Shown: piece after piece, positions 1 through 64,000 of the stretch
Layout of the letters: every line of letters begins with the position of its first letter
Position numbering within the stretch: the stretch's first letter is position 1
DNA from: Nitrospirales bacterium
GTDB taxonomy: Bacteria; Nitrospirota; Nitrospiria; Nitrospirales; UBA8639
Assembly (NCBI GenBank): GCA_963555755.3
Contig: OY820905.2
Location: 128,001-192,000 of the forward strand
Reading direction: 5' to 3'
DNA: 64,000 nt
Position numbers and translations under genes: made by a program
The notes under the pieces: model-generated
Databases searched by the model: none
What the model was told of the DNA's origin: nothing
What the model saw: the letters and a program-made list of their open reading frames with translations, nothing else

Positions 1-441
1 ACACACAGTCATCATCGCTTGCAAGAGTTGGAACAGCAACAGTTTGGCACTGATCATGTGGAGGTTGGTGTGTGGTTGGCCAACGAGTGGAAATTGCCAG
101 AAGTGTTCCAAGAGGCGATACGCCAGAGTCATTACCTACATGGAACAGAACCACTAGAAGAGCACAGTCAAATCGTGAAATATGTTGCGCTGTCGGGCAC
201 CATCGCCGATATTTGGTGTTGGCCAGAAACTGACCAGGCCGTGCGTGAGGCAATGTCGGGCATTCAGGCACTCTTGAATGAAGGAGGAGAGGTGTTAGAG
301 CCAATTCTGACCGAGATTGCCGAAAGCATTCCCATGATCTCTGCCTTGTTTGAAATTGACTTAGGGGCTCCTGAGGAAATCCAACAGACACTCCAAAAGG
401 CCAAAGAGGTGCTTCTGAACACTAGTGGGGCCGAGTGTTGA
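1..441 (+). CDS. HDOD-domain protein, 5' end outside window
   Basis: Frame open from base 1; E-x3-FG-x-DH-x2-VG-x-WL-x3-W-x-LP-x5-AI motif typical of the HDOD C-terminus. Confidence 0.8.
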   Translation, partial: THSHHRLQELEQQQFGTDHVEVGVWLANEWKLPEVFQEAIRQSHYLHGTEPLEEHSQIVKYVALSGTIADIWCWPETDQAVREAMSGIQALLNEGGEVLEPILTEIAESIPMISALFEIDLGAPEEIQQTLQKAKEVLLNTSGAEC

Positions 442-645
442 CCAGGATAGACCCAAACCTTTCCCTAATCCTTCCTTTTTCGGTGTACCTCTTTGCGACA
501 GAAATCCCCCGGTAGAGCCAAGTTTGCCTCATTTTTTTTGCTGGCGTATGATTTTTTCCTGTGTGTGTGTTGAGAGTAGGCGGTGGCTGCTCAAGTATGA
601 TATTGTCCACGGTCCCAAAGTTAGTCACCAAAGGAGAATGATAGA

Positions 646-1899
646 ATGGCAATCGTACAACCCTTTCGTGCCCTGAGGCCTAAACCTGAATTAGCAGCCC
701 AGGTCGCTGCGCCGCCCTATGACGTTGTATCCTTGGAAGAGGCGCGGAAGGTAGCCGAAGGCAATCCGTATTGTTTCCTTCGGGTGGGACGAGCGGAGTT
801 GGAATTGCCTGATGGTGTCGATCCCTATTCAACTGAAGTCTATGAAAGAGGAGCCGCCAACCTTCAAGGTTTGATGAAAGACGGTGTCATGGCCCAGGAA
901 TCGCAACCCGTGTTTGGGGTCTATAGACAGCGCTGGGGCAAACACGAGCAAACGGGGTTGGTCGCACTGGCGTCCGTGGATGAATACGATCGTGGGATTA
1001 TCAAAAAACATGAACTCACACGTCCTGTGAAGGAGAATGATCGGGTTCGAATCATTGAAACCCATGAGTCTCAATCCGGGCCGGTGTTGCTGTTTTTCCG
1101 GCGCACGGCAAAATTCCAAGGTTGGCTCAAAAAGGTCATGGCCACCGCACCAGATTCACAGTTCATCGCCGAGAATGGGGTGGAACATACCGTGTGGAGC
1201 CTGCGAGACCAGGCTGCGGTTCAAACGATCATCGATGATTTTCAAGATGTTGACGCGTTGTATATTGCCGATGGGCACCATCGTTCGGCCGCTGCCAGTC
1301 GGGTTCGAGCTGCCTGGGCCAAAGATAATGCGAGGTCATCACATAAGCATGAAGAAGGATTTCTGTCCGTCATCTTTCCACATGACGAATTGCAAATCTT
1401 GCCGTACAACCGTGTGGTGCGGGATTTACATGGCCGCACTCCCAAACAATTTCTTGACGCATTGGCCTCTTACTATGATGTGCAGCCTACGACGAACCCA
1501 GGTGATGCGCCGGAGGCCGGGTTTGATATGTATCTGGAAGGTCAATGGCATCGCGCCACTCCAAAATTTACACCAGAACAACGGTCTGCAATGAAGAATG
1601 ATCCCGTAAGCGCGTTGGCTGTGTCAGTCTTAACTGATCGCGTGTTGGGCCCTCTGTTGGGGATTAACGATCAGCGCTCTGATCCGGGGATCGATTTCGT
1701 CGGAGGGGTGCGCCCGCCCAAAGAGTTAGCGGCGAAGGTGGATGGCGGAGAGTGGGCCGTTGGGTTTTGGTTGTACCCGACGACTGTTGAGGAGCTTATG
1801 GCTGTATCCGATGCCGACCGCATCATGCCGCCAAAAAGCACATGGTTCGAACCCAAACTTCGGGACGGCTTGTTTGTGCATTTGTTACGGGATAGCTAG
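646..1899 (+). CDS. DUF1015 family protein
   Basis: N-terminal PFRALRP...APPYDV, YIADGHHR, C-terminal MPPKSTWFEPKLRDG; AGGAG upstream. Confidence 0.9.
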   Translation: MAIVQPFRALRPKPELAAQVAAPPYDVVSLEEARKVAEGNPYCFLRVGRAELELPDGVDPYSTEVYERGAANLQGLMKDGVMAQESQPVFGVYRQRWGKHEQTGLVALASVDEYDRGIIKKHELTRPVKENDRVRIIETHESQSGPVLLFFRRTAKFQGWLKKVMATAPDSQFIAENGVEHTVWSLRDQAAVQTIIDDFQDVDALYIADGHHRSAAASRVRAAWAKDNARSSHKHEEGFLSVIFPHDELQILPYNRVVRDLHGRTPKQFLDALASYYDVQPTTNPGDAPEAGFDMYLEGQWHRATPKFTPEQRSAMKNDPVSALAVSVLTDRVLGPLLGINDQRSDPGIDFVGGVRPPKELAAKVDGGEWAVGFWLYPTTVEELMAVSDADRIMPPKSTWFEPKLRDGLFVHLLRDS

Positions 1900-2044
1900 A
1901 TTATTTTAGATTCCGTGAATCGTTTCGTTCCTTGATGTTTCAGAGGATGCGGCCATTCCCTCCATTGTTTGACCCTCCCTACGTTTCACTTTTCGTCTTT
2001 ATCCTTATCTGGGAATGTTGAAAAAGTTTGTCAGCGGGGTTCCT

Positions 2045-2160
2045 TCGAAGTCAGAAGCAAAGCCTGGTGTGAAAGTATGAAAGAAAAACCCAAAGGGGAT
2101 TGGACCGCCACCGAAGCTACAGATTTTGCCAAACACTGTTTGTTAGACCTTGGAGAATAA
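2045..2160 (+). pseudogene. 3' remnant of a DUF3012-like small lipoprotein gene
   Basis: EVRSKAWCESMKEKPKGDWTATEATDFAKHCL resembles DUF3012; where a signal peptide is expected there is a family D left-end fragment (2011-2044). Confidence 0.6.
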
Positions 2161-2382
2161 ACAAGGGCTTAGTTTCGAGAAGTTTTGAGTTTTTTAACAC
2201 CTTCTTAGGTCCCACAAACCCGTGTATAATTTCTTGAAATAAATGGTTGAACGCAACCCCGTAAAAGAGGTGATCGGTTAGCCGTGTTGGAGTATTTGAA
2301 CCTAGAAACGGCAATTGGGCGCAAAAAAGCCGTGTAAGCTATTGGTGTGCATGGTGAAATAAAAAAAGTCGTGGTCACCTTA

Positions 2383-2539
2383 GGGTTCGCGCAAGAATAC
2401 CTTCCCCGGTTTGGGCGTCGATCCATCCCGCCTGGCGGCGTTGCTCGTCCTTTCCATACGAGGAGTATGCGCAGTCCTCGCGCCTTGCCAGACAGGTGTC
2501 TCAGCACCCAAACCGGGGAAGGTATTCTTGCGCGAACCC
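2383..2539. mobile_element. MITE family A nested in B
   Basis: 33-bp perfect inverted ends gggttcgcgcaagaataccttccccggtttggg; TTA on both sides; other copies at 37801 and 57042. Confidence 0.85.
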
Positions 2540-2573
2540 TTAGTGGTGATGAGACATTTTTTTATTTTGCGAG

Positions 2574-2734
2574 GAGCCTGTCCGAGATTAGCGATCGTGA
2601 CGAGGGGGTGCTGGGTTGGGTCAGATGTTTCGATCGTTTGAGGCGAATAGTGGTGACTATTTAACGAAAAGGATCGAAAGATCTGGCCAAACCCAGCGCA
2701 CCCGCAGTAGATCTGTCTAATCTTGGACAGGCTC
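2574..2734. mobile_element. MITE family C nested in B
   Basis: Ends gagcctgtccgagattag / ctaatcttggacaggctc; absent from the B copy at 40842; second copy at 16620. Confidence 0.8.
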
Positions 2735-3619
2735 CTAGGTGCGCCAAGAGTTTGCGCGGACTTTTGTGATCCAACTGCGGTTTCTAGGTTGAAGACTGAA
2801 GAGGATTCGCGCCGAATCGGGGATCGCTTTAATGGGTTCCACGATGGGTTCATTCATACACTCATCCTTCGGTCCCACGATGCGTTTGAACAGGAGGGCA
2901 CGGAGGTGACAGATATTGTGCATCAACTGACCGGTCGTTTCGATGTGCGACTGGATATCGCCCACTACAACTATGACCAAGGAATTCAGCCGCATGATCG
3001 AATCGTGAGGTGTTTATTTAAAAATGTGCAGATTTTTGCTTGGACTTACGATCCAGAAAATCCTACGAATGGCCCATTAAAAATATGGAAATGACCGCTG
3101 GAACCCATGTGCAGGAGTCGGGAGAACCTGAATCCTGTTTTTCTTTGAACATTCTCTGGAGTAAACTCGTCGATCAGTCGTGGGAGGTGTACACACAACA
3201 GCTTCTGACGTTTCAGGAGGCTGAATTTGAAGAGCGAACCGTTTCTTGATTGCGCAATAGCCATTGCCTTACCACGTGCCTTTTCCCCTTTGCATGTCGT
3301 ACCCTAGTTGGATGCCGATTCCGCATTGCTTCGCGAATTGTGTAATCAATCTCCGGTGTTCGACATTGTCTTGAATCCGGTTCCCGTGACGGTGTCAGTC
3401 GAGACGGTGTAAGAAGGATTTGAATCTTTTCGTGTCAATGACAGGGCACTGGCCTTACTATCATGGTGGGGCCCGTGCCACCGTTCCAATCTCGTTTCTC
3501 TCATTTTTCTTTCTGACATTTTTAGTGCGAAACCTTTTTCAATTAGAATTCTTTCAGGTACGCGTATTGAGGCTTTGCTTGACAAAGGGTACCAACCTTC
3601 CCTAGAGTTCTAACCCAAC

Positions 3620-3782
3620 ATCGATACATGAGGCACGGGTGCAGGGAAGAAGGTGTAACTCCTTCGCGGTCCCGCCGCTGTAACTGGAAACGAACCCCGC
3701 AGATGCCACTGTCAAAGACTTAGTTTTTGATGGGAAGGCGCGGGAAGTAGGTTAGGATCCAGAAGCCAGAAGACCTACCCGA
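3620..3782 (+). ncRNA. Cobalamin riboswitch 1
   Basis: AGGGAA, CCCGCCGCTGTAA, GCCACTG...TGGGAAGGC and AGCCAGAAGACC B12-box motifs upstream of the btuF-like gene; ends approximate. Confidence 0.9.
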
Positions 3783-3809
3783 GCTGAGAATGTTGTTGTC
3801 GCCCATTGG

Positions 3810-4943
3810 GTGGACAACAGGATTCATGACCTTCGATCCCTCGGGCCTGGGGAGCGGGTGAGGATGAAGAAGCGGGTGCAATCCTCAGGGTCTTTTTGGC
3901 CTTGGGGATTTTTTATTTTGGCTGGTTTTACCTGTTCGCTCCTCTTTCCTGTTTCAAGAATACGGAACCGTTTCCCTCTCCTTATTCTTGCATGCCTGCC
4001 TCTTACTCTGCTTATCTTGCTAGTCTGTGAGCCTCTTTTTGGATTTTCTGATCAATCGGGTGCCATGAAACGTCGTCAACAGGGAATTCTCACCGGGATG
4101 CCATTTATGGCCAATGTGGCCCCGCGGACGTTTGTCGATGATACCGGGCGAAAAATTTATTTAGCCAAAACACCGAAGCGGGTGGTTTCCCTGGCCCCCA
4201 GCATTACCGAGATCTTATTTGCGATTGGCGCGGGGGACTCGGTCGTGGGCGTGACGGAATTTTGCGATTACCCACCTGAGGCCTTGACCAAAACCCAAGT
4301 GGGAGATTCCCGTCCCAATCTTGAAGCCATTCTTGCCTTAGAGCCTGATCTCGTGTTGGCCATGGAGGTCATTCGAGATGACGTGCTGAAAACGCTTCAG
4401 CAACTCAAGATCCCGTTGTATATTTTGGAAGCGAAATCCCTTGAGCATGTGTATGCGCATATCAAAACTCTTGGACGCATGTTACATCGGGTCCAGGAGG
4501 CTAATGCCTTGGCGCATTCCATGCGTCAAGACATTCAGGCTATTGGGGATCGAACCAGCTCATTGCCGAAACCGCGTGTTCTCTACGTGCTCTATTCTCA
4601 ACCATTTATTACCGTTGGGCCAGGGAGTTTTATCCATCAACTTCTGGAGTTCGCCGGAGGCGACAATATTGCGAAGGATGTTGGGCAAGCCTATCCGCGT
4701 CTCAGTATGGAAGTCGTGATGCAAAAGGATCCTGAAATTCTCTTGTTCCCTTCAATGGGTGGGAAAGGATCTCTAGAATCTGACAAGGATCAATGGACGC
4801 GGTGGGACACGATGACGGCCGTGAAGAACGATCGTCTTCATTTTGTCCCGTGGGCATTGATTAGTAGGCCGGGGCCGAGGCTCGTTCAAGGTCTGGCCGC
4901 GCTGGCAAAAGTCATTCATCCTGAAAAATTTCAGGGGAACTGA
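3810..4943 (+). CDS. btuF: Cobalamin ABC transporter substrate-binding protein (true start probably downstream)
   Basis: PKRVVSLAPSITEILFAIG, VGVTEFCDYP, RPGPR; riboswitch upstream. Confidence 0.85.
   Translation: MDNRIHDLRSLGPGERVRMKKRVQSSGSFWPWGFFILAGFTCSLLFPVSRIRNRFPLLILACLPLTLLILLVCEPLFGFSDQSGAMKRRQQGILTGMPFMANVAPRTFVDDTGRKIYLAKTPKRVVSLAPSITEILFAIGAGDSVVGVTEFCDYPPEALTKTQVGDSRPNLEAILALEPDLVLAMEVIRDDVLKTLQQLKIPLYILEAKSLEHVYAHIKTLGRMLHRVQEANALAHSMRQDIQAIGDRTSSLPKPRVLYVLYSQPFITVGPGSFIHQLLEFAGGDNIAKDVGQAYPRLSMEVVMQKDPEILLFPSMGGKGSLESDKDQWTRWDTMTAVKNDRLHFVPWALISRPGPRLVQGLAALAKVIHPEKFQGN
3880..3915 (+). terminator. Putative intrinsic terminator of riboswitch 1
   Basis: aatcctcaggg...ccttggggatt hairpin followed by a T-run. 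Confidence 0.5.
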
Positions 4944-4960
4944 CAGAGCGTGAAAACCCA

Positions 4961-6079
4961 TTGAGTACTCACACTTCCAATCAACAAGTCGATGCCCTTC
5001 AGTTACACAATGTGGAAACGAAGGGTGGAACCATTGCATACCTTTCAGCCATTCGCTGGTTCACGAGCCTCTCAGTGTTGGGACTCTTCAGTGTGTTGAT
5101 CGGTGTGGGCTGTTTAACCGTGGGGGCTCAACCAATAAGTTTTGAAACAGTTCTCCAAATAGTAGGTATGGTGCTGCAAGAAGGTCGAGTTGATCATGAG
5201 TCCGCGGGTGTTTCTGGAGTGATCCTGTTACAAGTTCGCTTTCCGCGTATCGTGTTGGCATTTTTCGTTGGGGGATCCTTGGCTGCTGTGGGGGTTGGAT
5301 TACAAGCTCTTCTGCGGAATCCATTAGCGGAGCCGTATGTCTTGGGGATATCAAGTGGTGCGGCCTTTGGCGCGACGCTGGGCATTCTTTTCGGTCTTGG
5401 CGGAACCGTCATGGGCCTTTCGGTTCTTCCGGTTTGGGCCTTTCTTGGTGGGCTTCTTTCTATCCTCGTGGTGTATCGAATAAGCGTCACGTATCGAATG
5501 TTGTCCGTGCATACCCTGTTGTTGGCAGGCGTCATTCTCAATGCGCTTTTTTCGGCATTAATCATGTTTGCGATCTCAATTGCTGACCCGAGTCGGGCGT
5601 TCAAAATGATGATGTGGTTGATGGGCACGTTAATTGCTGTAGAGTATTCCACCCTGCTTTGGCTTGGCGTGTTTTTGGGAGTTGGGGGCCTCCTGTTGTT
5701 CTGGTTAGCTCGCCCCCTCAATATCCTGACCATGGGAGAAGAAACAGCAAGGGCTTTAGGGGTTGAAATTGAACGAGTAAAAAAACTCATCTTTGTGGTT
5801 GCCGCATTAATGACGGGCGCCGTCGTTTCCATTGCCGGGCTGATCGGGTTTGTCGGAATGGTGGTGCCTCACGCGGTGCGAATGATTGTGGGGGCAGACC
5901 ATCGTCTCCTTTTGCCGGCTTCTGCGTTGGTGGGAGGTATGTTCCTCATGGTTGCCGATACCGTTGCTCGCACGGTGTTGGCACCAACAGAATTGCCAGT
6001 TGGAGTGGTGACCGCCCTCGTTGGAGGCCCCATCTTTCTATATTTGTTAGTGAAACGTCGGGCTGGAGTCGCACTGTGA
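4961..6079 (+). CDS. btuC: FecCD/BtuC ABC permease
   Basis: QALLRNPLAEPYVLGISSGA, IGFVGMVVPH, ELPVGVVTALVGGP. Confidence 0.9.
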   Translation: MSTHTSNQQVDALQLHNVETKGGTIAYLSAIRWFTSLSVLGLFSVLIGVGCLTVGAQPISFETVLQIVGMVLQEGRVDHESAGVSGVILLQVRFPRIVLAFFVGGSLAAVGVGLQALLRNPLAEPYVLGISSGAAFGATLGILFGLGGTVMGLSVLPVWAFLGGLLSILVVYRISVTYRMLSVHTLLLAGVILNALFSALIMFAISIADPSRAFKMMMWLMGTLIAVEYSTLLWLGVFLGVGGLLLFWLARPLNILTMGEETARALGVEIERVKKLIFVVAALMTGAVVSIAGLIGFVGMVVPHAVRMIVGADHRLLLPASALVGGMFLMVADTVARTVLAPTELPVGVVTALVGGPIFLYLLVKRRAGVAL

Positions 6080-6894
6080 AAAAAACATCTGGACAACCCT
6101 TGGCCTTTGATGTTCGGGAGCTATCCTTTCGATACGATCTTTCTCCCGAGCGTGGTTGGGCCCTCAAAAATTTTCATTGTTCGATCGAGGCTGGAACGAT
6201 TGTTGGCGTGATTGGCCCCAATGGATCAGGGAAGACCTCATTGCTCAAACTATTGATGGGGCTCTTACCTCCAGAGTCTGGAGCAGTTCAATTATTTGGA
6301 CAAGACCTTAGGACATTGTCGCCGGCAAAGATTGCACAACAAATTGCCTTCGTTCCTCAGGAGACTTCCCAAGTGTTTCCTTTCACTTTAGGCGAATTGG
6401 TCCTCATGGGACGGTTTCCCTTTCATCAACCATTTGACGGATGGGGCTGGGATTCATTTGCAGATGTTCAACGTGCTACACAGGCCATGCAGGACATGGA
6501 GATTGAATCGTTGGCCGATCGTATGATTTCAGAAGTGTCGGGCGGTGAACGGCAACGCGCGATGATTGCACGCGCGTTGACGCAGGATCCCCAGATTTTG
6601 CTGCTCGATGAACCCACGGCATTTCTAGATCTCCACCACCAACTCGATATTGCTCGGAAGCTTCGACAATTGAATCAGGATCGTGGGTTAACGGTGATTA
6701 TGGTGTCTCATGACTTAAACCTTGTGAGTCAGTGTTGTGATCAATTGTTTTTGTTGCACCAAGGAGAAATTGCCCAAAAGGGTTCCCCCAGTGATGTCAT
6801 CAAATCCGAGGTTCTTGAATCGGTCTATCGGTGTCAGGTGCTTGTGGATCAGCATCCGCATTCGAATGCGCCACGAGTGACGTTGCCAGTGTGA
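6076..6894 (+). CDS. btuD: ABC transporter ATPase (BtuD/FecE type)
   Basis: GPNGSGKT, SGGERQR, LLLDEPT; GTGA overlap with the permease. Confidence 0.9.
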   Translation: MKKTSGQPLAFDVRELSFRYDLSPERGWALKNFHCSIEAGTIVGVIGPNGSGKTSLLKLLMGLLPPESGAVQLFGQDLRTLSPAKIAQQIAFVPQETSQVFPFTLGELVLMGRFPFHQPFDGWGWDSFADVQRATQAMQDMEIESLADRMISEVSGGERQRAMIARALTQDPQILLLDEPTAFLDLHHQLDIARKLRQLNQDRGLTVIMVSHDLNLVSQCCDQLFLLHQGEIAQKGSPSDVIKSEVLESVYRCQVLVDQHPHSNAPRVTLPV

Positions 6895-6957
6895 GGAGGA
6901 TTTTTCCCTCTCATGTTTCTTTAATCATTAACGAAAGGAACGGGATCGAAAAGTAAA

Positions 6958-7140
6958 AACGGTATGTGTCGGGGAAGATGGTGAAAATCCATCACGGTGC
7001 CGCCACTGTAAGCGGGGAGTAACTCTGCAGGAAAGCCACTGGCCATAGATGTTATGCGTGAGAGGTTGTTCTCACCTACGCGCATAGGCTGGGAAGGCGC
7101 AGGGAAGTGATGATCCGCAAGTCAGGAGACCCAACAGCCG
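6958..7140 (+). ncRNA. Cobalamin riboswitch 2
   Basis: GGGGAA-GGTGAAAATCC, GCCGCCACTGTAA, GCCACTG...GGGAAGGC, AGTCAGGAGACC; cccttc/aaaggg hairpin overlaps the GGAGG SD. Confidence 0.9.
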
Positions 7141-7183
7141 TTGACTTCTCAACCCACCCTTCGAGCCAAAGGGAGGTCGATGT

Positions 7184-9334
7184 ATGTTTGGGTTTCTAAG
7201 TTTCTTTTTCATTGTTTCGAGTATCCTTTTTTCTGCCATTCCCTCAACCGTGGTTTTCGCAGCGGAATCTTTATCAGGAAGTCCCGATGAAGATGTGCAA
7301 GAACTAGGCGAATATATCGTCAGTGATACACGTCTGCCTGCCTTTAAAAGCAGTACCTATGCCATTCCATCAAAAGTCTCCGTGATTACATCGGATGATA
7401 TTCAGGCACTTGGTGCCAGGACCGTTCAGGAAGCCATTCAGTATTCTACGGGGGTCGTTCTTTATGATGCCGTCGGCAATAACTTTGAGCAAACGATTGA
7501 TCTGCGGGGTTTTAATGGTCAACCATTTCCCTCCACTACCGTCTTTGTTGATGGTGTTCGAATAAACGATCCGGACACTAATACCGTCAACTTTGAACTA
7601 ATTCCAATTGAATCGATTGATCGGATAGAGATCTACCCTGGGTCTTCAGCTATTTTTGGCAAAAATGCCTTAGGCGGCACTATCAATATCTTGACGAAAA
7701 ATGGATCTTCGCAGCACCGATTAAAGGGCGGTGTGAATTTTGGTAGCTTTCAACGTCAGCTATTTTCTGCTCAAGCTTCAGGACCGATAAGAGAAAAATT
7801 TCAATATTTCACTTCGTTTTCGCGTGAATTAGAAAAAGGATATCGAGATAATTCTGGAGCAAGGATCTCTCGGTTTTTCGGGAAAATTGGGTACAAGCCT
7901 TCTTCCCATACCGATATTAATGCTTCTTTTACATACGTGAAAGATAGAATTTTCCAAGCAGGGTCTTTGCCCCTTTCCATTGCAACTGTTGATCCAACCA
8001 GGAATTTTACTAGCGGAGACTTTCATGATAGGGAAAATAATGCTGTTAGAATCAATATAAGACAACAGTTTTTGGGTGGATTTTCGATTGCAGTCAATGG
8101 GTTTTATCAACGGCTTCAGGAAGAGGGCCAAATTATAGGGCAAACTTCACAAATAAATGCCTTGTCGGATGTTGAATCTTGGGGAGGGACCATGCAATTG
8201 TCCAATCAATCTGAGATTCTTGGGCAATCGAATGATTTGGTATTTGGGGGGGAATTTACAAGAAATGATTTTGGGAATGACGATACCGCCTTTTTCTTTG
8301 CTTTCCCTACATTTCCGACTCTTACCAACACTGCTATCGATGAGGATGTGCTCGCTCTCTATTTTCAGAATACACTCACATTGTGGTCAAAAGTAATAGT
8401 AACGGGTGGTGTTCGATATGACCATGATCAATTTGGCTATACCGATAATATTACTCCTGCAAATAACATAAGCCGCCGTTTTAATCGAGCGACACCGAGA
8501 GCAAGCATTACCTACTTAATTTTTCCGACAACAAGTGTATTTTTCCAATACAGCAAAGGGTTTCGTGTGCCAACGGTCGCACAACTGTTTACGTCACGAG
8601 GTGTTTTCGGATCTTCCGATCCTAACCTGAGGCCTGTCAAGACGACAAATTATGAAGTAGGAATCAAAACTCGCTTGGGCAAACATTTGGAGGGAACAGT
8701 AACAGCTTTTCACACCGATGTCACAGATGAAATCATTACCTCCTGTGGGGATCCTACCTGTGCCCCTGTTGCCTCAAATAGAAATATCGACAGGAGTAGG
8801 CGACGGGGAGTTGAGGTGACGGTGAAAGGAATGTTCGACAAATATGTTGATGGAAGCGTTAATTATACGTTCACTGAGGCAACGTTTCAGTCTAATGTGA
8901 CTACCAGTCCTTTCTTCCTCATGGGTAGCCCATTCATCGAAACGATTTCAGCCGGGGACTCCTTTCCTATGGTTCCCAAACATCGAATAAGCGCTATTGG
9001 AAATTACCATCCTATACCTGGGATGACCCTGTCTTTGATTGGCCTCTATGTCAGTCCGCAGTTCCTTCTCAATGATTCGAGTAATTCCAAAGCACGTCTA
9101 CCTAGTTATTTCGTGTTGAATGTCAAAGCCTCAATGGAGCGTTCAGTGCCGGGTGGGATTTTGAAAGGGTTTTTAATGCTCAATAATATTACGGACGTCA
9201 CATATTTCTCTCAGGGCATATATTTTCCAAATTTGGTCACTGGAGGTGGTGTGCTTGAACAATTTGTTGTCCCGGGATATCCATTTAATGTGTATGGTGG
9301 AATAAGCTTCGAGTTTGATGGTTTTTCAGGGTAG
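7184..9334 (+). CDS. btuB: TonB-dependent receptor, probable B12 receptor
   Basis: Signal peptide; plug motifs IDLRGF, VFVDGV, IDRIEI..GS...GG.INI.TK; riboswitch upstream. Confidence 0.85.
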   Translation: MFGFLSFFFIVSSILFSAIPSTVVFAAESLSGSPDEDVQELGEYIVSDTRLPAFKSSTYAIPSKVSVITSDDIQALGARTVQEAIQYSTGVVLYDAVGNNFEQTIDLRGFNGQPFPSTTVFVDGVRINDPDTNTVNFELIPIESIDRIEIYPGSSAIFGKNALGGTINILTKNGSSQHRLKGGVNFGSFQRQLFSAQASGPIREKFQYFTSFSRELEKGYRDNSGARISRFFGKIGYKPSSHTDINASFTYVKDRIFQAGSLPLSIATVDPTRNFTSGDFHDRENNAVRINIRQQFLGGFSIAVNGFYQRLQEEGQIIGQTSQINALSDVESWGGTMQLSNQSEILGQSNDLVFGGEFTRNDFGNDDTAFFFAFPTFPTLTNTAIDEDVLALYFQNTLTLWSKVIVTGGVRYDHDQFGYTDNITPANNISRRFNRATPRASITYLIFPTTSVFFQYSKGFRVPTVAQLFTSRGVFGSSDPNLRPVKTTNYEVGIKTRLGKHLEGTVTAFHTDVTDEIITSCGDPTCAPVASNRNIDRSRRRGVEVTVKGMFDKYVDGSVNYTFTEATFQSNVTTSPFFLMGSPFIETISAGDSFPMVPKHRISAIGNYHPIPGMTLSLIGLYVSPQFLLNDSSNSKARLPSYFVLNVKASMERSVPGGILKGFLMLNNITDVTYFSQGIYFPNLVTGGGVLEQFVVPGYPFNVYGGISFEFDGFSG

Positions 9335-9357
9335 CCTATGAGAAGGAATTCCTTATA

Positions 9358-10764
9358 TTGAATCACCCACGACTCATCATTGCCGGTACGCATAGTGGGG
9401 GCGGGAAAACTACCGTTTCACTTGCGTTAATGGGTGCTTTGGCTAGAAAAGGACGTCGGGTTCAACCGTTTAAGGTTGGGCCTGACTTTCTTGATCCGAC
9501 TCATCATCGAGCGGCCACGGGGCGGCAGTCTTACAATCTTGATGGGTGGATGTTGGATGCGGCTACAAATCTGGAAATTTTTCAGAAGGCTGCGTCGGAT
9601 GCAGATATTTCCATCATTGAAGGGATGATGGGGTTATTTGATGGCGCCTCGCCTACGGATGAGGCAGGGAGTACCGCTCAGATGGCCAAGCATCTTAAGG
9701 CTCCTGTCCTACTCGTCGTGGATGGCAGTGCGATGGCGAGGTCCGTTGCTGCTTTGGTGTATGGCTATTCTACCTTCGATTGTTCTGTTCAGGTTGTGGG
9801 TGTGTTGTTCAATAGAGTGAATAGCGAGGGACACTTTCGATTATTGAAGGATGCGGTCGAGGGCAGTTCCGCAGTTACTGTGGTTGGATATTTAAAGCAA
9901 GATGCTGAGTTGATTATTGAGGATCGACATCTAGGGTTACGGGTGGCGTTTGAGGGGCAAGAAACTGACGTGTATGACAAGCTTGGGAATGCTGCCTTGG
10001 CGACGGTTGATCTCGAGAAGATTGAGGAATTAGCTGCTCAGACTAGTGATTATGTTTATGAAAATAAGAAATCCAATGTGCCGGATGGGCAAGCTTCTAG
10101 AGTTACACAATCAATCAAAGTTGGCATTGCCTATGATTCGGCCTTTTGTTTTTATTATCAAGAAAATTTCAACGCCCTTCGCGACCAAGGCGCGGAACTG
10201 ATTTTCTTCTCCCCGTTGGCCGACTCTGAATTGCCCAAGGTTGATTTACTCTATTTAGGCGGGGGATATCCCGAGCTCCATGCCAAAGCCTTATCGAACA
10301 ATGTTGGCTTGCGCCAAGCCATCAAAGACTTGGCCTTGCGAGGCGGCGCGATTTATGCGGAATGTGGCGGGCTGATGTATTTGATGGACTCGATCCAAGG
10401 TTTTGATGGAGAGCAATTTCCCATGGTAAGTCTTTTCCCTTTCACGGCAAAGATGTCTCGTTCTCACATGATGATTGGGTATCGATATCTTGAAGTCGTC
10501 GAGACTTGTATGCTTGGGGCGTCGGGGTTTCAGGCTAGGGGTCATGAGTTTCATTATTCGACGCTGGTCCCTCTCGATCAGAACACACAGGGACACTATG
10601 TGTGTCGGATTGCCGATGCCTCTCGCTCACGAGAGGGAGTGGATGGGTTGGTGTTTCACAATACTCTGGCCTTGTATTCACACCTGCATTTTGGCAGCCA
10701 ACCCCTCCTGGCCAAAAATCTTGTGGAATTTGCGAGACAAACGAGTCCGCGGTCTTACTCATGA
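9358..10764 (+). CDS. cbiA: Cobyrinate a,c-diamide synthase (CbiA/CobB)
   Basis: GTHSGGGKT, FKVGPDFLDP, IEGMMGLFDG, AECGG, GHEFHYS. Confidence 0.92.
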   Translation: MNHPRLIIAGTHSGGGKTTVSLALMGALARKGRRVQPFKVGPDFLDPTHHRAATGRQSYNLDGWMLDAATNLEIFQKAASDADISIIEGMMGLFDGASPTDEAGSTAQMAKHLKAPVLLVVDGSAMARSVAALVYGYSTFDCSVQVVGVLFNRVNSEGHFRLLKDAVEGSSAVTVVGYLKQDAELIIEDRHLGLRVAFEGQETDVYDKLGNAALATVDLEKIEELAAQTSDYVYENKKSNVPDGQASRVTQSIKVGIAYDSAFCFYYQENFNALRDQGAELIFFSPLADSELPKVDLLYLGGGYPELHAKALSNNVGLRQAIKDLALRGGAIYAECGGLMYLMDSIQGFDGEQFPMVSLFPFTAKMSRSHMMIGYRYLEVVETCMLGASGFQARGHEFHYSTLVPLDQNTQGHYVCRIADASRSREGVDGLVFHNTLALYSHLHFGSQPLLAKNLVEFARQTSPRSYS

Positions 10765-10818
10765 AAAGAACTGGGCATTCAAACTTGATGCCTGTTTTCC
10801 ACCTAGGTTGCGAAACCC

Positions 10819-11013
10819 ATGTCTTTATCTCACAATGATCTAACCTCATCCAAGACATGTGAGCGTTGCGGTCAACTCTTTTTCTGTGGCCCCAGCTATA
10901 CGTGCTGGTGTCATGAGATTATTCTGACTGAGCAACAACGTGATTTGGTTTCTGTAAAATTTTCTGGCTGTATTTGTCAGGCCTGCTTGGAAAAAATAAG
11001 CCGAAATTCATGA
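10819..11013 (+). CDS. Cysteine-rich CWC family small protein
   Basis: CERCG..F.C...CWC...CIC..CL pattern, within the B12 operon. Confidence 0.75.
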   Translation: MSLSHNDLTSSKTCERCGQLFFCGPSYTCWCHEIILTEQQRDLVSVKFSGCICQACLEKISRNS

Positions 11014-11054
11014 GGGAAATAGTGTTTCGTGCAATGTGATCAGAAGGCCAATTG

Positions 11055-11648
11055 ATGAGGATCTCTAAAGTTTATACGAAAACTGGTGATGGTGGTCTCA
11101 CTCGGCTGGCCGGAGGTCAAGAAATTGAGAAAGATGCGATTCGAGTTGAGGCGTATGGTACCGTTGATGAGTTGAATTCGATTGTTGGGTTGGTTCGCGT
11201 GTTCAATCAGAAAGAAGGCAATACGGGTGATGCCTCCACTCAGTTGGATGAATATTTGAAATGGATTCAACATAAGTTGTTCGATATTGGGGGATTGCTT
11301 GCGACCGCTCCAGGGCAAGAATTTAAGAATATGCCACAGGTGACTGTCCAAGATGTCGAGCAGTTGGAACATTGGATTGATCATTGCCAGGAAGATTTAG
11401 CTCCCTTGAAAGAGTTTCTCTTGCCGGGAGGGGGGCGTGTTTCCGGATTTCTTCATCAAGCTCGTACGGTTACCCGCCGAGCTGAACGTTTGTGTGTTCG
11501 CTTAGCCAGGGAGGAATCGATTGCGCCTCACATTGTTCCATTTTTGAACCGTTTGAGTGATGCATTTTTTGTGTTTGCGCGTTGGATTGCCCATCATACA
11601 GGAGAGCCAGAGTTTTTATGGGATCGATCAGTTACAAGAACATCATAG
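11055..11648 (+). CDS. pduO: PduO-type cob(I)alamin adenosyltransferase
   Basis: KVYTKTGDGG.T, YGTVDELNS, ARTV.RRAER, LNRLSD. Confidence 0.92.
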   Translation: MRISKVYTKTGDGGLTRLAGGQEIEKDAIRVEAYGTVDELNSIVGLVRVFNQKEGNTGDASTQLDEYLKWIQHKLFDIGGLLATAPGQEFKNMPQVTVQDVEQLEHWIDHCQEDLAPLKEFLLPGGGRVSGFLHQARTVTRRAERLCVRLAREESIAPHIVPFLNRLSDAFFVFARWIAHHTGEPEFLWDRSVTRTS

Positions 11649-12064
11649 TCTTCAGCGTGCTGGTTATCCTTATTATCGGTGGGTTTGTTTTTTCAAAACG
11701 CAAGCCGGCAACCCTGAATATCCCAAATGATCCCAAGGCGCATGAGGCTCTTCAACTGGTACAATCTCATCCGGCTCGAAATGCTCCGACTCTTGAGCAG
11801 GCGGTTGATCAGTACCTTCGAGAATTGGAAGCCAAGGGGACGCCATTTCATAAGGGGGAATGGCAGGTTGGGGAGGAACAACCAGGAGTGTATGCAGTCA
11901 GAATTCTGATTCGGGAAAAAGGCTTCAATCAATGGATTGAACGAGAGTTTGCCTGGCGGGTAATGATGAAGGATCAAACCATTCGTGTCATATCATTAGC
12001 GGCGATTCATTTTATGCCGTTTCATGAGTTGCCGCCGTTGCCTCATCAAGACCAAATCTCTTAG
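11618..12064 (+). CDS. Hypothetical membrane-anchored protein
   Basis: ATG 11618 followed by a hydrophobic anchor; overlaps the end of pduO. Confidence 0.65.
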   Translation: MGSISYKNIIVFSVLVILIIGGFVFSKRKPATLNIPNDPKAHEALQLVQSHPARNAPTLEQAVDQYLRELEAKGTPFHKGEWQVGEEQPGVYAVRILIREKGFNQWIEREFAWRVMMKDQTIRVISLAAIHFMPFHELPPLPHQDQIS

Positions 12065-12184
12065 GGGACCGTTGCAAAAGGCCGCCAGCGGCGTTCTCGG
12101 CCCGTTGTCGTGCTCACGTACATGAGTACGCTCCGTGCGCCAACGGGCCTGCGGCCTTGCTGGACGGTCTTTTTGAACAGCCCC
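12064..12184. repeat. Palindromic repeat family D (ERIC-like core)
   Basis: Long hairpin with cagcggcgttctc...cacgtac/gtacgctccg...gccttgctg; between convergent stops. Confidence 0.85.
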
Positions 12185-12190
12185 ATCCTT

Positions 12191-12526
12191 CTATGTGGAA
12201 CAGTCCTGCTTCTCAAGAGCAATTTGTATAGTGCCGTCGTTGACTCTCAACGTAAAACACGATACCGCCCAATCATCAACCGGGTTTTTTAGACATTCTC
12301 CGGTTCGGACATTGAATGTCCAGCCATGCCATGGACATCGGACAATGTCTCCTTGAAGCGTCCCTTCGCCCAATGGACCACCAGCATGGGGACAGGTGTT
12401 ATCCAGCGCAAACAGCTCTCCCTCTACGTTAAACAGCGCGACCTCACGGCCAGTGTCATCCAATTCCACAGATAGGCAGGATCCAGGAAGGAGATCGGAC
12501 AATTTGGCCGCGTCAATATAGTTCAA
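12191..12526 (-). CDS. Rieske [2Fe-2S] ferredoxin
   Basis: CPHAGGPL and CPWHGW motifs. Confidence 0.9.
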   Translation of the reverse strand: MNYIDAAKLSDLLPGSCLSVELDDTGREVALFNVEGELFALDNTCPHAGGPLGEGTLQGDIVRCPWHGWTFNVRTGECLKNPVDDWAVSCFTLRVNDGTIQIALEKQDCST

Positions 12527-12689
12527 TGTTTTCCTTGCTCATGGATGGTGTCATGGCTAAAATAAAAGTCTAGCAAGGTTGGTATCATGCTGCAAGGGAG
12601 CGGCCTGTTGCTTCATTGCCTACGCTGATGCTATACACACACGGAACCAGATCGCGGCATTGGCATTGATGTGGAGGTCCAGGTAGCTG

Positions 12690-13226
12690 ATGGAAATGAC
12701 TCTCCTTCTGAATACCACCTATGAACCCTTGCGTGTGGTCAATTGGAAAAAGGCTATTACCTTATTGTGCCAAGATAAGGTCGAAGTCCTTGAATTTTAT
12801 GAGCGAGATATTCGTGGTGTAACGATTACCTTCAAGCTCCCTTCGGTGATGCGGCTCCTCAAGGTGGTGAAATTTAGGTCCGCCCCTCGAGCGGTTAAAT
12901 TTTCCCGAATCAATATTTTTACGCGCGATAAGTACACGTGCCAATACTGCTGGAAGAAGTATCGTACAGAAGAATTGACCTTCGATCATGTCGTGCCTAT
13001 TGCCAGAGGTGGAAAGAAAACCTGGGAAAATATCGCGACTGCCTGTTGGCGGTGCAATAACAAAAAAAGTGGACGGACGCCGGCAGAAGCTCATATGCGC
13101 CTGAAAAAGAAGCCGGAGAAACCGCGCTGGAATCCGACGTTGACCATAATGATCGGGATTCGACATGCGCCAAATAGTTGGAGAGATTACTTGTATTGGC
13201 ATATGGAATTAGACACGGATGAATAA
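12690..13226 (+). CDS. HNH endonuclease (McrA/HNH_5-like)
   Basis: LLLN..YEPL, RD.YTCQYC, TFDHVVP, CWRCNNKK. Confidence 0.9.
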   Translation: MEMTLLLNTTYEPLRVVNWKKAITLLCQDKVEVLEFYERDIRGVTITFKLPSVMRLLKVVKFRSAPRAVKFSRINIFTRDKYTCQYCWKKYRTEELTFDHVVPIARGGKKTWENIATACWRCNNKKSGRTPAEAHMRLKKKPEKPRWNPTLTIMIGIRHAPNSWRDYLYWHMELDTDE

Positions 13227-13403
13227 TATGTCGCTGTCTTCCTGTGTGTTCTTGTCTGATATGTGATCGGGTGTGTGCCGCTGTGTGATCCTGCCTGTGT
13301 GTTTCCTTTTTCAACCAATAGGTTAGATGGTGGTGTGGAGCCGATTGGCTGTTGTGGGTTCAAGAGATATTCAGCGGAATGTCTGGTGTGATGAGAAGGA
13401 GTC

Positions 13404-14045
13404 GTGATGAGTGAAAATGCAGGATTTCAAATTTCTCTGGATATTCAGGGTCGGTTATGTGTGGTCATTGGTGGGGGTGATGAGGCATTTGAAAGAATAT
13501 CCCGCTTGTTGGATGCGGGCGCGAAAGTCATCGTCGTCACTCCCACCCTCAATACTCCTCTCAAGAAATTAACGGCCTCGGGAAAGATTATACATCGTGG
13601 CAGGCATTTTCGATCCACGGATACGCAGGATGCATTTTTAATTCTGAACCTGTTGCGTGAAGATACGGATCTGTCGAAATCACTATTTGACCTTGCTAAA
13701 ACGGAGCGGTTCTTGGTGTGGTCGATTGATCAATCAAGCCGGTCCACTGTGATGATGCCGGCGGTGGTGGAGCGTGGCGCGCTTCGTATCGCCATTAGTA
13801 CCAGTGGCGCCTCGCCAGCCTTGGCGAGTGTGTTACGTCAAAATTGCGAAGTTATCTTTGATGATGAATTCGGACAGTTCCTTGACTGGTTGGGATCGTT
13901 ACGCGAAGAATTACAGAAGAATGAACCGAAAGAAACAAAGCGCCGGGAGCGACTCAGGGAAGCTGTTGAGGGATTTGGTTTGACTGGGAAGGTGACCTAT
14001 CCGGGCTCGTGGATTGCGCATAAAGAACAATCGGCCTCTTCTTAG
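13404..14045 (+). CDS. Precorrin-2 dehydrogenase/ferrochelatase-like (CysG N-terminal/SirC)
   Basis: VVIGGG Rossmann motif, IAISTSGASPALA. Confidence 0.8.
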   Translation: MMSENAGFQISLDIQGRLCVVIGGGDEAFERISRLLDAGAKVIVVTPTLNTPLKKLTASGKIIHRGRHFRSTDTQDAFLILNLLREDTDLSKSLFDLAKTERFLVWSIDQSSRSTVMMPAVVERGALRIAISTSGASPALASVLRQNCEVIFDDEFGQFLDWLGSLREELQKNEPKETKRRERLREAVEGFGLTGKVTYPGSWIAHKEQSASS

Positions 14046-14069
14046 GTTCTGCGCAGAAATACGTTGAAC

Positions 14070-14263
14070 AAATCAGAAATTCAAATATCGAAATCCAAAA
14101 CAAATCCGAAATCCAAAACCCGAATGTCTCAAACGGCTCGACAGGGTGGGCGAATTGGCAAATTCGTTTTTCAGGCTCGTTCTGGCGGTCTTGCGGCGTT
14201 TAAGTCATTTGAAATTTGGTCATTTGAATTTGTTTCGAATTTCGACATTCGTATTTTGAATTT
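14070..14263. repeat. Imperfect palindrome of ~7-bp AAATYC-type units
   Basis: aaattcaaatatcgaaatccaaaacaaatcc on the left mirrored by gaatttgtttcgaatttcgacattcgtattttgaattt on the right. Confidence 0.7.
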
Positions 14264-14305
14264 GATACCCGAGCGGCTCCTTCATCGAACAAGGGTGGTA
14301 CATCT

Positions 14306-14614
14306 ATGGTGTTGCTAGAATTCAGCATGTCTCCGTTAGGGAAAGGCGAAAGTGTGGGGAAGTATGTTTCTCGCTCATTGGAGATTGTCGATCAGAGTGG
14401 GGTGGAGTATCGCCTCAATCCCATGGGAACGGTACTTGAAGGCGAGTGGGATGACGTGATGGATGTGGTTCGCCAATGTTATGAGCGGATGAGAAAAGAT
14501 TGCAATCGGATTTCATGCACGATGAAAGTTGATTTTCGAAAAGGAAAAAACGGTCGATTGAGTGGCAAGGTCGCCAGTGTCGAAAAACGCCTCAAGCGAA
14601 AGCTGAAAACGTAA
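14306..14614 (+). CDS. MTH1187/thiamine-binding family protein
   Basis: EFSMSPLG, Y.LNPMGTVLEGEWD.VM, GKVASVE. Confidence 0.85.
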   Translation: MVLLEFSMSPLGKGESVGKYVSRSLEIVDQSGVEYRLNPMGTVLEGEWDDVMDVVRQCYERMRKDCNRISCTMKVDFRKGKNGRLSGKVASVEKRLKRKLKT

Positions 14615-14712
14615 AACCGTGATGCGTAAAGCGTGAAGCGTAATGCGTAAAAAAGGAAAAAGGAGTCTTCCTTTACGGATCACGCTTCACGCTTCACGCA
14701 TTACGTTTTATG
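14610..14712. repeat. Heptamer-repeat hairpin between convergent genes
   Basis: (CGTRAWG)n followed by (CWTYACG)n; includes both stop codons. Confidence 0.8.
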
Positions 14713-15874
14713 TCAGCGGTTCATACACCCGATTGACTCTTGGGCCGATATTGCACAAGACTTCATACGGAATCGATTCCTGCCAATTCGCGATATCTAT
14801 CGCTGAAATCGTTTCTGTTCCTTGACTGCCCAACAATACCACATTACTTTCGACCCGAGCCTCGGGCACATCAGTGATATCGATCAGCGTCATATCCATA
14901 CAAATTGTTCCCACAATGGGGACACGTGTGTTTTCAACGAGCACTTCGCCTCCGTTGGAGAGTAATCGGTTATAGCCGTGAGTATAGCCAATGGGAAGGA
15001 TACCAATGCGGGAAGGTCGAGTTGTCCGATAGGCTCCGCTGTAGCTGAGGGATTCCCCGGCTGCGATGGTTCTGGTTTGCACGATTTGCGTGGAAAGGCT
15101 GAGCACGGGTTTCAGGGCTAATGGTATGGGAGTGATGTGCTGGGGTGGTAGATAGCCATACAGCAAGAGTCCGGGTCTGACCATATCTAGGTGCGATTGA
15201 GGGTGCAAAACCATGCCTGCCGTATTGGCCACATGCAGACATGGGATTGTGATTCCCTTGAGCCGGAGTTGCTCGGCCATTGCTTGAAACTGGCTAAGTT
15301 GTTGCAATGTGAAGGTAGGATCGGGATTGTCGGCATCGGCCAAATGCGTCATGAGGCTCTCAATCACCAACGGCCCTCGAAAGAGGGGAGAGTCGAGGAG
15401 GGTGAAGACCGCCTCAGGTTTGAGGCCGAGCCTGCTCATTCCCGTATCGACTTTCACGTGGACTGGAAAGGGAGTCTGGTCTGTTGAGAGCGCCTTCCCA
15501 AGTTGTTGAGCGAGGTCGGTGTCGGAAATAACTGGCGTGAGTTGATAGTGAAGAAGGTCATGAAGTTGCCTGGAAAATATGCCTCCTAGGACGATGATGG
15601 TTCCCGTCAATCCTGCTTCGCGTAAGGTCACCCCTTCCTGAATTGTGGCCACCCCAAATTTGGAGATGCCCAAGTGAGCTAACGTCTCGGCAATGACAAT
15701 GCTGCCATGCCCGTATCCATCGGCTTTGACAATGGCTAAAATTTCACAGCCTGGGCCAAGGAATCGCCGCAATTCGACAAGGTTGTGAGCTAAGACGGGA
15801 AGTTTGATCGTTGCAATTGTGGGGGAGAGGTAAGAGGAAAGCGATGAGGTTGCTGGAGATAGAAAAGCTGTCAT
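14708..15874 (-). CDS. alr: Alanine racemase
   Basis: AIVKADGYGHG, HVKVDTGMSRLG, VG.ICMD, YEVLC. Confidence 0.95.
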   Translation of the reverse strand: MTAFLSPATSSLSSYLSPTIATIKLPVLAHNLVELRRFLGPGCEILAIVKADGYGHGSIVIAETLAHLGISKFGVATIQEGVTLREAGLTGTIIVLGGIFSRQLHDLLHYQLTPVISDTDLAQQLGKALSTDQTPFPVHVKVDTGMSRLGLKPEAVFTLLDSPLFRGPLVIESLMTHLADADNPDPTFTLQQLSQFQAMAEQLRLKGITIPCLHVANTAGMVLHPQSHLDMVRPGLLLYGYLPPQHITPIPLALKPVLSLSTQIVQTRTIAAGESLSYSGAYRTTRPSRIGILPIGYTHGYNRLLSNGGEVLVENTRVPIVGTICMDMTLIDITDVPEARVESNVVLLGSQGTETISAIDIANWQESIPYEVLCNIGPRVNRVYEPLT

Positions 15875-15882
15875 AATACCAT

Positions 15883-16025
15883 TGTCACTACTCAGGTCAT
15901 CTCCCTTTTGCCGCAGGCCGGTGTTGCTGTGGTGCTCAAATCCTCACGTAATTTTAAATACACTCCGGTTTTCCGCTCCTCGCGCCTTGTCCTGAGCCAA
16001 AATTGAGGCACCCTGAGTAGGGACA
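15883..16025. mobile_element. MITE E1: TGT...ACA ends, 6-bp duplication TACCAT
   Basis: tgtcactactcagg / cctgagtagggaca; TACCAT at 15877-15882 and 16026-16031. Confidence 0.8.
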
Positions 16026-16032
16026 TACCATT

Positions 16033-16593
16033 TTAAATTTCGAGTATCTCTTCCTCCTTTTTCTTCAATAATTCGTCAACCTTTTTGGTGTCCGCGTCCG
16101 TGACCTTTTGAATCTCGTTCTCACTACGGCGCAAATCATCTTCGGTGATGGTCGAATTTTTTTGGAGTTTTTTGAGCTCCTCATTGCCTTCTCGTCGAAT
16201 GCCACGAATATGAATCTTGGTGTCTTCCCCGTATTTCTTACTGACTTTCACAAGATCTTTTCGCCGTTCTTCGCTCAAGGGCGGGATCGGCAGGCGAAGC
16301 AGTTTTCCGTCATTTGAGGGGGTGATGCCCAGGTCGGAGGTGACAATGGCTTTTTCAATCTCCTTAATAATCGACATGTCCCACGGTTGAATCGTGATCA
16401 TGCGTCCATCCGGCATCGCGAGGTTGCTCACTTGCTTGAGAGGGGTGGGGGTCCCATAGTAGTCCACTTTGATGTGATCCAACATCGAAAGCGACGCTCG
16501 GCCGCCACGAAGACCAGCTAACTCTTTTTTCAGGTGCTCAAGCACCCCGTCCATTTTTGCTCTCACTTTTTCAAGGGATGGTGTATAGGGCAT
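16033..16593 (-). CDS. frr: Ribosome recycling factor
   Basis: LRGGRAS, VDYYG.PTPL.Q, PPLSEERRK; GAGGTG SD before ATG 16593. Confidence 0.95.
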   Translation of the reverse strand: MPYTPSLEKVRAKMDGVLEHLKKELAGLRGGRASLSMLDHIKVDYYGTPTPLKQVSNLAMPDGRMITIQPWDMSIIKEIEKAIVTSDLGITPSNDGKLLRLPIPPLSEERRKDLVKVSKKYGEDTKIHIRGIRREGNEELKKLQKNSTITEDDLRRSENEIQKVTDADTKKVDELLKKKEEEILEI

Positions 16594-16619
16594 GAGCAAT
16601 CACCTCATCATGAAGGTGG

Positions 16620-16908
16620 GAGCCTGTTCAAGATTAGAGAGATCTACTGCGGGTGCGCTGGATTTGGCCAGATCTTCCGATCCTTTTCGGGGAAGGTTGA
16701 AAAAGACCGCCAGCTGCGTTCTCGGGCTTTTGGCGTGCTCACGTACTGCGTGTACGCTCCGTGCGCCCAAAGCCCTGCGGCCTTGCTGGACGGCCTTTTT
16801 CAAACTTCCCCGTTTTCGTTGAATAGTCCCACTCTTCGCCTCAAACGATCGAAACATCTGACTCAAACCAGCACCCCCTCGCGATGATTGCTAATCTTGG
16901 ACAGGCTC
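16620..16908. mobile_element. MITE family C with nested family D (16689-16811)
   Basis: Reverse-oriented copy of 2574-2734 interrupted by ggggaaggttgaaaaag...ctttttcaaacttcccc; abuts the pyrH stop (CTAG 16909-16912). Confidence 0.85.
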
Positions 16909-17634
16909 CTAGGGCGAATTTTGAGTCACGAGGGTGCCGATTTTTTCTCCGTGAACGACACGTTTCAGATTTCCTGACTGTGTGAGGTTGAAGACCAGCA
17001 GGGAAAGCTTATTGTCCATGCATAACGTGATGGCTGTAGAATCCATGACTTGTAAACTTTTATTGAGGATTGTTAAAAACTGGATTTCCTCAAACATTGT
17101 GGCCGAGGGATTGGTGGTAGGATCCGAATCATAAATGCCATTCACCTTTGTGCCTTTTAAAAGAATATCGGCTCCAATTTCCATAGCTCGGAGTGCGGCA
17201 GCCGTATCGGTGGTAAAATACGGGTTTCCGGTCCCGGCGGCAAAGATGACTACACGTTTTTTTTCGAGATGGCGAATGGCCCGTCGTCGAATATAGCCTT
17301 CGGCCAATTGCTTCATTTCGATGGCAGAAAGGACTCGTGTGGGGATGTCAAGTTTTTCCAGTGCGTTTTGAAGAGCTAAGGCATTGAGCATGGTGGCTAA
17401 CATACCCATATAGTCAGCCGATGCGCGTTCCATGCCAGATGCACTGGCGGCAATGCCACGAAAAATGTTACCGCCACCAATGACCAACGCCACCTCGACA
17501 TCCATACGGACGACCTCGCCGATTTCCTGGGCGAGGGTGGTGAGGATCTCGGGATGAATGCCATAGGCTTGTGAGCCTGCCAGCATTTCGCCACTAATTT
17601 TTAACAGGATACGGTGGTACCGAATGGGCGTCAT
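16909..17634 (-). CDS. pyrH: Uridylate kinase
   Basis: [25 protein letters not shown]. Confidence 0.97.
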
Positions 17635-18227
17635 TCCTGACCTAGTTGATACCGAGTAAATCTGGCGATGGAGATATTTTCTCCCAGTTTCGCGATCTTG
17701 CCCGTTAGGATTTCTTTAATGGTGATGTTGGGATCCTTGATGAAGCTTTGCTCAAGTAAGCAATTGACTTCATAAAATTTTTCCATTTTACCCTGGACGA
17801 TTTTTTCCCAGGCTGCCTCGGGTTTTCCCATTTCTTTTGCCTGGCCGAGATACACGGCTTTTTCCCGCTCGATTTTATCAGCCGGGACATCCTCACGTTG
17901 GATATAGGTAGGATTCGTTGCGGCGACCTGTAACGCTACTTCTTTGATGAGGGCTTGAAATTCATCAGTCCGCGCTACAAAGTCGGTTTCACAATTAATT
18001 TCAACCAAGACACCAATTTTGCTTCCGGCATGAATGTAGGACGAGATCAAGCCTTCCTTGGTTTCGCGTCCGGCTTTTTTTTGTGCAGCGGCTAGGCCTT
18101 TTTGGCGAAGGAGGTCAATGGCTTTTTCAATATCGAGATTGGTCTCTTTGAGCGCATTCTGGCAGTCGAGAATCCCGGCTCCTGTTTTGGCTCGAAGTTC
18201 CTTCACCGAGACACTCATACTGGACAT
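17631..18227 (-). CDS. tsf: Elongation factor Ts (short form)
   Basis: VKELR..TGAG..DC, NCETDFV. Confidence 0.97.
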
Positions 18228-18302
18228 ATCTTACGTTCTCCCTTTGTCGTGTGGTGCAAACAATTTGGTGTGGTAAAAAATTAAATTTCAGGCCATGTAG
18301 GG

Positions 18303-19088
18303 TTAGGCAGGAGTCTGTATTCCACCTGAGCTGCTCTCAGAGGTACGAGCAGAGATCATGTCTGCCATGATACTGTCTTCTTCTTGGGCAACTGGAGCGT
18401 CCTGTTTGTCAATCATGGCTTGACCCTCAATGCAGGCATTAGCGATCTGAGCGGTAAAGAGCTTTAGAGAACGAATGGCATCATCATTGCCGGGAATGGG
18501 AAAGTCGATGCCTTCAGGATCACAATTGGTATCGACAATGGCCACCACCGGTATTCCAAGGCGATTGGCTTCTTTGACCGTGATGTGTTGAATTCTGGTG
18601 TCGAGGATAAATACGCAACCAGGAAGGTTTTCCATGTGTTTGATTCCGTTGAAATATTTTTCCAACTTTCCTCGTTCTTTTTCCATCAAAAGAATTTCTT
18701 TTTTCTTAAGCCGGTCGTACGTGCCATCCGTCTGAGCGGCTTCCAACTTTTTCAGCTGTATGATGCTTTTTCGGATCGTTTGGAAGTTTGTGAGCATCCC
18801 GCCCAACCAGCGTTGCGTGACATAAAACATATTGCACCGCGTGGCTTCTTCCTCGACAATGTTTACGGCTTGACGTTTGGTTCCGACGAAGAGAACGGTT
18901 TCTCCCGCAGCAACGGTATCGCGAACAAAATTGTAAGCGCGGTGAAAAAGTTGAGCCGATTGCTTGAGGTCAATAATGTAAATGCCATTTTTCTCACCAA
19001 AAATATACGGTCTCATTTTGGGGTTCCACCGGTTGGTTTGATGCCCAAAGTGAACGCCCGCTTCTAATAGGTCTTTGATGGTCACCAT
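18303..19088 (-). CDS. rpsB: 30S ribosomal protein S2
   Basis: [28 protein letters not shown]. Confidence 0.98.
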
Positions 19089-19519
19089 ACGAACTTATTC
19101 GCCCCCTTCCATGACGTCATGTAATTCATTGAGAGCTTACCTGGCCAGTTTTCAACACGACTAGATTCTTGGCCTACCGAGCTCTGCATACATGACATTG
19201 GTCTAGTTGTTGTAAAAGAATATGTTGCTGCCTAAACCTTAAAAATTTAGCATAAGGGCTGTTTTTAATGCAAGCAAAAGTGTTGATTTTTTTGTTTTCT
19301 GTTGTGTGCCGAAGGATGAGTGATGGTTCGGCGTATGTCTTCCAGAGTCCTGACCACCTGAAATTCACGTTTTTGACTTCGAAAAATTATTACAGGTAAA
19401 GTCACAGTGGTATGAATCAAACAGATGAGAGTGGTTCAGGGTGGTGTAGTGACGATTTGATCTTGATGGGACCGTTGAAGAATAGAAATTTTTTATACCG
19501 CCATTCACATGTGACTCAT

Positions 19520-19660
19520 GGGCACCTCTAAAAACCCGGCATTTTTTGTGAGGGCAAGGAAGCCGCGCGCGGAAAACCGGAGTGTATGGGCGAATACATG
19601 AGGATTTGAGCACGCGGCTGACGCCGCCATCACGGAAAAGGACGGTTTTTAGAGGTGCCC
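19520..19660. mobile_element. MITE E2: GGGCACCTCTAAAAAC ends, 4-bp duplication TCAT
   Basis: Inverted ends; TCAT at 19516-19519 and 19661-19664; core shared with E1. Confidence 0.85.
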
Positions 19661-19688
19661 TCATCTTATAAAACGCCAAAAGCAACAG

Positions 19689-19810
19689 GGGGAGGTTCAA
19701 AAAGGTGTGCTCAGCAAGGCCGCAGGCCCTTTGACGCGCGGGGCGTACTCATAGTACGCGAGCACGACAAAGGGCCGGGAATGAAGCTGACGCCCTTTTT
19801 CAACATTCCC
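19689..19810. repeat. Family D repeat, reverse orientation
   Basis: Reverse complement matches the 12064 and 39596 copies; ends 26 bp before the ProA-like start. Confidence 0.85.
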
Positions 19811-19836
19811 TTGATGTTTCCTGAAAGGGAGGGGAT

Positions 19837-21192
19837 ATGGTTGAAGTTCCAATAAAAATGCACATTCAAAATTTGGCTCGAACGGCGAGTCAGGCTGCCA
19901 GGCCATTGGCGCTCCTGTCAAGCCGTCAACGGACATTGGCTTTGGAGGCGATGGCCGACCAGCTGGAGCAACGCGTCGATGAGGTTCTGGCGGCGAATAA
20001 ACAAGATCTTGATGCCATCCCAAAAGATATTGGAACGGATGTCTATCGTAAAATTCGTGATCGAGTCACGGTGGTTAACGATGATGTGCTTCAGATGGTG
20101 GAGACGATTCGCCGTATCAGTGCCGAGCCTGATCCTATTGGACAGGAAACCCAAGGGTGGATGTCGGTTGATGGTTTGCAGGTAAGCCGCATTCGGGTGC
20201 CTATTGGCGTGATCGGGATCATATCGGAATTTGGGCCTGAGGTGTCGGTCGAGTCTATGGCGATGTGTCTGCGTTCCGGCAATGTGTGTATCCTTCGAGG
20301 GGGCAAAGAATGGTTTTTAACGAATTCTGCTGTGATGACCGTGCTTCGGGAAGCCGCTGAGGGGCAGGAGATCCCAGTTGGAGCGATGACCTTTATTGAC
20401 CGGCCGGAAAAGGAGGGGGTATTGGAAATGACCCGCCTCACCAAGTTCATCAATGGGGTGATCCCCCGTGGCAATGCCGGGTTGCGAAAGGCGATCATGG
20501 AGCAATCTCGGGTCCCTGTCCTTGGGTATGATGGTGGACTCTGTCATGTCTTTATTGATCGGGAGGCTGAGCTGCCGTTGTCGCAAGGAGTCGTAGTCAA
20601 CTCTAAAATCCAAGATCCCTTGGCATCGAATGCGGCTGATACCCTCTTGGTTCATCAAGGCATTTCTCGACAGTTTTTGCCTGGGATTCTTCGGCGTTTG
20701 CTCAGTGAATTTAAGATTGATCTGATTGGGTGTCCGAAAACCGTTTCGTTATTGGGGTTCATGGAGATGACAGGACATAAAGCCATTGAAAAAGCGAAAG
20801 AAGAAGATTGGGGACAAAAGGTTCAATCGTTGAGGTTGGCGATCAAGGTCGTTGACAGTTTGGATGAAGCGATTGAACATATCAACGCATATGGTCCTGG
20901 GCATACGGATACCATTGTGACCCGTGATTACGATACTGCCATGCGGTTTGTTCGTGAAGTTGATTCCAGTGCGGTGTTGGTAAATGCCTCGACACGGGTG
21001 CATGCCGGTTCTGAACTGGGCTTGGGGTCGGAAATTGGGATGAATACTACACATTTTCACATTCGAGGTCCCTTGACGCTGCAGTCTTTGACCGTGGAAA
21101 AGATGGTTGGGTTTGGAACCGGCCAACTCCGGTACCCCCATCCTGTACCGCGAGAATATGAAGATGCCATGATGCTTTCCGCCAAGTTTTAA
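19837..21192 (+). CDS. Divergent gamma-glutamyl phosphate reductase-like protein, catalytic Cys replaced by Ser
   Basis: RVPIGVIGII, RGGKE, VDSSAVLVNAST, RGP; PLASNA in place of PxxCNA. Confidence 0.8.
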   Translation: MVEVPIKMHIQNLARTASQAARPLALLSSRQRTLALEAMADQLEQRVDEVLAANKQDLDAIPKDIGTDVYRKIRDRVTVVNDDVLQMVETIRRISAEPDPIGQETQGWMSVDGLQVSRIRVPIGVIGIISEFGPEVSVESMAMCLRSGNVCILRGGKEWFLTNSAVMTVLREAAEGQEIPVGAMTFIDRPEKEGVLEMTRLTKFINGVIPRGNAGLRKAIMEQSRVPVLGYDGGLCHVFIDREAELPLSQGVVVNSKIQDPLASNAADTLLVHQGISRQFLPGILRRLLSEFKIDLIGCPKTVSLLGFMEMTGHKAIEKAKEEDWGQKVQSLRLAIKVVDSLDEAIEHINAYGPGHTDTIVTRDYDTAMRFVREVDSSAVLVNASTRVHAGSELGLGSEIGMNTTHFHIRGPLTLQSLTVEKMVGFGTGQLRYPHPVPREYEDAMMLSAKF

Positions 21193-21203
21193 CAGCCTGT
21201 CTC

Positions 21204-21281
21204 CGTGATGCGTGAAGTGTTGGGGAAAAGAGGAATGCTCTGGTTCCTCCACGCATTACGCATCACGCATTACGCTTCACG
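21204..21281. repeat. Heptamer-repeat hairpin (same unit as 14610)
   Basis: cgtgatgcgtgaag ... cacgcattacgcatcacgcattacgcttcacg. Confidence 0.75.
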
Positions 21282-21342
21282 TCCATAAGAACGCCGCTGT
21301 CGAACTCCTCGGTCAACATGCCCTTGTGAAAGGCCTTTCACT

Positions 21343-22794
21343 GTGTCGGTCGAAGCACGTCTTTTACAGCATTTAGCCACGTGGGGCCTTCGTGAATTCG
21401 TTCATGAACGGGACTACGACGTGTGGCAACGGGAATCGCTTTCTTCGCAGGTCTTGCACCAGCTTCATGAGTTGGCGGAAAAACGTCAGGGTGGTGCGGA
21501 TGCCGCATCCGATCAAGAATTTTATGACCTGGTATCCTCTGTAACCGTTTTGCCGGTCGTGTATAGCCAGCGCTTTGGCTACTATCGAGCCGTCGGAATA
21601 GCCCTCAGCCATTGCCTTGAACCGGGGAAATCGGTTTTGGATTTTGGGTGTGGAGTTGGTATTCTCACCACCTGGTATGCGTCCATGTTTCCCGACTGTG
21701 TGTTCACTGGCGTGGATCGTTCGCCTCAATCGATTGCGGTGGCCCGGCAACACGCCGAAGACTTACAGTTGGACAATGTCTCGTTTCAATTTTGCGTGGT
21801 TCCTGAGGACAATGTGTCAGGAATGTTTGATTTGATTATTTCCACGCAAGCCCTGTTTCAATCGGAAACTGACCCTGGATTGCCTAGCCGGTCCTGGGAA
21901 GGTTTTAATCGAGGGGATGATCCTCAACGGCAAACGGCGTATGAGATTCGTACCGGTATTGGCGAGCGGTTAGATTGGTTGTTGGCGAGGTTGAATCCAC
22001 TGGGCTGCATGTTGGCTTTTGAAAAGACTCGTCATCTTGGACGTCGGGTGCTCTTTCAGCGGGCGTTAGCCGCGCGTGGGTTGCGTTGCAAGAAGGATCC
22101 TGTGTTTCTCCGCTATTCCTCGGTCGATGAACACATCCTGGACGGCCCGTTGTATTCTCTGACGTTGGAGGCTACACCCTTCACTTTTGAGGAGGCACCT
22201 AACACTGAGCCCCAGAGTCATGTGTATCGATGTCAGGGGGGAAATGCTGAGTGGGTCTGGTCTAAGTTTGCTGAGGTGGGAACTCTTGATCAGCCAGTGC
22301 CTGTACAATTTGGTGCGCAAGAGATTCAATGGCAATTGTGTCGGACGGTGGCCGGGCTGTTGTGCGGACGGGTGTTCATCCCTGGGGTGTTTACAGGAGT
22401 GCTTGTGGGCATGAATGACGATGACGAATTATTGAAGAAAATTGTTGGCGAGCTTCTTCATCCAAGCAATCCTGAGAAGATTTTTCAGGAGGTGCTGCAC
22501 GGTATTTGGTCAACGGAAGAGGCCTCGGAAACATCAGGTGCGCCATTATATGAGAATCATTCCTCCAGCGCTCAGGATATTTGGCAACGGCTTTCGGGTC
22601 GCGTGATTCTTCGGGAAATCACTCGGACCAATTCCGATGGCCAACAATATCATGTGGAACTGGGGCGCTGCGTCAGTCAATTGGTGTATGTGTATTGGGC
22701 CAATACCCTTGATCAACGGCAACTTGTGGTGATGGAGTCAGAGCGGGAGGCTGTATTGGATGAATATTTTTCCGGGTCAGGCGACGATGGCTGA
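21343..22794 (+). CDS. Class I SAM-dependent methyltransferase with unknown C-terminal region
   Basis: VLDFGCGVG, GVD.S, FDLII. Confidence 0.8.
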   Translation: MSVEARLLQHLATWGLREFVHERDYDVWQRESLSSQVLHQLHELAEKRQGGADAASDQEFYDLVSSVTVLPVVYSQRFGYYRAVGIALSHCLEPGKSVLDFGCGVGILTTWYASMFPDCVFTGVDRSPQSIAVARQHAEDLQLDNVSFQFCVVPEDNVSGMFDLIISTQALFQSETDPGLPSRSWEGFNRGDDPQRQTAYEIRTGIGERLDWLLARLNPLGCMLAFEKTRHLGRRVLFQRALAARGLRCKKDPVFLRYSSVDEHILDGPLYSLTLEATPFTFEEAPNTEPQSHVYRCQGGNAEWVWSKFAEVGTLDQPVPVQFGAQEIQWQLCRTVAGLLCGRVFIPGVFTGVLVGMNDDDELLKKIVGELLHPSNPEKIFQEVLHGIWSTEEASETSGAPLYENHSSSAQDIWQRLSGRVILREITRTNSDGQQYHVELGRCVSQLVYVYWANTLDQRQLVVMESEREAVLDEYFSGSGDDG

Positions 22795-22834
22795 TTCCAT
22801 GTTTCAGAACGCCGTTTGGTACGGGTAGGGAACG

Positions 22835-25800
22835 TTAATTCGGCACCATTACTGCCACACTTGGAGTTTTGTCTTCTGGATGTAGGAAAATGCTGGTTCG
22901 GCGAGGACTCAAAAATTCCAGAATCTTTGGGGGGACTTCGCGTGGCCGGAGGCTTCGGGTAATGCTGAGATTCATTTCTTCAGCAAGGTCGACCATGATG
23001 GCTTCTTGTCTCGTTCCTGCAAAATGGGAGGATAGCAATAGCGGTCTGGTCGGATTTTGCAAATTGACGCTAATCACTTGTCCGATGGTTCCATCGGATA
23101 ATTCTACAAGAGTTCCCGGTGGGAACACCGTCATCGTTTGAATCAGCGTCAAGATCACTTCTTTTGAGAATTTTTGTGTCTTGGAGTCTATATACAGGTA
23201 CAATTGGGAAAGCGCTTCATGGGGTGTGAGGCTTTTTTCGGTCTCGGCTGGGTTGCACAGCTCATCATATTCATCCGCCACCATCACGATTTGCGCAAAG
23301 AGGGAGATCTGCTCCTTGGATATTCCCTTGGGAAACCCAGAGCCATCCAGCCGTTCATGATGTTGAATAATGGTCTCGAGGCTGGGGAGCGGAAAATCTT
23401 TGAATTTTGCCATCAATTCTTCCCCTTTTTTAGGGTGGAATTTTGCGGACTCGGGATCTGGCACCATGGTGATCCCGGTCGAAAGAAAATTGACTTTCAT
23501 GGGTAGCATTCGTTTGCCCATGTCGTGAAAGAGTGCTCCGAGGCCCAACATGTGAAGTTCCTCGGGATCTAATCCCATTTCCTTCCCAATGATCGAGGAC
23601 ATGATGCACACGTTGAGGGCATGGGATGACAGCCCCTCGGCCATGCCGGTCGAGCTGACAATATCCATCAGGGTCATGGTGGCTTGTTCATGCTGAAGGA
23701 CGGCTCCGACGTTCCTGACCAGGTGGGCGGCACTTTTAACTGCCGCACGATTGCCGGTCCCAATCCGTTTGAAAATATCTTTACTTTTGCCTAAGACCTT
23801 CCAATAGGCATCTTCGACTTTCTTAAGATGCGTTTTTCTGTCCTGATACAGCCGTTTGCGGTTTTTCTTGATTTCGTCAAGGTCAGGGGCTTCGACGAGT
23901 GTGATCGGCTCTTCCTCAATATCTTCACTGTCATCCTGAAGCGCGAGAAACGTCTCTTCCTCTGAGAATACCTCCAGGGAAAGTTCTTGATCGATTTCGG
24001 GTAATTCCGTGTCATCTGGCTCTAGTTGTTCTGATGGGGTGGGATCTGATAACGCAAGGTCATAGTAGAGTTTCAGTTTCCGAATGCCTTGAATAATCTC
24101 ATATGCCTTCCCATTTGACTAAGGTTAGTCCCTAGACTAGTCTGCTGGACTATGGACACAGGGTATGCTGCTGATATCTTGGATTTTTCTGTTAGGTTCC
24201 ACACCGAAGAAGCGTGCTTCGAGTACTTGCGGGCGATTCGGTGGCCAGACGGGTTTATGTGTCCAGCTTGCGGTCATCGCGGTGGTTGGTGGCTCAAAAA
24301 ATATTTCCGGTTTGAGTGTTCGTCGTGTCATAGACAGACATCACCGCTAAGCGGCACAGTGATGCATAGATCGCACTTGCCGCTACGGCTTTGGTTTTGG
24401 GCTGCCTATTTCGTCTCCACGCACACACCTGGCATCAGTGCTGTGCAATTGCAGCGTCAACTCAGTATCAAGAAGGTGGATAGCGCCTGTATTTGTCCAC
24501 AGATTGCGTGTGGTACGACAGAACCGTGAACGGCTCGCAGGAACAGTTGAAGCACATATGTGGACCGGTAAAAGGCAAAACGGGCCGTGGCGTCGCGCAC
24601 CAAGACGTTTGCCGTAGAAATTGTCACGCTACACACAAGGGGATCACTTTGAAAGCAGGGCGTTTTTTAGCGATGCCTATTTCAAGACGCTGGAGAGAAC
24701 GAGATCAAAGCATTCTCAATAGCCATGTCGCTGAGGGCAGTAAGCAAGTCCGATGGTTGGAAGGGATACTCGGCAAAAGCCTTGGCAGGATACGAACACC
24801 TGAGACGGACCCAGGGTGACCCAGCAAGTGCTGGGAAGCACGCTCCACACATCCATAGAGCGTTCGGCAATCTGCAGTCTGGCATCAGTGCAACACTATC
24901 TTGATGAGTTTGTCTTTCTCTCGTATAGTGATCCAATGAGTACCTTGTTTGTTGAAAATCCTGACCACAGCTCAAAAAATAATCTCAATATCATTTTCGC
25001 AATTTTAAAACTGCTGGTTGCCACGGCCCACCACGAACATTCCAATTTTACGTTAGAGTCCACCGGAGTATCATAGAAAAGTTGGTAATGAGTTAATGTG
25101 TCATGCGTATTGAGCGAGGGATCAGCGGTGGTTGAAGGCATTTCAAAAACATCGCTTGGTATTTTTCCACCGGTTCGAGAGAAAGCAGGGCGTTTACGCG
25201 GAATCCCTTTCTTTCGGTCTTTCCCCATGGTGTTCGGTGGAGCATCACCCCGTACGACTTGGGCTAGGCTTTGGGAGTTTTGGGCTGCCTATATTCGTCT
25301 CCACGCACACACCTTCTTCAGTGCTGGCAATTGCACGCTGGAGTATCAAGAAGGTGATCCCATATCGGTGGACCGGTAAAAGGCAAAACGGGCCGTGGCG
25401 TCGCGAAAGCGAAAACCAAGACGTTAATAGCCGGAGCCGTAGAAATTGTCACGTACACACAAGGGGATCACTTTCGAGAGAAAGCAGGGCGTTTACGATT
25501 AGCGATTCTTCAAGACGCTGGAGAGAACGAGATCAAAGCATTCCTCAATAGCCATGTCGCTGAGGGCAGTAAGATCAAGTCCGATGGTTGGAAGGGATAC
25601 TCGGCAAAAGCCTTGGCAGGATACGAACACCTGAGACGGACCCAGGGTGACCCAGCAAGTGCTGGGAAGCACGCTCCACACATCCATAGAGCGTTCGGCA
25701 ATCTGCAGACCTGGCTGAACGGGATTCACCATGGAGTGGATTCAAAATACCTGCAACACTATCTTGATGAGTTTGTCTTTCGCTATAACCGCCGTGAGAC

Positions 25801-26035
25801 TCCAATGAGTACCTTCCAGAGTTTGTTGAAAATCCTGACCAGCAGCTCAAAACCCTTGGGATTCAATAAACTGAAGCAACCTTAGTTAAATGGGAAGGCA
25901 TATAATCTCAATATCATTTTGTGAGACAATTTTAAAACTGCTGGTTGCAAAAGGATGAGCCCACCACGAACATTCCAATTTTACATAGAGTCCAATTCGG
26001 AGCTCATCGAGGTTTTCAAGACGTTGGTAGGACAT
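22835..26035 (-). pseudogene. DUF3391/HD-GYP phosphodiesterase gene interrupted by IS1595
   Basis: ATG 26035 MSYQRLENLDELRIGLYV...WWAHPF; removing the IS and one duplication restores the frame (DIEIIQGIRK) into HD...HHERLDGSGFP. Confidence 0.88.
24102..25902 (+). mobile_element. IS1595-family element, internally scrambled
   Basis: 25-bp inverted ends with 1 mismatch; 8-bp duplication TAATCTCA (24094-24101, 25903-25910); Zn ribbon RWPDGF.CP.C from 24152 and C-terminal YLDEFVFRYNRR. Confidence 0.9.
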
Positions 26036-26445
26036 GTGGGTTGGACTCCGAAGTTGGTAATGAGTTAATAAGGGTCATGTCGTATTGAGAGAGGGATCAG
26101 CCAATCATGGTGAAGGCATTTCCCACAAAAAAAACATCGCTTGGTATTTTTCTTCTTTACCGGTACGATCGAAATGGTGGCATCTCAGTGAATTTCGGAC
26201 TTCCCTTTCTTTCGGTCTTTCCCCATGGATCTAAACCTTGTTGGGGATGGGGCCTCACCCCGTCTGGCAGGATTGGGTGTATGGTTCTCTAGCAGTAATG
26301 GGAGTTTTGTTGTCTTAGATGATATTGGTTGACTCAAAAGAACATGGCGACGGTCTTCTTCACCCCTCCCTGGCAATGGGTTTCAGGAAATTTGGCCCTG
26401 TTCATCTAGAGGGTATACTCGGTAAAAACCCCTAGGCCTTCTAGC

Positions 26446-27240
26446 GGTTCTGTCGCAAATAGGGGATCGAGGCGAAAAGGTTGGTCGTGACCCGGATGAC
26501 TACGTGGCGAGGGCATGGAACATTTCAGCAGGAGTTTTCCTATCTCCCGCGAGGGTTTTCATCTGCCCTTTCTTAATCATGGCTATGACTTCAATGCCTG
26601 CTAAGGTCCGTTGAGCCGCATGAAAGTTTTTGAAGCCCAGCATCGGTCGCGTGAGCCTTTTGATGCGTCGGTGGTCTTGCTCAATGATGTTGTTCAGATA
26701 TTTGCATTGGCGGATCGTGATACGTGTTTTATTGTCTCGGTTCACTTGTTTGAGACCGGCTGTATTCGCACCACTTTGATCAATATTCACCAGACTGGGT
26801 TTTCCGTTTTGAGCAATCGCTTTTTTCAAAAAGCGTAAGGCCGCCTGCGTATCTCGTGTGGCCGTCAAGAGAAAGTCGATCGTCTGTCCTTGCTTATCAA
26901 CCGCTCGATAATAATATGTCCATTGGCCTTTTATTTTGACGTATGTTTCATCCATTCTCCATCGATGGCCAACGCGTTTCTTCTTCTGTCGAAAGGCCGC
27001 ATCCAATTGTGGCGAATAATGAAGGACCCAGCGATTGATGGTACTGTGATCCACAGTGAAACCCCGTTCGGCCATCATTTCTTCAATATCCCGATAACTG
27101 AGAGAATATGCGAGATACCAGCGAACACTTTGGAGGATCATGTCGTGCTGAAAATGTCGGCCCTTGAAGGTGATAGCTGCCATGTGAGTCTCCCGTGAAA
27201 TGGCTTCATGCTACCATATCCCGATATTTGCGACAGAACC
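26446..27240 (-). mobile_element. IS6-family element
   Basis: 16-bp perfect ends ggttctgtcgcaaata; no target duplication. Confidence 0.93.
26500..27183 (-). CDS. IS6-family DDE transposase
   Basis: FKGRHF, WRMDETY, YLNNIIEQDHR. Confidence 0.95.
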   Translation of the reverse strand: MAAITFKGRHFQHDMILQSVRWYLAYSLSYRDIEEMMAERGFTVDHSTINRWVLHYSPQLDAAFRQKKKRVGHRWRMDETYVKIKGQWTYYYRAVDKQGQTIDFLLTATRDTQAALRFLKKAIAQNGKPSLVNIDQSGANTAGLKQVNRDNKTRITIRQCKYLNNIIEQDHRRIKRLTRPMLGFKNFHAAQRTLAGIEVIAMIKKGQMKTLAGDRKTPAEMFHALAT

Positions 27241-27311
27241 GGAAGCTGCAACCCCTGCGCAACCTGAAGGGGCATGGCTAGAGCCTCGCACTCATAAGCT
27301 GTTGAAAAATA

Positions 27312-27387
27312 TGGTGGCGGTGGAGGGACTTGAACCCCCGGCCCGCGGCTTATGAGTCCGCTGCTCTACCACCTGAGCTACACCGCC
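27312..27387 (-). tRNA. tRNA with CAT anticodon (probably elongator Met; Ile2 not excluded)
   Basis: GGCGGTGTAGCTCAG...CT-CAT-AA...GGTTCAAGTCC...CCGCCACCA, 76 nt; paired G1-C72 argues against initiator. Confidence 0.93.
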
Positions 27388-27723
27388 AACGTAAGGTGTT
27401 TGTTGAAATAACAGTGCCTGGCAAGTGTCCCGATCTATATCATAGGGAAGGGGGATGGGACAAATCTTCCAGAACCGTTTTTCCGTTAGGGGTTGCACAT
27501 GGGGTGTGTAGGAAACTCTGCATGGAGGTTCCTTTGTCAAGGCCTAGTCGTGCGGTAAAATGCGTACCGAAAAAAAATCAAAGATGGCGTATACTGAACC
27601 AACTTGAGGAAAGAAAGCTGTGAAGTGGCATCCTTTTCATTCAGGTATCTTTTGTCGAGTGTGTAAAGGTCAAAGCGTTCAATAAAACAAAGATGGGTGT
27701 AGAAAGTATTCTGGAGATAATGT

Positions 27724-28965
27724 ATGGCTGAGATTATGGCTGCAAGCAAGGGGATCGATACTAATACGGCTTTTGTCGGACGTCAGCCGATTTACGGCCG
27801 TTCGATTGATGTTTTTGCCTATGAATTGTTGTTTCGGAACAATGAAGTCAACCGCGCCTCCTTTACGGATGGGAATGCGGCAACGGCTCAGGTCATGCTC
27901 AATACGTTTGTAGAGATTGGGCTCGATCATATCGTTGATCATCATTTAGCCTTTATTAATTTGACACGGGACTTTGTGCTCGGAAATTACTGTACCGCCC
28001 TGCCGAAGGATCGGGTCGTTCTTGAAGTCCTCGAAAATATGGTTGTTGATCAAGAGCTAATTGATTCTCTGAATCGGTTGTCCGGGTTGGGATATCGCCT
28101 CGCGCTGGATGATTTTGTCTATCATGAATCGCTCAAACCGTTGGTCGAGTTGGCAGATTTTATTAAGGTTGATGTCCTAGAGCTAGACCGAAAGACGGTG
28201 GCTCGGCATGTTGAGATTCTTCGCCAATATCCCGTGAAACTGCTGGCCGAGAAAGTCGAGACACACGAAGAATTTGAGTTTTGTCGGGATTTAGGTTTCG
28301 ATTATTTTCAGGGGTATTTTTTTTGTAAGCCGAATGTCATCTCGGTCAAACCCATGCCCGCGAACCGAATGGCGGTACTCGCACTCTTGACGCAACTCCA
28401 AAACCCGACTATTGAGATTTCTCAACTAGAACGGATTTTCCAGGATGATCTTTCGTTGGGATCCCAAGTGTTGCGGTACATTAACTCGGCCTTTTTCGAA
28501 ATGCCCAAACACATCGATTCGATTGATCAAGCCGTCTATATGGTCGGGACCGATCGCCTTCGTATGTGGGCCAGCCTCCTGATGCTGGCCAGGATCGAAG
28601 AAAAGCCGGTTGAACTATTTGTGACGGCCATTGTTCGAGCCAGGATGTGTGAACAACTGGCCCTTGCGCACCATGTTCCAGACGTTGACCAGTACTTTAC
28701 CGTTGGGCTTTTTTCGATTTTAGACGGGTTGCTGGATCAATCCATGGACGACATTATTCCCACGCTTCCCCTTGAAAGAGAAATTCGTCAGGCCTTGTTG
28801 AATCGGCAGGGGGCCCTTGGTATGACGTTAGATTGTGTGTTGGCGTATGAACGAGGTGATTGGGATACCGTGTTATGTCATGGTTTTGAAGTTGAAACTG
28901 TCAAAGCTGCCTATTTGGAAGCCATTTCATGGACGTCCTATATTACTCCACTTCTCAAGAGCTAA
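27724..28965 (+). CDS. EAL-HDOD protein (YuxH/CdgJ-like)
   Basis: RQPI, YELLFR, ALDDF, AEKVE, FQGYFF, followed by HDOD. Confidence 0.9.
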   Translation: MAEIMAASKGIDTNTAFVGRQPIYGRSIDVFAYELLFRNNEVNRASFTDGNAATAQVMLNTFVEIGLDHIVDHHLAFINLTRDFVLGNYCTALPKDRVVLEVLENMVVDQELIDSLNRLSGLGYRLALDDFVYHESLKPLVELADFIKVDVLELDRKTVARHVEILRQYPVKLLAEKVETHEEFEFCRDLGFDYFQGYFFCKPNVISVKPMPANRMAVLALLTQLQNPTIEISQLERIFQDDLSLGSQVLRYINSAFFEMPKHIDSIDQAVYMVGTDRLRMWASLLMLARIEEKPVELFVTAIVRARMCEQLALAHHVPDVDQYFTVGLFSILDGLLDQSMDDIIPTLPLEREIRQALLNRQGALGMTLDCVLAYERGDWDTVLCHGFEVETVKAAYLEAISWTSYITPLLKS

Positions 28966-28970
28966 CCCTT

Positions 28971-30161
28971 TTACCCAGAGCGCTTATCGTCGATTTCTCC
29001 CATAAATGCATTGAGAACCCCAAGAGCTTGTTCGCCCAGTTCGGGTGCTTGTTCTTCTTGCTCAGGGGCCGGTAAGGCCTCCCCTTTGGGTTGGGGGGTG
29101 ATGATTTTCATGAGATCGTCTTCGAGGTCCTCCGGCGATGGATCGATATCAGACTGAATTGCCGATAGGCGTTGAAGGGCAAAGATGGCCCGGGTATGAT
29201 TATTCCAGGCTCCGGAATGTTCGCTGTCGTGGACACGAGTGATGAGTTGCCAAAAACCCGATTCCATTTCTTCTGCCATGGTCCCGTCTGCCAAAGTATT
29301 CAGTTTTTCGAGCAGGGCTTCTTCGGTGCGTTCGATGCCGCTGATGAAACTCACAATCGACCGCTCAATGGGTTGCGTGGAAAAAGTTTGAATGGTTTTA
29401 CGCCATAGATCAGGACGAACTTCTGAGGTGTCCGGCATGGCCTTCGACGATTCTAATCGACTGTGAAGGGCCGTTAAGTAGTTGTGCAGGGCTTTGACTT
29501 TCCGACCGGATAAACTGCCCAAGGGGATTCCCCAAATATGAGCAATTTCATGATCTTGCATGGGGGTAAGCCCTGCATGTTCGAACTCGCGTTGTGCGGA
29601 AATCAACCGACGTCGTTGTCGTTCCCGACGACGGAGTAGGGTTTGATATTCAATGAACAGTCGCGTCGTCTGATAATCCTCTTTGGAAATTTCGTCTTGG
29701 TCCCATGCTTTGTCTAACCGTCGGATCTCCGGTTTTGGCAAAGCTAAAATCGAGGACTTTTTCCGATCTTCGATGGTCACAGGATCGGCTTGCAAACGAG
29801 TAGTCAGCAAGTCTTCAGCCGCATGGATGGCCGAATCAACCATCTCCATTTGCTTTTTCAGGCATTCGATTTGCAGCCAGGGACGCTCACGTTTTTGACG
29901 AAGGAAAAGGCGATATTGGTCCACACGGGCGCCCACTTCACGAATGGCTTCACCGATCCAGGGTTTAGAGGTTGGTTGGACTCCAGCCATGAATCGGGCG
30001 TCCGGTTGGTCTGCGGCTATATATTCAATATCTTCTTTGGTCACGTCCTGATATTGAAGAAGCAACAACCGAATCATGGTTCGATTTTGGACGGAGAGGG
30101 ACTCGATGGTTGCCTCAATATCTTCTCGCGGGATGGAGACTGACACTGTTGTGGTGCTCAT
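28971..30161 (-). CDS. Hypothetical helical protein
   Basis: 396-aa ORF, co-oriented with its neighbours. Confidence 0.75.
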   Translation of the reverse strand: MSTTTVSVSIPREDIEATIESLSVQNRTMIRLLLLQYQDVTKEDIEYIAADQPDARFMAGVQPTSKPWIGEAIREVGARVDQYRLFLRQKRERPWLQIECLKKQMEMVDSAIHAAEDLLTTRLQADPVTIEDRKKSSILALPKPEIRRLDKAWDQDEISKEDYQTTRLFIEYQTLLRRRERQRRRLISAQREFEHAGLTPMQDHEIAHIWGIPLGSLSGRKVKALHNYLTALHSRLESSKAMPDTSEVRPDLWRKTIQTFSTQPIERSIVSFISGIERTEEALLEKLNTLADGTMAEEMESGFWQLITRVHDSEHSGAWNNHTRAIFALQRLSAIQSDIDPSPEDLEDDLMKIITPQPKGEALPAPEQEEQAPELGEQALGVLNAFMGEIDDKRSG

Positions 30162-30176
30162 AGCAATCCGTTCTCT

Positions 30177-30407
30177 CTAATTTTGAGGTGATGGTCCCTG
30201 CTGGTTTTCCAAATACGAGGCCACGTATTCTCTCAGTTCTTGAATGGTTCCTTTGGAAAATAAATCTCGAGGAACTTCAACCATATGGAGTTGGGATGGA
30301 TCGGCGCCACGTTCAATCGCCCATTCTTCATCAGCATACAGTGTGACGGCACCATCTTTGGCCAGGGTGACAAATAAAATATCTTTTTCTTCAGGTATTT
30401 CTTCCAT
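30177..30407 (-). CDS. Small acidic hypothetical protein
   Basis: 76-aa ORF tightly packed upstream of 30161. Confidence 0.65.
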   Translation of the reverse strand: MEEIPEEKDILFVTLAKDGAVTLYADEEWAIERGADPSQLHMVEVPRDLFSKGTIQELREYVASYLENQQGPSPQN

Positions 30408-30485
30408 GGTGCTCAGAATCCCTAGACCCTTTTGGATAGCATAGCCACGTCGAATCTGTCAAAAAAAGCCCATCGCGTAGCACCT

Positions 30486-31202
30486 TTAATGGCGATTTTC
30501 TACCAAACAACGTCTACGCCAAATGACGTATGCCGTAAAGGCCAAGAGTGAAATGAAGAACACGGTGCGAATTCGTCCGAATCCAAAGCATGCGAAGTTG
30601 GCGGTGGCATTAAGGAGGCCAAAAGCGGCATAGGCTAAATAGACAAACAAGGCCCAACGACGGAGGGTGAGAAAGCCATACCCAATGGCGATATGAAGCG
30701 CTGGTGACTGAGCTTTGACCAAGAGGCCTGGGATGCCAGTAGGTTTGCCGCAAAACACGGTCAGGTAGTATTCAGGGTTCGCCAAAATAATGTACAGGTC
30801 CATGAGGGCTGTGAACAGAAATAACCCGCCGAGATACCGAATATCATGGGCGCGATTCCAGGCGATTTTTAGTGTGCCCAATTGTCCGGGAGGAGTTGGG
30901 AGATACGCTTGGTAGGTTTGAAGGCACCACCAAGGCAAAATGATCAACATGGCAAAGAACCATCCCGCTCCTGCTCCCCCGATGGATCCGAGACCCCAGG
31001 TGATGGCTCCGAGCAGTCCTCCCGTTCCTAACACCCAGGTCATGTGAGTGGGATATCCGCGGATTAATTGCCCGAGTCCTGGAAGGACAGCAGAAAGGGT
31101 CGCGCCGAACGGAGAAACGCCGGAGTCATCTGGTGTGGGAAAATTCGATTCAGATCCCATGGGGTAACGATTCAGGTATTGAGGCTGAAGACTAACGCTC
31201 AT
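30486..31202 (-). CDS. Hypothetical membrane protein
   Basis: Several hydrophobic segments; LSAVLPGLGQL motif. Confidence 0.75.
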   Translation of the reverse strand: MSVSLQPQYLNRYPMGSESNFPTPDDSGVSPFGATLSAVLPGLGQLIRGYPTHMTWVLGTGGLLGAITWGLGSIGGAGAGWFFAMLIILPWWCLQTYQAYLPTPPGQLGTLKIAWNRAHDIRYLGGLFLFTALMDLYIILANPEYYLTVFCGKPTGIPGLLVKAQSPALHIAIGYGFLTLRRWALFVYLAYAAFGLLNATANFACFGFGRIRTVFFISLLAFTAYVIWRRRCLVENRH

Positions 31203-31386
31203 CCTGCCCGAAGTGTTGATGATTGGTCCCTAAAAATCTTCGGCCTTCAGTCTATTCGCCTGGGTGGTATCTTTATGGGAAGGGCAAGGATAGAGGCGGA
31301 AGGGGCTTGAGGGCAAGCCGGGCAGAAGGGATCGAGGGCAAATTCGAAGGACGGAAATGTTGGCGAGTCAGAGTGGGGAAAGCATA

Positions 31387-32091
31387 TCAGCCTAAAGTAT
31401 CCGCCATTTCCTTCAAGCTCTTCATGATGCACGTGAAGATGGGAATGTCACGCTTGGTGTATCGGCTCCCCTCAGCTTCACGAAGATGCATCACCAGATC
31501 CAGAAAATCTTCGGGATGGTCCGTTTCAAAGGCCACGACAAATTCTTGGTCATCCAATCCAAAAGAATAGGTGGTGTTAAGCTTCACGGACGGGTATTTG
31601 TGCCCAATTTCAATATGCTCGTCCATCATGCCCTGGCGAGCGGCTTTGGTGAGCAAGTACCACTCTCGAGTCTTTTCGAAGGGGTACACAAAAATATACT
31701 TGCTGCGCCCTGGAGTGATTTTCAATCGGCGACTGTCTTGGTCTACATGAACATGGGTGTCGACATACACTGATCGTTTAGTCATGGAAAGATAGGAGTA
31801 CGGGGTGGTGAGGTATTTTCCCAATCCAGTGGTGAGGATCTTGGTCATTTGCTCTTGGAAGAGTTCCAGTTCATAAGAAATTCGCCAAAGGAGAAAATCG
31901 CAATCACCGCGAATCCCGACCGTGGTGTAGGGGACGATAATCACTTTTCCCGAAAATTCTTCGATTGCTCGAATGAATTCCTGCTTACCAGCTTCTCGCT
32001 CATCCTGAGGGAGCCGTCGCCAGGCCGGATCGACCTTATGGTAGCTAAAATTGACGAATTGCCTTTTGGCTGGCTCTTTCCCTTCAGCCAT
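31387..32091 (-). CDS. Chlorite dismutase-family protein, probably coproheme decarboxylase (ChdC/HemQ)-like
   Basis: YPFEK..WY, MMDEH...G, YSFGLDDQEFVVAFE; GAGG SD before ATG 32091. Confidence 0.8.
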   Translation of the reverse strand: MAEGKEPAKRQFVNFSYHKVDPAWRRLPQDEREAGKQEFIRAIEEFSGKVIIVPYTTVGIRGDCDFLLWRISYELELFQEQMTKILTTGLGKYLTTPYSYLSMTKRSVYVDTHVHVDQDSRRLKITPGRSKYIFVYPFEKTREWYLLTKAARQGMMDEHIEIGHKYPSVKLNTTYSFGLDDQEFVVAFETDHPEDFLDLVMHLREAEGSRYTKRDIPIFTCIMKSLKEMADTLG

Positions 32092-32191
32092 GAGATCCCC
32101 TCCCTCGCAACATAAGAATAATGCAATAGACCGACCGTCGTATCTATCAATTTCCACCCAACATTGTCAACGAATTGAGGGAATATTCCTG

Positions 32192-35100
32192 TTAGGCCGA
32201 AACGGCGGAGATGGGTTGGGTTTGAATCGGAACGCCGTTTTGGAAGATCACCTGTTGGGAGGGATGGGCCGGGATTCGATCGCCGGGGAGAATGATCCCG
32301 ATAAGATTGAGCGGATCCGAACCAGAGAGCCGAATTTCTTGGGCTCCGGCTTGTGGGTCTTTTCGGACGGCACGGAGGGCTTCTACGGCTTCAGGCAATC
32401 CAAATTGTTCACCTGTGAATCCCGAGACAAAGCGTCCTCCACGAATTTCCCCGCGTAATTCTAGTCGACGATAGATCATCAGTAAATCGCGCCACGCGAT
32501 GCTGAGTGATTCGCGTTTCAGTAAATCTCGAAACACAATGCCGTACCGTTTGAGTAATTGACGTGCCCAGGCTTCGATCGGGTTGGGTGTTGGATGATCA
32601 TGCCCTTCGGTTTCATTCGTGTGGGGTGTGAGTAACGACCATCGACCAATAGTGTGTCGTGGGCGTTGTTTCTGGTGTCGGCCTATTCCTCGGCGGCGTT
32701 TTGGATCGAGCAGTGCACGCAGATTGTCAAACCCATCCGCCGTGACAAGTCCCACACTCGCCAATTCCCATAACCCCTGTTCGACTTCTGCTTGGAGTTG
32801 TCCTGTCCCTCGAGTGATATCGATGAAAAAACTCGCTCCTCGTTGCGAGAGGTACTGATACACGGCTTGCGCGACCGCACTGAGTTTTTCTGGAAGTAGC
32901 GCTTGGGTTGCCTTTGGTCCTTTCCGGGATAGGGTGAGGAGCCATTCTGCGTCGTCTCGCGGGAACACGTTTATTGGGGCGAGGCTAGTTGGGATGATAC
33001 GCTTTCTGTGTTTGGCATTGATAAGGTCGTTGTCAAAGTTTGGTGGGGTGAGGCGCCCCCATGTGATAGTTCCGCGGAGGCAGAGATAATCTAGTGTGTC
33101 CGGAGTGTAGCTGGCTATGCGGCTTCCAATGAGATGGGGTTCCCATGCCGACGCCGCGGCTTCAAAGCCGGAGAGTTGTTCCAGGATTACGCGCAATCCG
33201 TTTTCCCCATGTAGCCTAGCGGTGGGGGTGACATGCTGCCATCGGAATAGGAATCGCATGAAGTCGGAGGCCGAGACTGCCTCAATTTCTTTCCGAAGGG
33301 TCGTGACGGTTCGCCGATGAATGCGCGCTAAGAGTCGGCGATCACACCATTCTACTTCAGGTGTGGCTCCCTGTCCCCTGCCTCTGCCAATGCCTCTAAA
33401 TATCCCTTGCAGCACTTGGCCTTGGGCTTCAAGTTGTTGGAGGGCTGTCTGCATCGTCTGAATAGGTAATCGAAGTTTCGTGGCTAATTCCGTGGCCGTC
33501 GTTGGGCCAATGACCTCCATCCAACTTCGAACAATTGCTGTTTGTGCTTCCTGTTGGTCTCCGGAGTAGGCGGTTGTCGAATCAGCTTCGGTTGGCTGGA
33601 GGTCTTGAGGTAAGGCGAGATCCGGATAGGCGATGGCTAGGGCAGAGAGATGTTCAGACACGGTCCATATTTGGGTTGGCCCCTGTGACTCACGTGGTGA
33701 ATCGCGATGGGAAAACATAAGAGCTCGGCCTGACTCGATCAAGGCCGGAAGAAACTCTTTCCATTCAGTGGCGAAGTCTTCCGGGACCCACATCAAAAGA
33801 TGAAGGGCTTCTTGCAGTTCGTCTGCATCGCGGACTAGGGGCCAGGCTTCTTGGCAGACCGACGCAATGGCTTCTGGACCAAGGGCTCCGATTGTGGCCG
33901 CTTCATCCGGTGACAACATCTGTCGCATGTTGACAGCTCGCGAACGTCGTTCTTCGAGTGGCGCATCATCGAGAAAGGCATAGGGGTTCGCATGTAAAAT
34001 TTCATGGGAGAACGGGGAGGGCGCTGGGGTTTCGATGGCGAGACATTGTATCTCACCGTTTTCAATTCTTTTGAGTATGGTGGTGAGACCATTGATATCC
34101 ATGGCTTCTTCCAAACAGTCTCGAATGGTTTCTTGCACGAGTGGGTGATCAGGTACCTCAATATTGCCCGGAGGCCGATTGTCTTGGCAGGCAGTCGCCA
34201 TCGGAAAAATCGCGGTGAGCAAGTCCTCTGCTCGCATACGTTGCAGGTAAAGGGGGACTCGTTTGCCGTTTCGAAAACGCAAAAGTGCCAGCGCGCGTGA
34301 GGCATTCCATCGCCATCGTGCCAGAAACATGGGGGCCTGTAACACGGCTTGCGTGAGCACGTCCCGCACGGTGTTGGCATGAAGCAGGGACCACACGGTT
34401 TCCAAGGGAAAGCTGTGCTTTTCGCCTAATGACAGCACGAGGCCTTCGTCCGTGGCCGCGGCCTGGAGTTCAAAGTCAAAACTTACGCAGAATCGTTTTC
34501 GTAAGGCCAAGCCCCAGGCACGATTGATTCGTCCGCCGAAGGGGGAGTGTATGACGAGTTGCATCCCTCCAGCTTCATCAAAGAATCGTTCGGTGATTAA
34601 GGTCTGTTGCGTGGGAACTGCGCCCAGTACCTGAAGCCCGGATTGTTGATAGGCGATGAGTTGCTCGGCTGCGCGCTGATCGAGCCCACATTCGGTGTTC
34701 AGCCAGGTGAGCGTGTTGTCGTCCGGGTTGGTTTCCAGAGAATCAGGTGATCCTGAACTATTCTGCGTGAGATGTTGAACAACGGCTTGTCGTAAGTCTG
34801 CGACTTCCTGCGAGAGCTCAAAGGTTCGTGAAGGGGCTTCACCGCGCCAAAAGGGAATGGTGGGGGGCGCTCCGTGAGCATCTTCCACTCGCATTACCCC
34901 GGTTCCCACGCCACGAATACGCCATGAAGTGTTGCCAAGCAGAATGATATCGCCGGCCATACTTTCCACGGCAAAATCTTCATCCACCGACCCCACGGTA
35001 ATTCCTTGTGGCTCTGCTACTACCGCATAGGTTGCGGTATCGGGAATGGCACCGCCGGAGGTAATGGCGGCGAGTCGTGCCCCTCTTCGAGGGCGTAATT

Positions 35101-36604
35101 GTTTGTGGACTCGGTCGTGAAAGAGGAACGCGTGTTGCCTGCCGCGATTCGGGATAAAGCCATGTGCCAGCATGCTGACAATTTCTTGAAAATCATTTTT
35201 GGTGAGGTTGCGATAGGAATATGCGCGAGTGCACAGCTCGTAGAGTGCTTCGTCAGACCATTCTTGCGCCGCCACTTCTGCGACAAGTTGTTGTGCCAAA
35301 ATGTCTTTGGGGTGTTGCGGAATGATAATCTGATCCAGGTTAAAGCGATGAATAGCTCGAATGAGGGCGGCACATTCCACGAGTTCATCACGGGTCGTAC
35401 AAAATAATCGACCTTTGGGTGTGGCGCCCACCCAGTGGCCTGCTCGGCCAATTCGTTGCAGGCCGGTCGCAATGGCTCGGGGCGATCCCACTTGGCACAC
35501 GAGATCGACAAAGCCGATATCGATCCCGAGTTCTAATGACGCCGTCGCAACGACGACACGGGTCTGCCCGTTCTTCAATCGTTCTTCCGCCGACAACCGC
35601 ACTGTACGCGACAGGCTTCCATGATGCGTGGCGACAAGATCTTCGCCTAAACGATCGGTTAAATGATGGGAAATGCGTTCGGCTAATCGTCGCGTATTCA
35701 CAAATACCAATGTGGATCGGTGCTCTTGGACCAGCTCCGTCAGTCGATCATAGATGTCCGCCCAAATGGCGTTGGTGGCGATAGCGCCCAATTCATCTTT
35801 TGGCGTTTCAATGGCCAGGTCCAATTCTCGTCGCTGTCCCATATTGACAATATGGCAGGGGTTGGGGGTCCACGTTGGGTGTTCATCCTTGGAGGTGCTC
35901 CTTGTGCCTCCCGCCAAGAATTGCGCGATGTCTTCTAAGGGTTTTTGAGTAGCCGAAAGCCCAATACGATTGGGCTTCGTTTGCGTGAGGGCATCAAGCC
36001 GTTCCAAAGACAGGGCGAGATGTGAACCCCGCTTGTTTCCAGCGAGGGCATGTATTTCATCGATGATCACCGTGCGGACCGTTTTGAGAATTTCTCGGCT
36101 TTTGCGAGCCGTGAGTAACAGAAAGAGTGATTCGGGCGTGGTGATCAAAATATGGGGAGGGCGTCGGAGAATTGCTTGACGTGTTTTTGTGGAGGTATCA
36201 CCCGTTCTGACTTCCACTCGGATTTCTGGAAGGAGGAACCCCGCCTCTAACGCTCTCGCCGAGATCTCGGTTAACGGCTGCCGGAGATTTTTTTGTACAT
36301 CGTTGCTGAGAGCTTTAAGCGGCGAGACATAGAGGATCTGCGTTTGATCGGTGAGATCTTTACAAACGGCCTGGTGGAATAAAGAATCGATCGAAGCCAG
36401 AAATGCAGCTAAGGTTTTCCCCGAACCGGTAGGGGCTGCAATGAGGGCATGTTCTCCTGAACGAATGATCGGCCAACTAGCGGTCTGCACATCGGTGGGC
36501 CTGCCAATTTGCTCGATGAACCAATTGGCAATAATGGGGTGGAAGTCTACAAGGGGCGGCTCTGGTTCTAATGGAATCTGCTTTGTAGCCATTGCTTCGC
36601 TCAA
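32192..36604 (-). CDS. lhr: Lhr-like large DEAD/DEAH helicase
   Basis: APTGSGKT, DEIH, SAT, HHGSLS, QRIGRAGH; C-terminal RGGRFV.GF.GEQF. Confidence 0.9.
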   Translation of the reverse strand: MSEAMATKQIPLEPEPPLVDFHPIIANWFIEQIGRPTDVQTASWPIIRSGEHALIAAPTGSGKTLAAFLASIDSLFHQAVCKDLTDQTQILYVSPLKALSNDVQKNLRQPLTEISARALEAGFLLPEIRVEVRTGDTSTKTRQAILRRPPHILITTPESLFLLLTARKSREILKTVRTVIIDEIHALAGNKRGSHLALSLERLDALTQTKPNRIGLSATQKPLEDIAQFLAGGTRSTSKDEHPTWTPNPCHIVNMGQRRELDLAIETPKDELGAIATNAIWADIYDRLTELVQEHRSTLVFVNTRRLAERISHHLTDRLGEDLVATHHGSLSRTVRLSAEERLKNGQTRVVVATASLELGIDIGFVDLVCQVGSPRAIATGLQRIGRAGHWVGATPKGRLFCTTRDELVECAALIRAIHRFNLDQIIIPQHPKDILAQQLVAEVAAQEWSDEALYELCTRAYSYRNLTKNDFQEIVSMLAHGFIPNRGRQHAFLFHDRVHKQLRPRRGARLAAITSGGAIPDTATYAVVAEPQGITVGSVDEDFAVESMAGDIILLGNTSWRIRGVGTGVMRVEDAHGAPPTIPFWRGEAPSRTFELSQEVADLRQAVVQHLTQNSSGSPDSLETNPDDNTLTWLNTECGLDQRAAEQLIAYQQSGLQVLGAVPTQQTLITERFFDEAGGMQLVIHSPFGGRINRAWGLALRKRFCVSFDFELQAAATDEGLVLSLGEKHSFPLETVWSLLHANTVRDVLTQAVLQAPMFLARWRWNASRALALLRFRNGKRVPLYLQRMRAEDLLTAIFPMATACQDNRPPGNIEVPDHPLVQETIRDCLEEAMDINGLTTILKRIENGEIQCLAIETPAPSPFSHEILHANPYAFLDDAPLEERRSRAVNMRQMLSPDEAATIGALGPEAIASVCQEAWPLVRDADELQEALHLLMWVPEDFATEWKEFLPALIESGRALMFSHRDSPRESQGPTQIWTVSEHLSALAIAYPDLALPQDLQPTEADSTTAYSGDQQEAQTAIVRSWMEVIGPTTATELATKLRLPIQTMQTALQQLEAQGQVLQGIFRGIGRGRGQGATPEVEWCDRRLLARIHRRTVTTLRKEIEAVSASDFMRFLFRWQHVTPTARLHGENGLRVILEQLSGFEAAASAWEPHLIGSRIASYTPDTLDYLCLRGTITWGRLTPPNFDNDLINAKHRKRIIPTSLAPINVFPRDDAEWLLTLSRKGPKATQALLPEKLSAVAQAVYQYLSQRGASFFIDITRGTGQLQAEVEQGLWELASVGLVTADGFDNLRALLDPKRRRGIGRHQKQRPRHTIGRWSLLTPHTNETEGHDHPTPNPIEAWARQLLKRYGIVFRDLLKRESLSIAWRDLLMIYRRLELRGEIRGGRFVSGFTGEQFGLPEAVEALRAVRKDPQAGAQEIRLSGSDPLNLIGIILPGDRIPAHPSQQVIFQNGVPIQTQPISAVSA

Positions 36605-36622
36605 CTCAAATGGGCTTTGCCC

Positions 36623-37375
36623 TCACTGGTCAAGGTTCTCTGGGAAGACCGTATTCGCCGAGCGAAGCGACTCAATTTTTCGATCGACGACTGTAGCCTC
36701 TTCCTCCCGATTGGCTTGTCGAAGCAAGGAGCCATAACGCGTATACAGTGAGATGAGTCGCGGATGCGCAGGATTCAGTGAATGCTCCGTGATGCGAATG
36801 GCACGGATGTAAAAAGTTTCTGCCTGATCAAATTTTCTTTGAATGTGGGTGACGATTCCTAATGTGACGAGCGGTTGAACTAAATGTGGGTGTTTGTCTC
36901 CTAAGATGCGTTCGCTAATCCCCAAGGCTCTTTGCCAGAGCGGTTCGGCTTTTTTAAACAATTGTTGTGAAAAGTACAATGAGGCGAGGTTATTCAACCC
37001 CATTGCGATATCCGGATGATGAGGACCCTGAATTGTTTCTATGACCGCCAGGGAATTTCTGTACCGTAATTCTGCTTGGTCAAATTCACCAAGGCGCTCA
37101 TGGACGGCGCCGAGGTTATTGAGGGTTGTGGCGGCATGGGGATCCGGTTGCTCGCCTTGTTCGAGGGTTTCCAGTGCGCGCTCGAAGAGGTCTTTGGCCG
37201 TCATGAAATCTTTTTTCTGATAGGCCAGCATCCCCGCCGTATTGAGTGTGTCCCAATTCTCAGTTTCGGCGAGGCCAGTGGCATAACTGCATACCACCAG
37301 AATGAACGAGATGAAACTTAATCGAAGGGGGAGTGAAATCATACTGGTCGGTTTTCTTGTTTGGGAATGACCCAC
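36623..37375 (-). CDS. Exported TPR-repeat protein
   Basis: Signal-like N-terminus; repeated LNNL(A/G) and G..HP units. Confidence 0.85.
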   Translation of the reverse strand: MGHSQTRKPTSMISLPLRLSFISFILVVCSYATGLAETENWDTLNTAGMLAYQKKDFMTAKDLFERALETLEQGEQPDPHAATTLNNLGAVHERLGEFDQAELRYRNSLAVIETIQGPHHPDIAMGLNNLASLYFSQQLFKKAEPLWQRALGISERILGDKHPHLVQPLVTLGIVTHIQRKFDQAETFYIRAIRITEHSLNPAHPRLISLYTRYGSLLRQANREEEATVVDRKIESLRSANTVFPENLDQ

Positions 37376-37800
37376 GAGGAGTCAGAGCTGACTTGGATAA
37401 AACCGGTGATTTCCAAAACATGGGTTCCCTGTTTCCACAACAAAGAAAGTGTAACAGATATCATGAGCAATCCAAAGGATCTGGAGCCAATTTGGCGAAC
37501 GAGTGTGTTAATACAAATCCAGATGGAGATCGAATGGCTAGGCTTCGGGATCCTGCAAAAAAATGTCATGAACACTCGTACAGGTCTTTCCTTTTTTTTT
37601 CTTGTTTCTTCTTGTCCCGGTCTTGTTCTTGGCATTGCTAGCAACTCCGCTCCAGGCCTGAGATGGAAAATGATTAAGGGTTTTTTGAATTTCTCCGACA
37701 AAGGAACAATGAGCCGTGATAGGTCTTGTCTCGGGTGTTGAATCGATAACGAACGAAATGACCATGGATCAATGGCAACGAAACTTACGGTGTTGGTGAA

Positions 37801-37979
37801 GGGTTCGCGCAACAATAACTTCCTATGTTTGGGTGTTGAGGCGCCTATCTGGCAAGGCGCGAGGACTGCGCATACTCCTCGTATGGAAAGGACGAGCAAC
37901 GCCGCCAAACGGGATGGATCGACGCCCAAACATAGCCCAAACATAGCCCAAACATAGGATATTATTGTTGCGCGTACCC
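37801..37979. mobile_element. MITE family A (reverse) with internal 3x GCCCAAACATA expansion
   Basis: Core near-identical to 2383-2539; 11-bp tandem repeat at ~37924-37956. Confidence 0.85.
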
Positions 37980-38015
37980 TACAAGGAGGAAATCACCTCT
38001 ATCCCTTAATACACA

Positions 38016-38106
38016 GGTGACAACGGCAAACTACTTGAGAGGGTAGGGCGCAAAGCCAAGAGACCTGAGTGTGGATGATAGCCATCCAAGGGTTCGTCTG
38101 GTTACC
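38016..38106 (+). ncRNA. c-di-GMP-I (GEMM) riboswitch
   Basis: P1 GGTGAC/GTTACC; GGCAAAC-stem-GAGA-stem-GGCGCAAAGCC. Confidence 0.85.
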
Positions 38107-38139
38107 GAACTGGAACTGTCTCAATTTGGTTTTGCAGTG

Positions 38140-38174
38140 TGCCCATTCTTGTTCGAGAAGTGGGCATTTTTTTT
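38140..38174 (+). terminator. Intrinsic terminator between the riboswitch and the sigma gene
   Basis: tgcccattct...agaagtgggca followed by T8. Confidence 0.85.
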
Positions 38175-38194
38175 ATTAAACAAGGAAATAACGG

Positions 38195-39040
38195 ATGTAT
38201 CGACATCGAGTGGGTGGGCCTAAATTGAAAGGCAAGCGGGTTGGACGGCCAGTTCAACCGGTGTCGACCAATGGGAATCATGACAAGGCCGTACGGAAGA
38301 TTGATCCGGCCTTTGCCGGGAAAGACGCCGATCAGATCGTCCGTGCTTTTCTTCCCATCGTTCGTCGAATAGCTATCGAACTTGTTCTTCGCAACCCGGC
38401 AGCGCTTGACGTTGAAGATTTGACCAGTGCAGGGGTGATGGGGCTGTTGTCGGCGATGACGCGTTACGATCCTTCCCGTGAGATCAAGTTTCGGACTTTT
38501 GCCGAATACCGTATTCGGGGAGCCATGCTCGATGAGATTCGTTCCATGGATTGGGTTCCGCGATCCGTTCGCGCCAGAATTGAAAAATTCCAACAGGTCT
38601 CCGCGGAATTTGTGCGAACGGTTGGACGACCTCCCACTCAAGATGAAATCGCGGAACTGTTAGGTATTCCCCTCGACGATATAGGGGCTTCCCTCATGAA
38701 GGAAGCCACGGTGTTAAGTCTTGACGAATGGGTTGGGGACGAGGATGAAGTCTGCACCCTCAAAGATATATTGCCAGCCATAAACCAATTGGACCCGTTG
38801 GCCGCATGTATTTCTAATCAAGTGGGTGATGTGCTCCAAAGCGCTATGGCACGACTGCCGCAACGCCAACAATCAGTCATTCGTCAGTACTATTTTTCAG
38901 GCATGACCATGAAAGCGATTGGTGAAACGCAAGGGCTGACCGAATCTGGGATTTGCCGGGTCCATGCGGATGCCTTAAACCGGTTACGGGAAGAATTGCT
39001 CACCATTGGAGCTGATATCCAGGATACGGAAAAGTCTTAA
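38195..39040 (+). CDS. FliA/WhiG-family sigma-28 factor
   Basis: EDL...GV.GL, F.TFA.YRIRGAMLDE.RS.DW.PRS; region 4 HTH. Confidence 0.9.
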   Translation: MYRHRVGGPKLKGKRVGRPVQPVSTNGNHDKAVRKIDPAFAGKDADQIVRAFLPIVRRIAIELVLRNPAALDVEDLTSAGVMGLLSAMTRYDPSREIKFRTFAEYRIRGAMLDEIRSMDWVPRSVRARIEKFQQVSAEFVRTVGRPPTQDEIAELLGIPLDDIGASLMKEATVLSLDEWVGDEDEVCTLKDILPAINQLDPLAACISNQVGDVLQSAMARLPQRQQSVIRQYYFSGMTMKAIGETQGLTESGICRVHADALNRLREELLTIGADIQDTEKS

Positions 39041-39254
39041 GGGAATGTTGAAAAAAGCCGCCAGGGGCGTTCTCGCCCTTTTGTCGTGCTCACGTACTAT
39101 GAGTACGCTCCGCGCGTCAAAAGGGCTGCGGCCTTGCTGGATAGACCCTTCGGAAAGACTCAGGGCATGCTTTTTTGAACATTCCCTCCCACTGATGCAA
39201 GCAGGCTTACCTGGAGCATCTATGGGTCATGAACCTGAAATATTCAACAGACCC
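39041..39254. repeat. Family D, long form, directly after the sigma TAA
   Basis: Core 39041-39186 with a small insert; tail ends ttcaacagaccc. Confidence 0.8.
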
Positions 39255-39337
39255 AACTTCCCGTGTCTAAATCCTGGTGGAAGGTGTCAGAGGGCAGTAA
39301 CCCTACGGCCTCTCACATCATGATTAAACGGTGATAT

Positions 39338-39589
39338 ATGGAGTGGGACCAAAAATCCCGGTGTGTGTGTCCGAGTTGCGGTTTCGTTGGTCTGCCTCAA
39401 CGCGGGTTATTCTGGAACGTTGTGTTCAGAATGAAGTCTTTCCGAAAGACTTTATCCGGTCATTCCTTAACAAATCGTCAGTGTCCCGCCTGCAACAAGT
39501 CTCAACTGATTCCGTTAAAACCACCCTTTGGAAAAACGGTCGATTTTCTCTTTGCCGAACCTCCCAGGAGTAGTCGTTCTTCCTCCTGA
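39338..39589 (+). CDS. Small double-CxxC zinc-binding protein
   Basis: CPSCG...CPAC; 83 aa between two D repeats. Confidence 0.5.
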   Translation: MEWDQKSRCVCPSCGFVGLPQRGLFWNVVFRMKSFRKTLSGHSLTNRQCPACNKSQLIPLKPPFGKTVDFLFAEPPRSSRSSS

Positions 39590-39595
39590 CTCCCA

Positions 39596-39793
39596 GGAAT
39601 GTTGAAAAAGGTCGTCAGCGGCGTTCTCGGCTCTTTGTCGTGCTCACGTACTCACCCGTACGCTCCGCGCGCCAAAGCGCCTGCGGCCTTGCTGAGCGCA
39701 CCTTTTTGAACATCCCCTACGGCTCGTGGAGGTTTATGAGATAAATCACATGCGGACGGCATAAGGGAAATTTTTCAATTATTTAACAGGCCC
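39596..39793. repeat. Family D, long form
   Basis: Core 39596-39717; tail ends tttaacaggccc. Confidence 0.8.
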
Positions 39794-39888
39794 TGAATAG
39801 TCCGGACGACCCGGGTTGGGCTGAGAAATTCAGAGGCAGACGTTGATTGTTCTTGATGAGAAAGTGACGGATTGGTTTGGGGAGCCCC

Positions 39889-40488
39889 CTAGGTTTGGTG
39901 ACGGTGAGGAACGTAAAACTCATGTCCTCCGATCGTCGCCACTTTCTGTCCTACTTGGGCCCATCGGGGAGTTCGAGCGATACGAGGATTATAAAACAGC
40001 ACGGCTCCATCAACCACCTTTCGTCCATCCTGTACCAGTCGCCAAGCCAGGAGGCTATCCTTCATTCGCCGTTTGTTGAAATTGGCGAGAACTTGGTGCG
40101 GCTGTTGGCGATTCCAAGGTTGGAATTGTTTACGTTTGAGGACGGTGCCTTTGACTGTTCCATCGCTTTGATATTTCATGGCCATTCGATTTCGAATAAC
40201 TGCTGCTACAGCCATTTTTCCTGCAAAACTTTCCCCTCGGGCTTCCAGATAAATGGTCAGAGCCGCGAGATCTTCCGGTGAGGGATAGGGCTGTCGTACA
40301 TCTTCTTTTCCCACAAGGGTGGCTAGCGCGGGCCGAGGGTTTGCATCAGCCAAGAGCCCCCTGGCTTTGACCCCCGGTGCTACAGTGGAAGGTGTAACGC
40401 TAAGAATTAATACTCCAAGGGTGGCGCTGGCTATGATCGTTTTAGTTTGGCGTATGATTATAGAAGTATTCATTTGAGGTGTTCCCAC
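39889..40488 (-). CDS. SleB/Hydrolase_2 cell-wall hydrolase
   Basis: IY.EARGE...G..AVA.VI.NR, QF, GA..FYNP, IG.H.FY. Confidence 0.9.
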   Translation of the reverse strand: MGTPQMNTSIIIRQTKTIIASATLGVLILSVTPSTVAPGVKARGLLADANPRPALATLVGKEDVRQPYPSPEDLAALTIYLEARGESFAGKMAVAAVIRNRMAMKYQSDGTVKGTVLKRKQFQPWNRQQPHQVLANFNKRRMKDSLLAWRLVQDGRKVVDGAVLFYNPRIARTPRWAQVGQKVATIGGHEFYVPHRHQT

Positions 40489-40586
40489 TATTATATAGAT
40501 GTATTAGTGTCGTTGTCACTCCCCGTTGTAAAAACTTCCAGTAGTACGCCAAGGTATTCCATTCAAGCCTTGATAGCTAGGTATAG

Positions 40587-40603
40587 AGCAATGGTTGTGC
40601 CAA
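40587..40603 (-). promoter_or_regulatory. Sigma-54 (-24/-12) promoter
   Basis: Minus strand TTGGCAC-AACCA-TTGCT, exact consensus spacing, ~100 bp before the SleB-like gene. Confidence 0.75.
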
Positions 40604-40841
40604 CCGTGTTGGTTAAGGCTTTGAGGTGCCCGAACCTTTTGTTTTCACGCAAGATTTCCCAATTTACCATCTTGATGATGGAAGGGACTCGTATCCAAGG
40701 CCAGACTCAAAAATGGAAAATTTTCTGACAGGAAGGGGCAGGATCTGACAGGCAATCCTTTGATTCTTTCAAAAAAATCAAAGACTTTTGATGTAAAACG
40801 GTGGTTGATAAAACTCTCGACACCTCTTAAAGAAGGTTGAA

Positions 40842-41004
40842 CCTAGAAACGGCAGTTGGGCGCAAAAAAGACGTGCAAGATATTGGTGTGCATGGTGAAA
40901 TACAAAAAGTCGTGGTCACCTCGGTGGTGATGAGACATTTTTGTATTTTGCCAGGTGCGCCAAGAGCTTGCGCGGACTTTTGTGATCCAACTGCCGATTC
41001 TAGG
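40842..41004. mobile_element. MITE family B, uninterrupted copy
   Basis: CCTAGA ends; TTGAA at 40837-40841 and 41005-41009. Confidence 0.85.
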
Positions 41005-41139
41005 TTGAAGGGTCTGTCCGAGTCTACATAAAAATCTTGGAGAAGTTTGGCTGGGTTTGGTGTACTTTCTTGTAATTGCGAGATGGTAATCTAGTGTAAA
41101 ATATCCTGACATGTTGCATCGCTCACGGAAGGAGGACCG

Positions 41140-41691
41140 ATGAATAGTTTCAAACATACAAAGTACTTTTTGGTTGGGGCAGGCTTTTTCTGGTTTATGC
41201 TGAGCTGGTTTTTCCTTGAAGAAGGCATGTCTCTGGCTGCGGGTGTTCAGGGGGGAGCCAATAATCATTTGCATCGGGCAAAGATCTATTTGGCTGCTGG
41301 GGATTACCGAAGGGCAGTTGAAGCCTGTCAACGCAATGTTGATGAAACTCCGTCCGTGGAAAGTTACGTCTACCTCATTTATGTGTACCATGCGATTGAT
41401 GGATACCAGGAGTGGCTTGCCCAACAGGATAAATGGGGCGATGTGGGACGGTTAGCGCAGTCGATGGTGAATCGTGGGGCGATGGAGTTAGTCGATCCCC
41501 CGAGTACGCTATCTCGGATGGCCAAAGAAATCTTGCATGAAGGCCTGCGGGTACAGTTTGATATTGTCGCCGGCATGGCGAATCGTCTGGATAAAGCCCG
41601 AGTGGATGAATTGTGGCTGGAGCGAAAGGCTTGGGAAGAGGCGCATCCTGAAACTTGGTGGGCAGGTGTTCCTGAGTCCTGGAATTGGTAA
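41140..41691 (+). CDS. Exported hypothetical protein with a TPR-like helix pair
   Basis: GGAGG SD, hydrophobic N-terminus, AKIYLAAGDYRRAVEA. Confidence 0.75.
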   Translation: MNSFKHTKYFLVGAGFFWFMLSWFFLEEGMSLAAGVQGGANNHLHRAKIYLAAGDYRRAVEACQRNVDETPSVESYVYLIYVYHAIDGYQEWLAQQDKWGDVGRLAQSMVNRGAMELVDPPSTLSRMAKEILHEGLRVQFDIVAGMANRLDKARVDELWLERKAWEEAHPETWWAGVPESWNW

Positions 41692-41705
41692 CCACTGAAG
41701 AGCGT

Positions 41706-42260
41706 CTAGCGAATGTGAAAGGGGGGGGTAAACACTTCCTGTAAATTGATGATGCTTTTCCCGGGTCGCAGTTTAATGGGGTTGGTGAAATTGACTTTTT
41801 CACATGATCCCGAGGCGTTGTGTCGGGATTGAGGATAAAAGATCAGGGAGAGGTCATCGTCGTCTACCACATACACTGTTTGGCCTGGTGACCCAATGAG
41901 CGCGGTGGGCAGCATTCCCTCCCCTTCTTGAATCTGTGAGTATTGGAAATGCGGTTCACCCGCACATTTCTGTGACAAGTAATACGCCTCGACTCCTTCA
42001 GGACCTTTGAGACGGTTTTTCGTCACTCTCAGGGCCACGAGATGTCCCTCGATGGTAAAGGCAACCCATAAGGGACTGGCCTTGTCATTGAACATTCCCA
42101 AGACATTTCCCACCTTCGTATCGTTGGAATCGAAAACCGATAACTGGGTTCTCGGGAATAAGGTTTGGGCGTGACTCAGGCTTCCTGAACTCAGAATGAG
42201 GCAGGATCCCACGAACACACTTTTCAACCAAAAAGACATATTTCGTTGCATAGAAGGCAC
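41706..42260 (-). CDS. Exported hypothetical protein
   Basis: Signal peptide ending SHA-Q; convergent with its neighbour. Confidence 0.65.
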   Translation of the reverse strand: MPSMQRNMSFWLKSVFVGSCLILSSGSLSHAQTLFPRTQLSVFDSNDTKVGNVLGMFNDKASPLWVAFTIEGHLVALRVTKNRLKGPEGVEAYYLSQKCAGEPHFQYSQIQEGEGMLPTALIGSPGQTVYVVDDDDLSLIFYPQSRHNASGSCEKVNFTNPIKLRPGKSIINLQEVFTPPFHIR

Positions 42261-42544
42261 CTGTCTTTTTACTCCACATATTATAAAGGCTCAATTCAGC
42301 AGTCAGCAAGCCTATCCCCTTTATTATCTCGGCAATCGTGGGCAGACTTGAGACCAACATTCGATGAGGCTGGCGATCTTTTGGAAACAAGGTTTTGGCA
42401 ACGGAACATTTCAATGGATATAGGGGGGTGTTGTTGATCGTTGATTGAGTTGGGCGTGAAGTTGACACCCTGTGAAGGGGACGGTAGGATGCCGGTCTAG
42501 GATTTTTTCTCCAATCGTTATTAAAGAAGATGAAGGAGGATGCT

Positions 42545-42892
42545 GTGTCGGATTTTGTTGCGCAAGCTGATGATGGAAACTGGGAGAGTGAAGTCCTCAA
42601 ATCTTCTGACCTGGTGATGGTTGATTTTTGGGCAGTCTGGTGTGGTCCGTGCCAGATGGTTGCTCCCGTTGTGGAGGAGCTTGCGAAGGAATATGAGGGC
42701 AAGTTGAAAGTCATGAAACTCAATACGGATGAAGCCCCAGAAGTGGCGGGCCGATATCAGATTATGAGTATTCCAAGTATTCTCTTCTTTAAGAATGGCG
42801 AGCAAGTTGAAAAAATGGTTGGGGCCAGATCCAAACCGCAGTTTAAACAAATCATTGATTCCCTTCTCTCGCAACACTCGACTACGGTATAG
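42545..42892 (+). CDS. trxA: Thioredoxin
   Basis: DFWAVWCGPC; GTG start after AGGAGG. Confidence 0.95.
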   Translation: MSDFVAQADDGNWESEVLKSSDLVMVDFWAVWCGPCQMVAPVVEELAKEYEGKLKVMKLNTDEAPEVAGRYQIMSIPSILFFKNGEQVEKMVGARSKPQFKQIIDSLLSQHSTTV

Positions 42893-42920
42893 CGTGTTGT
42901 TCCTACTGATGTGATGTGCC

Positions 42921-44600
42921 ATGCTCCTTGAGCTGCGCATTTCCAATTTTGCCCTGTTTGATCAATCCCACCTCGAATTTGTCCCAGGCTTCATTGTGCT
43001 CACCGGAGAGACGGGTGCCGGAAAATCTCTTCTGGTAGATGCATTGGCGTTGCTGCTTGGAGGCCGGGCCGTCGGAGATCAGATTCGAACTGGGGCTGAA
43101 GAATCCAGTCTCGAAGCGATTTTCTCAGTGTCGTCCATTCAGGCAGTGCAGGATTGGTTACAAGATTCCGATCTTGCGACTCACGACTCTGAGGAACTGC
43201 TGATCCGGCGAGTGCTTTCCCGGTCCGGGCGCAATCGGGCCTATGTCAATGGAACTGCCACCCCTCTGCATCAACTCCAGGAGCTTGGCCGACTGCTACT
43301 TGATATTCATGGTCAGCATGATCAACAGTCGTTGCTCTCTTCGCGTGTACAGTTGGAGTTGGTCGATGCCTTTGGTGGGTTGGCTCCTCTCAGAACTGAG
43401 TTTGAATCGAATTTTGAGCGCTGGCACACACAGCAACGAGAATGGGATCGACTTCGTGAACAGTCAAAGGATCGGATTATCCGCGAAGAGTTTCTTCAAC
43501 ATGAATATGATGAATTGACCAACGCTCAACTCGAAACGGGCGAAGAGGAGTCCTTGCTGCTCGAGTATCGGCGTCTTCAAAATAGTGGAAAGTTGTCTGA
43601 GCTTTCGAATCAGGCATATGATCTCCTGTATGAACAAGAATCGTCGATTCTTTCCCACCTGCAAAGTCTCAATCGTGTAGTCCAAGATCTGGGAACCATT
43701 GATCCTGCCACAAAGGCGTGGAGCGACATGGTCGAGGGAGCCAGTGCTCAATTGGAAGAACTCTCTCATGCCTGCCGCGATTATCGTGATGGACTGGATC
43801 ACGACCCTGATCGGCTGGGGCAGATTGATGAACGATTGGCTTTTCTCCAACGTCTCAGGAAAAAATATCACGACAGTCTGGATGGGTTGATTGCGAGACG
43901 GGATACGATCCAACACGAATTATCGGAGTTGTCTGACTTGGATCATCGGCTCCAGGTCTTAGAGGACGCTGTCACGCGTGCCTACCAGGAGGCCCACAAT
44001 AAGGCCCAAGCCTTGTCCCAATCTCGCCAAAAGATTGCGCAACATCTCCAGCAGCGAGTGATGGCAGAATTGGCTGACTTGAAAATGGAGCAGACCAGGT
44101 TTCAGGTACAGTTTGGGGAACTGTCTGGGGAAAAGGCTATGGGCTCAACCGGGATGGATCGCGTGGAGTATCTATTTTGTGCGAACCCGGGAGAATCCCT
44201 CCAACCTCTTGGTCGTGTCGCGTCGGGAGGAGAACTTTCGCGGTTGATGTTAGCGATTAAAACCGTGTTGGCGGATGTCGATCAGATTCCGGTTTTGGTG
44301 TTCGATGAAATTGATACCGGTGTAGGTGGAGAAGTGGCTGCGGTGATGGGCCAGCGTCTTCGAGCCCTTGGCCAATCCCACCAGGTGTTTTGCTTGACCC
44401 ATCTTCCGCAAATTGCGTCACAAGGTACACAACACTTTGTTGTGGAAAAGGTCATGGATCAGAACCGAACGACGACCAAGATCGCGCATCTGGGAAAATC
44501 TGAGCGAAAGAATGAAATCGCTCGTATGCTGGGTGGGGAACAACCCACCTCGACTGTTCGAAAAGTTGCAGCAGAGATGCTGGATATCCCCAACAATTAG
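42921..44600 (+). CDS. recN: DNA repair protein RecN
   Basis: TGETGAGKS, IHGQHD, ASGGELSR, FDEIDTG, THLPQIA. Confidence 0.97.
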   Translation: MLLELRISNFALFDQSHLEFVPGFIVLTGETGAGKSLLVDALALLLGGRAVGDQIRTGAEESSLEAIFSVSSIQAVQDWLQDSDLATHDSEELLIRRVLSRSGRNRAYVNGTATPLHQLQELGRLLLDIHGQHDQQSLLSSRVQLELVDAFGGLAPLRTEFESNFERWHTQQREWDRLREQSKDRIIREEFLQHEYDELTNAQLETGEEESLLLEYRRLQNSGKLSELSNQAYDLLYEQESSILSHLQSLNRVVQDLGTIDPATKAWSDMVEGASAQLEELSHACRDYRDGLDHDPDRLGQIDERLAFLQRLRKKYHDSLDGLIARRDTIQHELSELSDLDHRLQVLEDAVTRAYQEAHNKAQALSQSRQKIAQHLQQRVMAELADLKMEQTRFQVQFGELSGEKAMGSTGMDRVEYLFCANPGESLQPLGRVASGGELSRLMLAIKTVLADVDQIPVLVFDEIDTGVGGEVAAVMGQRLRALGQSHQVFCLTHLPQIASQGTQHFVVEKVMDQNRTTTKIAHLGKSERKNEIARMLGGEQPTSTVRKVAAEMLDIPNN

Positions 44601-44650
44601 CCTTGCAACATGTTGGAATTAATACATTCTCCGATCATTGTCTGACATGT

Positions 44651-45328
44651 TTATACTTTCCAAAAGAACACTGCGGCCATCCGTTTAGAGGCTATCTCGT
44701 GTCCCCAGCCAAAGTATGAACTCGCCGAATGAATCAAATCTGACTTATACGCCAGCAATCGATTGAAGACATACGACACTTCCAACATTTCCTCGAACAT
44801 CGTTGGGTCCATCTGTGAGGGGAGCCCGGGAACTTGGCTCAAGCTTTCATATTGACGTGGGCAGGCATTGCCTCCAGGCTCTTCGCCCGGGAGGTGCAGG
44901 CGATAAAATGAGGTGCCGCAATGTGGGGTTGGCGGGCTCGGATGCAAATACAGGACAGCCGCATAATCGCAGATGCTTGCGGAATCGACATGGGGACGAG
45001 CAACGCCTTCCGCACCACCACAGATTTGAATGTGATTATGTCCTGAGATACCCATGTCGGAATCACTTTGGGGTTTCAGGGATTCAATGCCTAGTCCTTT
45101 TTTCACGCAGGCTTCAATGTGGCTCAATTCGTCATCTGTTAAGGCGTGAGGTGCTCGCATCCCTGGCCAGGGTTCGGGTCTCCAGGGGGAACCTAAGGTC
45201 CAGGTGCTGTTGGCGATGCAGCGTTGTGCGACCTCCAGGGCGTTGGGCAAGACATTGTCTTCCACCCAATAATCTTTCCCGAGTTGTGGCTCACGAAAGG
45301 TCAGGTCCACTGCCATCATGTCCTCCAT
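44651..45328 (-). CDS. 2OG-Fe(II) oxygenase-like protein (DUF6445-like)
   Basis: WPGMR, PHVD, AAVLYL, GTSFY, FNRL......IHS. Confidence 0.75.
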   Translation of the reverse strand: MEDMMAVDLTFREPQLGKDYWVEDNVLPNALEVAQRCIANSTWTLGSPWRPEPWPGMRAPHALTDDELSHIEACVKKGLGIESLKPQSDSDMGISGHNHIQICGGAEGVARPHVDSASICDYAAVLYLHPSPPTPHCGTSFYRLHLPGEEPGGNACPRQYESLSQVPGLPSQMDPTMFEEMLEVSYVFNRLLAYKSDLIHSASSYFGWGHEIASKRMAAVFFWKV

Positions 45329-45538
45329 TGCTGGCCGAGCTGTGGGAAAAAGATTTGCCTGTTTAGTCGTGACTTGTCAGAATGGCAGGATAATCAGGGG
45401 CTTCTCATTGGGTCAAGGATTGGCCTAATCGTGGTGTGAATTGGGACTCTTGATGTTCTCGTGTCGCACAGGGTAGATCAGCGAGCAAACCCGACATAGA
45501 CGATTTACCGCTTAAGCCAAAGGGCAAGAAGGGGGATC

Positions 45539-46279
45539 ATGCAAGAAGGGGTTCTGGACAGCGTTTCACAGGAATTGAACAATGCCATTGCTCGGTATCC
45601 CGATGAATCGATAGTCAAGACCTACCTTGACCAAGGTGAGTTTTTTTCAATTGATCAGTTCTTGCCGCAAGAGGTCATCGACCAATTCATGATCGAAGTC
45701 GAAACTGTCCGCCCCCGGCTAAACCGCAACTACGTCCCGACTCATAAAAAGGGGGGCAGTGTCAGTCATTATCTGCTACGCCAATCAGCACCATCCATTT
45801 TAGCGTTCTACCGCTCTCCAGCGTTCATCGAGTGGTTAAGCCGAATCTCAGGAGAGCCATTACAAATCTGTCCCGACGATGATCCCCATGCCTGCGCCCT
45901 GTATTTTTATACCGAAGCGGGCGATCATATTGGCTGGCACTACGATACCTCCTATTACAACGGCGCCCGATATACCGTGCTGCTCGGTCTGGTGGATCGA
46001 TCCACTAGTCGGTTAAAATGCCGCCTGCACACCAAAGAACCAGGTCGTGAAGTGCAGGAATTAAGCCTCTCAACCGATCCAGGCCTGTTGATTTTTTTCA
46101 ACGGCGACAAACTCCACCACGCGGTCACACCATCGGGTGAGGGAGAAGAACGCATCGTGCTCACGCTGGAATACGTGACAGACCCCACCATGAGTCCTGC
46201 TAAGCGTTGGTATTCCAATTTAAAAGATGCCTTTGGCTACTTCGGTCTGCCAGCTCTTCTTCGCCAATCAGGAAAATAA
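45539..46279 (+). CDS. 2OG-Fe(II) oxygenase
   Basis: GDHIGWHYD, H.VTP......R. Confidence 0.85.
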   Translation: MQEGVLDSVSQELNNAIARYPDESIVKTYLDQGEFFSIDQFLPQEVIDQFMIEVETVRPRLNRNYVPTHKKGGSVSHYLLRQSAPSILAFYRSPAFIEWLSRISGEPLQICPDDDPHACALYFYTEAGDHIGWHYDTSYYNGARYTVLLGLVDRSTSRLKCRLHTKEPGREVQELSLSTDPGLLIFFNGDKLHHAVTPSGEGEERIVLTLEYVTDPTMSPAKRWYSNLKDAFGYFGLPALLRQSGK

Positions 46280-46374
46280 AATTCGACAGCGGTTCCTTGG
46301 TACGGCCAACCGTATTGAAACTATGACTTTCTGGTTCATTCGAATCTGACAATTTTTCTTAAAATTTTTTAACG

Positions 46375-46568
46375 ATGAACTGTCCTCTTTGTGGAAATGA
46401 AGGGAATCTTTGTGAGTCGCATGTTGTTCCCGAGTTCTTATTCAAACCAGCCTACGACACAAGTCATCGTCTAAAATTCTTCAATAGGGGCAGCTCCGGT
46501 TCGCGGATTTTTCAGAAGGGATTTCATTCCAAGTTGCTCTGTCTTTCTTGTGAAAAATTTTGTTGGGG
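46375..46568 (+). pseudogene. Truncated Zn-binding (HNH-like) gene
   Basis: CPLC...SHVVP...LLC..CE, cut off at the repeat/intron site. Confidence 0.55.
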
Positions 46569-48541
46569 GTAGAGTAGAGCACTGGTGCTCATCCTGGAGC
46601 TGCTCTCGAACGTTTCGGCGCACGCGCCTACTCCGGGCCAGAGCAGTCAGAAATAACCAGCGCTCCCTCATCAAACCGTGCATGCGGTTTTCTCGCACAC
46701 GGCTTTCCGATGTTCTTCAGGCCAAGGCATGCGCCGAGCGCCAGCCCGGTCCCACAGGAACCTTGTACAGCCCGTAACGCCCGTAAAGATCAGCATGCGG
46801 GAAGCGGCCTAGGCCGCTTCGTCGATCCTTCACCTTATGGCGTTTCATCAAGTGAGTTCGCAGCCGGGCTTCCGCATGGTTTCTGACCTTGTTCATCGCC
46901 AGACTTGAGTTACGATAGTGGAAATAGTTCGCCCACCCTTTCAGGCTGCGATTGACCGTTCCCACGATAGCACTCAAGGGAATGGCAGTCAGTTCCCGTT
47001 GTGTTAGTGCCGTCAGCCTCGCCTTGATTTTCTTCAGCGATGGCTCCGACGGACGAACATTCGGGTACGGTTTCCCAGAACGTCCCCCTCGACTCAGCTG
47101 AATCGTAAAACCCAGGAAGTCGAAGCTCGCTTGGGTGGCGTCCACGATAGTCGTCTTGGTCTCGTTGAGCGTGAGGCCCAATCGTGCCAGTACGGCTCGC
47201 ACCACCTTCAGCGGTTCCACGACATCTTTTCGGCACAGCACGACAAAGTCGTCTGCGTAGCGCACGAGGTGCGCTTGCAGCTTGTCTTTGAGGTGCCGCC
47301 GTTGCCATAGCCGATCCAACTGGTGTAGGTAGCAGTTGGCCAATAGCGGTGAGAGCACCCCGCCTTGCGGCGTGCCTTTGCTGTTGGCATTCCCGCCACC
47401 CACACCCCGCTTCACGCCGTTGTCGTCTTCACCAATGACCGGGGCTTTGAGCCACAGCTTGATGAGGTGCAAGATGCCACCGTCAACAATGCGCTCAGCG
47501 ACCATGGCCAGCAGCTTGGCATGCGGGATACTGTCGAAGTAGTTCGACAGGTCGGCGTCTATGACGTGGGTGTAGCCTGCCCAGAGCGTATGGGCAATGT
47601 CGTTCACCGCATCATGGGCCGATCGCTTGGGCCGGAATCCGTACGAATTCGCACAGAAGTCGGCTTCAAAGATCGGCTCGATGATGAGCTTGACTGCCAT
47701 TTGCGCCACTCGGTCTCGGATCGTCGGGATCCCTAGCGGACGCAGACTGCCGTCCGCTTTGCGTATCATGACGCGCCGCACCGGTTGGGCTCGGTAGGTC
47801 TTGGCTTTCAGATCACGGGCCAATTCCCGCAGAAACGTGTCTACCCCGATTCCACTCTCTATGGCCTTGAAGCTGATCCCATCACTACCGGGGCTGCCTC
47901 GATTGGCTCGGACAAGCCGCCAGGCATGATTGAGGATATCCTCCTGGCTGATCTTGTCGTAGAGTGCGTAAAAGCGATAGGCCGGTTCTTGCTTGGCCTT
48001 GGCATACAGCTTCCTCTGCAGCGTCCTGATCGTCTCCGGGGTGGTTAGCGCCATGGCAATCCCCTGATCCTCCGCTCTTCGGTTGCATGAACAAAGCAGG
48101 GTTCCTTCCCTCGACCGGGGTTGTGTTGTCCCTCGGCCTCAAGCGGTACTATGAACCCCTCCGACTCCCGTTCCGGGCCGCTGTGATTTCGTGGCCTTAT
48201 ACACATTGGTCGGTGTCCTCCCCACCCCCAAAACGGGTCTCCAGCACTGGGCTATACGTCTTCCAGAACATGCCGTCCTTGCTACCCCGGGAGTCGATGG
48301 GTGTCACTTCCGTTATTCCAGCACCCTTCCAGCGGCCTTCCCCTTCTGACCACAGGGTCGGCGTCTCCACTTTGTTTACGAGGCTACTCATAGGTTCACT
48401 TGCGTTACGGCCTGCTCTTTTGCTGTGTGGAAACTTACGACCCCGCGTTACCACGACGCCGCTTCCTCATGCTACCAAGGTGTACGGACAATTCCTTGGA
48501 CGGGACTTTAACCCGCTAGACATACTGCTGTTACTGCGAAC
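46569..48541 (-). mobile_element. Complete group II intron (IIB-like)
   Basis: 5' GTTCG at 48541; DV AAGCCGTGTGCG...CGCATGCACGGTTT (~46673-46705); 3' CTCTAC at 46569; ligated exons recreate the adjacent 20-bp repeat. Confidence 0.92.
46717..48054 (-). CDS. ltrA: Group II intron RT/maturase without an endonuclease domain
   Basis: RPLGIPT.RDR, GTPQGG..SP, RYADD, GW..YF. Confidence 0.95.
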   Translation of the reverse strand: MALTTPETIRTLQRKLYAKAKQEPAYRFYALYDKISQEDILNHAWRLVRANRGSPGSDGISFKAIESGIGVDTFLRELARDLKAKTYRAQPVRRVMIRKADGSLRPLGIPTIRDRVAQMAVKLIIEPIFEADFCANSYGFRPKRSAHDAVNDIAHTLWAGYTHVIDADLSNYFDSIPHAKLLAMVAERIVDGGILHLIKLWLKAPVIGEDDNGVKRGVGGGNANSKGTPQGGVLSPLLANCYLHQLDRLWQRRHLKDKLQAHLVRYADDFVVLCRKDVVEPLKVVRAVLARLGLTLNETKTTIVDATQASFDFLGFTIQLSRGGRSGKPYPNVRPSEPSLKKIKARLTALTQRELTAIPLSAIVGTVNRSLKGWANYFHYRNSSLAMNKVRNHAEARLRTHLMKRHKVKDRRSGLGRFPHADLYGRYGLYKVPVGPGWRSAHALA

Positions 48542-48571
48542 GGTCAGGTCTTGTGTTGGGGGGTCAGGTCT

Positions 48572-50040
48572 CAATACTGTTCACTTAGATGAAAATCTGT
48601 TATACTTCGCCTCCACACGTAATCTGGGAGGAGGCAACATGGCAAGAAAGAAAGTCGGCTTGGGGGCGGGGGCTCGATTGGCGGATTATTTGAGCACGGG
48701 ATTACTGGCTCGTGCCTTTCCGGTGGCCATCATCAACGAAGAACTTGACGCACATCATTGTAACAGTGAACGTGTCCGCACCTTTCCCGCTTCTGCCGTG
48801 GTGTACTACACCATGGCGTTGAGCTTATACAGCGAGGCCGCGTACGAAGCGGTGTTTGCCGCTGTGGCCCAAGGGCTGGCATGGAAAGACCACAAACCCG
48901 TTGCTCCCGTGACCGTTGTCAAATCAGCCATCAGCAAAGCCCGCTCACGGCTGACGTGGAAGGCGCTGAAAGCCATTGGACAGCGCTGCTTGCGCCCGTT
49001 GGCTCGTCCAGAGCATGCCCACGCCTTTTTTGCAGGCTACCGACTCGTCGCGATAGATGGCTCCAACTTTGAGGTCCCGGATGAGGAAGCCAATGTGCAA
49101 GTCTTTGGGTACCCAGGGAGCCGAACCGGGCAGGCCGGCTACCCCCAAGCCCAGTGCGCCATTTTGACGGAATGTGCCAGTCACGCCATTTTGGATGCCG
49201 AACTAGGGGCCTATAAGCAGGCCGAATGGGAGGTGGCCGCGCCCTTGGTGCGTCGCCTCACGCCCGACATGCTCTGCATGGCCGATCGCGGCTTTGTCGG
49301 GTACGCCCATTGGCAGGCCGGCCTTCAGACCGGAGCGCAACTACTCTGGCGCATGCCGAAGAGCTTGATCCTTCCAGTTGACAAGCTGTTGGACGATGGC
49401 TCGTACCTGAGCCATCTGTATCCCAGTGAACGCGCCAGAAGAAAGCGAATTGATGGGATCGCCATCAGGGTGATTGAGTATGTCTTACCGCAGGGGCCCA
49501 ATAGCGAACCGCTGTACCGTCTCGTCACCACGCTGCTGGATGACCAAGGCGCACCCGCCCAGGACCTGGCTCAACTGTATCACGAGCGCTGGGAGGTGGA
49601 ATTGGTGTTTGATGAGCTGAAGACGCACCTGAGGCAACGTCGTCGCGTCCTGCGCAGTAAAACGCCAGAGTTGGTGCGTCAAGAGTTCTACGGATGGGTG
49701 ATGGCCCACTACGCCGTGCGCTGGTTGATGTATCAAGGGGCCACCCAGGCAGACATCCCTGACCGCACGGTATCTTTTACGGCCACGGTGCAGTTAGTGC
49801 GTCGAACCCTGCCCCAATCTGGGGCCCTTCCCCCCTGAGCGCCAAAAAACATGGTATCGGCTGCTGTTTGAGGCGACGGCGAAACTGTTGTGTGAATCCA
49901 GTCGTGGAAAAATCAAGCCGAGGATGGTGAAACGCCGAAACTCTCCATACGCACCGTACAAACGTCCGAGACCGCCCGTTGCGCAAATTGACTGGACACC
50001 ATCCATCAAACCACCGAAGATATCTAAGTGAACAGTATTG
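48572..50040 (+). mobile_element. IS4-family element
   Basis: 19-bp perfect ends caatactgttcacttagat; 10-bp duplication GGTCAGGTCT (48562-48571, 50041-50050). Confidence 0.95.
48639..49838 (+). CDS. IS4-family transposase (possible +1 extension to 50031)
   Basis: GGAGG-ATG; AIDGS, ADRGF, Y-x2-R-x3-E-x6-K. Confidence 0.93.
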   Translation: MARKKVGLGAGARLADYLSTGLLARAFPVAIINEELDAHHCNSERVRTFPASAVVYYTMALSLYSEAAYEAVFAAVAQGLAWKDHKPVAPVTVVKSAISKARSRLTWKALKAIGQRCLRPLARPEHAHAFFAGYRLVAIDGSNFEVPDEEANVQVFGYPGSRTGQAGYPQAQCAILTECASHAILDAELGAYKQAEWEVAAPLVRRLTPDMLCMADRGFVGYAHWQAGLQTGAQLLWRMPKSLILPVDKLLDDGSYLSHLYPSERARRKRIDGIAIRVIEYVLPQGPNSEPLYRLVTTLLDDQGAPAQDLAQLYHERWEVELVFDELKTHLRQRRRVLRSKTPELVRQEFYGWVMAHYAVRWLMYQGATQADIPDRTVSFTATVQLVRRTLPQSGALPP

Positions 50041-50155
50041 GGTCAGGTCTTGCAATGCAACATCAAAACGACTTTGCGGGGTAGACATGAATATTGAGTT
50101 ATTAATTCAGGTGGAAAAGGAGTCATCCTGAAGCGGTCCCTTTTTTCCGTTGCCA

Positions 50156-50575
50156 TCATGAAGGAAGGTTCTTGGGACCGAACACCACTAGTTGGGGGAA
50201 ATACGTCTGGTATTGCTGCCTATCGCGGGTGAGAAGGGGAAGACCCTCCACGGAGGCATGGGCTCCAATATAAAAATCTGGCAGAGGTGACCGTTTGGCC
50301 CCCTTTCGTTTTCTGTATTGAAGAAACACTTTTCCAGCTAAAAACAAAGCTTCTTTGGGGATGGGTCGCATGGTCAAACCTCCCTCCATCAGGGCGTGTT
50401 CTAAATCTTCAATTCGGGCAAATCCTATAGAGATTTCCGAGTAAATAATGGGGTTAATGTACAAGTCATAAGAGGCCTCATGGGAGGTTAATTGTTTTTC
50501 CGACCACGTTCCCCATTGCGGATCATCGACAAATACATCCAGAAGAATATTGGAATCCACCAATAATCCGTTCAC
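50156..50575 (-). CDS. vapC: PIN-domain toxin
   Basis: LVDSNILLD, PDFYIGAHA, LLTRD. Confidence 0.9.
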   Translation of the reverse strand: MNGLLVDSNILLDVFVDDPQWGTWSEKQLTSHEASYDLYINPIIYSEISIGFARIEDLEHALMEGGLTMRPIPKEALFLAGKVFLQYRKRKGAKRSPLPDFYIGAHASVEGLPLLTRDRQQYQTYFPQLVVFGPKNLPS

Positions 50576-50796
50576 CGATTCCCCCGCGTTAATCGTAAAA
50601 TCTCATCGGTGGTCATTCGCACTTTTCCTATCCCTCGCAGGTTTCGAAATCGTGTAGTGGCTTTCTCTGTTTCCCCTTTTTTTACAATCACACGCCCCTT
50701 TTCTTCCACAAACTCCACTTCCGAGTGACTGGATAATCCAAGTTTCTTTCGGATATGGAGAGGAATGGTTACCTGTCCCTTGCTTGTTAACCGCAT
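50572..50796 (-). CDS. vapB: AbrB/MazE-type antitoxin
   Basis: TSKGQVTIP..IR..LG; 4-bp overlap with the toxin. Confidence 0.9.
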   Translation of the reverse strand: MRLTSKGQVTIPLHIRKKLGLSSHSEVEFVEEKGRVIVKKGETEKATTRFRNLRGIGKVRMTTDEILRLTRGNR

Positions 50797-50812
50797 AGCC
50801 CACCTCCTGTTG

Positions 50813-50848
50813 AGTAAAAGTAATACTTAACATTGTAATACTCTTACT
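50813..50848. promoter_or_regulatory. Putative TA autorepression operator
   Basis: agtaaaagtaatac-N8-gtaatactcttact imperfect palindrome just upstream of vapB. Confidence 0.6.
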
Positions 50849-51002
50849 TCGTGAATTCAAGAATATTGAAGGCGGCAAAAAAACCAGGCACGATGTTTAG
50901 AATCACTTGCCTGTCGTTTAAACTTTTCGGGGCGCATGGAGAAAAATAGGGTTAGATGCGAGATTATCTTGTTTGAAGTGGGCAATGTCATCGAGCCCTT
51001 GC

Positions 51003-51773
51003 TCAAATTTCTTGTGCCTGAATGAGAAGTACTGTGGTGTTGTCTTTCCCCCCGAGGCGGTTGGCTTCGTCAATGAGCGATTGGCATTTTTCTTGGCCCG
51101 TTTGGGCGGGGCTCTTCTGTAAGACCTCGAGAATTTGATCGTCGTTCATCATTTTGTTGAGGCCGTCGCTGGATAGGAGGATTTCATCTGTTGGTTGAAA
51201 TATGTGCTGTGCTATTTCGGGTTCCACTGTTGATTCCACCCCAACCCCTCGGGTGAGCACATGTCCTAATTGATGACTTGACGGCGTCGATCTTGGGAGC
51301 AAACCCACCTGGATGCGTTCTTCGAGTAACGTGTGATCTCTGGTCAACGCGGTAATTTTTTTATCGCGGATGAGATAGGCGCGGCTATCGCCTACGTGGG
51401 CGATGAACGCGCTTTCGTCGTTGGTGTTGGGCATGAAAACCAACACGACCGTTGTGCCCATACCCTTTAATGCTGGCTCAGCTTTGGCGCGTTTGCGGAG
51501 CGTGGCATGGGCATGGACCACGGCGGATTGTATTATGGCCGTGCAATCCACTGCTTCGCTTTGGTCTATAGAGGGGACATGCTCTGCAATGTATTGGTGA
51601 ATGGTTTCGACGGCGAGTTGGCTGGCGACGTCGCCGCCGGCGTGACCGCCCATGCCATCGGCTACGATCCAGAGGCCGATTTCATCATCGATGCGCAACG
51701 TGTCTTGATTAGTTTGGCGGATCCGGCCAATGTCTGTGAGGCCGAAGCCCTTCCACTGTCTTGTTATCGCCAT
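51003..51773 (-). CDS. PP2C-type Ser/Thr phosphatase
   Basis: R..NQD, VADGMGGH, MGTT, HVGDSR, SDGL, GG.DN. Confidence 0.93.
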   Translation of the reverse strand: MAITRQWKGFGLTDIGRIRQTNQDTLRIDDEIGLWIVADGMGGHAGGDVASQLAVETIHQYIAEHVPSIDQSEAVDCTAIIQSAVVHAHATLRKRAKAEPALKGMGTTVVLVFMPNTNDESAFIAHVGDSRAYLIRDKKITALTRDHTLLEERIQVGLLPRSTPSSHQLGHVLTRGVGVESTVEPEIAQHIFQPTDEILLSSDGLNKMMNDDQILEVLQKSPAQTGQEKCQSLIDEANRLGGKDNTTVLLIQAQEI

Positions 51774-52537
51774 GCTGCCACGCTCACAGGTCCGTATCGT
51801 TGGGAGAACTTGGAATAGATGTGGTCCGCGAGGGGTTCTAAGTTTCGGACATCCGCTTCGTTGTAGTGACACAGTTTCACACCCGCGTCTTCATCACCGG
51901 CTTGCCAGGCATACCAAAGGCGTACGGCGTCCCATCCATCCAAGCCCTGAATGTCTGGTTCACGCGCGAAACCTAACTCACGTTCAATGTGTTTCAAGCC
52001 TCCGCGAAGGCCGAGTCGTCTGGAAGCGAAGCATAAGTCGAAATGGGCATGATTGAGTGTCAGATTTGGATACGTCGTCCGAAGATAAGGCAGGTCAAAG
52101 CCTGTTCCAAAAAATGTGACGAGCAGATCATACTTGGCCAATTCCTTTTCCAATCTTTCCTGTGTTAAGGAATCCCCTTTGACTAAGATCGTGGGCGTTC
52201 CGTTGGCGAATAATCCCACGATGGTAATGTCTCCGTAGTCTGCTGGTTCGCCGGTGGTCTCAATATCGAGAAAGGCCGTCCGGGATCGGAAGGCTTCGAG
52301 GAATCGCCAATGTTCCTTGGATTTAAATCGCCTGGCGAGCGTTCTCCAATTTCCCAGCGCGAATTCCCTGGAGATGTCTTCAACCTCACGGTCATACAAG
52401 ATTTTTCTGGATGGAGAAATTCCAGGAAGGTCGGTGGATTGTAAAAAATGATCCCAATGCGTAATGCCCTGTTCCCAGAGTTGTTTTTCCGTGGTTTCGC
52501 CGATGCCATTGAGGAATATGAAGGAGGATTCGAGCAT
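51764..52537 (-). CDS. YprB-like RNase H-fold exonuclease
   Basis: FLDIETTG, FDLPYL, GGLK.IE..LG, YN..DV. Confidence 0.88.
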   Translation of the reverse strand: MLESSFIFLNGIGETTEKQLWEQGITHWDHFLQSTDLPGISPSRKILYDREVEDISREFALGNWRTLARRFKSKEHWRFLEAFRSRTAFLDIETTGEPADYGDITIVGLFANGTPTILVKGDSLTQERLEKELAKYDLLVTFFGTGFDLPYLRTTYPNLTLNHAHFDLCFASRRLGLRGGLKHIERELGFAREPDIQGLDGWDAVRLWYAWQAGDEDAGVKLCHYNEADVRNLEPLADHIYSKFSQRYGPVSVAAWR

Positions 52538-52660
52538 GAGTGACGTTTGGGAAGTCGTGGTGAATTCTTGATTTGACGTGAGTGAACAAGCTACAGTCAA
52601 ACCATGAATTTATCAAGACAACTGGGGTTTCATTTTCGGAAATGAGGAGCTGTTTGTACC

Positions 52661-53047
52661 ATGGAAGAAGAGAAAAAACGGATTAAAATTTCGATTGGCG
52701 GCATTACGGTTCAAGCGGAGCTCAAGCCAACACGGACGGCGAATGGCATCTACGATGCGCTTCCGGTCGAGGCGGCGGTGAATCAATGGGGGGAAGAGTT
52801 TTACTGCAATATCCCTGGGGTCAAGGATCACCGTGAGACCGCGACCACGAACGTGAAAGTTGGCGATGTGGCGTTTTGGGGACTCGGCAGCATGTTGGCT
52901 GTCTTTTTTGGGCCGACGCCCATGAGCACTGGCCAGGATCCGGTTCCGGCTGATCGCGTGAATGTGATTGGTCGTTTGCTTGATGATCCACAAGTGTTAC
53001 GCCAGGCTGTTGGCGCGACCATGATGAAAGTGGAAAAGGCTTCGTGA
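52661..53047 (+). CDS. Cyclophilin-like fold protein
   Basis: WGEEFY, GDVAFW, FFGPTP. Confidence 0.8.
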   Translation: MEEEKKRIKISIGGITVQAELKPTRTANGIYDALPVEAAVNQWGEEFYCNIPGVKDHRETATTNVKVGDVAFWGLGSMLAVFFGPTPMSTGQDPVPADRVNVIGRLLDDPQVLRQAVGATMMKVEKAS

Positions 53048-53054
53048 GTTCATA

Positions 53055-53336
53055 ATGCGAATGACGAAAGAACGCATACGGCATGTCTCTTCCGCTGTAC
53101 TTGAGCGGCTGAAGAGTCAGCAATTGTTTGATGTGACTGGATCCAAGGAAAAGCTTATTGATGCATTGGAAAAATCCATCACTGATGAGTTGTCGGTTGA
53201 AGATCGGCTGAATGCTGAAGTGCGGAAAATGCTGAAACAATATGACGGGGAATTCGACAGCGGCCGGGCCGATTATCAAAAAATGTTTGTGATGGTGAAA
53301 AGTAAACTCGTGAAAGAGCGGAGCATTGTCCTGTAA
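53055..53336 (+). CDS. DUF507 family protein
   Basis: ED.L...VR..L, DY..MF..VK..L. Confidence 0.8.
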   Translation: MRMTKERIRHVSSAVLERLKSQQLFDVTGSKEKLIDALEKSITDELSVEDRLNAEVRKMLKQYDGEFDSGRADYQKMFVMVKSKLVKERSIVL

Positions 53337-53381
53337 CGGCTGACGGTGTGTTGGTCTCAGTCGTATGGGAGTGGAGGGCAA

Positions 53382-53666
53382 ATGAGTGGTGTTCTGTCTG
53401 ACGAGAAGCAAATGCATCTGTCCCATGTCATTTTGCAGTCTTTGGAGGGAACGACTGAGGGGCGTTTCGTGGGGTCCTCCACGCTCGCACTACGGGAGAT
53501 CAAGCTGGTACTGGCCGAGCATATGGCATTGGAGAAGGATATCGATAGGATTGTTCGTTCTCGGCTTCAGTCGTATTCCCGAAAGATTCCCGAAGGGACT
53601 TCGGAATGGGATGTGATGTATCAAAAGACCTATGAGGAAGAACTCCGAAAACGTCAACTGGGTTGA
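53382..53666 (+). CDS. DUF507-like protein
   Basis: LS.EK..HLSH, IPEG..EWDVMY.K.Y.EE. Confidence 0.78.
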   Translation: MSGVLSDEKQMHLSHVILQSLEGTTEGRFVGSSTLALREIKLVLAEHMALEKDIDRIVRSRLQSYSRKIPEGTSEWDVMYQKTYEEELRKRQLG

Positions 53667-53710
53667 TAGTTTTTTAGAAGGTTTTGGAGTTCACTTTTTT
53701 TTGAATAACT

Positions 53711-53849
53711 CAGGTTCAGGGTTCATAGGTTTTGCGGATCACGGGTTAAGGAAAGAGGAAGATTAAACCGTCTAATGATATTGAAGTGTGGCAAAGGGAT
53801 TATGCAGAACGGAAAGTGGCCAACCCTGAACAGTGAACCCGGCAACCTG
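53711..53849. repeat. GGTTCA/TGAACC periodic imperfect palindrome
   Basis: caggttcagggttca...aaccctgaacagtgaacccggcaacctg. Confidence 0.55.
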
Positions 53850-54719
53850 AGAAGTGACTTCCATTCTTACTGCTGGTTTGTCGGGGCCACCCTGTGTATG
53901 TTGTTGAGTCTGGGTACTTCCTCACTTCTTTTTGCCGCAGATGAAAAGACGACAGGGCGATTGATTGTTGAGGATGTGCTGGCTCGGCCGGGAAAACCAG
54001 CGATGCTCAAGGCTCGGCTCGTCCAGGATGGTCTTCTGGGGGTGACGGGATTGGGTGGGGAAACGATACGGTTTGTGGTGATGGGGCAACATGTTGGAAC
54101 GACGTTAACGGGCGGGGATGGTCGTGCCTTTCTCGAGTACAAAACTCAAATGCGGGGGAACCATCCCATCGTCGGGGAAGTTGAGTCGAGCCCGCGAGTC
54201 AATGCCGTCACCGGTTTTGGGAATTATGCTTCATGGGAGCGGCGCAAACCGATTCTCTTCGTGGATGTCGTGACACTCTTCAAAGCCGGAGATGGAGGTG
54301 CACTCTTGCTTCCTGCTCTACCCATGTTTATCGCCGCGAAGTGGGGTGAGCCTGATGAAGACGCGCCACGAGAGCTCACGAAACTCGGGAAGTTTTATTA
54401 TAACATCGTTTACCTATTGCGTGGCGACAAGGGAAATTTGGAGACCCTTCGTGCTTGGTTGAAAACCTCTGAGTTTCCTCCTGGGATTGCCCGTGTGATT
54501 CAACCCGGGTCAGCCAAATTGCTTGCATTCATTGAACAACTCAAGGAAGGCGGTTGGGACCACATTGAAGCAGGCATTGGCCAGACAAAAGAGTTTGCCG
54601 ATACCCTGGTGAAAAACAGGATCAAGGCCGTGATTTTTCCTGACCCTTCAAAAAAAGAAAAGTTTCCCCGTCGGGCCAAAATTATTTCGACGTGGAAAGA
54701 GGTTCGGAAGCATTTGTAA
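53775..54719 (+). CDS. Exported hypothetical protein (start uncertain)
   Basis: Long ORF; signal-like segment at residues ~35-55. Confidence 0.7.
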   Translation: MILKCGKGIMQNGKWPTLNSEPGNLRSDFHSYCWFVGATLCMLLSLGTSSLLFAADEKTTGRLIVEDVLARPGKPAMLKARLVQDGLLGVTGLGGETIRFVVMGQHVGTTLTGGDGRAFLEYKTQMRGNHPIVGEVESSPRVNAVTGFGNYASWERRKPILFVDVVTLFKAGDGGALLLPALPMFIAAKWGEPDEDAPRELTKLGKFYYNIVYLLRGDKGNLETLRAWLKTSEFPPGIARVIQPGSAKLLAFIEQLKEGGWDHIEAGIGQTKEFADTLVKNRIKAVIFPDPSKKEKFPRRAKIISTWKEVRKHL

Positions 54720-54757
54720 CCCGTAGTAAATCCGTCTAATCTTGGACAGCCTCCTAG
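54720..54757. repeat. Solo end of MITE family C
   Basis: ccgtagtaaatccgtctaatcttggacagcctcctag resembles 2701-2738. Confidence 0.6.
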
Positions 54758-54812
54758 GCCTACTGATTACCCCGGGCCATAATCGGAAACGATTTCGGGT
54801 CAGTCGCTTGCC

Positions 54813-56192
54813 ATGAAAGCTCCAAAATCCAAAACTATTTTCATCTGCCAGGAATGTGGGTTTCAAACACCACGCTGGGCCGGTCGGTGTCCGGATTGTT
54901 CCCAGTGGAATTCGTTGAAGGAAGAGGTGACGAGCGGGAGAAGTTCAACCGGTATTCAAAAGGTCCTTCAAGGGGCTGCTGACAAACCTACGCCCATTAC
55001 CGAAATTGCTATTGATCCCGAGCCTCGACTGTCCACGCAACTAAGGGAATTGGATCGGGTGCTTGGCGGCGGGGTGGTCCCGGGGTCGGTGATCCTGGTC
55101 GGCGGGGATCCAGGCATTGGAAAAACCACCTTACTCTTTCAGATGTTGCAGGGGCTGGGGCAAGGCGGCCAATCGTTGCTGTATGTGTCAGGGGAAGAAT
55201 CGCCTCGGCAACTTAAGATGCGTGGGGACCGGCTGGGGATTTCGAGTTCGTCTCTCTATATTTTGGCGGAAACGTCCCTTGAAACTATTTTGAAAACCAC
55301 GCATGCGATGCAGCCGGCGGCGTTGGTCGTGGATTCCATTCAAACGGTCTATACCGACCAAATCGCGTCGGCGCCCGGAAGCGTGAGCCAGGTGCAGGAA
55401 GTGGCGTGTCAGTTGATGTGGTATGCCAAGCGAAGCTCGGTACCGGTGTTTATCATTGGGCACGTGACGAAGGATGGGATGATTGCCGGGCCGAAACTCT
55501 TGGAACACATTGTGGATACGGTGCTCTACTTTGAAGGCGATAAAGGCCATACCTACCGCATTCTGCGGGCCGTCAAAAATCGATTTGGTCCAACCAATGA
55601 AATTGGCGTATTCGAGATGAAGGACTCCGGGTTGGAAGAAGTGGCCAATCCGTCAGAGTTGTTTCTGGCAGGCCGTCCTGAACAGAGTCCGGGGTCTGTG
55701 GTGGTTTCGACTCTCGAAGGCACCCGGCCCATCCTGGTCGAATTGCAAGCCTTGGTGACGTCTACGGGGTATGCCATGCCCAAGCGCATGGCCAACGGGG
55801 TCGAAGTGAATCGGGTTTCCTTGTTACTGGCGGTGATGGAAAAACGGCTCGGTCTGCATCTGTCCGGGCAGGATGTGTATTTCAATGTCGTGGGCGGCCT
55901 TCGTATTGATGAACCTGCCATCGACTTGGGGATTGTGGCCGCAGTGGTGTCCAGCTTTCGAGATCAGGTGATTGATGCCCATACCTTATTTTTGGGAGAA
56001 GTGGGTCTTGGTGGAGAAATTCGTCCGGTGACTCAAGTAGATATCCGAGCGCGGGAAGCGATGAAATTGGGATTTCAACGATGTGTGTTGCCTGAGGGTA
56101 ATCTCGCGAAATGGGCAGGGGTACCCGGACTGGAAGTCATTGGTGTTCGGGAAATTGGTGATGTGTTGGATCAGGTCATGGCTCGTGCGTAA
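54813..56192 (+). CDS. radA: DNA repair protein RadA/Sms
   Basis: C4 Zn finger, GDPGIGKT, KNRFG. Confidence 0.97.
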   Translation: MKAPKSKTIFICQECGFQTPRWAGRCPDCSQWNSLKEEVTSGRSSTGIQKVLQGAADKPTPITEIAIDPEPRLSTQLRELDRVLGGGVVPGSVILVGGDPGIGKTTLLFQMLQGLGQGGQSLLYVSGEESPRQLKMRGDRLGISSSSLYILAETSLETILKTTHAMQPAALVVDSIQTVYTDQIASAPGSVSQVQEVACQLMWYAKRSSVPVFIIGHVTKDGMIAGPKLLEHIVDTVLYFEGDKGHTYRILRAVKNRFGPTNEIGVFEMKDSGLEEVANPSELFLAGRPEQSPGSVVVSTLEGTRPILVELQALVTSTGYAMPKRMANGVEVNRVSLLLAVMEKRLGLHLSGQDVYFNVVGGLRIDEPAIDLGIVAAVVSSFRDQVIDAHTLFLGEVGLGGEIRPVTQVDIRAREAMKLGFQRCVLPEGNLAKWAGVPGLEVIGVREIGDVLDQVMARA

Positions 56193-56199
56193 CTCTCAA

Positions 56200-57042
56200 A
56201 TGGCCTCGACCGATGATTTGGCCCAACCTGCCTGCCCTCACCGATTTGTCGGCATCGTATGTTGGGGGCTCTTCCTCGTGATGTTGTCTAGCTGTACCAC
56301 TGTTCCGGTCCCTCAAACTTCCCCAGTTTCCTCGGAGACATCTGCAAAGATCATTGAAACATTGCAAGCGCGAGAGGCGAATGTGGTCAGCCTCAAAGGC
56401 CTCTTTGAAGCAGAGCTTGATGGGAAGGGCATGGCTTTTGCGCCCTCTCTTCAGGGCACGATTCTCTACCAACGTCCGGATCAATTTCGTATCAAAGGCT
56501 TTACCCGGTTTGGGGGGTTGGTGTTTGATTTTGTCCTGTCTCATGGTTTGTATGCGCTTCGCGTGAAGAATCAGCCAAGGCCAATTGTTGGCGGAAGTGA
56601 TGATTTTCAGAGGTTGGGAGAATTGCGTCTGCCTGTGCTTTTGAGTTTGCGAGCGATCGAGGTTCTATTAGGAAAATTGCCATTGGTCGCTGAAAATTCT
56701 CTCGCGGTGCAGCAGGGGGATGAGACGTATCAATTTGATATTCCATCCGATTCAAGGACGAATCCGTCAACCCTTTCCCAACGCATTGTGATCGATCAGC
56801 GTTCCTTGCATGTTCGACAATTGGATTATGTGAATTCCGAAGGAGAGTCTGTCGTGTCCATTCGTACATCGGATTTCCGCCTTGTTCGTGATGGATCACA
56901 GGTTGAGTCCGGTACCATTCTGTTGCCATTTGGTGTCCAAGCCGAAGATCATGTGGAAGCCGGAAGTGTGGTGTTGGAATTTATGGAAATCATTGTCAAT
57001 GAACCTCTCGATAAACAGGTGTTTACCCTCGCGGCTTTTTAG
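56200..57042 (+). CDS. Lipoprotein, possibly LolA/LolB-like fold
   Basis: Lipobox LSSC; beta-rich body. Confidence 0.7.
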   Translation: MASTDDLAQPACPHRFVGIVCWGLFLVMLSSCTTVPVPQTSPVSSETSAKIIETLQAREANVVSLKGLFEAELDGKGMAFAPSLQGTILYQRPDQFRIKGFTRFGGLVFDFVLSHGLYALRVKNQPRPIVGGSDDFQRLGELRLPVLLSLRAIEVLLGKLPLVAENSLAVQQGDETYQFDIPSDSRTNPSTLSQRIVIDQRSLHVRQLDYVNSEGESVVSIRTSDFRLVRDGSQVESGTILLPFGVQAEDHVEAGSVVLEFMEIIVNEPLDKQVFTLAAF

Positions 57043-57199
57043 GGCTCGCACAAGAATAACTTCCCCTGTTTGGGCGTCGATCCATCCCGTCTGGCGGCGT
57101 TGCTCGTCCTTTCCCTACCGAGGAGTATGCGCAGTCCTCGCGCCTTGCCAGACAGGTGTTTCAGCACCCAAACAGGGGAGTTTATTCTTGTGCGAACCC
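57042..57199. mobile_element. MITE family A inserted at a stop codon
   Basis: TTA at 57039-57041 and 57200-57202. Confidence 0.85.
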
Positions 57200-57233
57200 T
57201 TAGCCGTGTGCACAATCGGAGAAACGGTTGGAC

Positions 57234-57923
57234 ATGAAAATTCTGGCTGTTGAAACGGCGACACGTTGTCACAGTGTGGCCATTGTTGATGATCATCAGG
57301 TGCTGGCCGAAGAAACGGATCCCGATTGTGCTTCGCATGCGAGTGTCTTGGTTCCCACCATTGATCGTCTTCTGCAATCCCTTGGCCTGGTGGTCAACCA
57401 ACTTGATGGCTTAGCCGTTTCTTTGGGACCGGGATCGTTTACCGGTTTGCGCGTTGGGCTTTCCACAATGATGGGATTTCGTGTTGCCACGCAGCTTCCT
57501 CTAGTGACCGTCCCGACGTTGGAGGGGATGGCGTGGAATATGAGGGGGGAGAATAAACCCGTCTGCCCCATCTTAAAAGCAAGTCGAGGTGATGTGTATT
57601 GGGCCTTATTTCAGTGGAAAGGCGACCAGCTTGAACGCGTGAGCGAGGATCGCCATGGACCATTATTGCAACTTATTGATTCTATTGAAAATGCAACCAT
57701 TCTATTTGGTGAGGGCTGGTTGGCGCACGCTTCTGATTTACATAAATTGCTAGGTGGAAAAGCCATCTCAGGGCCGGATGAGGCCATGCAGCCCTCGGCA
57801 ATTAGTGTGGCATTTTCCAGCTTGTCATCCTTCCGTTCAAGGCAGTATGCTGGGGGGCAACTCTCCCCTCGGTATATTCAACGTGCTGAAGCCGAAGTGC
57901 AATGGGAGGCTAAGGGCCTGTGA
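57234..57923 (+). CDS. tsaB: t6A biosynthesis protein TsaB
   Basis: ILAVETAT, GPGSFTGLRVG, P.Y.R; upstream of rimI. Confidence 0.93.
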   Translation: MKILAVETATRCHSVAIVDDHQVLAEETDPDCASHASVLVPTIDRLLQSLGLVVNQLDGLAVSLGPGSFTGLRVGLSTMMGFRVATQLPLVTVPTLEGMAWNMRGENKPVCPILKASRGDVYWALFQWKGDQLERVSEDRHGPLLQLIDSIENATILFGEGWLAHASDLHKLLGGKAISGPDEAMQPSAISVAFSSLSSFRSRQYAGGQLSPRYIQRAEAEVQWEAKGL

Positions 57924-58093
57924 AAAAATTACTTGGACAACATCGCGCCCAGATTTGGGTCAGATTTGGACGTAACGATTGAGAAAAAACCGAGCCATAG
58001 CATGCCTATGTTGAGGTTTTTTTGATTGAGGCACGTTTAAAGATGGCCCGAAGATGGGATGCGATGTTGTCCAAGTAATTTTTTCACCGGCCC
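57914..58093. mobile_element. MITE family F inserted in the 3' end of tsaB
   Basis: ~33-bp inverted ends; TAA at 57911-57913 and 58094-58096. Confidence 0.85.
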
Positions 58094-58132
58094 TAAAGCC
58101 CGTAAAGCATCTATTTCAAATTCAAACTGATT

Positions 58133-58648
58133 ATGCTCAACATGGATGTGGAACCTTCGTCGAATTTGTGCCTACGTATCAACCCTGTTGAATCCTCTCA
58201 CCTTGATCAAATTGTGGACATTGAGCAGGAGGCATTTTCTGCTCCATGGACTCGCGTGATGTTTGAGGCCGAGTTGGTGGGAAACCCATTTAGCCGGTTG
58301 TATGTGGCGACTCCCATCGATGATCAGGGTCAGCCTGAAGATATTGCTGGGTATCTTTGCTATTGGATCGTGTTTGAAGAATTACGAATACTCAATTTGG
58401 CCGTGTGTCAACCGTGGAGACGTCAGGGGATTGCGCGTCGATTCGTGCAGTTTGCGCTGTATGATGCCAAAACTCAGGGTGTGGAACGGGCATTATTGGA
58501 GGTTCGGGCTTCGAATATCGCCGCTCAATCCTTGTATGACGGCTTCGGATTTCGCGAATATGGGAGTCGAGCTGCCTACTATACCGACCCTGCTGAGGAT
58601 GCTATTCTGATGCGGCTTGATCCCATAGAGTTTGATGACCCATTTTAG
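58133..58648 (+). CDS. rimI: RimI-type N-acetyltransferase
   Basis: F..PW, NLAV...RRQG, LEVRASN..A..LY. Confidence 0.92.
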   Translation: MLNMDVEPSSNLCLRINPVESSHLDQIVDIEQEAFSAPWTRVMFEAELVGNPFSRLYVATPIDDQGQPEDIAGYLCYWIVFEELRILNLAVCQPWRRQGIARRFVQFALYDAKTQGVERALLEVRASNIAAQSLYDGFGFREYGSRAAYYTDPAEDAILMRLDPIEFDDPF

Positions 58649-58804
58649 CAGGATGTTGAAAAAGCATGCCCTGAGTCTTTCCGAAGGGTCCGCTAGCTGG
58701 GTTCCCTGCCTCTGCCGAAACGGCTTCGCGTTTGCGCGCTGTAGCCGCTACAACGCGCAAGCGTGCAGGCAGGTCAGCTTTGACGGGTTTTTTTGCACAT
58801 CCTG
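58649..58804. repeat. D-ended palindrome with a different, composite interior
   Basis: caggatgttgaaaaa / ttttgcacatcctg directly after the rimI TAG. Confidence 0.7.
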
Positions 58805-58862
58805 TTTTGCAAGTGGTATTGGGATATTCGCTATCATAATTTGATGACCGTATTCTAACCCA

Positions 58863-59041
58863 GGACCTGAGGGAAAATAACTTGGACATCTCGTATCCAA
58901 TCTTCGGGCCATCGTTGAACGGGCCTCAATCGAAACACCCTCAACATAGCTGTGCTATGCCTCGGGTCTTTCTCAATCGTTCCGTCCACATCTGCCCCCA
59001 ATCTTGGCGCGATATGGTCCAAGTTATTTTCTCTCAGGTCC
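58863..59041. mobile_element. MITE family F, reverse orientation
   Basis: ggacctgagggaaaataacttgga / tccaagttattttctctcaggtcc; interior homologous to 57914-58093. Confidence 0.8.
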
Positions 59042-59078
59042 TCACGCCCTCAGGTAGGGCACAGAAGGGAGGATTCGT

Positions 59079-59318
59079 ATGATGAGTGACGAACAAATTG
59101 TAGAGCACCTCCGTTCATCGAATGCAGATTATCGAGAGATGGAGGAATCGCATCATCGTCTCGATGCTGAACTGGAAACGTTATTGCAAAACCACACCCT
59201 CACACCTCAAGAAGAGTTACTGAAAAAACAAATTCAAAAAGAGAAACTTGGCAAGAAGGATCGTATGGCGGGAATGATCCGAGAGTACCGGGTGAGTCAA
59301 GGCCAGCCTACGGGTTGA
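59079..59318 (+). CDS. DUF465/YdcH-like small protein
   Basis: H..LD..L, KKQ..KEKL..KD. Confidence 0.8.
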   Translation: MMSDEQIVEHLRSSNADYREMEESHHRLDAELETLLQNHTLTPQEELLKKQIQKEKLGKKDRMAGMIREYRVSQGQPTG

Positions 59319-59379
59319 AGTTTTCCCCGGGTGCTGTAGAAGTCTCGAGTTCGCGTTTTACACAAGGCCAATTTTTTTT

Positions 59380-60159
59380 ATGATATCGATTGCAAATCCT
59401 CTTTCTCGTCATATTGGTAATATCAAGCGCCGGCTGCTGATTATTGGCGCGACGATTTTGGTGGCGTTCGTCATCATGTTCTCTGTGTCATCGGATTTGA
59501 TTGAGTGGTTTAAGCGACCGTTTGCTGATGATTTGATATTTTATGGGCCGGCCGAAGCCCTCTTTGCTTCAATAAAAATCTCCTTCCTCGCGGCGATTGT
59601 AGTCAGCCTGCCGGTCATTCTTCACCAATGTTGGAAGTTTATCCAGCCGGCGCTGTTGCCCGGTGAGCAACGGTGGGGCATTCCGTTGTTTGTATTGGCC
59701 TCCGGGTTTTTTGCTCTCGGTTTGGTTTTTTGCAACTTAGTGATTCTTCCCCTTGTCATAAACTTCTTTGTGTCCTTCGGATTAGAGCGAGAATTAAAGC
59801 CGGAATTAGCGGTGGGGATGTATGTCGATTTCAACGTGAAATTTCTTTTAGCGTTTGGCTTTGCGTTTGAATTGCCGCTGACGTTAACGCTGCTGTCCCG
59901 AGTCGGCTTGGTTACGCCGGAACAACTCATCAAGTTCCGCCGCCATGCTGCGATGATTGCCTTGATTGTCTCCGCCGTCATTACTCCCGATGCGACGCTC
60001 TTTACCATGATGCTGATGGCGGTTCCCCTGATTGTGCTCTATGAAGCGGGAATTTGGGGGGCAAAGTGGTTTGGTCAGCGGAAACCTGCTGTCTCTGATG
60101 AGTCAGAGGACGCTGATAGCGAATCTCTTTCCGAGGATGAAGCCACTCCACCTTCTTAA
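59380..60159 (+). CDS. tatC: Twin-arginine translocase subunit TatC
   Basis: W.F..PAL...E, FELP, ITPD, LYE. Confidence 0.93.
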   Translation: MISIANPLSRHIGNIKRRLLIIGATILVAFVIMFSVSSDLIEWFKRPFADDLIFYGPAEALFASIKISFLAAIVVSLPVILHQCWKFIQPALLPGEQRWGIPLFVLASGFFALGLVFCNLVILPLVINFFVSFGLERELKPELAVGMYVDFNVKFLLAFGFAFELPLTLTLLSRVGLVTPEQLIKFRRHAAMIALIVSAVITPDATLFTMMLMAVPLIVLYEAGIWGAKWFGQRKPAVSDESEDADSESLSEDEATPPS

Positions 60160-60181
60160 GAGTGTGTGACCTTTTCTCAGT

Positions 60182-61258
60182 ATGAGCCGTTATAAAAAAC
60201 AACCCCTTTCCCAAATACAGCTCTTGGGCATTTTTCTTACCCCGGTGATCCTGATCGCCTCGTGGAGTGGCGGGGCTTTGGCTGCATCGGAACGTCATTC
60301 CAATCCGTTTGGGCATGAGGGTGCTTTTGCTCCAAGCATTCAAGCCTTAGCTACGACGAGTGAAGGAACGGTCTATGCGGGATCTTTTGGCTTAGGTGTG
60401 TTTGTAAGCCATGATCATGGTGATACGTGGAAGACCATCAATGTAGGGCTCGGTGATCGATTCATTCTCTCCCTCGCTGTTGATCAAAAAGGGATTGTGT
60501 ATGCCGGAACCGTCCGTGGTGGTATTTTTCGAACCAAGGAAGATGGGATGTCCTGGGAAGCCATTTCTCAAGGCCTCAAGCGAGTGGAAGTCAAATCGCT
60601 TCTGGCTCATTCCCGAGGGATCTATGCAGGCACAGGGCGTGGGGTGTATCAATGGCATGAGCCTGATCAGACCTGGGTGGTGGTGGCCGATGGCTTAGAT
60701 CAAATATTGGTCTCCAGTTTGGTCATGATGGATAATCAGCGTTTGTTCGCGGGGACAGCGGGAAAAGGCGTACTGTGGCTCGACACGACGAAGCCTGGGA
60801 CGGCCACATGGCAACGGGTCAAGAGTCAGTTCGTCGATGCTAAGGAACGCCTCCGGCATAATCACATTCGGATCCTCGCGAAGAATCGAGACAATACATT
60901 ATTCGTGGGGACGCAGGACGGCGGCATTTATCACAGCGTTGATCGTGGAAAATCTTGGCAAGCCTTTGGTCGATCATTGCCCAATGATTCTATTCGAGGA
61001 ATTGTGCCAACGAATGCTGGGGTATTTGTGGCAACCGGACGGGGTATTTATACAACAGCCTTGCCCAAGGCAAAATGGACTTCCGTAAACACCGGTCTCA
61101 CTGAACGCGCGGTTCAGGTCATGGTCGTGACCCCGGAAGGTGATTTCTTTGTTGGGACCAGTGCCGGAGCCTTTCGAAGCCAGGACCGTGGCCAACATTG
61201 GGTGAATGTGAGCGAAGGGTTGGGTACACAGTTTTCCATGCCGCGCCCCTATTTTTAA
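60182..61258 (+). CDS. Exported BNR/Asp-box beta-propeller protein
   Basis: Repeated S.D.G..W.....GL and YAGT.GG units. Confidence 0.85.
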   Translation: MSRYKKQPLSQIQLLGIFLTPVILIASWSGGALAASERHSNPFGHEGAFAPSIQALATTSEGTVYAGSFGLGVFVSHDHGDTWKTINVGLGDRFILSLAVDQKGIVYAGTVRGGIFRTKEDGMSWEAISQGLKRVEVKSLLAHSRGIYAGTGRGVYQWHEPDQTWVVVADGLDQILVSSLVMMDNQRLFAGTAGKGVLWLDTTKPGTATWQRVKSQFVDAKERLRHNHIRILAKNRDNTLFVGTQDGGIYHSVDRGKSWQAFGRSLPNDSIRGIVPTNAGVFVATGRGIYTTALPKAKWTSVNTGLTERAVQVMVVTPEGDFFVGTSAGAFRSQDRGQHWVNVSEGLGTQFSMPRPYF

Positions 61259-61259
61259 T

Positions 61260-61480
61260 GGGAATGTTGAAAAAGGGCGTCAGCGGCGTTCTCGGCCCTT
61301 TATCGTGCTCACGTACTATGAGTACGCTCCGCGCGCCAAAGCGCCTGCGGCCTTGCTGAGCGCACCCCCCGCCTCCGCGAGGGCATGCTTTTTGAACATC
61401 CCCTGTCGCTCTTGTAATTTCCTGAGATGTATCACCTATGAACCGTATTATGAGAATTTCTCTGGTTCTTCAACAGTCCC
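61260..61480. repeat. Family D, long form
   Basis: Core 61260-61403; tail ends ttcaacagtccc. Confidence 0.8.
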
Positions 61481-61513
61481 ATTAACTTTTTTAGATTTTA
61501 GAAGGAGTGTGTT

Positions 61514-62017
61514 ATGAGTGACGCGAGTCAACACAAAGCGACAATCACCGTTTCGTCACAAGGTGAAACGTGGGGAAAGATTGTCTTACAATTTTATCCG
61601 GAAGTTGCGCCAAATCATGTGAATAATTTTTGCAAATTGGCTCAGGATAAATTTTATGATGGCGCCACGTTTCATCGCGTCATTCCGGGGTTTATGATTC
61701 AAGGCGGCGATCCCAATAGCAAAAACCCCGATCGTTCAACGCATGGTTCGGGGGGGCCTGGTTACCACGTGAACGCCGAGTTTAACGATAAACTTCATAC
61801 GCGTGGAGTGCTGTCCATGGCCCGCGCACAAGACCCGAATAGCGCGGGATCGCAGTTCTTTATTTGTGTGGCCGATGCCGCGTTTTTAAATGGGCAATAC
61901 ACCGCGTTTGGGGAAGTGGAAAGTGGAATGGATGTTGTCGATCGTGTAGTTGGCGTCAAGCGAGATGGAAACGATAATCCACTTGACCGTATCGAAATGA
62001 AGGTGACAGTCAGCTAA
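61514..62017 (+). CDS. Cyclophilin-type PPIase
   Basis: FHRVIPGFMIQGGD, SMAR, GSQFFI. Confidence 0.95.
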   Translation: MSDASQHKATITVSSQGETWGKIVLQFYPEVAPNHVNNFCKLAQDKFYDGATFHRVIPGFMIQGGDPNSKNPDRSTHGSGGPGYHVNAEFNDKLHTRGVLSMARAQDPNSAGSQFFICVADAAFLNGQYTAFGEVESGMDVVDRVVGVKRDGNDNPLDRIEMKVTVS

Positions 62018-62411
62018 GTTGAGGTCTTGGGTGATGGTTGAAGCCGGGTCTGGGATATTCAATATTGGCGTTTGATCATGAGGCCATGTCTGCAACCGTT
62101 GAGAGCATGTTGAAAAAGTTTTCGACTATCACAATCTTTCTTTCTCGTTGAAAAAGTAGCTCTTCCTTTCAGAAAAAACTTCCGTACTCTTTTCTTTCTC
62201 TTATCCCGTTTCCGGGTTGGGGCTTGGTGTGTGATCAAGCGAAGCCAAATTTCAATAAGACGCCATAACGTCATTTCCTGAGAGGAAAACCGTACGCAGC
62301 ATGGCGGATTTACCCTAAGGGTTGATGGCTGTATTCTTCAATCATGTCAACAGAATAGAGATGCGTTGGTTACACCAAGTAAAATCGCGAGCAGCAAAGG
62401 AGAAAACCAAA

Positions 62412-62756
62412 ATGAGGCAAAGAAAAGTTTTGGTAGGTCTCATGATCGCGTGTTTTTTTCTTGTCGGAACGAGTTCGGCTATGGCGGCTTTGTGGGACCG
62501 ACATTGTCAAGTCGCGATCGAAGATTTGCAAAGATTGCAGCAAGAGATTGCGGTTAAAAAACAGGAAATTGATGCAGTGCGAGTGGTAAAAGCGATTCCT
62601 TCAAATTTCGTGTCTGGTCAATTGCAGGAGTCAATCGATACCTATAATGATGGGTCTCAAGCGGTGAATGAGCTGAAATTCCTTTTTCAGAATGTAGAAT
62701 TTGCCGTTGCTGAGTTTTCACGATCCTGCCTCAAGAGTCATAGGGTTTCCCAATGA
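62412..62756 (+). CDS. Exported hypothetical protein
   Basis: AAGGAG SD; signal peptide ending AMA. Confidence 0.65.
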   Translation: MRQRKVLVGLMIACFFLVGTSSAMAALWDRHCQVAIEDLQRLQQEIAVKKQEIDAVRVVKAIPSNFVSGQLQESIDTYNDGSQAVNELKFLFQNVEFAVAEFSRSCLKSHRVSQ

Positions 62757-62820
62757 CGGCAACAATCAAAAGATATTTTCACCCCATGATTCCTTCAATC
62801 ATGGAAATGAGGGTCAGGAA

Positions 62821-63063
62821 ATGAATCATCTCCGCGTTCATGCTATGGTCGAGGAAATGGTCAAGTCGATCCTGAATTCCCAGCACGGCTTTGTGCATGT
62901 GGGGAATGTATGGATGGAATGGGATGGGGAAAGGCTAACGTGGGACACCCCATTGTCTGAGTGGAATGTTAATGCGGTTTGGCAGTCGCTTATGCAACGT
63001 GCCACACAGCACCCTGATGTTGAACGTATTGCGAGTTGTGCCCATAACCTTGCAAATTTATAA
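62821..63063 (+). CDS. Small hypothetical protein
   Basis: ATG after GAGG...AGGA; 80 aa. Confidence 0.45.
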   Translation: MNHLRVHAMVEEMVKSILNSQHGFVHVGNVWMEWDGERLTWDTPLSEWNVNAVWQSLMQRATQHPDVERIASCAHNLANL

Positions 63064-63165
63064 GGAATGCGCCCAGACTGGTTAGGATACCAATGGCAAA
63101 AGACCAAATAGAGATGAGAAGATCGTAGATTCTTTGGCTATTTTTCAAATGTAAGAAGTGTATTC

Positions 63166-63330
63166 ATGGTAAATGGAACTCCAAATCCAATATGTGAACG
63201 GTGCCAGGGCACGCTGGCTTCTGATCAAGAAGTCGACTTGCTGACAGGCATGACCTTAGTGGTGTATCGTTGCATTAATTGCGGGCGACGAACCCGATTA
63301 GAAAAGGAACCCCAATATGTTAGTATATAA
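63166..63330 (+). CDS. 54-aa zinc-ribbon protein (not in ORF track)
   Basis: MVNGTPNPICERCQG...YRCINCGRR. Confidence 0.65.
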   Translation: MVNGTPNPICERCQGTLASDQEVDLLTGMTLVVYRCINCGRRTRLEKEPQYVSI

Positions 63331-64000
63331 CTCGTACAGCTCACATTGCCCTTGCCCTTGAGGGGAGATTTGCTGGTGCGCCAAGCTTATTCCTCCGAAG
63401 TGGCTACGAAGCCCGGGAGTGCTGAGGCGACGGTGTGGTGGAGGGGCTAGTTCTTAAAGGAATGGCGAAACGGCGTTCGGTGGCCGATAAACTTCTAAAG
63501 AATTCATGTTTTCTCACCGATAAATAGTAGTAGAGGCTCGCTGCCCTGTAAGCCTTGAGGCGGGGAGGAAGATGACTAGTAAACTCATCTTTGTTGTCGT
63601 GGTTGTGTGCATGGCTTTTGTCGTTGGAGTCCTTGCGTGCTTTGGTTGGATGCATGGCCACGCATGGTGGCGCCGCAGGGAACACTACGGCAACCCCTAA
63701 TCAGATCAGTGCTCTCCCCTCGTGTGATTCGATTATCCTATCCCTCTCACACTTGTCCCTTCTGAATATTCATCCATCGCATTCAAATGACCATCGAGTA
63801 TTCCTGCCGTTCGTCGGGAATATCCGTGATGCCCGTCAACAGACCACAGGGAATGCCCTAATCTTTCCCTTATTTGAGGGTTCTTTGCCTCGTCCTTCTG
63901 GTTTATCATTTTTGTGGCGAGATTTGCGAGGATGAGTTTCTGTGGGGGGCTTGAAGGGTGAGAGACTGTTTTGCACGGCCATTTTGAGGAAAATATTCAT

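Follow-up and report, generated by a model that had tools for sequence, protein, structure and literature searches.

The question raised by this locus is whether the structured core shared by two neighbouring MITEs, E1 and E2, is itself the selected unit, as a sequence-only reading proposed, or whether both simply belong to one MITE lineage. The window (the whole stretch of 64,000 nucleotides analysed, from a Nitrospirales bacterium) contains further elements with the same core, grouped here as families A and D (Table 1). Hundreds of small gene-less mobile elements in the source genome contain this strand-specific hairpin.

Table 1. Elements of the window that contain the core, with their strand (in E1 that of the purine, better-folding strand) and scores from the covariance model R1.
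Feature	Position	Strand	Remarks
E1, 141-bp MITE with IS66-type ends (GTCAC...GGGAC)	15884-16024	-	8-bp duplication; resident IS66 ends
E1 core, long class	15914-15994	-	R1 50.2 bits; E1 in training set
E2, 141-bp MITE with IS5-type ends	19520-19660	+	4-bp duplication TCAT
E2 core, long class	19550-19631	+	R1 59.1 bits; in training set
Family A MITE	2383-2539	-	TTA duplication; short-class core 2431-2492, R1 30.4 bits
Family A MITE, approximate bounds	37801-37979	+	short-class core 37848-37909, R1 28.1 bits
Family A MITE	57042-57199	-	short-class core 57090-57152, R1 29.0 bits
Family D hairpin	12065-12185	-	R1 53.3 bits
Family D hairpin, core flanked by a single IS end in two inverted copies	16690-16810	-	R1 57.4 bits
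Family D hairpin adjoining E2	19689-19810	+	R1 41.4 bits at 19710-19791
Family D full unit	39041-39254	-	R1 48.4 bits; in training set
Family D unit, second tail type	39595-39793	-	R1 52.5 bits
Family D unit, mini-hairpin insert and tail	61260-61480	-	R1 55.6 bits

That E1 and E2 have a common core is confirmed by local alignment, with a score of 63 and a best score of 30 among 2000 shuffles. The signature claimed for families A and D is likewise present, since both score with R1 (28-30 bits in A and 41-57 in D; 50 in E1 and 59 in E2). The training set of this model includes E1, E2, the D unit at 39041-39254 and one ERIC-type sequence (L214). Core matches in the source genome amount to 631 using per-family profiles, which were adopted because a profile iterated over all matches drifted to family D (619 matches falling to 330). 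R1 detects the core in many bacterial phyla, in a patchy fashion (20/61, 4/41, and 19/41 genomes); in viral contigs 1/120 matches is structured, and the spacing of the remaining ones is flat. None of the window cores matches an Rfam family at the gathering threshold, whereas three enterobacterial loci match V_AS5 (RF02818) below threshold (33-35 bits vs. 96). A literature search found no published account of the shared core or of its link to ERIC.

The expectation of a conserved structured module is upheld by a covariance model of the core built from 57 sequences, in which covariation is strong and specific to the purine strand. Paired cells reach 81.0% against 59.1% in shuffled alignments and 28-39% in slid controls, and double changes number 436 against 160 shuffled. 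At an apical pair left unconstrained, 74 of the 78 non-redundant sequences have complementary bases (29 expected), G-U outnumbers A-C in the outer stem (24:4 and 13:1), and the purine strand is the lower-folding one in 71/78 sequences as RNA and 69/78 as DNA. The geometry is also restricted: the anchors lie 17-19 nt apart in 106/112 loci, where the collection pattern permitted 15-40, and the outer motifs are spaced 37-40 or 56-61 nt in 40/40 structured matches and 41-55 nt in none (242 genome and metagenome loci). The long and short core classes differ by 21 nt, with outer-motif spacings one helical turn apart. Two known folds were discarded. A kink-turn has a 3-nt bulge before tandem G-A, but the covarying pairs allow a bulge of at most 1 nt; a bulge-helix-bulge is incompatible with the same pairs.

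The ends of these elements belong to different insertion sequences. E1 had been read as TGT...ACA with a 6-bp duplication and, therefore, as IS481-like; the same letters read GTCAC...GGGAC with an 8-bp duplication (ATACCATT, at 15876-15883 and 16025-16032). IS481 elements have fixed TGT...ACA ends and 6-bp duplications, while IS66 elements start with GTAA and duplicate 8 bp. The ends of E1 are those of 12 resident 2413-bp elements encoding an IS66 transposase, in which the base outside GTAAC varies (A4, T3, C3, G2) and the 8-bp duplication is exact in 11/12; an IS481 origin was consequently rejected. Among E1-type copies the 8-bp duplication is exact in 5/11 and has one mismatch in three more. 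For E2 the reading of IS5-like ends with a 4-bp duplication proved correct: the duplication is exact in 95/119 pairs of E2-type copies, and the partner transposase scores 259 bits with NF033581 (IS5; cut-off 140). Autonomous IS5 elements with E2 ends are found only in other genomes (L035, L042, L072). Junctions skipping 145 bp occur at E2 in 3/3 DNA runs examined. Of 59 loci with closed E2-type ends, only 10 have an R1 match inside the element; ends of this type can therefore exist independently of the core.

The arms of E1 and E2 had been considered unrelated, which is true of the outer ~19 bp at each end but not of the inner arms. Alignment of the outer 33-bp arms scores within the range of shuffled sequences (p 0.25-0.92). 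The inner arms can be aligned weakly, and the two elements form colinear 141-bp hairpins in register, differing only in those outer ~19 bp.

Family A has the 3-bp duplication attributed to it (95/167 pairs, mostly TAA/TTA), and no autonomous IS partner was found for it. Family D is more complex. Its hairpins are formed by two inverted copies of an end found downstream of a transposase gene in L806 (genome G033), whose protein scores 159 bits with IS1182 (cut-off 270) and 128 with IS5_4 (cut-off 140); the D ends may accordingly be termed, tentatively, IS5/IS1182-like. The family usually runs ~70 bp past the hairpin to a second end, and such extended units have an exact 5-bp duplication in 66/118 cases. 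The unit at 39041-39254 is ordered as end, core, mini-hairpin insert, inverted end copy, variable tail, and second end. An IS110 element has been inserted in the mini-hairpin inside D. The hairpin at 16690-16810 is nested in another MITE (16619-16909), and junctions skipping 129 bp occur there in 4/4 DNA runs examined. In genome G033 the D partner also has an ordinary MITE formed by internal deletion (L808), which lacks the core. No core-free D unit was found among 33 tail matches without an upstream core; one candidate, L807, was rejected as a deletion derivative.

These elements have the terminal inverted repeats, target duplications, high multiplicity, empty orthologous sites (for E1, in genome G066, and for E2 and D), and autonomous IS elements with the same ends that are expected of MITEs. 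Terminal repeats, family-typical duplications, empty sites and autonomous partners are likewise features of the prokaryotic MITEs that stem from IS66 and IS5 ends. Unlike those MITEs, however, the elements with the core have an interior that is no deleted piece of the partner IS, and none of the five autonomous partners examined has an R1 match inside. The proposal that one module has been coupled to different IS ends is sustained by IS66, IS5, IS5/IS1182-like, and TTA-type ends here, and by TA-type ends in ERIC and Correia.

The core is homologous to the centre of ERIC, the repeat of enterobacteria, and so the module, which had been considered a candidate for an undescribed system, is not wholly undescribed. 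In E. coli K-12, R1 matches 22 sites; 15 of these differ from the ERIC primers by no more than six mismatches, and the aceF-lpd ERIC site scores 48.6 bits. A second E. coli repeat family with the core is, we assume, RSA. It is important to note that the ERIC link is partly circular, because the first collection pattern was loosened with an eye to known repeat sequences, and the training set of R1 contained L214. Nonetheless, a profile made from the source genome alone matches six E. coli repeats at E values of 1.6e-7 to 1e-5, with two ERIC-type copies at 0.002-0.003 among the 22 loci and none in the reversed control. The central imperfect palindrome of ERIC is found as well, weakly by sequence alone. 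The published consensus, as given in Table 1a of PMC2759123, has the outer motif, a 19-nt spacer, and the apical stem. ERIC differs in its TA ends and duplication and its length of 127 bp (ERIC, IRU or RU-1 is listed as MITEEc1_IS630; PMC11602168), while the window families have duplications of 8, 4, 5 and 3 bp and IS66, IS5, or putative IS5/IS1182-like ends. The middle stems also differ in sequence, and the host of the window lies outside the Gammaproteobacteria.

Two other systems resemble the core in part. The Correia repeats of Neisseria (NEMIS, CREE) have short forms with the outer motif at short spacing, as in family A, that reach 22-26 bits with R1 in 5/12 loci; they differ in having TA ends and no inner tandem G-A motif, and their long forms, which contain an IHF site according to PMC2229807, are unmatched by R1. 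In E. coli K-12 there are 173 occurrences of the outer motif capped by 3 nt (5 in the control), presumably the REP centre. The RU-3 sequence in Table 1b of PMC2759123 is consistent with this identification. The central AAGGCG...ACGCCGC of REP is identical to the outer motif, but the cap is of 3 nt instead of an arm of 38 or 59 nt, and REP lacks terminal repeats and duplications; judging from the motif, REP may possibly be related to the core.

With regard to selection, the claim that the module is the selected unit finds support in the fact that the core is more conserved than the remainder of the unit in which it moves. Among D units that moved whole (57, of which 38 have an exact 5-bp duplication), the mean distance is 0.052 for the core and 0.335 for the tail, a 6.5-fold contrast; the two distances correlate (Mantel r 0.33). 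A comparison of cores with ends in 42 loci gave r 0.29, the end calls being crude and automatic. The core diverges from its consensus by 0.021, nearly the value of the duplications (0.024). Compared with private variants, those found in several copies (at least two in D, at least three in A and E2) are scarcer in motif columns when D, A and E2 are pooled (odds ratio 2.9, p 0.005), the test alone not being significant in A (p 0.09) or E2 (p 0.16). Private changes are also depleted in the D motif columns (0.19 vs. 0.49 per column), in agreement with a degree of selection on inserted copies.

The placement of the copies likely reflects a selfish element. There is no replication-strand bias (163/302, 92/185, 68/141), no enrichment at codon-biased, highly expressed genes in A or E and only a weak one in D, and, as stated above, presence is patchy. 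The cores found inside the rpsB-tsf-pyrH-frr operon in both the source genome and E. coli stay anecdotal because of that lack of enrichment beyond the weak D signal. What speaks against a selfish pattern is that D copies lying between co-oriented genes favour one orientation (120:76, p 0.002). The 100:38 bias of D near gene 3' ends is given no weight, since distances were taken from the core of an asymmetric unit.

Copying from one arm to the other is observed in two families, A and H182, in which private compensated changes number 6 and 5 (0.10 and 0.15 expected). It is absent in E2 (no compensated vs. 25 one-sided changes), J265 and K167. Since H182 has no R1 match, arm copying is not specific to the core. 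Template switching as a corrector of imperfect inverted repeats is described in PMC5941160.

The explanation that we prefer, and to which we give an even chance, is that the core, a strand-specific hairpin of old origin that shares ancestry with the ERIC centre and has exchangeable IS ends, is a selfish module favoured at the copying step. A conserved host protein would read the hairpin, fold-back (template-switch) synthesis would place a copy of a neighbouring IS end on the opposite side of the hairpin, and elements with an intact core would be copied preferentially. The resident transposase of the captured end would then do the cutting and joining, since the duplications (3, 4, 5, and 8 bp) are family-typical. 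The search found neither such a protein nor an intermediate, nor any ancestor without the core for E1, for E2, or for the D unit. A broader version can be advanced only tentatively: a pan-bacterial gene-less "MITE factory" in which one hairpin with two helically phased sites, a universal host protein, and fold-back copying could turn any adjacent IS end into a two-ended element, ERIC, Correia and possibly REP being among its outputs.

The main alternative places the fold in RNA: the purine-strand transcript would form a self-contained hairpin and be handled by host ribonucleases or RNA-binding proteins, and insertions with an intact core would be the least harmful and kept by host selection. 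Cores without evident IS ends are found 1-35 nt before the 5' ends of 23S, 16S, tRNA, and tmRNA, which points to RNA, and outside the source genome the purine strand is the sense strand at all such sites seen (G086, G087, G088, L280-L282, L138, L611, G165). The invariant G-U beside tandem G-A is an RNA-like motif, the depletion of private changes in D agrees with host selection, and effects of RNase E and RNase III on ERIC and Correia transcripts are reported in PMC10969869 and PMC2649163. However, cores between protein genes are unbiased in E. coli (8 sense and 9 antisense of 22), in low-copy Nitrospirota loci (4:4 of 12) and in family A (61:53), and those within 200 nt upstream of source-genome tRNAs (default scan, 47 calls) are 5 sense and 2 antisense. 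Moreover, three of the genomes with stable-RNA sites were picked because their first match adjoined a stable RNA, and a later draw from other genomes gave one array abutting a tRNA among 31 loci. This alternative is unlikely, and action of the fold as single-stranded DNA during replication or transposition is tentatively favoured over action as RNA.

It is still less probable that the core itself is mobile, moved in trans by a REP-type HUH nuclease or a reverse transcriptase, with IS ends acquired later. The 173 capped motifs of E. coli K-12, the armless and tandem core copies and the IS110 insertions in the D mini-hairpin speak for it. IS200/IS605- or REP-type HUH substrates show a replication-orientation bias, a GTAG tag, and no duplication, but the elements have duplications of the DDE type and no strand bias, and in these two traits do not resemble a HUH substrate. 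In addition, no neighbour gene recurs across 15 low-copy loci, and the empty sites lack core and ends together. Passive descent from one ancestral hairpin MITE, with ends changed by nested insertion and loss of the old ends and the core merely tolerated, appears highly unlikely: nesting is common (D inside the 16619-16909 element) and the inner arms of E1 and E2 can still be aligned, yet this reading explains neither why unpaired bases stay invariant from phylum to phylum, nor the rule of one-turn spacing, nor the contrast between core and tail. Convergence or chance likeness of GC-rich palindromes is hardly credible, for despite the circularity of the loosened pattern and of L214, the source-genome-only profile matches the E. 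coli repeats and motif parts outside the pattern are present in 84/117 loci (7% shuffled).

In the more than 30 years that ERIC and Correia have been known, neither where they come from nor why their centres are conserved has, to our knowledge, been explained. Should the centre prove to be a portable module with exchangeable ends, bacterial MITEs would not be merely shrunken IS elements, and the question could be put to a direct test in E. coli K-12. For such a test the preferred model, a selfish hairpin, specifies a strand, invariant bases, a spacing rule of one turn, and three families of transposases whose partners are known.

The 141-bp MITEs E1 and E2 are both present in the sequence, are mutually colinear, and lie in the rpsB-tsf-pyrH-frr-alr region, whose genes were identified by eye from translations. 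The sequence-only reading held that the two share a structured core on unrelated arms. The shared core is borne out (alignment score of 63 vs. a shuffled maximum of 30); the arms are unrelated only in part, as the outer arms align no better than chance but the divergence is limited to about 19 bp at either end. The 4.62-Mb genome of the window (G000) contains 631 core matches after merging, namely 303 in the MITE family D, 185 in family A, 141 of E1/E2 type, and 2 others, and four reversed-genome controls returned zero. The window operon rpsB-tsf...pyrH-frr has four core elements, and Escherichia coli K-12 also carries cores in rpsB-tsf and pyrH-frr.

In the species collection, about 7,900 stretches by estimate match a pattern of the core's left half, which was loosened with known repeat sequences in mind. 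The 122 loci drawn belong, by title, to Pseudomonadota, Bacteroidota, Bacillota, Desulfobacterota, Spirochaetota, Chlorobiota, Myxococcota, Verrucomicrobiota, Acidobacteriota, Actinomycetota, and Nitrospirota. The right half, outside the search pattern, is present in 84 of 117 parsed loci vs. 7% in shuffles. The covariance model R1 was aligned from 57 sequences: three window copies plus the 54 loci remaining after near-duplicates and atypical spacings were dropped. The covariation expected of the core was found, with 81.0% paired cells vs. 59.1% shuffled, 436 double changes vs. 160 shuffled, and slid controls 28-39% paired; independently, RNAalifold predicted 21 pairs, 20 of them also in R1. 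The long stem carries the outer motif, GCAAGGCG opposite CAACGC-A/C-GC with two small bulges. Inward of it come a middle stem that varies, then a tandem G-A adjoining a G-U that is invariant, and finally an apical stem in which two U-A/A-U pairs are invariant; the purine strand is marked out by its G-U wobbles and folding energies. Within the phylum, R1 matches occur in at least 20 of 61 genomes; in the class to which genome G086 belongs the figure is at least 4 of 41, and in that of G087 at least 19 of 41 (18 of 40 without the unpublished G160). All are lower bounds because only some candidates were scored. Head-to-tail tandems of core and arm, repeating every 120-135 bp or so, occur in several phyla (L272, L278, L281, L838, L843, L858/L875).

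The ends associated with this core are diverse. E1 had been read as IS481-like, an identity now rejected because its ends match those of a resident 2413-bp element coding for an IS66 transposase (12 copies in G000, of which 11 are flanked by an exact 8-bp duplication; the base outside GTAAC varies). E1 thus runs from 15884 to 16024 and has an 8-bp duplication. The E1-type copies recovered number eleven, one further candidate being a family A variant, and the E1 site is occupied in genome G065 and empty in G066. For E2, both earlier proposals stood: the 4-bp duplication is seen in 95 of 119 pairs, and the ends are of IS5 type, one E2-ended partner element scanned being an IS5. Three other genomes have 1.2-1.3 kb elements with E2 ends and long transposase-like frames, no autonomous element with E2 ends was found in G000, and the E2 empty site was seen in all three DNA runs. 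Family D units run as end, core, inverted copy of that end, then usually a tail of about 55 nt and a second end; the 5-bp duplication is exact in 66 of 118 units. In genome G033 a transposase gene of IS5/IS1182 type, scoring below both family cut-offs, lies between D-type ends. Family A has TAA/TTA duplications, and a search for its autonomous partner found none. R1 detected no core in the five autonomous elements tested. Since IS66 ends of E1 type also flank an unrelated heptamer-repeat hairpin, and closed E2-type ends enclose a core match at only 10 of 59 loci, ends and interiors mix in both directions. With about an even chance of being right, we propose a selfish hairpin that would be read by a host factor, gain ends through fold-back copying, and then be mobilized with these acquired ends by the matching transposase.

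Several further features accompany these elements (table below). In addition to the heptamer-repeat hairpins, two solo ends lie upstream of an open frame that resembles four-helix-bundle proteins. The resident IS66 has a second frame of 295 aa, matching Pfam DruA, upstream of its transposase. Seven D units of 1.36-1.51 kb (one fully sequence-inspected) keep exact 5-bp duplications, which suggests that IS110 may repeatedly target the D mini-hairpin. Opposite the variable D tail, -35-box-like and -10-like positions 17 nt apart are kept (judged by eye) and could drive purine-strand RNA. Two Pseudomonas cores (L138 and L196) are 95% alike and differ in ends and duplications (4-bp CTAG vs. 3-bp type). 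The MITE families H182, F165, and K167 gave no clear R1 match; their apical stems have a loosely similar grammar, and they nest in one another at fixed sites.

Coordinates of core copies and accompanying features
Feature	Position	Remarks
E. coli K-12 core copies in rpsB-tsf / pyrH-frr	190634-190718 and 192669-192741	L255, L259, L304
Group II intron domains (Rfam)	window 46569-48509	
Two cobalamin riboswitches (Rfam)	window 3620-3796, 6971-7132	
c-di-GMP-I riboswitch (Rfam)	window 38015-38109	
Heptamer-repeat hairpins	G000:C1:29423-29558 and similar; window 14064-14318, 14614-14709	some within IS66 ends, 8-bp duplications
Resident IS66	G000:C1:424041-426453	L001
IS110-family element, 324 aa	G000:C1:342894-344315	L002; inserted at AG step of mini-hairpin inside family D
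IS110 target type in D mini-hairpin	window 39144-39172	
Variable D tail	window 39187-39254	
263-bp family	G000:C1:929708-929972	L289; 37 copies, two oppositely oriented short-class cores, TTA-type ends
H182, F165, K167 copies	window 57913-58094, 58861-59042, 16619-16909, 2575-2735, 40837-41010	

Tolerance at the RNA level, which we hold to be unlikely though worth weighing, finds its best support in placement within stable-RNA leaders. In three genomes chosen for this very placement, rRNA operons or tRNA clusters hold seven of nine matches, five of them immediately 5' of 23S (G086); both loci scanned lie upstream of tRNA genes (G087); and matches precede 16S and two tRNAs (G088). Elsewhere in the phylum, four cores lie upstream of tRNA or tmRNA, and 31 later loci from other genomes included one array adjoining a tRNA. 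At such sites the purine strand is the sense strand in every case outside G000, while G000 is split 5 sense to 2. A core mobile by itself, independently, seems rather improbable.

Selection was examined in D units of equal length, 57 of the 70 whose tail is 74 nt; 38 of the 57 have exact duplications. Differences amount to 0.052 in the core vs. 0.335 in the tail, and the contrast holds in 36 nearest-neighbour pairs with close tails (0.017 vs. 0.048). Core divergence from consensus (0.021) is close to duplication decay (0.024), and shared variants are more strongly depleted in motif columns than private ones (pooled odds ratio 2.9, p 0.005; not significant in families A and E2 singly), which favours a filter acting at the copying step, although the motif columns of D hold few private changes as well. 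Passive nested descent, with the core simply carried along, is improbable beside the proposed selfish hairpin. Families A and H182 show arm-to-arm copying, with 11 compensated private changes vs. 0.25 expected; E2, J265, and K167 do not. Core elements have no replication-strand bias; an orientation bias between co-oriented genes is confined to D and is absent in E. coli and low-copy loci.

The spacing of the core is also constrained. Scans for two outer half-motifs 31-61 nt apart, with a length-independent filter for apical stem and closing pairs, passed 23 loci out of 120 from metagenomes and 17 out of 122 from genomes, and the spacing was 37-40 or 56-61 nt in all 40. Since the 21-nt gap between classes equals 10.5 bp of stem, i.e., one helical turn, it suggests that a reader would contact outer motif and hairpin tip on the same face.

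In E. coli K-12, 15 of the 22 R1 sites lie within 6 mismatches of a published ERIC primer (8-12 mismatches in controls), and of the remaining seven, six make up a second family, presumably RSA, with an inner core near that of E1. As a circularity control, a profile from G000 copies only was run on these 22 loci; it found the six second-family loci with E-values no higher than 1e-5 and gave weak matches to two ERIC-type copies. It failed to detect most ERICs, so the ERIC link rests mainly on the structure-aware model. The ERIC consensus given in PMC2759123 has the same anchors and spacing as the core. Convergence is very improbable indeed. Like family A (28-30 bits), Correia short forms match R1, with 22-26 bits at 5 of 12 loci (135 collected). 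K-12 has 173 occurrences of the outer motif capped with 3 nt (5 in the control), in what we take to be the REP centre; homology of REP to the core would be a lead only.

No ERIC-type core on unrelated IS ends is described in the accessible portions of the literature compared, mainly freely accessible and with the original ERIC and Correia studies represented by reviews (PMC10969869, PMC3184786, PMC11602168, PMC2759123 Tables 1a and 1b, PMC2267715, PMC3733652, PMC2649163, PMC4172985, PMC2229807, PMC5941160). The core is real and ERIC-related, and it is far more widespread and modular than those portions describe.

Follow-up and report, generated by a model that had tools for sequence, protein, structure and literature searches.

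How have a group II intron and an IS4-family element come to occupy, each, one copy of a 20-bp tandem repeat in a Nitrospirales genome? The site lies within a 424-bp gap between convergent genes, in a window (the whole stretch of DNA that was analysed) of 64,000 nucleotides. It is probable that a solo terminal inverted repeat (TIR) of a TIRYT element had its outer end duplicated once and was then invaded by the intron and the IS, each likely recognizing the GG|GGTCAR core in its own way. The features of the locus, in window coordinates, are as follows.

46561 to 46568, plus strand: tandem unit 1, outer part (outside flank and first two G of the TIR)
46569 to 48541, minus strand: group II intron, class F-like (probably g4), 1973 nt, starting with GTTCG and ending with CTAC
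46569 to 46707, minus strand: intron domains V-VI, with a bulged A at -7 and a 5-nt DV loop
46717 to 48054, minus strand: intron-encoded RT/maturase, 445 aa, YADD, RVT_1 and GIIM
48346 to 48351, minus strand: EBS1 (GGUCAG), in the domain Id3 loop
48369 to 48378, minus strand: A-rich loop at the EBS2 position, no pairing of at least 4 nt with exon -7 to -16
48542 to 48553, plus strand: tandem unit 1, inner part (truncated TIR copy), of which 48542-48547 is IBS1 on the minus strand
48554 to 48571, plus strand: tandem unit 2 up to the IS, including the left 10-bp direct repeat (48562-48571)
48572 to 50040, plus strand: IS4-family, IS4-subgroup element, 1469 bp, 19-bp perfect TIRs
48639 to 49838, plus strand: DDE transposase, 399 aa, Nterm_IS4 and DDE_Tnp_1, Y(2)R(3)E(6)K at residue 314
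50041 to 50063, plus strand: right direct repeat (50041-50050) and inner part of the solo TIRYT TIR

Removal of the intron and the IS in silico leaves two tandem copies of the 20-bp unit with the inner portion of the repeat behind them; coordinates and reconstruction agree base for base with the original prediction that the intron splits copy 1 and the IS4 element duplicates 10 bp of copy 2. On the minus strand, 46561 to 46568 is the intron 3' exon, with IBS3 being the C at 46568. In runs X1 and X2, Logan contigs cover both flanks and read on into the intron and the IS across the borders between flank and element, which excludes an assembly artefact at the locus. No ligated-exon or empty-site joint was found in the contigs of X1, X2, X9, and X13 (two RNA and two other runs), the flanks being barely covered in the RNA runs. 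Neither is the arrangement due to chance, because all 21 IS copies and all 17 intron-lineage 5' ends collected from the genome lie in the same motif class; the copies thus share a motif, itself multi-copy, instead of sitting in unrelated sequence. While the tandem 20-bp motif is present at the locus as proposed, it is not the landing motif: an uninterrupted copy of the 20-mer is found nowhere in the genome (0 occurrences), and the target common to intron and IS is a 10-11-nt core rather than the 20-mer.

The repeat had been taken for a REP-like motif of the kind found near RAYT-type Y1 transposases. This canonical REP/RAYT identity was rejected, as inspection of the target revealed no GTAG- or CGTC-tagged REP stem-loop and a linear TIR end instead. 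The motif belongs to the GGGGWSAS-type TIRs that bound TIRYT elements, a little-studied family classed as TnpA-Y1 subclass 2.1 (Di Nocera 2013, PMC3733652; Quentin 2018, PMC6006769). The likeness to TIRYT/TIRtron elements, as depicted in the accessible parts of these papers, comprises a Y1 HUH gene with a C-terminal HTH, TIRs with GGGGWSAS, and families found as singles, dimers, and clusters; the name "STIR," considered for the motif, is absent from the same parts and was dropped. About 180 TIRYT ends can be found in this genome. The TIRYT gene of locus L144 (Y1_Tnp and HTH) is bounded by the TIR family of the window, with the IS in its right TIR, and the inner bases of the solo TIR at 50041 to 50063 are identical to its TIR at 15/17 positions. 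On C1, the contig carrying the window, a TIRYT remnant 83% identical to the L144 gene abuts an IS copy at C1:359846-360130. Near the present locus (C1:178050), tblastn matched no TIRYT gene or remnant, and there is no partner TIR, i.e., this is a solo end. With a TIR library built only from the ends of TIRYT genes, 11/17 intron targets and 13/21 IS targets match at 12 or more of 17 bases beyond the core, vs. 139/1490 genomic G|GGTCAR sites. Y1 matches as such are uninformative, being found in 5/5 intron-bearing genomes but also in 6/14 controls, and many of the matches are of IS200 type.

Regarding the tandem, comparison of its bases indicates that it is a local TIR-end duplication older than both insertions. 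Unit 1 ends with the bases of the uninterrupted TIR and must therefore predate the IS. Most tandem TIR ends of the genome carry neither intron nor IS, their units have fixed starts but periods of anywhere between 10 and 60 nt, and 41/46 outermost units match 8-10 nt upstream of TCA; among long units, 15/16 match 8-12 nt upstream, where 4.5 are expected (0/200,000 simulations). All three observations, together with the age of unit 1, argue against the very improbable alternative that one of the two insertions or replication slippage made the 20-bp tandem independently of TIRYT, for which speak the proneness of G-runs to slippage and the lack of a TIRYT gene or remnant beside the site. Rather, duplications starting 4-6 nt outside GGGG, at the boundary of the element, suggest a HUH nick, and in mini-elements, too, each end extends past GGGG by 4 nt. 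The tandem would then arise when a nick made by TIRYT 4-6 nt outside GGGG is followed first by strand-displacement copying and then by re-ligation. As far as the literature was searched, this yields the first concrete prediction on TIRYT enzymes, namely that the elements end 4-5 nt outside GGGG and that tandem ends mark the cut site; in the accessible text of the TIRYT/TIRtron papers, neither fixed-start end duplications nor a boundary 4 nt outside GGGG are reported.

The IS exhibits the traits of the IS4 subgroup, i.e., the Y(2)R(3)E(6)K signature, a single ORF, a length within 1400-1650 bp, -AATR...WTW ends, and direct repeats within 10-13 bp. Its 21 copies in the genome (98-100% identity) all have 10-bp direct repeats, of which 15 are exactly GGTCAGGTCT and 20 lie within 2 mismatches of it, and in the genome as emptied, 34 sites match the decamer exactly, of which the IS occupies 15. 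The duplicated decamer begins at the same GG|GG boundary as the intron site, whichever way the IS is oriented (10 vs. 11 copies). Among relatives of at least 55% identity, 43/57 flanks are within 2 mismatches of the decamer; at 44-48% identity, 0/24 are. Insertion of IS into REP sequences is already published, e.g., for ISRm22 (IS4 family), ISPpu9/10, ISPa11, ISPsy8, IS1397, and IS621 (Tobes and Pareja 2006, PMC1525189). As in the accessible account of these elements, all copies sit at one position of a small repeat belonging to another system, but the present IS targets a TIR end, which is non-palindromic, instead of the axis of a REP hairpin, and the boundary is common with an intron. Besides, ISRm22 is assigned to IS4Sa (PMC2266710, accessible part), unlike the present IS4-subgroup element.

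The intron displays domains I-VI, the DV catalytic hairpin, a bulged A in DVI, and an AY end, with Rfam matches to RF02005 (48275-48509) and RF00029 (46569-46707). Its 5' end is GTTCG instead of GUGYG, a trait common to the whole clade, and a second copy at C1:1424092-1426065 is 99.7% identical. A domain search of the 445-aa ORF gave no family match for an endonuclease domain. In a quick tree, the RT lineage is sister to Ni.ha.I1 (g3; SH-aLRT 87), with modest support for the clade (SH-aLRT 84), the reference set holding neither the g2 reference B.th.I3 nor any g4 sequence. Placement beside RT groups that include former class F members and the 5-nt DV loop are class F/IIF traits, whereas the apparent EBS2-IBS2 helix of class F introns (Nagy 2013, PMC3753933, accessible part) is lacking in the clade among the 24/43 introns with the loop parsed. 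In these, the loop does not pair consistently with exon -7 to -16, and the idea that EBS2 tracks the TIR family was abandoned. The intron probably belongs to group g4 (Pe.ca.I3; Toro 2013, PMC3552965; Nagy 2013), an assignment resting on size, hosts, and position beside g3: an RT-X protein of ~445 aa, an intron of ~1.97-1.99 kb, a 5-nt DV loop, the same host groups, and a sister relation to g3 agree with the accessible g4 descriptions, which do not state a target specialisation. Among 150 other genomes of the order, four carry the intron (E <= 1e-80).

That EBS1 is complementary to the last six bases of the 5' exon was borne out, with 6/6 pairing from a hairpin loop. In this genome, YTGACC precedes all 17 intron-lineage 5' ends and C follows all 17 3' ends. 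In other bacteria, 29/31 intron junctions are at most 1 mismatch from GGWSA(S/A), EBS1 pairs 6/6 in 24/29 introns, and its T/A position agrees with the target in 27/29, a covariation in which both states occur in both main subclades. Five external introns adjoin TIRYT genes, either beginning 2 nt past the TIRYT stop codon (L013, L018) or lying within the upstream TIR (L011, L042, L208). As relatives of both intron and IS are thus found in the same repeat type, in this genome and in many bacteria, the ends of the third element are likely the landing sites by which both spread, as the original prediction held for two unrelated elements. Such ends would be of benefit in being abundant, mostly intergenic, and dispersed by another element, and the TIR may in this sense be a "safe haven."

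An alternative, which appears unlikely, is that there is no specialisation for TIRs: intron and IS would follow short sequence preferences of their own, and purifying selection would leave mainly the intergenic copies, where TIRYT ends happen to dominate the motif. Indeed, repeated ends make up 39% of the G|GGTCAR sites outside long ORFs and 57% of those preceded by GG, some targets are not recognizable as TIRs (C1:1691099 and C1:2543602 for the intron, C1:2782804 and C1:4599189 for the IS), and 78 GGTCAAATCT-type ends are left unused by the IS. The TIR enrichment of intron sites is no longer significant given the 11-nt preference (10/14 repeated vs. 128/189 baseline, P=0.51) or among non-coding GG sites (P=0.21), so that element targeting is indistinguishable from a matching sequence preference; the sites counted share TIR families, twintrons, and related MAGs, and are not independent. 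Against this alternative, EBS1 is confined to GGWSA(S/A) across several phyla down to ~50-60% RT identity while sister lineages use other targets, the five introns above adjoin TIRYT genes, and EBS1 with EBS3 is insufficient to explain the sites (10/14 vs. 22%, P about 1e-4), RYY being present at exon -9 to -7 in 14/14 sites of this genome vs. 22-45%.

With regard to mechanism, landing on TIRYT ends would proceed by reverse splicing of the intron into the C-rich strand via EBS1 and EBS3, without EBS2, the additional specificity probably being provided by the protein reading exon -9 to -7 and +2. RYY is absent from many external sites, and this proposed read-out is thus no clade-wide rule. The IS transposase would read the decamer directly. 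Priming would come from the nascent lagging strand, as in other endonuclease-less introns: 15/17 intron copies are co-directional with the fork (lagging-strand template), vs. 69/176 available sites, the window intron being one of two head-on exceptions. It can alternatively be hypothesized, at rather low probability, that TIRYT is an active partner whose binding or nick opens the TIR end to both invaders, leaving a free 3'-OH that primes reverse transcription of the intron and so makes up for the endonuclease it lacks. Lying 4-6 nt outside GGGG, this 3'-OH would fall at +6 to +8 of the intron 3' exon, on the antisense strand, a geometry suited to an antisense-strand primer; the common GG|GG boundary, a specificity that no EBS2 pairing accounts for, and the two head-on copies are also in its favor. 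However, the lagging-template bias is what fork priming predicts (PMC4615759, accessible part) and disfavors the nick as main primer, the IS is found in non-TIR decamers too, tandem arrays exhibit no significant strand bias (44/62, P=0.12), and the nick itself is only inferred. It is similarly improbable that TIRYT ends are an actively nicked hub of convergence for unrelated mobile elements, where the HUH nick would leave the fixed-start duplications, expose GG|GGTCAR to the DDE transposase and to EBS2-less introns, and supply the 3'-OH primer; if true, a retroelement would be borrowing the nuclease of a third party.

Insertion of an intron into an IS repeat is likewise already published. RmInt2 of Sinorhizobium meliloti is endonuclease-less, targets the inverted repeats of another element (ISRm17), and has a lagging-strand bias (PMC4615759, accessible part), as does the present clade. 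According to the same part, RmInt2 is a class D intron using EBS2, with one DDE IS as target in one strain, whereas this clade is class F-like, lacks evident EBS2 pairing, and targets a short motif of many HUH-element TIR families across phyla. Class C (IIC) introns, found behind terminators and attC, also combine short EBS pairing and a second cue at a recurrent intergenic feature (PMC12584367, PMC8919778, accessible parts), but here EBS1 pairs over 6 bp, RT and RNA are F-like, and the sites examined need no upstream hairpin. In a search made mainly outside subscription journals, no publication was found that describes introns or IS within TIRYT TIRs; the accessible TIRYT/TIRtron texts do not report them, and the word "intron" has 0 occurrences in that of PMC3733652. 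The IS4 clade and the widely distributed clade of class F-like introns thereby gain a defined natural target in common; RNA-guided and protein-guided targeting converge here on the same short motif, which belongs to a third element. An intron seemingly needing only 6+1 base pairs and a short extra cue may make an easily retargeted laboratory tool.

Two further candidates were set aside. A link between the repeats of the sister clade and GxxExxY genes was not supported, with 0/12 neighboring ORFs matching and no short GxxExxY-like ORF in 14 loci. The notion of three TIR-targeting RT lineages was also discarded, since "family C" consists of a 746-nt outer intron that has no ORF and harbors an unrelated 1994-nt intron inside its domain V.

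The repeat that holds both insertions at the window locus is a solo end, i.e., one terminal inverted repeat (TIR), of a TIRYT (an element with a Y1 HUH-type transposase), lying inside a 424-bp gap between convergent genes. The insertions comprise the following features:

46569-48541, minus strand: group II intron, 1973 nt, with Rfam matches at both ends
within 46569-48541: intron-encoded RT/maturase, 445 aa, by domain search
48346-48351: EBS1, pairing 6/6 with the 5' exon
48572-50040: IS4-family element (IS) with 19-bp perfect TIRs and 10-bp direct repeats

The domain search gave no endonuclease match in the RT/maturase. Within 46569-46707 (intron domains V-VI), domain VI carries a long structured insertion, missing in many relatives and present in other forms in others. 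The IS transposase is of the YREK DDE type with an IS4 N-terminal domain, and the IS belongs to subgroup IS4 as defined in the accessible text of PMC2266710. Once intron and IS are taken out, a 20-bp unit stands twice, and the anatomy of the original prediction (coordinates, direct repeats, doubled unit, EBS1 pairing) is borne out. The same prediction called this unit a landing motif; the uninterrupted 20-mer is found nowhere in the genome and is therefore not itself a recurrent landing pad.

Seventeen Y1_Tnp matches are found in the genome, several of which are long genes between inverted repeats starting with GGGGTCA, the stop codon often being the TGA of the right repeat. GGGGWSAS is given as the TIR consensus of the TIRYT/TIRtron arrangement (PMC3733652, accessible part), and TIRYTs have been equated with TnpA-Y1 subclass 2.1 (PMC6006769, accessible part); the GGGGTCA-bounded Y1 genes are of this arrangement. 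About 180 TIR ends were recovered from eleven seeds, including 134-140-bp mini-elements that lie at unrelated sites yet have identical 4-nt extensions outside GGGG. Mini-elements with the 4 extra nt at both ends are clustered, at intervals of between a few hundred bases and a few kb, at G000:C1:88394-96832, 4096387-4106365 and 2217848-2226477 (contig of the window), where they may bracket gene cassettes. The TIR family of the window bounds an intact Y1 + HTH gene at L144, a locus in other sequence data, with this IS inside its right TIR; 15 of 17 inner bases match between the two TIRs. In the genome of the window, a gene remnant 83% identical to the L144 Y1 gene (C1:359846-360130) adjoins another IS copy.

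Perfect tandem duplications are common at TIR ends and mostly empty of intron or IS. The outermost units match a start 8-10 nt upstream of TCA, i.e., 4-6 nt outside GGGG, in 41/46 cases, a pattern partly forced by the short periods among those observed (10 to 60 nt). Among 16 long units, hand-picked (period 16 or more) with arrays of two unrelated repeats excluded, 15 match 8-12 nt vs 4.5 expected (0 of 200,000 simulations). Further tandem arrays containing GGGTC, with periods of 19-21, fit none of the TIR families and were kept out of this test; they lie at G000:C1:3382573-3382755, 4433235-4433273, 2203978 and 1729308. The unit start coincides with the TIRYT element boundary, and at L207, L213 and L233 (G154/G151, another genome) units start 6-9 nt outside GGGG. 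HUH chemistry yields a 5'-phosphotyrosine and a free 3'-OH. The tandem units share one 5' start and differ in their 3' ends, which fits this chemistry: they would originate by an HUH nick, displacement synthesis and re-ligation. In the window, the final bases of unit 1 are those of an uninterrupted TIR, and the start split by the intron in unit 1 is still whole in unit 2; the duplication is therefore older than both insertions.

The intron lineage has 17 5' ends in the genome, namely two window-like copies, three at 88-93%, three with a 60%-identical RT, seven ORF-less outer introns and two stubs. YTGACC precedes all of them, while C directly follows 17/17 of the 3' ends found (CC in 16). Targets match the TIRYT-end library in 11/17 cases vs 139/1490 sites across the genome that share the 7-nt core, and three further targets fall in another repeated family. 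All seven ORF-less (746-nt) introns are twintrons holding an unrelated 1994-nt RT-encoding intron in domain V (G000:C1:2357-5096 and six more copies, e.g., 1379146-1381885 and 2159913-2166640); no 746-nt intron without it was found in the genome. Three such insertions stand in tandem at one site, and full-length copies as well as another intron family likewise harbour the 1994-nt intron in domain V.

EBS1 and EBS3 define 1530 genomic sites, too many to account for the specificity, and the loop at the EBS2 position showed no consistent pairing with the exon (24/43 introns parsed). RYY at -9 to -7 is present in 14/14 complete insertions vs 22% of EBS1+EBS3 sites, or 45% when only non-coding GG sites are counted; it fails at many external intron sites. 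As an 11-nt preference suffices to account for the enrichment in TIRs (P=0.51), reading of the sequence and recognition of the TIRYT element cannot be told apart by these data. Judged by the fork direction that GC skew indicates, 15/17 copies are co-directional with the fork vs 69/176 available sites, the window copy being one of the two exceptions; five other intron families in the genome give 12/12. This bias agrees with the fork priming described for RmInt1 and RmInt2 (PMC4615759, accessible part). A bolder reading, in which the TIRYT nick would lend the intron its primer, seems improbable.

External introns comprise 79 related loci plus follow-up searches, partly non-independent (L035/L036 and L026/L028 share a site) and with MAG labels that may be misbinned. 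Of 31 scored 5' junctions, each with 6 or more exon nucleotides, 29 are at most one mismatch from GGWSA(S/A). EBS1 was found in 29 introns and pairs 6/6 in 24; its third base agrees with the target T or A in 27/29 (14 T, 13 A), both states occurring in both main RT subclades. At L013 and L018 the intron starts 2 nt past a TIRYT stop codon, and at L011, L042 and L208 it sits in the upstream TIR of a TIRYT gene. A quick tree of modest support (84/87, three long branches flagged) places the RT clade as sister to Ni.ha.I1 (g3), and by size and hosts the clade fits group g4 of class F (PMC3552965, accessible part). A separate RT clade at 45-52% identity (L048-L062, L069; Bacteroidota, Ignavibacteriota, Chloroflexota, Bacillota) apparently uses YTG|YG within a different family of tandem/inverted intergenic repeats as its insertion site, with junctions read by eye; a tie of these repeats to GxxExxY genes was not supported.

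The 21 IS copies in the genome, 98-100% identical, all have 10-bp duplications, of which 15 equal the window decamer, five carry 1-2 mismatches and one carries 3; orientation is either (10 vs 11). With the genome emptied of elements, 15/34 exact decamer sites are occupied. The IS is present in 11/16 listed ends of the L144-type family and in 0/78 of the genome's GGTCAAATCT-type ends. Two targets are not recognisable as TIRs, which points to direct read-out of the sequence by the transposase. Among 80 metagenomic relatives, ends were located in 38/64 loci at ≥55% identity, where 43/57 flanks are within two mismatches of the decamer, and in 14/16 loci at 44-48% (L138, L145-L159), where 0/24 are even within three; the latter are centred on CTAG/CTAA, another specificity inside the same subgroup. 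In one contig of sequencing run X9, an IS end adjoins the right TIR of a TIRYT where G000 has no insertion. Both IS ends start with C (48572, 50040), so each insertion leaves two intact IBS1+IBS3 sites and would multiply intron targets; none seen in this genome carries an intron.

REP-targeting IS are already known, including the IS4-family ISRm22 (PMC1525189, accessible part), as is RmInt2, an intron using IS inverted repeats as targets (PMC4615759, accessible part). The locus observation is real, accounted for in outline and a variant of a known targeting strategy. A literature search turned up no account of an intron or IS lying in a TIRYT TIR, and only two papers use the name TIRYT in a relevant sense; ISfinder, the intron database, subscription journals, figures and most supplements, outside its reach, may bear on the point. 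The locus adds the boundary common to the intron and IS4 clades, the confinement of EBS1 to GGWSAS across the whole intron clade, and the end-duplication signature of TIRs.

Around the locus, two 2OG-Fe(II)-type genes lie upstream (44651-46279) and a PIN-domain gene with a MazE/AbrB-type partner, a VapBC-like pair, just downstream (50156-50799). Elsewhere the window holds two cobalamin riboswitches, one c-di-GMP-I riboswitch and one tRNA (3620-3796, 6971-7132, 38015-38109, 27315-27387).
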